Assembly (NCBI GenBank): GCA_038231275.1
Contig: JBBRLQ010000061.1
Coordinates: 1-17,970 of the forward strand
From: Polyangiales bacterium
Lineage (GTDB): Bacteria > Myxococcota_A > Polyangia > Polyangiales > Polyangiaceae
Direction: 5' to 3'
DNA length: 17,970 nt
The notes beneath the pieces were generated by a model that was not told the origin of the DNA, searched no databases, and saw only the letters and a program-made list of their open reading frames with translations. A program made the translations under genes and the position numbers. Numbering within the stretch: the first letter of the stretch is position 1; each line of letters opens with the position of its first letter. Of the stretch, positions 1-17,970 are shown in pieces.

Positions 1-15
1 GACGCGTTCTCGCGG

Positions 16-44
16 AAACTGCCCGCGGTGAGTTCACCAACGGG
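16..44 (-). terminator. Possible weak intrinsic terminator / 3' trailer hairpin after the tRNA
   Basis: Minus strand CCCG-TT-GGTG-AACT-CACC-G-CGGG followed by CAGTTT; imperfect stem and only a short U tract. Confidence 0.3.
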
Positions 45-71
45 TCAGGCGCGCCTGCGCATTTGCAGATG

Positions 72-147
72 TGGCTCCGACTGCTGGACTCGAACCAGCG
101 ACCCGGCGGTTAACAGCCGCCTGCTCTACCAACTGAGCTAAGTCGGA
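72..147 (-). tRNA. tRNA-Asn (anticodon GTT), CCA encoded
   Basis: Reverse complement reads TCCGACT-TA-GCTC-AGTTGGTA-GAGC-A-GGCGG-CTGTTAA-CCGCC-GGGTC-GCTGG-TTCGAGT-CCAGC-AGTCGGA-G-CCA: 76 nt, complete cloverleaf, GTT anticodon, TTCGA T-loop. Confidence 0.98.
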
Positions 148-159
148 ATGGGGACAAGG

Positions 160-188
160 TTTCTAGACGCCGCCAGCCCGTCCGTCAA
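160..188 (-). promoter_or_regulatory. Putative sigma70 promoter of tRNA-Asn
   Basis: On the minus strand TTGACG (188-183), a 17-nt spacer, then TAGAAA (165-160), 12 nt upstream of the tRNA 5' end. Confidence 0.6.
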
Positions 189-226
189 GCTCGCTCCGCG
201 GCGCCGCGGGGGGCTACTCTGACCCC

Positions 227-1624
227 GTGAGGCGCGTTCGTCGTCCCGTCGGCTTCGGTCTGCTCGCGTTCGCGGCGTGGCTCGTGGCGTGCGGCGGTCG
301 AACGGCCGGGCCTCAGGCGGAGACGGCGGCGCCCCTGGTCGACACGTGTCGCGTTTCGCTCGGCCCCGCGCCCGCGATGCCCGACGCGCCGCCGCCGAAT
401 CCGTCGCCGCCGGCGATCGCGCGGTCCTCGATCATCGTCACCGCCGAGCTGCCGCTCGCGACGGTGACACGAAACCTCGAAGCCAAGGTCCCCACGCGCG
501 TCGCCGAGGAGCGCGATCACGACATCGGCATCGCGGGACGCCTCGAGTACACGGTCGACCGCGGCGCCTTCACCGCGAGCGCGCAGGGTGACGCGATCGT
601 CGTCGAGGCGCCGCTCGTCGCGCACGTGCGCGCGTGCGCGAAGGGATCGTGTTACGCGGGGTGCGATCCGGAGATCCACGTCGCGGCGCGCGTGCCGCTC
701 CGCCTCACGCCGGAGTACAAGCTGCGTGGCTCGCACGTGACCCTCACGGTCACGCGCGGCTGCGAGCTCCGCGTCATGGGAGGGCTCGTGCGCGTGGACG
801 TGACGCCGATCGTCCAAGAGCGCTTGTCGCACGAGACCCGCCGCATCGAGTCGTCGATCGATCGCGAGCTGCCCGATCTCCGTCCCGAGGCCGATCGCAT
901 CTGGGGCGAGCTCGGAAAGGCGCGGCCGCTGGCGCTCGGCGCGTGCGTCGTCCTCGCGCCCGAGGGGCTCGTGCAAGGGCCTGCGACCGGGGCCGGACAG
1001 ACGGCGCGCCTTCGCTTCGGCCTGCTCGCGCGCCCGGAGATGCGCATGCGGTGTGGAGATGCGCCGCGCGCGATACCGCTGCCTCCGCTCGCGGACGATC
1101 CGAAGCTGCCGGTAGAAGGGGAGATTGACCTCGCGATCGTCCTTCCGCCCGAAGCGCCGGCGATCGCGCTCGGCGGCGGCGCACCGTTCGATCTCGACCT
1201 CGATGGCACGCGTGCGCGCATCGATGGGGCCACCGGCACGATGCGCGCGCTGGGCGTCGCGCTGCGCGGAGACGTGTGCGGCGGGGTGAACCTCAGGGCG
1301 TCGGACGTGGCGTGGAGCGACGACGGTCGCGCGCTGCGCCTCCTCGGCGTGGCCGCGTTGCCGGGCGAAGCGGAACGACTCGCGGCCGCGCACGTCGACG
1401 TGGCGAAGGTGATCGCCGCGGTCGGGCGCGCGCCGATCGTGCTCCCTCTCTCTCCCGATCAGCTCCCCGCGTCGCTCCCCGAGCTCGCGCGCGGTCTCTC
1501 CGACGATCAGGTCACGATCGCCGCGACGGTGCGGGATGCGCGACCGGTCGGTGCGGGCCTTCGCGGCGAGGACGTCCTCGCGATCATGCGCGTGCACGGC
1601 ACGGTGACGCTCACGGCGCGGTGA
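227..1624 (+). CDS. DUF4403-family-like lipoprotein (465 aa)
   Basis: GTG start, basic N-terminus, hydrophobic stretch and lipobox LVAC. A Pro-rich linker is followed by 'SSIIVTAELPLATVTRNLEAKVP' and a beta-rich body resembling DUF4403 proteins (family assigned from recall). Confidence 0.7.
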   Translation: MRRVRRPVGFGLLAFAAWLVACGGRTAGPQAETAAPLVDTCRVSLGPAPAMPDAPPPNPSPPAIARSSIIVTAELPLATVTRNLEAKVPTRVAEERDHDIGIAGRLEYTVDRGAFTASAQGDAIVVEAPLVAHVRACAKGSCYAGCDPEIHVAARVPLRLTPEYKLRGSHVTLTVTRGCELRVMGGLVRVDVTPIVQERLSHETRRIESSIDRELPDLRPEADRIWGELGKARPLALGACVVLAPEGLVQGPATGAGQTARLRFGLLARPEMRMRCGDAPRAIPLPPLADDPKLPVEGEIDLAIVLPPEAPAIALGGGAPFDLDLDGTRARIDGATGTMRALGVALRGDVCGGVNLRASDVAWSDDGRALRLLGVAALPGEAERLAAAHVDVAKVIAAVGRAPIVLPLSPDQLPASLPELARGLSDDQVTIAATVRDARPVGAGLRGEDVLAIMRVHGTVTLTAR

Positions 1625-2042
1625 ACGTCCCGCCCTTGCTCTCGCACGCGCGCTTGCTGTCGAAGACGAGGCCTCGCGTCTCACGCCCGGTCTTCGCGCG
1701 GTAGACGTGCTGCTTCACCGTCATGGTCGGTCGCGACGCGGTGCACGTGCCGACGATCTTGTCGGCGGGACACGCATCGAGCGCCTCGCCCCCCTCGGTG
1801 GCGCAGCGTTGCCGCAGCTGAGCCGCCTCGTCCGACGGGATCCCTTGGTACTCCGCGCACACGTGAAGCCGCGCCTTGCACGCGACGCTCACGAGCACGG
1901 GCGGAAGAGGAGCCGACGCCGGCGCGCTCGCGACGGGTGGAGTCGGCGCGGGCTCGGCAGGGCGCGGGGGCGCGCCGCACGCGGCGAGAAGCACGAGGAG
2001 AGGAAGGAGACCGAACGACGCCGAGGCACGGCACAGGCCCAT
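1611..2042 (-). CDS. Cys-rich secreted lipoprotein, hypothetical (143 aa)
   Basis: Lipobox LAAC, Pro/Ala linker, mature domain with 6 Cys; 3' end overlaps the convergent gene by 14 bp. Confidence 0.75.
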   Translation of the reverse strand: MGLCRASASFGLLPLLVLLAACGAPPRPAEPAPTPPVASAPASAPLPPVLVSVACKARLHVCAEYQGIPSDEAAQLRQRCATEGGEALDACPADKIVGTCTASRPTMTVKQHVYRAKTGRETRGLVFDSKRACESKGGTFTAP

Positions 2043-2101
2043 GCCTCTTCAACGCTCGCCGCGCGGTCGCGCTTCCGGAGATGACTCTCCTCTACTCTCC
2101 T

Positions 2102-2287
2102 CTAGTACTCGTCCTCGAGCTTCGGCTGCGGTCCCGGGATGATCCCCGCAATATCGGGGTCTTCCCCCCCGGGACGGGGCGCCTGGTTGGCGCGCTCGTG
2201 ACGCTTCTGATCGCGTCGCGCGTCCTTGTCCTTCTGGCGGTCCTGGCGGTTTCGTTCCTTCTGTCGCTTTGCAGGCGTCGTCGGCAT
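2102..2287 (-). CDS. Small charged protein (61 aa), basic helix plus DPDIAGIIPGPQP motif
   Basis: ATG at 2287 with GGAG about 10 nt upstream. An extended -10-like TGgTAAGTT lies at 2348-2340. Sequence MPTTPAKRQKERNRQDRQKDK...EDPDIAGIIPGPQPKLEDEY. Confidence 0.75.
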   Translation of the reverse strand: MPTTPAKRQKERNRQDRQKDKDARRDQKRHERANQAPRPGGEDPDIAGIIPGPQPKLEDEY

Positions 2288-2416
2288 CGTGCAATGACTC
2301 CACGTGATCCACACGCCGAAGGGCGGCGCGCGGCGGGACAACTTACCACGAAGGCTCGCGCGGCCGTAGCAGCTTTGGGTCGTCGTGATGGCACGGGGGT
2401 GCTAGGGTCGGCCCCA

Positions 2417-2779
2417 ATGAAAGATCAGCGGCTCAAAGTTTTCAAGACGGCCCTCGATGCCCTCGTCGAGTCGCTCGATGCGCAAGTGCGCGTCGCGCGC
2501 TGGAGCGACACGGCCGAGCCGCCGCCGGAGCCGCTGCGCATCGCCGCGTCCAAGCTCACCGAGCGTCTAGGCGCGGCCGATCGCCTCGCCTCGGGCACGT
2601 TCGTCGGCTCGCCGGTCGACACCACACGCGTCAACGCAATTTGCGCGACGATGAAGCGCCTCGACGTCGCCTACGTCGCGTACCGCAAGCGCCTGGAAGG
2701 AAAGCCGGAGCAGCTCGGCGACGCCGCGTCCGCGCTCGAGCTGGACATCGCCGAGGCCACCGCGCCGCCGCCGGCGTAG
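2417..2779 (+). CDS. Hypothetical alpha-helical protein (120 aa)
   Basis: ATG at 2417 (MKDQRLKVFK...) inside track ORF 1937..2779, whose upstream part overlaps other genes. Codon usage and amino-acid composition look normal from 2417 onward. Confidence 0.75.
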   Translation: MKDQRLKVFKTALDALVESLDAQVRVARWSDTAEPPPEPLRIAASKLTERLGAADRLASGTFVGSPVDTTRVNAICATMKRLDVAYVAYRKRLEGKPEQLGDAASALELDIAEATAPPPA

Positions 2780-2807
2780 CGCGTGCATGGTTCTTGCGGC
2801 GTGCGGG

Positions 2808-2836
2808 TTGCGCCCGCGGCCTAGCCGCGGTATGAC
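2808..2836 (+). promoter_or_regulatory. Putative sigma70 promoter for the helicase operon
   Basis: TTGCGC (2808-2813), 17 nt, TATGAC (2831-2836); the spacer is an inverted repeat CCGCGGC-CTA-GCCGCGG. Confidence 0.4.
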
Positions 2837-2998
2837 ATCTGCACTCGCGACTCGGCAACGGATGTTGGAGCGTGATTGACGAGGCCATCAAGCGTCTCGT
2901 CTCGCCCTTCTGGAGCCCGCGGCATCGAGGACGGCAATGATGAAGCACCCTCCCTATTATCGGGGAACGGCGCTGCCGCGAGAGAGTGTGTTTTCATT

Positions 2999-4314
<1,316 letters not shown>

Positions 4315-4318
<4 letters not shown>

Positions 4319-4677
4319 CAGAGGGAAGCGGCGGCGGGCGACGTGGCGCGGACGCGGCGGCGAAGGCCGACGCGCTCAAGATCACGAACCAGTACCGATC
4401 GAAGACGGGGTTCGTTTACGACCTGAAATGCAACGGGGTTCGCCTGACGGTGGGCATCGCCCCGCGCCAAGGGCCGTCGGATCCCGGCGAGTGGTGCGTC
4501 GAGGGGCACGCCGGATCAGCGTCCGATGCGCCGCTCGTCTCTGCGTGGGGCCCGACCAAGAGCGAGGCGCTGAGCGAGGTCGGTCGGCTCTGGGCCGGCA
4601 AGACGGCGGAGCTCGGTCTCCCCGAGTTCGATTGGGCCGCGGTGGCCGTGGTGCTCTCCGGCGTCCGCGCCATCTAG
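4315..4677 (+). CDS. Hypothetical protein (120 aa)
   Basis: GTGA overlap with the helicase stop, preceded by GAGGGGG. Globular Trp-containing sequence (ITNQYRSKTGFVYDLKC...FDWAAVAVVL). Confidence 0.8.
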
Positions 4678-4686
4678 GAGGCCGTC

Positions 4687-4908
4687 GTGGACAAGAAGAA
4701 GAAGCTCCTGCTCTCGAAGATCGCGACCTCCAAGAGTGAGGTCGCCGACGCCGAGAAGCAGCTCACCAAAGTGCTGAGCGAGACGCAGAACGGTCCACGC
4801 GCCGAGAAGACGCAGGTGACCGAGACCTTGAAGGACGCGCTCGCGAAGCTGCGCGCGGCCCGAATCGATCTCGAAGACCTCGATCGCTTGATCTCCGAGA
4901 AGGACTAG
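4687..4908 (+). CDS. Small coiled-coil / helical-hairpin protein (73 aa)
   Basis: Strong SD AGGAGG just upstream of GTG 4687; heptad-like Leu/Lys/Glu pattern. Confidence 0.8.
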   Translation: MDKKKKLLLSKIATSKSEVADAEKQLTKVLSETQNGPRAEKTQVTETLKDALAKLRAARIDLEDLDRLISEKD

Positions 4909-6518
4909 TCCAGCTTCTTGGCGGTGCTCGGCGACTCCGCTCTCGAGCCACCGGCGGCTTCCAGCGGCGTCCCCGCCTCGACCCCCGCTGCGCGCGCATC
5001 CACCGCACGGAGTAGGTGCTCGGCTGCGCTCGCGCCAACCAACCCGTGTCGGTGTTCTTCGAGGACCGTCGCCTTCTCGACCGCCAAGAGAGCCCGGCGC
5101 ATCGCCAGCATCTCCTCGCGGAGCAATTCTCCGGCTTCGATGTGTAGCTCGCGGATTGCGTCGTCGGCTGCGGTGACTGCCCCCTCGTACTCGACACGCA
5201 GCGCTGTCGCCACCTGGTCGTGCACGCGGCCCTGCCGCGTCATCTCGTTTAGAGCCTGGAGCGCCGCAGCCGCTGCGCGCCGGCTCCCGCGATGGCGCTC
5301 GTAGACTTCGCGGTCCGCACTCGACCCAACGACTCCGAGCCACCGGAGGAGCGGGCCCATCGTGAGCCCCTGTAAAACAAGCGAGAGGAGCACGACGCCG
5401 AACGTCAGCGTCACCAGCGTGCGTCGATGCGGAAAGTCCTCGGGCAACGCGAGAACGAGGACCATAGAAAGCACCCCGCGCAACCCTCCCCACGTCATGA
5501 CGATTCCCCATCGCCAGGGGATCCGCTCCGACGACCGCGACAAGGCGGCGGTGGTGAACGCGACGACGACTGCGCGCGCCGCCATCACGCATACGTACGC
5601 AACGAGCACCGCCTTCCAAGAAGCCACGAGCTCGTCGAGGTGGACCTGGAAGCCGATGAGCAGGAACACTACCGAGTTGAGGGCGAAGGCGACGTACTCC
5701 CAGAACGACTCCACCGCCACACGCGTCGTCGGGCTCATGCCCGTGTGCCGGCCGTAGTTGCCGACGATCATGCCCGCGACCACGGTCGCGATGACGCCGG
5801 AGAAGTGGAAGTGCTCGGCCGCCGCGAAGGAGCCGTAGGCCGCGATCGTCGTGAGGGTGATCTCGATCATCGCGTCGTCGACACGCTGGATCACCATCGA
5901 CACCGCGAGCGCGATGGCCACACCGATGAGCGCGCCCATTCCGACCACCTTCACGAAGTCGACGGTCGCGCCTGCGACGGAGACCGGACTGCCGTCCAGG
6001 TACGCGAGGACCATCGAGAAGAACACGACCGCGGTTCCGTCGTTGAGGAGGCTCTCGCCCTCCACGAGGACCCCGAGGCGCTTGGGCGCGCCGAGGCTTT
6101 TGAACATGGCGACCACCGCGATGGGATCCGTCGCGGCGATGAGCGCGGCGAACACCAGCGCGTGCACGAACCCAAAGCCGGGCGCGAGGCCGAGGGCACG
6201 GATCGCCGGAGCGAGCACGCCCGCCATCAAGGCCATCGCGGCGACAACCCCTGGCACGGCGAGGGAAACGATCGCGAGCTTGTTTCGCCGGAACCGCTCT
6301 ATCTCCAGGTGAAACGCGGCCTCGAAGAGGAGGCCGGGGAGGAAGATCGCGTAGAGGAGCTCCTTCGTCAAATGAGGCGGCTCGAACGCGCGCACCGATC
6401 CCAGGACCACGCCGGCGACGACGAGGGCGACCGTGTACGGGGCCTTGATGCGTCGCGCGACGAGCGCAACGGCAGCGGCGATCGCGAAAAGAACGACGAT
6501 GAGGTTCTCGAACGTCAT
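4905..6518 (-). CDS. Na+/H+ antiporter, CPA1 family (NhaP/NhaK/NhaG-like), 537 aa
   Basis: CPA1 motifs IFLPGLLFEAA, ATDPIAV, EGESLLNDG, SGVIATV and WGGLRG; about 12 hydrophobic helices and a helical cytoplasmic C-tail. Confidence 0.95.
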   Translation of the reverse strand: MTFENLIVVLFAIAAAVALVARRIKAPYTVALVVAGVVLGSVRAFEPPHLTKELLYAIFLPGLLFEAAFHLEIERFRRNKLAIVSLAVPGVVAAMALMAGVLAPAIRALGLAPGFGFVHALVFAALIAATDPIAVVAMFKSLGAPKRLGVLVEGESLLNDGTAVVFFSMVLAYLDGSPVSVAGATVDFVKVVGMGALIGVAIALAVSMVIQRVDDAMIEITLTTIAAYGSFAAAEHFHFSGVIATVVAGMIVGNYGRHTGMSPTTRVAVESFWEYVAFALNSVVFLLIGFQVHLDELVASWKAVLVAYVCVMAARAVVVAFTTAALSRSSERIPWRWGIVMTWGGLRGVLSMVLVLALPEDFPHRRTLVTLTFGVVLLSLVLQGLTMGPLLRWLGVVGSSADREVYERHRGSRRAAAAALQALNEMTRQGRVHDQVATALRVEYEGAVTAADDAIRELHIEAGELLREEMLAMRRALLAVEKATVLEEHRHGLVGASAAEHLLRAVDARAAGVEAGTPLEAAGGSRAESPSTAKKLD

Positions 6519-6626
6519 TGCGTGCGATAGGTTAGCAGCGCCCGCCGTTGGCGATGCGTACTGCCGACCTCGGGCAACTTTGGCGCGCGCGGGGAGTGCC
6601 GCAGAGAGGTTCTACCAGCACGCCCC

Positions 6627-7775
6627 ATGATCTCGTCGAGCCCTCCCCTTACTTCGGTCGACGCGACGGCGGTGACCGTCGGCCCCGATCGCGTTCGGCT
6701 CCTTCGCGATGGCACCGAGGCGTTCCCGGCGATGCTCGCGGCGATCGCGGCCGCGAGGCACGAAATCCTGCTCGAGATGTACTGGTTCGGCGCGGACCGC
6801 ATCGGCGAGCAGTTTCGCGGAGCCCTCATCGAACGCGCCCGCGCGGGCGTTCGTACCCGCATCCTGTTCGACGGCTTCGGTAGCCTCGAGATGCCCAACA
6901 GCTGGTGGCGGCCGCTCCTCGACGCGGGCGCCGAGGTCCAAGAGTTCTCGCCGATCTCCCCGCTCAAGCGCCAGTTCCGCGCGGGGCGCGTCGCAAACCG
7001 AGACCATCGCAAGGTGCTCGTCGTAGACGGGGTTACCGGCTTCGCCGGGGGCATCAACATCGGCGAGCTTTGGGCGCCGCCCGACGCTCCGGAGTCCGCG
7101 TGGCGGGACGATGGCATCGAAATTTCGGGCCCCACCGCCCAAGTGCTCCGCGTCGCGTTCTACGACGTTTGGCGCCGATGCGGACGGGCTGTCGACGCCG
7201 ACATGAGCGAGCCTTTGCCCGGCAACCCGCTCCTTCGCATCCTCACCAATCGCATCGAGCGTCGTCCAACCCGCTCGATTCGTCGCGTGTACCTCGCAGG
7301 GCTCCGGCGCGCAACCAAGTCGGTCGACATCGCGAGCGCCTATTTTCTGCCGGGGCCGCGCTTTCTGCACGCGATGCGAGGCGCAGCGCGCCGAGGCGTG
7401 CGCGTTCGCCTCCTCGTGCCCGGGCGGTCCGACGTTCCAATCGTGTCTCTGGCGATGAGCTCTCTCTACGGCCGCCTCCTGTCGGACGGCGTCGAGGTGT
7501 ACGCGTACACGCCGCGCGTTCTGCACGCCAAGACGGGCGTGTTCGACGAGCGCTTCACGATGATCGGCAGCCACAACCTCGACGCCCGGTCGTGGCGATT
7601 CAACCTCGAGTGCAATGTCCTCGTCGACTCGCCCGAGTTCGCGCGCGTGGTCGGTCGGTCGTTCGAGCGGGACCTCACCGACGCGAGGCGCCTTGATCTT
7701 GGAGAGTGGCGCGGGCGCCCGGTCTCGTTGCGAATGCTCGCCTGGCTGGCGGCGCTCTTTCGCAAAGTGCTCTGA
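6627..7775 (+). CDS. clsB: Cardiolipin synthase B-like phospholipase D (382 aa)
   Basis: Two HKD motifs (RDHRKVLVVD..GGINI; LHAKTGVFD..GSHNLD), plus WRD and AYFLP. Lacks the N-terminal TM anchor of ClsA, as ClsB does. Confidence 0.9.
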   Translation: MISSSPPLTSVDATAVTVGPDRVRLLRDGTEAFPAMLAAIAAARHEILLEMYWFGADRIGEQFRGALIERARAGVRTRILFDGFGSLEMPNSWWRPLLDAGAEVQEFSPISPLKRQFRAGRVANRDHRKVLVVDGVTGFAGGINIGELWAPPDAPESAWRDDGIEISGPTAQVLRVAFYDVWRRCGRAVDADMSEPLPGNPLLRILTNRIERRPTRSIRRVYLAGLRRATKSVDIASAYFLPGPRFLHAMRGAARRGVRVRLLVPGRSDVPIVSLAMSSLYGRLLSDGVEVYAYTPRVLHAKTGVFDERFTMIGSHNLDARSWRFNLECNVLVDSPEFARVVGRSFERDLTDARRLDLGEWRGRPVSLRMLAWLAALFRKVL

Positions 7776-7909
7776 CTCTAGCTCGCGCGATCCCTGCGGG
7801 CTTGGCTCGGAAGCTGCACAGTGACCTATCCATGGCACGTGCACTCGACGACCCCTTCCCGTTACCCGGCGAACTCGTCAGGCGCATGCGAGGGCGTCGG
7901 AGACAGGGG

Positions 7910-8470
7910 ATGGCAGTCTCATTCTCGGTTTGCTCGATCGGAGCGCTGACGGCGGGAGCGCTGGTCATGTCCCTCGCCGGCGGTTGCGGCAGGAGCCTGG
8001 AGAAGGTGCCGAAGGCTCCGGAGGCGGACGACGAAAGGGACCTCGTCGCCATCGAGGAAGAAATGACGGTGGACGAAGCAGCGGAACCTGGCGCGCCCGA
8101 TCCTCCGGCCTACACGCCGCCTCGTCCGAAGGTTTATCCGGACTACTACGCGGCTGCGGTGAAGAACGCGGGCGATGTGTTTCGATCGATGCGGCCCGAC
8201 TTCCGCGAATGCTACAAAGAGAAGCTGGCCGCGAACCCCGAGGCGCACGCGTCGATCGTCTTCAACGTGCTCATTGGCCCGATGGGCGCGGTGCGGTCTG
8301 TGGAGATGACGGGCGGCGCGCTGCTCGGCGACGACGGCCGCGAGTGCCTTGCAGCGCGCGTCCGCAAGGCGACGTTCACCCCGGTGCACGGCGGCGGCAC
8401 GTTGCGCATCAAGTTGCCGATGGAGTTCAGGGCGGTGCTCGCCGCACGTGACGCGGGCGCGGACCGCTGA
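7910..8470 (+). CDS. AgmX/PglI C-terminal (TonB-C-like) domain lipoprotein (186 aa)
   Basis: ATG 7910 with GGAG SD; lipobox-like LAGGC; C-terminal 'FRECYKEKL..P...SIVFNVLIGPMGAV...CL...FTPVHGG..IKLPMEF' pattern typical of myxobacterial AgmX/PglI-C domains. Confidence 0.8.
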   Translation: MAVSFSVCSIGALTAGALVMSLAGGCGRSLEKVPKAPEADDERDLVAIEEEMTVDEAAEPGAPDPPAYTPPRPKVYPDYYAAAVKNAGDVFRSMRPDFRECYKEKLAANPEAHASIVFNVLIGPMGAVRSVEMTGGALLGDDGRECLAARVRKATFTPVHGGGTLRIKLPMEFRAVLAARDAGADR

Positions 8471-8550
8471 GCGGGTACGAGGGACACGGTGTGTCGAAAT
8501 GACCCTCGCCCACGGACAGGGAGACCGCGCACCGCGCCGGCTCCATCACC

Positions 8551-8961
8551 TCAACGCACGACCGCGGGCGTCGCCTCCGCGGGTCGCTCGTGCTCGCGCT
8601 GGCGGCGTCCCCGGGCGACCGGCTCACGGGAGCGCCTCTTCAGAGCGCGACGAACTGCACGCTCGGCGTGGTCGAGCGCTCCGTCTACGGCCGCGCGAGG
8701 ATCGAGGTCGCGATAGTCGAGGATCACGCTCGGCAGGCCGAGAAGCGCCACCTTCACGCGACACGCCTTCTCGACCGGGCCACGATGCGCGGCACTCTCT
8801 TCGAGTCGAACCGTGACGCGCTCGATACGAGAGACAAACTTCCCGAATTTCTGCTCCAGCCGTCGGGCGAGGTACAGACGTAACTCAGGGTGAAGGTCGA
8901 GACCGTGAAGATCGAAGCTCAGTGACGGGGGCGGCGCGTGAGGGTTCGAAGTGTCGTTCAT
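8551..8961 (-). CDS. HPF/RaiA-family ribosome-associated (subunit interface) protein (136 aa)
   Basis: ATG 8961 with GGAAGGAG upstream. Pattern 'HGLDLHPELRLYLARRL...IERVTVRL...C.VKV.L.G...V......D..AAVDGALD..ERAVRR' matches the S30AE/HPF fold. Confidence 0.85.
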   Translation of the reverse strand: MNDTSNPHAPPPSLSFDLHGLDLHPELRLYLARRLEQKFGKFVSRIERVTVRLEESAAHRGPVEKACRVKVALLGLPSVILDYRDLDPRAAVDGALDHAERAVRRALKRRSREPVARGRRQREHERPAEATPAVVR

Positions 8962-9009
8962 GGCCAGGTGGGCTCCTTCCGAATGCAGTTGGTCGACAGG
9001 AGACCAAGG

Positions 9010-9025
9010 TGCAAATCGCGCGCCC
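9010..9025 (-). promoter_or_regulatory. Putative sigma54 (-24/-12) promoter of the HPF-family gene
   Basis: Minus strand GGGCGCG-CGAT-TTGCA gives exact GG-N10-GC spacing with TTGCA, about 50 nt upstream of the ATG. Confidence 0.6.
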
Positions 9026-9156
9026 CGCATCGAAACCGCCCAATGCAGCTCAGGCGGTTCGACGAACGCAAGGCGAGGGAAAGGTTTGGCTCATCGATAC
9101 CAGCGTCGGGGCCGGGAGCCGGTAGGGGGACCGCGCCTGCAGCGTGCGCGCGACCG

Positions 9157-10068
9157 TCATGAGGCGGCCGGTGGCGCTTCCATGCGCACGTTGAACACGG
9201 GCGCCTCGACCAGTTGGAACGTCGCCGAGGCGAAGCCCACGAGGCCCTTCGTCTCGTCGAAGGCCGGTAAGATCCGCGTGAAGAGCTGATCCTTCGTCAT
9301 GCGGCGCTCGCGGAAATGCGTGACATAACGAACGGTGAACTCGACCCAGTTGTCGTTCGCCACGACGGTCACCACCGGCTCGAGCCGCGCGTCCTCCACG
9401 CGGTACTTGCGCACGGTGGTCAGCCAAGGCTCCTTGGCCCCGGCGACCCTCTCGGCGGTGACCTCGTCGGCGATGCCCTGGAGGATCTTCCGCGCCAACG
9501 CGTAGTCGGAGCCGTACTTCACCGGCACGGTGAACTCGTCCCAGACGTACGGAAAGTCCGCGGAGTAGTTGTAGACCGGCTCTTTGAAGACGGAGCTGTT
9601 GGCGACGCGCACGATGCGGCCGTTGTAGAGGTCGGCCTTCACCCACCCGCCGCACTCCATCATCGTCGTCCGCAGCATGCCGATGTCGATGACGTCGCCC
9701 ACGATGCCCCCGAGCTGGATGCGGTCGCCCACCCGAAAAAAGCTGCCGAAAGAAAGGGCGACCCAACCGGCGATGCTCGCGATCAGCTCCTTGAGCGAGA
9801 ACGCGATGCCCGCGCTGGCGGCGCCCAGCGCGACGGTCAGGCCGCTCATTTTTCCGCTGAGCGAGCCGACGACCACGAGGACGGCGACGACATACCCCGC
9901 CGAAGCGATCGCCTTGCGCACGCGGTAGCGAACGTCCTTGTCGTCGATGTACCGGGAAGACACACGGCGGAGCACCCGCGCGAGGACGAGCACGACGACC
10001 ACGGCCGCGATCGTCCACGCGATCTCACGCACCGACGGGCTCTCCCAGAGCGCGATCAGCCGTTCCAT
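9157..10068 (-). CDS. MscS-family mechanosensitive channel (303 aa), second in operon
   Basis: ATG 10068 (MERLIALWES) in a TGATG overlap with the upstream stop. Three TM helices, pore segment GAASAGIAFSLKELIASIAG, and FRVGDRIQ..GDVIDIG beta-domain signature. Confidence 0.93.
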   Translation of the reverse strand: MERLIALWESPSVREIAWTIAAVVVVLVLARVLRRVSSRYIDDKDVRYRVRKAIASAGYVVAVLVVVGSLSGKMSGLTVALGAASAGIAFSLKELIASIAGWVALSFGSFFRVGDRIQLGGIVGDVIDIGMLRTTMMECGGWVKADLYNGRIVRVANSSVFKEPVYNYSADFPYVWDEFTVPVKYGSDYALARKILQGIADEVTAERVAGAKEPWLTTVRKYRVEDARLEPVVTVVANDNWVEFTVRYVTHFRERRMTKDQLFTRILPAFDETKGLVGFASATFQLVEAPVFNVRMEAPPAAS

Positions 10069-11012
10069 CAGCTCACCTCCCTGCCTTCGCGCCCGGCGAG
10101 CGGCGGTCCGTACTCGTGCCCCTCGACGACGGCGCGCCGCAACAGAACCGCCGGAGGCCGGATCCCGTGCGTGCGGAACGCCTTGGCCACGCGGAAGTGC
10201 ACGTCGGTCTCGAAGGGCTTCTCGTACTTGCAGTCGAAGACGTACGGCCGCACCTTGAGGTGCATCGCGACGTAATCGCCGAGGATGACCTGCTTGGCGA
10301 GCACGGGGACCGGGCGCTCCAAGAAGACATACGGGCTCGTGAGGCACGCCTCGCGAATGAGCTCGGCGGCGAGCTCGGCGTCCTGATCGATGCCGATGTA
10401 GAAGTCGAACGGCGTCTGCATCTCGAGCGCGCCCCAGTTGCCGCTCGAGGTGACGTCGGTGAGCACCTTGTTGTTGGGGATCGTGATGATGTTGTGATCG
10501 AGTGTGTTCATGCGCACGCTGCGGAGGCCGATCTTGATGATGTCGCCGTACTCCCCGGCGAAGGCGACGCGGTCGCCCACCTGGAAGGGCCGGTCGAACA
10601 TGATCGTGATCCCGGCGATGAACGCGGCGACGAGATCGCGCATCGCGAAGCCCACCGCGAACGCGAGCGTGCCGCCGATGACGGTGAGCGTGGTCGAGTC
10701 GAGCTTCACGCTGAGCGTGAGCGAGAGCGTGAGCGCAACGATGTAGACCGTGAAGCGCGCGACCGACTCGTACTTCTGGATCGTGGGCCTGCGGTTGGCG
10801 AACCGACGCCCCAGCCGATCCGCGACGTCGCTGATGATCCGAAGGGTGATGGCCGCCCCGACGATGACGATGAGCGAGAAGAAGAGCCCGCTCCACCGAA
10901 TGAAGCCGGCGAGCTTGGTCACGTCGGGCGTGTCCTGCGCGTGGGCAGCGCCGGTGAGGAGGGCCGTGGTCGTCAGTGCCGAGAGGAACGCGAGCTTGGG
11001 CATGCGCTTCAT
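10068..11012 (-). CDS. MscS-family mechanosensitive channel with N-terminal signal peptide (314 aa)
   Basis: ATG 11012 (ATGA overlap with the upstream stop); signal peptide ending AHA|QD; motifs AVGFAMRDLVAAFIAG, RPFQVGDRV, GDIIKIGLRS and IPNNK. Confidence 0.93.
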   Translation of the reverse strand: MKRMPKLAFLSALTTTALLTGAAHAQDTPDVTKLAGFIRWSGLFFSLIVIVGAAITLRIISDVADRLGRRFANRRPTIQKYESVARFTVYIVALTLSLTLSVKLDSTTLTVIGGTLAFAVGFAMRDLVAAFIAGITIMFDRPFQVGDRVAFAGEYGDIIKIGLRSVRMNTLDHNIITIPNNKVLTDVTSSGNWGALEMQTPFDFYIGIDQDAELAAELIREACLTSPYVFLERPVPVLAKQVILGDYVAMHLKVRPYVFDCKYEKPFETDVHFRVAKAFRTHGIRPPAVLLRRAVVEGHEYGPPLAGREGREVS

Positions 11013-14000
11013 GGGGTCACCAAGAGGTGTCGTCGTTGCAAAAAGAGGGTCATCGCGCGGAACCATGTCCAGGTGACCCGGTAGTGCCCTTGCTCTTCCT
11101 TGAGGTAGCCGCGCGCCACCGCATATCTGAGCGCGTCCGCCACGTCTGCTGCGTTCAGCATCGTCGCGCGACCAACCTCCTCCGCGCGGACCGGTGCGAG
11201 CTGTAGGACCGCGCGAAGCACGAACACGGCGGGATCGGGCAGGCGCTCGAAGTCGGTCGAGTCCATCGCCTGGAAGAAGCGAACGTGGGTAGCGCCGTCT
11301 TCGCCGGTGCCGAGCGAGCGCCTCCACATGTGAAGCGCCACGCCGGGGTTGCCGCTCGCGTGGTCCCACAAGAGGCCGTAGTAGCTGGCGGCGCGGCGTG
11401 CGAGCGCCTCCTGTTTATCGATCTCGTCGGCGTTTGCCGGCAACTTCTCGAGCAGGCGCTCGAACGTGGGCTTGAGGCCGACCGCCTCCGTTCGCGCCTC
11501 GAGGAGGGCGACGATCTGCTCCGGTCTCCATGCGTTCAAGCGGATCACGTCGTCGAACAGCGGGCGGGCGCCGCGCGCGCGCTGAAGGAAGAGCCAGATG
11601 ACCTCGTCGACGGCGAACACCCACGTCGTGCGGGCCGAGTGCTGACTCGCGGTCGCGAGCAGCGCGTCGAACGCGGCAAGCCCCCCCATCACCGGCCGAA
11701 TGAACCGATGGGCTTCGTCGAGCAGGACACCTCGTGCGCCCGCGGCGATCGCGGCGCCGACCTGGTCCAGGGACGCCTCCGGGGCGAGTTGCAGCCCCTT
11801 CGCGAGCGCGCCACGCAGAGCCTCCACATCTCCATCCGCCGGCGCGTCCGTCAGCAACGTGTCCGCGAACATGTCGTGCAAGCGCCCAATCATCAGGCTC
11901 TTGCCCATCCCGCGGGCGCCGACGACGGCGATTACGCCGCCTCTCCGCTCGCGCAGGCGCTTCGTGAGCGCGTCGAGCTGGAGGTCAACGTCGGTCGCGA
12001 TCCATTCGGCGGACGGCGTCTCCGGCCCCAGCGCATCGAAGGCCGCGTCGGGGATCGGCTGCGTCTCGAGCTGCGCGCGCTCGGCGCCGAGCTTGTCGAG
12101 CTCGCGTCGAAACAGGTACGCGAGCACCCGGCGCGTGACGTCGAAGCGGCCGACCCAGCTGCGCGTCGCGCGCGCCGCCCCTCGCCCGAACAGGTAGGCA
12201 CCTCCCGCGGTCGCGGCGAAGAAGCTCTTCCACCCTTTGCGGTTGGCGAGCAGCCACGCCTCGAACGGCGATTTTTTGCGCGCGTGCTCGACGCGCCTGA
12301 AGACGGTGTCGCGCCACCAGCGAACCAGGACCAGAAGGACCGGGATCGACGCGAACCAGCACGTGGAGAGGACCCACTGGTAGATCGTTCCGCGACCCAC
12401 GAGCCTCGCGCTCAAGACGAGGATGAGGCCGAACGTCACGACGACGCGACCGACGAGGCGGAGCGAGCGAAGACGAAGCGCGGCCGTGTCGATCTCGGCG
12501 CGATCCCGCGCATCGTGCCCGCTTCCTGCAAGCGCGTTCACGACATCGACGACGAGCGCCCCGCCGATGATCCAATGCACGATCACGGTCACGAGCTGGA
12601 CCTCGAGCACGCTCTCGGCGGCCGCGGGGAGCAGCCATGCGATCGCGAACGCCAGCGCGAGCCACTCGAGGGGCGAGTGGACTTGCAACGCGAACGCGAG
12701 CATCCGCGTCGCCGGCCCGGGTGACGCGCGGCGGTCGCGACGGTCGGTGTCCATCGAGCGCTTGTGAAGGTCCCTCAACATCGGCGGAATGCGCTTGCGC
12801 GCCAGAAGGAACGCGGCGACCGCGAACGCCCACTCCACGAGGAGCACGATGTTTCGCCACGCCTCCTGCCGCAGACCCTGACCTGGATCGCGCAGGCTCG
12901 CCTGCCAGCGAGCGGTCGCGTGGCGGTGGTAGCGCGCGATGAGCGTGAGCTGACGGAGCTCCGATGCCGCCTGATCGACGCCGGCGCCGCCGAAGCTCGT
13001 GACGGCGGCGCGCTTGGCCGACGACAGGAACGGCAAGAGCGCGAGGCGCTCGCCGTTGAGGCTGTCGATCTCGTCGAGCAGCTGGGAGGCGTCCTCTTCT
13101 CGGCCGATCCGCTCCGACTCGCGAAGGCGGCCGGCCGTCGCCTCGACGCGCGCGCGCGTCTCCTTCGCGGCCCGCATGTCCACGCCCGTGGCGAGATCCG
13201 CGAGCGCGTTGGGGCCCGGCTCCGGCACGCCGCTCACGCCGTCCGCCAGGCCGTCGAGCGCCTTGTCCAGCTCGTCGCGGGCGGACCGCAGCGCTTGCCG
13301 AAGCTCGTCGTACGTCGGATCGACGGCGTCCGCGGCCTTGGCTCGGGCCTCGCGGGCTCGCCGTTGCCAGCCGAGTGTGACCTCGCGCCGGTCGGTGATC
13401 TCCGCGTTCCGTTTGGTGAGCTCCTTCTCGAACGCCGCCTGGGTGCGCTCGACGCCGAGAAGGCGCGCGTACTCCTCCGACACGACGCGCTCCGCTTCGG
13501 AGCGTGCGTCCCTCGCCGCGGCGAGGGCCTTTTGCCGCAGCGCCTCCGCGTCACGCGCGCGAAGCTCGTCGTCCGTTGGCGGGGGCGTCGCCGCCGCCTG
13601 GCGCTTCGCGTGCGCGGCGAGCAGCTCGTGCCGGCGCGCCGACGGCAGCGAATAGAACGCGTAGCGCGCGCGGTCGAGGTCGACGCGCGCGTTCCACGAC
13701 GCGGGATCGATCTCACGTTCACCGCCGTCCATGCCCGCGTCGCGCGCCCGAGGCTTCTTGTTCGGCGCGCCGGCCGTCGCGGCTTTTGCCTCGCGGTCGA
13801 CCTCGCGAAGCAGCGCGGCGAGCCGGCCGGCCTCGAGCTCGACCGCCGTGTCCTCGGCGACGGGAACGTCGAAGAGCGTCTCGGGCCGGACTTCGACGGC
13901 GAGCTTCTCCTCCAGCAGAGCGCGAACCGCGGAGGCGGTCCGGCGCATCTCGGCGAGCGAAGCGTCCTCCGCGGCCGCGTCCTCGGCGCGGGCGTCCACG

Positions 14001-14107
14001 ACGGCGGCGTCTGCGCCCGCATCGCGAGCGGCCTGAGCGCGACCGTGGGGCGCGAGCGCGACGACCGCGGCGGCGATGGCGAAGAGGGCGGCGGGCACGC
14101 GTCTCAT
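11009..14107 (-). CDS. Large membrane-anchored P-loop (AAA+/STAND-like) ATPase with periplasmic coiled coil and C-terminal winged-helix-like domain (1032 aa)
   Basis: ATG 14107 (MRRVPAALFAIAAAVVALAPHGRAQA signal peptide); long Ala/Arg/Glu helical region; 5-6 hydrophobic helices (~12190-12855). Walker A GARGMGKS at 11920-11897, Walker B VLLDE at 11728-11714, then ASGNPGVA and a wHTH-like tail. Confidence 0.85.
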   Translation of the reverse strand: MRRVPAALFAIAAAVVALAPHGRAQAARDAGADAAVVDARAEDAAAEDASLAEMRRTASAVRALLEEKLAVEVRPETLFDVPVAEDTAVELEAGRLAALLREVDREAKAATAGAPNKKPRARDAGMDGGEREIDPASWNARVDLDRARYAFYSLPSARRHELLAAHAKRQAAATPPPTDDELRARDAEALRQKALAAARDARSEAERVVSEEYARLLGVERTQAAFEKELTKRNAEITDRREVTLGWQRRAREARAKAADAVDPTYDELRQALRSARDELDKALDGLADGVSGVPEPGPNALADLATGVDMRAAKETRARVEATAGRLRESERIGREEDASQLLDEIDSLNGERLALLPFLSSAKRAAVTSFGGAGVDQAASELRQLTLIARYHRHATARWQASLRDPGQGLRQEAWRNIVLLVEWAFAVAAFLLARKRIPPMLRDLHKRSMDTDRRDRRASPGPATRMLAFALQVHSPLEWLALAFAIAWLLPAAAESVLEVQLVTVIVHWIIGGALVVDVVNALAGSGHDARDRAEIDTAALRLRSLRLVGRVVVTFGLILVLSARLVGRGTIYQWVLSTCWFASIPVLLVLVRWWRDTVFRRVEHARKKSPFEAWLLANRKGWKSFFAATAGGAYLFGRGAARATRSWVGRFDVTRRVLAYLFRRELDKLGAERAQLETQPIPDAAFDALGPETPSAEWIATDVDLQLDALTKRLRERRGGVIAVVGARGMGKSLMIGRLHDMFADTLLTDAPADGDVEALRGALAKGLQLAPEASLDQVGAAIAAGARGVLLDEAHRFIRPVMGGLAAFDALLATASQHSARTTWVFAVDEVIWLFLQRARGARPLFDDVIRLNAWRPEQIVALLEARTEAVGLKPTFERLLEKLPANADEIDKQEALARRAASYYGLLWDHASGNPGVALHMWRRSLGTGEDGATHVRFFQAMDSTDFERLPDPAVFVLRAVLQLAPVRAEEVGRATMLNAADVADALRYAVARGYLKEEQGHYRVTWTWFRAMTLFLQRRHLLVTP

Positions 14108-14210
14108 GGGAGGACCTTCAGGCAGATTGGAGACTACTACACGCGCCTTCGATCCGTCGCTCCGCCCCCATGCCGGAGATCTACACCGAGATCGGTTTCG
14201 TGACGCCCGC

Positions 14211-15152
14211 TCAAAATGCCGCGCGCACGCCGGCGTAGTAGGTCTGCGTCGCCGGCGGATCGTAGCCGAACAACTTCTGGACGTACCCGAGCTCCACCGC
14301 AAAGTGGTCGGTCACCCGGGCGTACGCGAGAAACGCGACGGCGAACTTGAGCGCGCGGATCCTATCGTGCCGGTCAGGAAAGCCCGCGGTGTACGCCGCG
14401 TCGTAGCGTTCGTCGAATCGTTCGGTGAGGTCTCCCTCGAAGTACGGCCCCACCTTCACCCCCGCGGGCCAGCGGAGGAGCCAGCGCTTGGCTTCGACCC
14501 CGAAGAGGACCGTCTGCGCGACGGCGCCGTTCTGCTTTCCAGGCACGCCCGCCCCCACGTACGTGTTCGTCTCGAGCGACGCCCAGTCCGTGAGGTGCGC
14601 GCCGAACGTGAGACCTCCAGCCACGACGTCGATGCGCGGGACGACGAAGCCGCGCAAGTTCACGTCGAAGGGAGCCGTGCCCTGAAGATACGCGCCGAAC
14701 GACAGACGCGCGTCGTGGAGGAAGTTCGCCGACAGGCGCGGGGTGAGCAGGAAGCCGTTGTTCGCGATGTGGAACTGGCAAAGCCCCTCGCCCACCACCG
14801 TTCCCGCGCACTTGGAAGCCGGGACTGGCGGCCCGAGCGTGAGGTCGTTCACCTCCGCTGGCGAGGAGAAGTACGCCGCGTCGAGTCCGAAGCGAACGTC
14901 CTCGAGCGGCCCGACCTTGCCCAGCGTGTAGCCGGCGCCGACCTGGAGCACGGTCCACCGCGCGCTCTGCTTGGAGTCGGGGTTCTCGTTGGGCTCGACT
15001 TTGCCGCGTTCGAGCGTTACCCGTGCGCTGGCGTCGACCTCGCCGGGGTGACCTCCGACGGGGCTCGGAACGAAGGCCCGCGCGTCGCGTGCGCTGCCTA
15101 GACGGGCGAGCACCAAACACGCGAGGCATAGGCGCTGGTACGCGTCGCTCAT
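14211..15152 (-). CDS. Putative outer-membrane beta-barrel protein, hypothetical (313 aa)
   Basis: ATG 15152 (MSDAYQRLCL...ARA|F) signal-peptide-like N-terminus; alternating aromatic/hydrophobic strands; C-terminal YYAGVRAAF with terminal Phe (BAM-type beta-signal). Confidence 0.7.
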   Translation of the reverse strand: MSDAYQRLCLACLVLARLGSARDARAFVPSPVGGHPGEVDASARVTLERGKVEPNENPDSKQSARWTVLQVGAGYTLGKVGPLEDVRFGLDAAYFSSPAEVNDLTLGPPVPASKCAGTVVGEGLCQFHIANNGFLLTPRLSANFLHDARLSFGAYLQGTAPFDVNLRGFVVPRIDVVAGGLTFGAHLTDWASLETNTYVGAGVPGKQNGAVAQTVLFGVEAKRWLLRWPAGVKVGPYFEGDLTERFDERYDAAYTAGFPDRHDRIRALKFAVAFLAYARVTDHFAVELGYVQKLFGYDPPATQTYYAGVRAAF

Positions 15153-15245
15153 TCGTGGACGGTACGCGCCCACACGCCGGAAGTTTCGCGAGTCAGTCGA
15201 AAGTCCCGCCCTGGAGCGACCCATCAGAAGCACGGAGCAACCCTT

Positions 15246-15848
15246 CTAGGCCGAGAGGCGCGCGACCTCCGCCTCGAGGTCCGCGATGCGGCGGTCTCGT
15301 GCAGCGAGCGCGGCCTCGACGTCCGCCGCCTCGAAGCGCCGGGGGATGTGCTGGGGGCAGTTCACGTCCCACGCGGTGACGTCGATCACGAACGCTCGCT
15401 CCGCGCGCCCCTTCTGCCCGGGCGCGAGCAGCTTTTTGACGAGCTCCGGATCGTCCTCGACGACGCGCGCCACGCCCCAGATTTTTACGCGGCGCTGGTG
15501 CTCGTAGTCGATCAAGAAGAGCTGCACCCTCGGGTTCTCCGCGAGGTTTCCGATCGAGACATATTGCCGGTTCCCGCGCAGGTCGGCGAACGCCAACGTC
15601 CGATCGCCGAGGACGCGCAAGAATCCCTTGGGGCCGCCGCGGTGCTGGATGTACGGCTGCCCTTCGGCGCTCGCGGTGGCGAGGAAGATGCTCGTCTGCT
15701 CGCCGATGAACGCCGCGAGATCCGGCGTGAGGTCCGTCTCCCATCCGCCGCCTTGCTCCATCTTCGCGTAGGCGTCTCGCGAGCCGAGCCGCCGCTGCGC
15801 CGCCTTCACGGACGGCGTGAAGGCGACATCGCTCGCGGGCGCGCTCAT
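15246..15848 (-). CDS. Pyridoxamine 5'-phosphate oxidase-related FMN-binding protein (200 aa)
   Basis: Motifs FTPSVKAAQ, GQPYIQHRGGPKGFL, ADLRGNRQYVSIGNL, RRVKIWG and WDVNCPQHI; ATGA overlap with the upstream gene. Confidence 0.92.
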   Translation of the reverse strand: MSAPASDVAFTPSVKAAQRRLGSRDAYAKMEQGGGWETDLTPDLAAFIGEQTSIFLATASAEGQPYIQHRGGPKGFLRVLGDRTLAFADLRGNRQYVSIGNLAENPRVQLFLIDYEHQRRVKIWGVARVVEDDPELVKKLLAPGQKGRAERAFVIDVTAWDVNCPQHIPRRFEAADVEAALAARDRRIADLEAEVARLSA

Positions 15849-16387
15849 CGGCGTGCGACCTGCGGGAAGTCGATCTCGGTCGCGAGCGCCGAGTTGACGT
15901 AGTTGGTGAGCGTGTTCAGCGCGACGTGGGCGACGATCTCGACGATCTGCGCGTCGTCATGGCCCGCGTCCTTCACCGCGCGGACGTCCTCGGCCGTCAC
16001 GTGGCCGCGCTCGCGGACGAGCTTCGTCGCGAAGCGGAGCGCCGCGTTGGCCTTGGGATCGCTGGACGCGCCGTCACGGTTCGCCGCGATCTCTGCGTCG
16101 TCGAGCTTGGCGACGTTCTTCCCGAGGTACGCGTGCGCGGAGAGGCAGTAGTCGCAGCCGTTGCTCTCGGCGACCGCGAGGGCGATGCGCTCGCGGGTCC
16201 GCGCGTCGATGCGTCCCTTGGCGAGCGCGCCGTTCAGGCTCAGGTACCCCTCGAGCGCCGCCGGACTATTGCCGACGATGCGGAACAGGTTGGGGACGCT
16301 GCCGAGCTGCTTCTTCACGGCCTCGAGGAGGGGCTGCGCGGCGGCGGGGGAGGCTTCGATCGAGGCGGGGGTCGGGATGCGGGACAT
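15845..16387 (-). CDS. AhpD-like alkylhydroperoxidase / carboxymuconolactone decarboxylase family protein (180 aa)
   Basis: ATG 16387 (MSRIPTPASIE) with SD AAGGAAGAG; motifs LGSVPNLF, RERIALAVAESNGCDYCLSAH (CxxC..H) and NTLTNY...IDFP. Confidence 0.92.
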   Translation of the reverse strand: MSRIPTPASIEASPAAAQPLLEAVKKQLGSVPNLFRIVGNSPAALEGYLSLNGALAKGRIDARTRERIALAVAESNGCDYCLSAHAYLGKNVAKLDDAEIAANRDGASSDPKANAALRFATKLVRERGHVTAEDVRAVKDAGHDDAQIVEIVAHVALNTLTNYVNSALATEIDFPQVARR

Positions 16388-16486
16388 GGTCTCTTCCTTT
16401 TCGAGCGACGCGGTCCATTCCGCCGTCGCCCCACGAAGATGCGACCTCCCGATGGAATCAACAATAGAGCCAATTGACAGGAGACC

Positions 16487-16503
16487 ATTGCGTGTAGTGC
16501 AAT
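16487..16503. promoter_or_regulatory. LysR-type regulator binding site
   Basis: Dyad ATTGC-N7-GCAAT containing T-N11-A, in the AT-rich divergent gap just upstream of the LysR start. Confidence 0.7.
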
Positions 16504-16510
16504 AATCAAG

Positions 16511-17431
16511 ATGGACCGCTTCGAGGCAATGGGTGTCTTCGTGGCCGTGGCGGAGCTCCGCGGGTTCGCGCCGGCTGCGCGGCGGCTGGGCGTTTCCCCA
16601 TCGGCGGCGACCCGCCAGGTCGCGGGGCTGGAGGAGCACCTCGGCACGCGCCTCCTCCAGCGCACGACGCGGTCGGTGACGTTGACCGACGCGGGCGCGC
16701 GCTTCCTCGAGCGCGCGCGGCGGATCCTCGCCGACGTCGCCGAGGCGGAGGAGGCGGCGCAGGCCGAGCGCACCACGCCGACGGGGCGCTTCGTCGTGGC
16801 GGCGCCGAACGTCTTCGGACGGCTCCACGCCGCGCCGGCGATGGGAACGTACCTCGCGAAATACCCCGCGGTCCGCGGTGAGCTGATCCTCGGCGATCGG
16901 ATGGTGAACCTCGTCGACGAGGGCATCGACGCGGCGGTTCGGATCGGCGTGCTCGAGGACTCGAGCCTCGTCGCGCGGCACGTCGGCGCGACGCGGCGCG
17001 TGATCGTCGCCTCGCCGAAGTACCTGGCGCGCAAAAAGGCGCCGCGCACTTCGGCAGACCTCGCCGGTCACGACGTCATCCAGTGCACGGCGATCTCCGC
17101 GGCGCCCGAGTGGCGCCTCGGACCCAAGGAGCACGCACGCGTCGTGATCTCTCCGCGCTACGTAACCAACAGCGTCGACGCCGCCGTCGGCCAGGCAGAG
17201 CTCGGCGGGGGTCTCACGATGGTGCTCGGGTACCAGGTCACCGACGCCGTACGCGACGGTCGTCTCGCGATCGTCCTCGCGGAGCTGGAGCCGCCGCCGC
17301 TCCCGATCCACGTCGTGTACCCGACCTCACGCCTCCTCTCCGCGAAGGTGCGTGCGTTCGTGGACCTCATCGTGCGCACGTGCGATTGGGAGTTCGTCGA
17401 GATGGGCCGGGTCAAGGCGCGTCGGAGATGA
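16511..17431 (+). CDS. LysR-family transcriptional regulator (CrgA/DmlR-like), 306 aa
   Basis: N-terminal HTH MDRFEAMGVFVAVAELRGFAPAARRLG...LEEHLGTRLLQRTTR; substrate-binding domain with DRMVNLVDEGIDAAVRIG and SAKVRAFVD. Confidence 0.96.
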   Translation: MDRFEAMGVFVAVAELRGFAPAARRLGVSPSAATRQVAGLEEHLGTRLLQRTTRSVTLTDAGARFLERARRILADVAEAEEAAQAERTTPTGRFVVAAPNVFGRLHAAPAMGTYLAKYPAVRGELILGDRMVNLVDEGIDAAVRIGVLEDSSLVARHVGATRRVIVASPKYLARKKAPRTSADLAGHDVIQCTAISAAPEWRLGPKEHARVVISPRYVTNSVDAAVGQAELGGGLTMVLGYQVTDAVRDGRLAIVLAELEPPPLPIHVVYPTSRLLSAKVRAFVDLIVRTCDWEFVEMGRVKARRR

Positions 17432-17970
17432 CGAGCGCGATTCCGCCGAGCACCGCGGCGCTCGAGACGACCAAGCGCGCGGTCGCCGGCTCGTGCAAGA
17501 AAACGACGCCGCCGAGCGTGGCGAGGACCGGCACGCAGAGCTGCACGGTCGCGGCCGTCGTGGCCTTCAGGCTCTTCAGCGCTGCGTACCACACGACGTA
17601 GCCGCATCCGGACGTCAGCGCGCCGCTCGCGAGAGCCCACATCGCACCCTCGCGGTCGAGCGAGAGCCACGGTGCCGTCGCGGCGCTGAGCGCCAGCGCC
17701 GGCACGACCGCGCGCGCGAAATTTCCGGCGGTGACGCGCGCAGGATCGCCGGCGCCACGTCCGCGTAGGGAGTACACGCCCCACGCGACACCCGCCGCGA
17801 GCATCAGGAGCGCACTTTGCCACGGCGGCGCCGCAAGCCCCGGAAGCAAGACCGCGACGAGCCCGATCGCCGCGATCGCCAGCCCCGCGCCCTTGCGCAG
17901 GCCGAGCCGTTCGCCGCGCGCGAGCCCGACGCCGAACATCGTGACCTGCACCGCGCCGAAGAGGAGAAGC
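17412..17970 (-). CDS. DMT/EamA-family transporter, 3' part (runs off the window)
   Basis: Hydrophobic ORF open to the window edge (LLFGAVQVTM...AWGVYSL.G...SG.GY.VWY..L...TAATVQL.VPVLA..GG..FL.E). Confidence 0.9.
   Translation of the reverse strand, partial: LLLFGAVQVTMFGVGLARGERLGLRKGAGLAIAAIGLVAVLLPGLAAPPWQSALLMLAAGVAWGVYSLRGRGAGDPARVTAGNFARAVVPALALSAATAPWLSLDREGAMWALASGALTSGCGYVVWYAALKSLKATTAATVQLCVPVLATLGGVVFLHEPATARLVVSSAAVLGGIALVISDAP

Follow-up and report, generated by a model that had tools for sequence, protein, structure and literature searches.

Bacterial MscS-type channels are a textbook example of gating by membrane tension only. According to a 2026 review, known members of the MscS family open with no help from accessory proteins or ATP, and the terms ATP and ATPase have 0 occurrences in it (PMC13591265). 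Here we ask what it means that one particular MscS subfamily has a conserved membrane NTPase encoded alongside it, starting from three genes in a 17,970-nucleotide stretch of a Polyangiales contig (JBBRLQ010000061.1), to which we refer as the window. In myxobacteria and some other bacteria the ATPase gene (A) nearly always comes directly before a specific MscS gene (B). This near-constant pairing suggests a channel, so far undescribed, that depends on a nucleotide-binding partner, and we read A-B as a variant of the MscS-family channel with an obligate nucleotide-switch partner. We put the probability that A and B are two subunits of one dedicated membrane system, with B as the pore and A as a non-pore nucleotide-switch partner, at about one-half.

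Genes A, B, and C are three co-directional open reading frames on the minus strand, and direct reading bears out the overlapping codons described in an earlier note on this DNA: the stop of A and the start of B share ATGA (11009..11012, minus strand), and the stop of B and the start of C share TGATG (10066..10070, minus strand), the latter with GGGAGG 7 nt upstream. Gene A (11009..14107, minus strand) encodes a 1032-aa membrane ATPase, as seen from its open frame, translation, and match to Pfam AAA_22; gene B (10068..11012, minus strand) encodes a 314-aa MscS-family channel with a signal peptide, the conserved partner of A; and gene C (9157..10068, minus strand) encodes a second MscS-family protein of 303 aa, an accessory member. 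GC3 is 0.88 in A, 0.94 in B, and 0.91 in C and only 0.57 in the 5′ extension of A beyond position 14107, so the ATG at 14107 is the likely start codon of A. Base composition is uniform over the region, and the neighbors in the window are housekeeping genes by their Pfam matches (DEAD helicase, Na+/H+ exchanger, PLD, HPF-like, PNPOx). A scan of positions 8400-15400 for promoters and terminators returned nothing exceeding shuffled expectation.

The two downstream proteins are readily placed. B matches Pfam MS_channel_2nd (PF00924) with an E value of 1.3e-17 (64.1 bits, cut-off 20.2), and C matches the same family with an E value of 3e-11 (43.7 bits, cut-off 20.2). Compared with solved MscS, the B profile aligns from TM1 through the C-terminal domain (E = 1.8e-17), spanning residues 30-227 of E. 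coli MscS and residues 55-268 of the 282 in T. tengcongensis MscS, and it also matches the pore cores of MscM (E = 1e-13) and MscK (E = 1.6e-12); C aligns with residues 31-210 of solved E. coli MscS (E = 8e-11). Hydropathy and alignment to solved MscS give both proteins three transmembrane helices, the third running into the beta-domain. B aligns through the C-terminal alpha-beta vestibule domain in 3t9n, yet without a match to Pfam MS_channel_3rd, and C scores 16.8 bits against that model (E = 0.0097), under its cut-off of 21. Judged by these alignments, B appears to be a complete MscS core, and by analogy it would form a heptameric MscS-type pore with a cytoplasmic vestibule. Conserved segments specific to the B subfamily lie at the mature N-terminus, right after the signal peptide, and in the TM1-TM2 loop.

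Gene A has a more unusual architecture. Its signal-peptide-like N-terminus (residues 1-26, ending ...AQA; 14030..14107, minus strand) is visible in hydropathy, in agreement with the signal peptide proposed earlier, and aligned homologues also have hydrophobic N-termini; the peptide is presumably cleaved. It is followed by a helical domain (residues 27-411; 12875..14029, minus strand) delimited on an AF2 model of residues 27-650, which is all-helical with helices of up to about 53 residues (pLDDT 92.5). Given the signal peptide and the transmembrane topology, this domain is probably periplasmic. The next segment is a five-helix transmembrane module (residues 412-607; 12287..12874, minus strand), defined from hydropathy, AF2 helices, and the translation, with hydropathy segments at about 416-438, 474-498, 499-528, 546-575, and 575-597; of the five to six helices counted previously, hydropathy thus gives five and not six. 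This architecture is fixed across the family, in that AAA_22 is present in 40/40 distant long members retrieved through the N-terminal module of A and reaches at least 27 bits in 38 of them.

The cytoplasmic part of A (residues 600-1032; 11012..12310, minus strand), delimited with AF2 and Foldseek, is modeled with high confidence (pLDDT 93.6) as juxtamembrane helices, a P-loop NTPase, a helical lid, a winged helix, and a conserved C-terminal helix. AAA_22 matches residues 722-816 (E = 2.3e-8, 34.9 bits, cut-off 27) and is matched in 23 of 24 A1 members at E<=1. The nucleotide-binding motifs reported earlier are present in the translation, with Walker A as GARGMGKS (residues 730-737; 11897..11920, minus strand) and Walker B as VLLDE (residues 794-798; 11714..11728, minus strand). 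All 78 A sequences compared keep G733, G735, D797, R845, G919, and N920, while P921 is kept in 77/78 and K736 in 75/78; this conservation of nucleotide-site residues indicates selection on the NTPase site. The residue after D797 in Walker B is D in 65/78, E in 5/78, and N in 6/78. With mostly Asp as its second acidic residue, Walker B looks more like that of a slow switch than that of a motor, and the suggestion that A energizes the channel is therefore unlikely to hold. In the model, R845 is located where the helix separating strands 828-834 and 853-856 ends, a position from which it may act as an arginine finger in an oligomer.

By fold, this part of A is closest to ORC/Cdc6 proteins. Foldseek matches the cytoplasmic part to ORC2/Cdc6 structures at E values of 8e-10 to 4e-9, with ORC1 also among the best (to 6e-8), and it also matches RuvB, clamp loader, Avs4, and NRC resistosomes. 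The modeled tail is a helix-helix-helix-strand-strand winged helix, and together with full-length matches to ORC/Cdc6 it bears out the wHTH-like tail noted before. A. pernix ORC2 (1w5t) and P. aerophilum Cdc6 (1fnn) share with A the order of P-loop base, lid, and winged helix over ~400 aligned columns, Walker A and B, and an invariant Arg between strands 4 and 5, at a sequence identity of 13-16% and TM-scores of 0.36-0.42. The AAA_22 score, the two Walker motifs, and the base-lid-winged-helix fold are all those of AAA+/ORC-Cdc6-like proteins, whereas membrane anchoring, a Walker B that is mostly DD, an invariant STAND-type GNP, and the lack of any origin or DNA context set A apart from ORC/Cdc6. 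In sequence searches, the profile of A finds only P-loop-level matches in the PDB (best E = 0.0026), no NCBIfam model matches A at E<=0.01, and AAA_16 matches 22/24 A1 members, with the A of the window at 21.8 bits, under the cut-off of 32.6.

Three features define STAND NTPases: two acidic residues (DD) in Walker B, a GxP motif within the helical domain, and a sensor or repeat domain located C-terminal to the winged helix. A has the first two (D797 followed mostly by D; G919-N920-P921) and the STAND order of nucleotide-binding domain, helical domain, and winged helix, and Foldseek matches it to Avs4 and plant NRC resistosome structures (8dgf, 9h2l, 9cc8) at E values of about 1e-7. It lacks the third: the protein ends 20 residues past the winged helix, without a C-terminal repeat or sensor domain, and closes with an invariant hydrophobic helix (W1013, W1015, R1025). 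A is also paired with a conserved MscS channel, where STAND systems have a variable effector. Weak matches to nSTAND5, NACHT, and NB-ARC occur in 14, 7, and 6 of the 24 A1 members, the best nSTAND5 E value being 6e-4, and no STAND Pfam model scores above its cut-off in A. Taking the model and motifs together, the ATPase domain of A folds like ORC/Cdc6 and carries STAND-like motifs.

These STAND-like traits raise the possibility of a role in conflict, which the earlier note had offered as an anti-phage alternative. Here A would be a membrane sensor that oligomerizes upon phage or envelope attack and opens or deregulates B, so that ion gradients collapse in abortive infection. The Walker B of hhhhDD type in 65/78 sequences, the invariant GNP, the winged helix, the weak STAND-family matches, and the resistosome-like structural neighbors all fit such a sensor, as do the two A-B pairs found in some MAGs. 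A defense protein that is itself a transmembrane P-loop NTPase, Tmn, is described in the accessible part of its report as controlling ion export (10.64898/2026.03.01.708804); it resembles A as a P-loop NTPase in the membrane and differs in acting, according to that part, as a single protein without an MscS partner. We nonetheless give the defense reading little credence. A stops after the winged helix where a sensor domain would be expected, and searches of PADLOC-DB 2.0 gave no system model matching A, B, C, or two overlapping upstream ORFs at E<=0.01. B is unusually conserved (mean column identity, 67%) and the A and B trees are largely congruent (see below); strong conservation and congruent trees are atypical of fast-turnover defense genes. 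The housekeeping neighbors and uniform composition in the window also speak against it.

Evidence for a functional unit comes from gene neighborhoods. We examined 80 of 198 tblastn-confirmed stretches with an A homologue. The earlier note had made its proposal depend on whether homologues of the ATPase usually occur without MscS neighbors; they do not, as in 78/79 loci the gene immediately after A, on the same strand, is a B orthologue (46-85% identity), and in the sole locus without one the contig ends 80 nt past A. Stop and start codons overlap in 35 of the 77 loci in which the A-B gap was measured, and the gap is <=30 nt in 72 (median, 4 nt). The loci with the pair span Myxococcota- and Pseudomonadota-labeled genomes, with Pendulispora as an example of a cultivated carrier, and since adjacency recurs in 78/79 independent loci, the arrangement is not due to chance. 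All-against-all clustering of ORFs from the 80 neighborhoods showed that only A, the MscS gene, and their antisense shadows recur, the next most frequent neighbor family being found in 12/80. The claim that the ATPase goes with two MscS channels thus stands for B, the conserved partner, and not for C, whose orthologue is present in only 16/78 loci, always flanking the A-B pair, in three different arrangements. C is accessory, and the conserved unit is A plus B.

Phylogenies point in the same direction. Trees of A and B (62 rows each) have 26/59 splits in common, while 200 label shuffles gave 0.17 on average and 3 at most. Where one MAG has a second copy, each copy stays with its own partner in both trees (L020 with L023, L025 with L021), indicating that the pair is inherited together; simple co-inheritance of neighboring genes would, however, also yield adjacency and congruent trees. 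MAGs with two A-B pairs are represented by L020/L025, L023/L046, and L061/L075. Searches found 245 full-length homologues of A (E<=1e-3) and 2219 proteins for B (E<=1e-50), two counts that cannot be set against each other, given the word-index candidate limits and length windows of the searches. Structure prediction of a complex between A residues 27-650 and mature B from separate alignments scored 0.00 (mark, 0.32), a value that carries no weight either way on binding. Going by protein length and the region matched, no A-MscS fusion occurs among the 120 listed A homologues or the 150 listed matches of the N-terminal module, and a Pfam scan found an MS_channel domain in 0/40 distant A members. 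Our literature searches, whose scope excluded subscription-only papers, found the A-B pair nowhere described, and the statement that no functional characterization is known agrees with them.

Linkage of this kind could also arise if A and B were co-expressed and functionally separate. A would then be a membrane-tethered sensor of envelope or osmotic stress, its winged helix engaging DNA or some other partner, and the MscS gene would do no more than belong to the same regulon. No contact between A and B emerges from sequence or structure evidence, and the winged helix has weak MarR_2 and TrmB matches in 5 and 3 of the 24 A1 members; ORC/Cdc6 relatives use their winged helix on DNA. Co-regulation alone, however, rarely keeps one gene order with overlapping codons in 78/79 loci across Myxococcota- and Pseudomonadota-labeled genomes, and the invariant hydrophobic helix at the end of A is not typical of DNA-binding wHTH proteins. 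We consider separate functions unlikely.

A different kind of partnership would make A an assembly or quality-control factor that helps insert, oligomerize, or localize B and then leaves, comparable to ExeA/GspA and the secretin. ExeA/GspA belong to AAA_22, as A does, and are the membrane ATPase of type II secretion that aids secretin assembly, so that in both cases a membrane-anchored AAA_22-type ATPase is tied to a multimeric envelope channel. The tight translational coupling of A and B would suit co-translational assembly, and the invariant Arg at the arginine-finger position of AAA+ proteins suggests oligomer-dependent hydrolysis. ExeA/GspA nevertheless have the reverse topology, with an N-terminal cytoplasmic ATPase, one transmembrane helix, and a periplasmic peptidoglycan-binding domain, and their partner is a secretin and not MscS. 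The large conserved periplasmic and transmembrane module of A exceeds the apparent needs of a chaperone, and A has no NCBIfam match at E<=0.01, in a library that may hold no GspA/ExeA model. MscS channels of other bacteria assemble unaided, according to the accessible part of one source (PMC13591265). On balance an assembly role appears improbable.

If instead A and B form one system with B as the pore, known channels offer a possible precedent for the N-terminal half of A. Like A and B taken together, E. coli MscK (KefA) and MscM (YjeP) combine a signal peptide and a long periplasmic domain built of helices with additional transmembrane helices and an MscS pore core. In the accessible part of their description they are one chain with 11 transmembrane helices and no NTPase (PMC13591265). 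In A-B, by contrast, the additional module has 5 transmembrane helices, stands in a gene of its own, and is fused to an ATPase. The proposal of a "split MscK" receives weak backing from structure and language models: MscK chains 7ux1_A and 7uw5_A rank 1-2 of 350,542 PDB chains in a Foldseek search with A residues 27-650, though with marginal values (E = 0.076-0.082, probability 0.77-0.80, TM-score 0.15-0.18), and MscS_TM, MscS_porin, DUF3772, and MscM clusters lead a language-model search with the N-terminal module (0.82-0.84, under the 0.9 mark), the look-alikes of the transmembrane module being MscS_TM clusters at 0.82. Both kinds of signal fall under the tools' own reliability marks.

Profile methods give no such backing. 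E. coli MscK relatives have both MscS_porin (PF12795) and MscS_TM (PF12794), whereas the two domains are outside the 25 most-matched families of the 24 A1 members at E<=1, absent from the complete Pfam listing of the A in the window, and found in 0/40 distant A members at E<=1e-3. Alignment of the N-terminal profile of A to MscK residues 1-820 with hhalign gave a probability of 1.1% when MscK entered as one sequence and 0.4% when it entered as an alignment of 15 sequences; that alignment is shallow (82-89% identity) because the search returned only enterobacterial relatives of at least 80% identity. Homology of A to MscK/MscM thus lacks Pfam or hhalign support, and module and pore are encoded not on one polypeptide but by separate genes in 78/79 loci. 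The N-terminal module of A bears a weak resemblance to that of MscK/MscM.

We infer binding of A to B, its stoichiometry, the direction of control, and the physiological signal, as well as the control of the channel by ATP, in the following mechanism. B would form the MscS-type pore, a heptamer by analogy. A, with its long periplasmic helical domain, five extra transmembrane helices, and, on the cytoplasmic side, an ORC/Cdc6-STAND-like nucleotide switch that has a winged helix at its end, would pack around or beside that pore, its periplasmic and transmembrane parts supplying the module that MscK and MscM carry in cis. The NTPase domains of A could bind ATP and oligomerize through the conserved arginine, and their nucleotide state, relayed by the juxtamembrane helices, would decide if assembly or opening of the channel is possible. 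Besides membrane tension, solute release would in that case also follow the state of nucleotides or energy, or a signal from the periplasm, and C may be an optional second pore subunit or a second client of A. A more specific version is tentative and, in our estimate, probably goes too far: an MscS-family channel that is not purely "force-from-lipid," in which the B heptamer is obligatorily partnered with A, perhaps at 7:7, and A combines an MscK-like sensor in trans with an ATP switch around the vestibule, such that nucleotide state licenses opening or assembly.

If A and B do work together, large-genome soil bacteria would control solute release through a further layer that depends on energy or on a signal. 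Their cooperation would also provide a natural in-trans version of the MscK/MscM sensor module with which to dissect how extra domains tune gating. The more specific version, if correct, would make the pair the first bacterial mechanosensitive channel to be gated by nucleotides, and also the first to have an auxiliary subunit dedicated to it. The pairing also provides a testable context for a sizeable ATPase family known only by generic annotation. A profile search with the N-terminal module of A against 1.84 billion representatives yielded 431 representative clusters at E<=1e-30, and all 150 rows listed belong to the same family as A. Members of this family are currently annotated merely as "AAA family ATPase" or "hypothetical protein."

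Three consecutive minus-strand genes in the window (G+C ~69% throughout) encode the membrane ATPase A (11009 to 14107, 1032 aa by ORF translation), its MscS-type partner B (10068 to 11012, 314 aa), and a second MscS protein, C (9157 to 10068, 303 aa). Their third-position G+C (A = 0.88, B = 0.94, C = 0.91) is typical of real coding sequence in this genome, whereas the frame that stays open 5′ of the A start codon reaches only 0.57, and an ATG start at 14107 is therefore likely. The overlapping stop and start codons described in the earlier note are read directly in the sequence (ATGA at 11012 to 11009, TGATG at 10070 to 10066), as are its Walker motifs, GARGMGKS being the translation of 11897 to 11920 and VLLDE that of 11714 to 11728. 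A belongs to AAA_22 (Pfam, E = 2.3e-8, exceeding the curated cutoff), and B and C belong to the MscS beta-domain family (Pfam, E = 1.3e-17 and 3e-11, respectively).

Full-length relatives of A numbered 245, with names among the 120 listed of "AAA family ATPase," "ATP-binding protein," and "hypothetical." Scanning one genome per species gave 198 stretches encoding an A relative, and 79 of these loci were analyzed. This neighborhood survey, proposed in the earlier note, found an adjoining MscS gene in 78 of 79 loci: a B orthologue (46 to 85% identity; tblastn with the window proteins) lies immediately 3′ of A on the same strand, an obligate pairing whose sole exception (L002) is a 2769-base contig ending 80 bases past A. 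Distances were measured in 77 loci, excluding L002, which has no B, and L050, whose start codon was not found. The two genes are translationally coupled, overlapping in 35 of the 77, mostly by 4 bases, and separated by at most 30 nt in 72 (median, 4 nt). Gaps of 153, 185, and 857 nt are outliers, and a distance of −64 at one locus probably reflects a wrongly chosen start. At the 857-nt locus (L018), the A frame (4777 to 7725) is interrupted and matches query residues 82 to 704 only, with B at 8586 to 9554, beginning 857 nt past the frame end; a frameshift, pseudogene, or assembly error is possible there. Clustering of all ORFs of ≥90 aa across the 80 neighborhoods (79 loci and the window) returned nothing recurrent except A (in 80 of 80), the MscS genes (in 78 loci), and antisense shadows of both. 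The next commonest family occurs in 12 loci, and the conserved unit is therefore a two-gene module.

The earlier note's ATPase with two MscS channels describes the window correctly, but a C-type gene adjoins the A-B pair in only 16 of 78 loci. These genes share 48 to 65% identity with C and only 22 to 35% with B-type genes; 11 follow the pair in the same orientation, which is the window's arrangement, 2 precede it in that orientation, and 3 are encoded on the opposite strand. For 14 of the 16, the distance to the pair is at most 137 nt. C is absent from 55 loci having at least 1.2 kb of downstream sequence (7 of the 78 were not judgeable) and is an accessory member, outside the core.

By label, 68 of the 79 loci are Myxococcota or Deltaproteobacteria, 9 Pseudomonadota, 1 Actinomycetota (a 2.8-kb contig), and 1 unlabeled. 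Two separate clades of the A tree (L044, L057, and L078; L062, L064, L067, and L074) come from contigs labeled Gammaproteobacteria, Steroidobacteraceae, or Chromatiaceae; the pair may reach beyond Myxococcota, or these bins may be mislabeled. The A cytoplasmic domain and B were each placed in a FastTree tree of 62 rows: the window and every locus (61; the remaining 18 were omitted) where the N-terminal region of A is complete and B is usable. Of 59 splits, 26 occur in both trees, whereas 200 shuffles of the labels gave 0.17 on average and never more than 3; 23 of 41 well-supported A splits reappear in the B tree, an agreement that shared genome ancestry alone would explain. Three MAGs each carry two diverged A-B pairs (L020/L025, L023/L046, and L061/L075), a sign that A and B were duplicated together long ago; between L020 and L025, for instance, identity is 48% for A and 62% for B. 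More telling, partners stay matched in such MAGs: both trees group L020 with L023 and L025 with L021. A might be a co-regulated but separate sensor or regulator, which we regard as unlikely.

The B profile aligns to solved MscS channels from TM1 through the C-terminal domain (E = 1.8e-17) and also to the MscM and MscK pore cores. B begins with a signal peptide and is the most conserved part of the pair (mean column identity, 67%, versus 53% for the cytoplasmic and 40% for the N-terminal part of A). B orthologues have two shared segments specific to the subfamily, one at the mature N terminus, directly behind the signal peptide, and one in the loop that follows TM1; both are candidate contact sites.

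Residues 600 to 1032 of A gave a confident model (pLDDT 93.6, 78-sequence alignment) with a P-loop base, a helical lid, and a winged helix, the last matching the wHTH-like tail noticed earlier. In the PDB, it is matched best by archaeal ORC2/Cdc6 (E = 8e-10 to 4e-9), with RuvB, clamp-loader subunits, and the STAND proteins Avs4 and NRC next. The nucleotide site is under purifying selection: of 78 sequences, all have G733, G735, D797, R845, G919, and N920, 77 have P921, and 75 have K736. D797 is followed by Asp in 65 sequences, by Glu in 5, and by Asn in 6. This residue pattern suggests a slow nucleotide switch of the ORC/Cdc6-STAND type, not a motor. R845 occupies the AAA+ arginine-finger position in the model and may, from that position, act as the finger. 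The extreme C terminus is a conserved helix with W1013, W1015, and R1025 invariant in the 78 sequences.

Hydropathy of A supports the signal-like N terminus and TM helices of the earlier description, with five TM segments (within residues 416 to 597) rather than "5-6." Positively charged loops on one side of the membrane would orient A with its ATPase facing inward and its first 390 residues outside the cell. A profile of the N-terminal module retrieved 734, 599, and 431 proteins at E ≤ 1e-3, 1e-10, and 1e-30, respectively, from 1.84 billion cluster representatives. The model of residues 27 to 650 is all-helical (pLDDT 92.5, 64-sequence alignment), and its top two PDB matches are open and closed E. 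coli MscK, at only E = 0.08, probability ~0.8, and TM-score 0.15 to 0.18, with unrelated helical proteins close behind. In a language-model search with residues 27 to 650 and 340 to 660, the nearest named look-alikes were MscS_TM, MscS_porin, DUF3772, and MscM clusters, at 0.82 to 0.84, under the 0.9 reliability mark. Because two independent weak signals name one family, also that of the neighboring gene, we take the MscK likeness as a real lead, but the proposed "split MscK," with A as its periplasmic and TM module, is not established. Pfam MscS_TM and MscS_porin are missing from the top-25 family tally of 24 A members (E ≤ 1) and from window protein A's own listing, they match 0 of 40 distant members at E ≤ 1e-3, and hhalign probabilities for the A profile were 1.1% against one MscK sequence and 0.4% against 15 enterobacterial MscK sequences. 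A simple split is ruled out, since eight extra TM helices precede the pore core in MscK and MscM, according to a review (PMC13591265), whereas A has five and B has its own signal peptide.

We give a probability of about 50% to A and B forming a two-subunit channel system. B would be the pore, and A would contribute both a periplasmic and TM module and, in the cytoplasm, a nucleotide switch; the nucleotide-dependent oligomeric state of A would license channel assembly or gating; contact between A and B, stoichiometry, and direction of control are what we infer. That A instead serves B as a transient assembly factor seems to us less likely than a separate sensor. Least probable is a STAND-plus-pore defense system, floated in the earlier note as an anti-phage role: STAND proteins are among the matches to A, but A is without sensor repeats, B is strongly conserved, PADLOC gave no match, and the window neighbors are housekeeping genes. 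To our knowledge, known MscS-family channels, MscK and MscM included, are single-gene homo-oligomers, and one of this family accompanied by a conserved nucleotide-switch partner would be a novel variation on a known type. The ATPase family of A is uncharacterized; a full-text search of freely accessible literature found no paper on an ATPase-MscS pair, just as the earlier note knew of no functional characterization. According to the 2026 review (PMC13591265), MscS-family activation does not require accessory proteins; the terms "ATP" and "ATPase" have 0 occurrences in it.

Several other genes lie near the pair. An ORF at 14211 to 15233 (−; 340 aa, GC3 0.85) ends 103 nt upstream of A, has no match in Pfam, NCBIfam, or PADLOC, and is not kept beside A in other loci; its terminal AAF resembles an outer-membrane beta-barrel C terminus. 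A short HPF/YfiA-like gene (8551 to 9030, −; Ribosomal_S30AE, E = 7e-8; GC3 lower, 0.70) lies 126 nt downstream of C on the same strand, and an ORF at 7706 to 8470 (+) carries the myxobacterial AgmX/PglI C-terminal "myxo_SS_tail" domain (NCBIfam, E = 6e-11), which fits a Myxococcota origin of the window. A 488-aa ORF (15845 to 17311, −) overlaps a PNPOx-like gene by 4 bases (15845 to 15848); its CMD domain covers only residues 350 to 429, in the 3′ part near 16.0 to 16.3 kb, and its 5′ part is overlapped by a clear LysR regulator (16511 to 17431, +). The true CMD gene is probably far shorter than this ORF. A Na+/H+ exchanger gene (4905 to 6518, −; Pfam, E = 3.5e-71) lies 2.6 kb from C, and relatives (33 to 66% identity) occur within 6 kb of the pair in 9 of the 79 other loci (L005, L006, L008, L011, L012, L014, L033, L055, and L059), with no fixed position or strand; synteny or a loosely defined ion-homeostasis neighborhood could account for this. 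A PLD-family two-domain, cardiolipin-synthase-like gene (6627 to 7775, +) also has relatives near the pair in L014 and L022.
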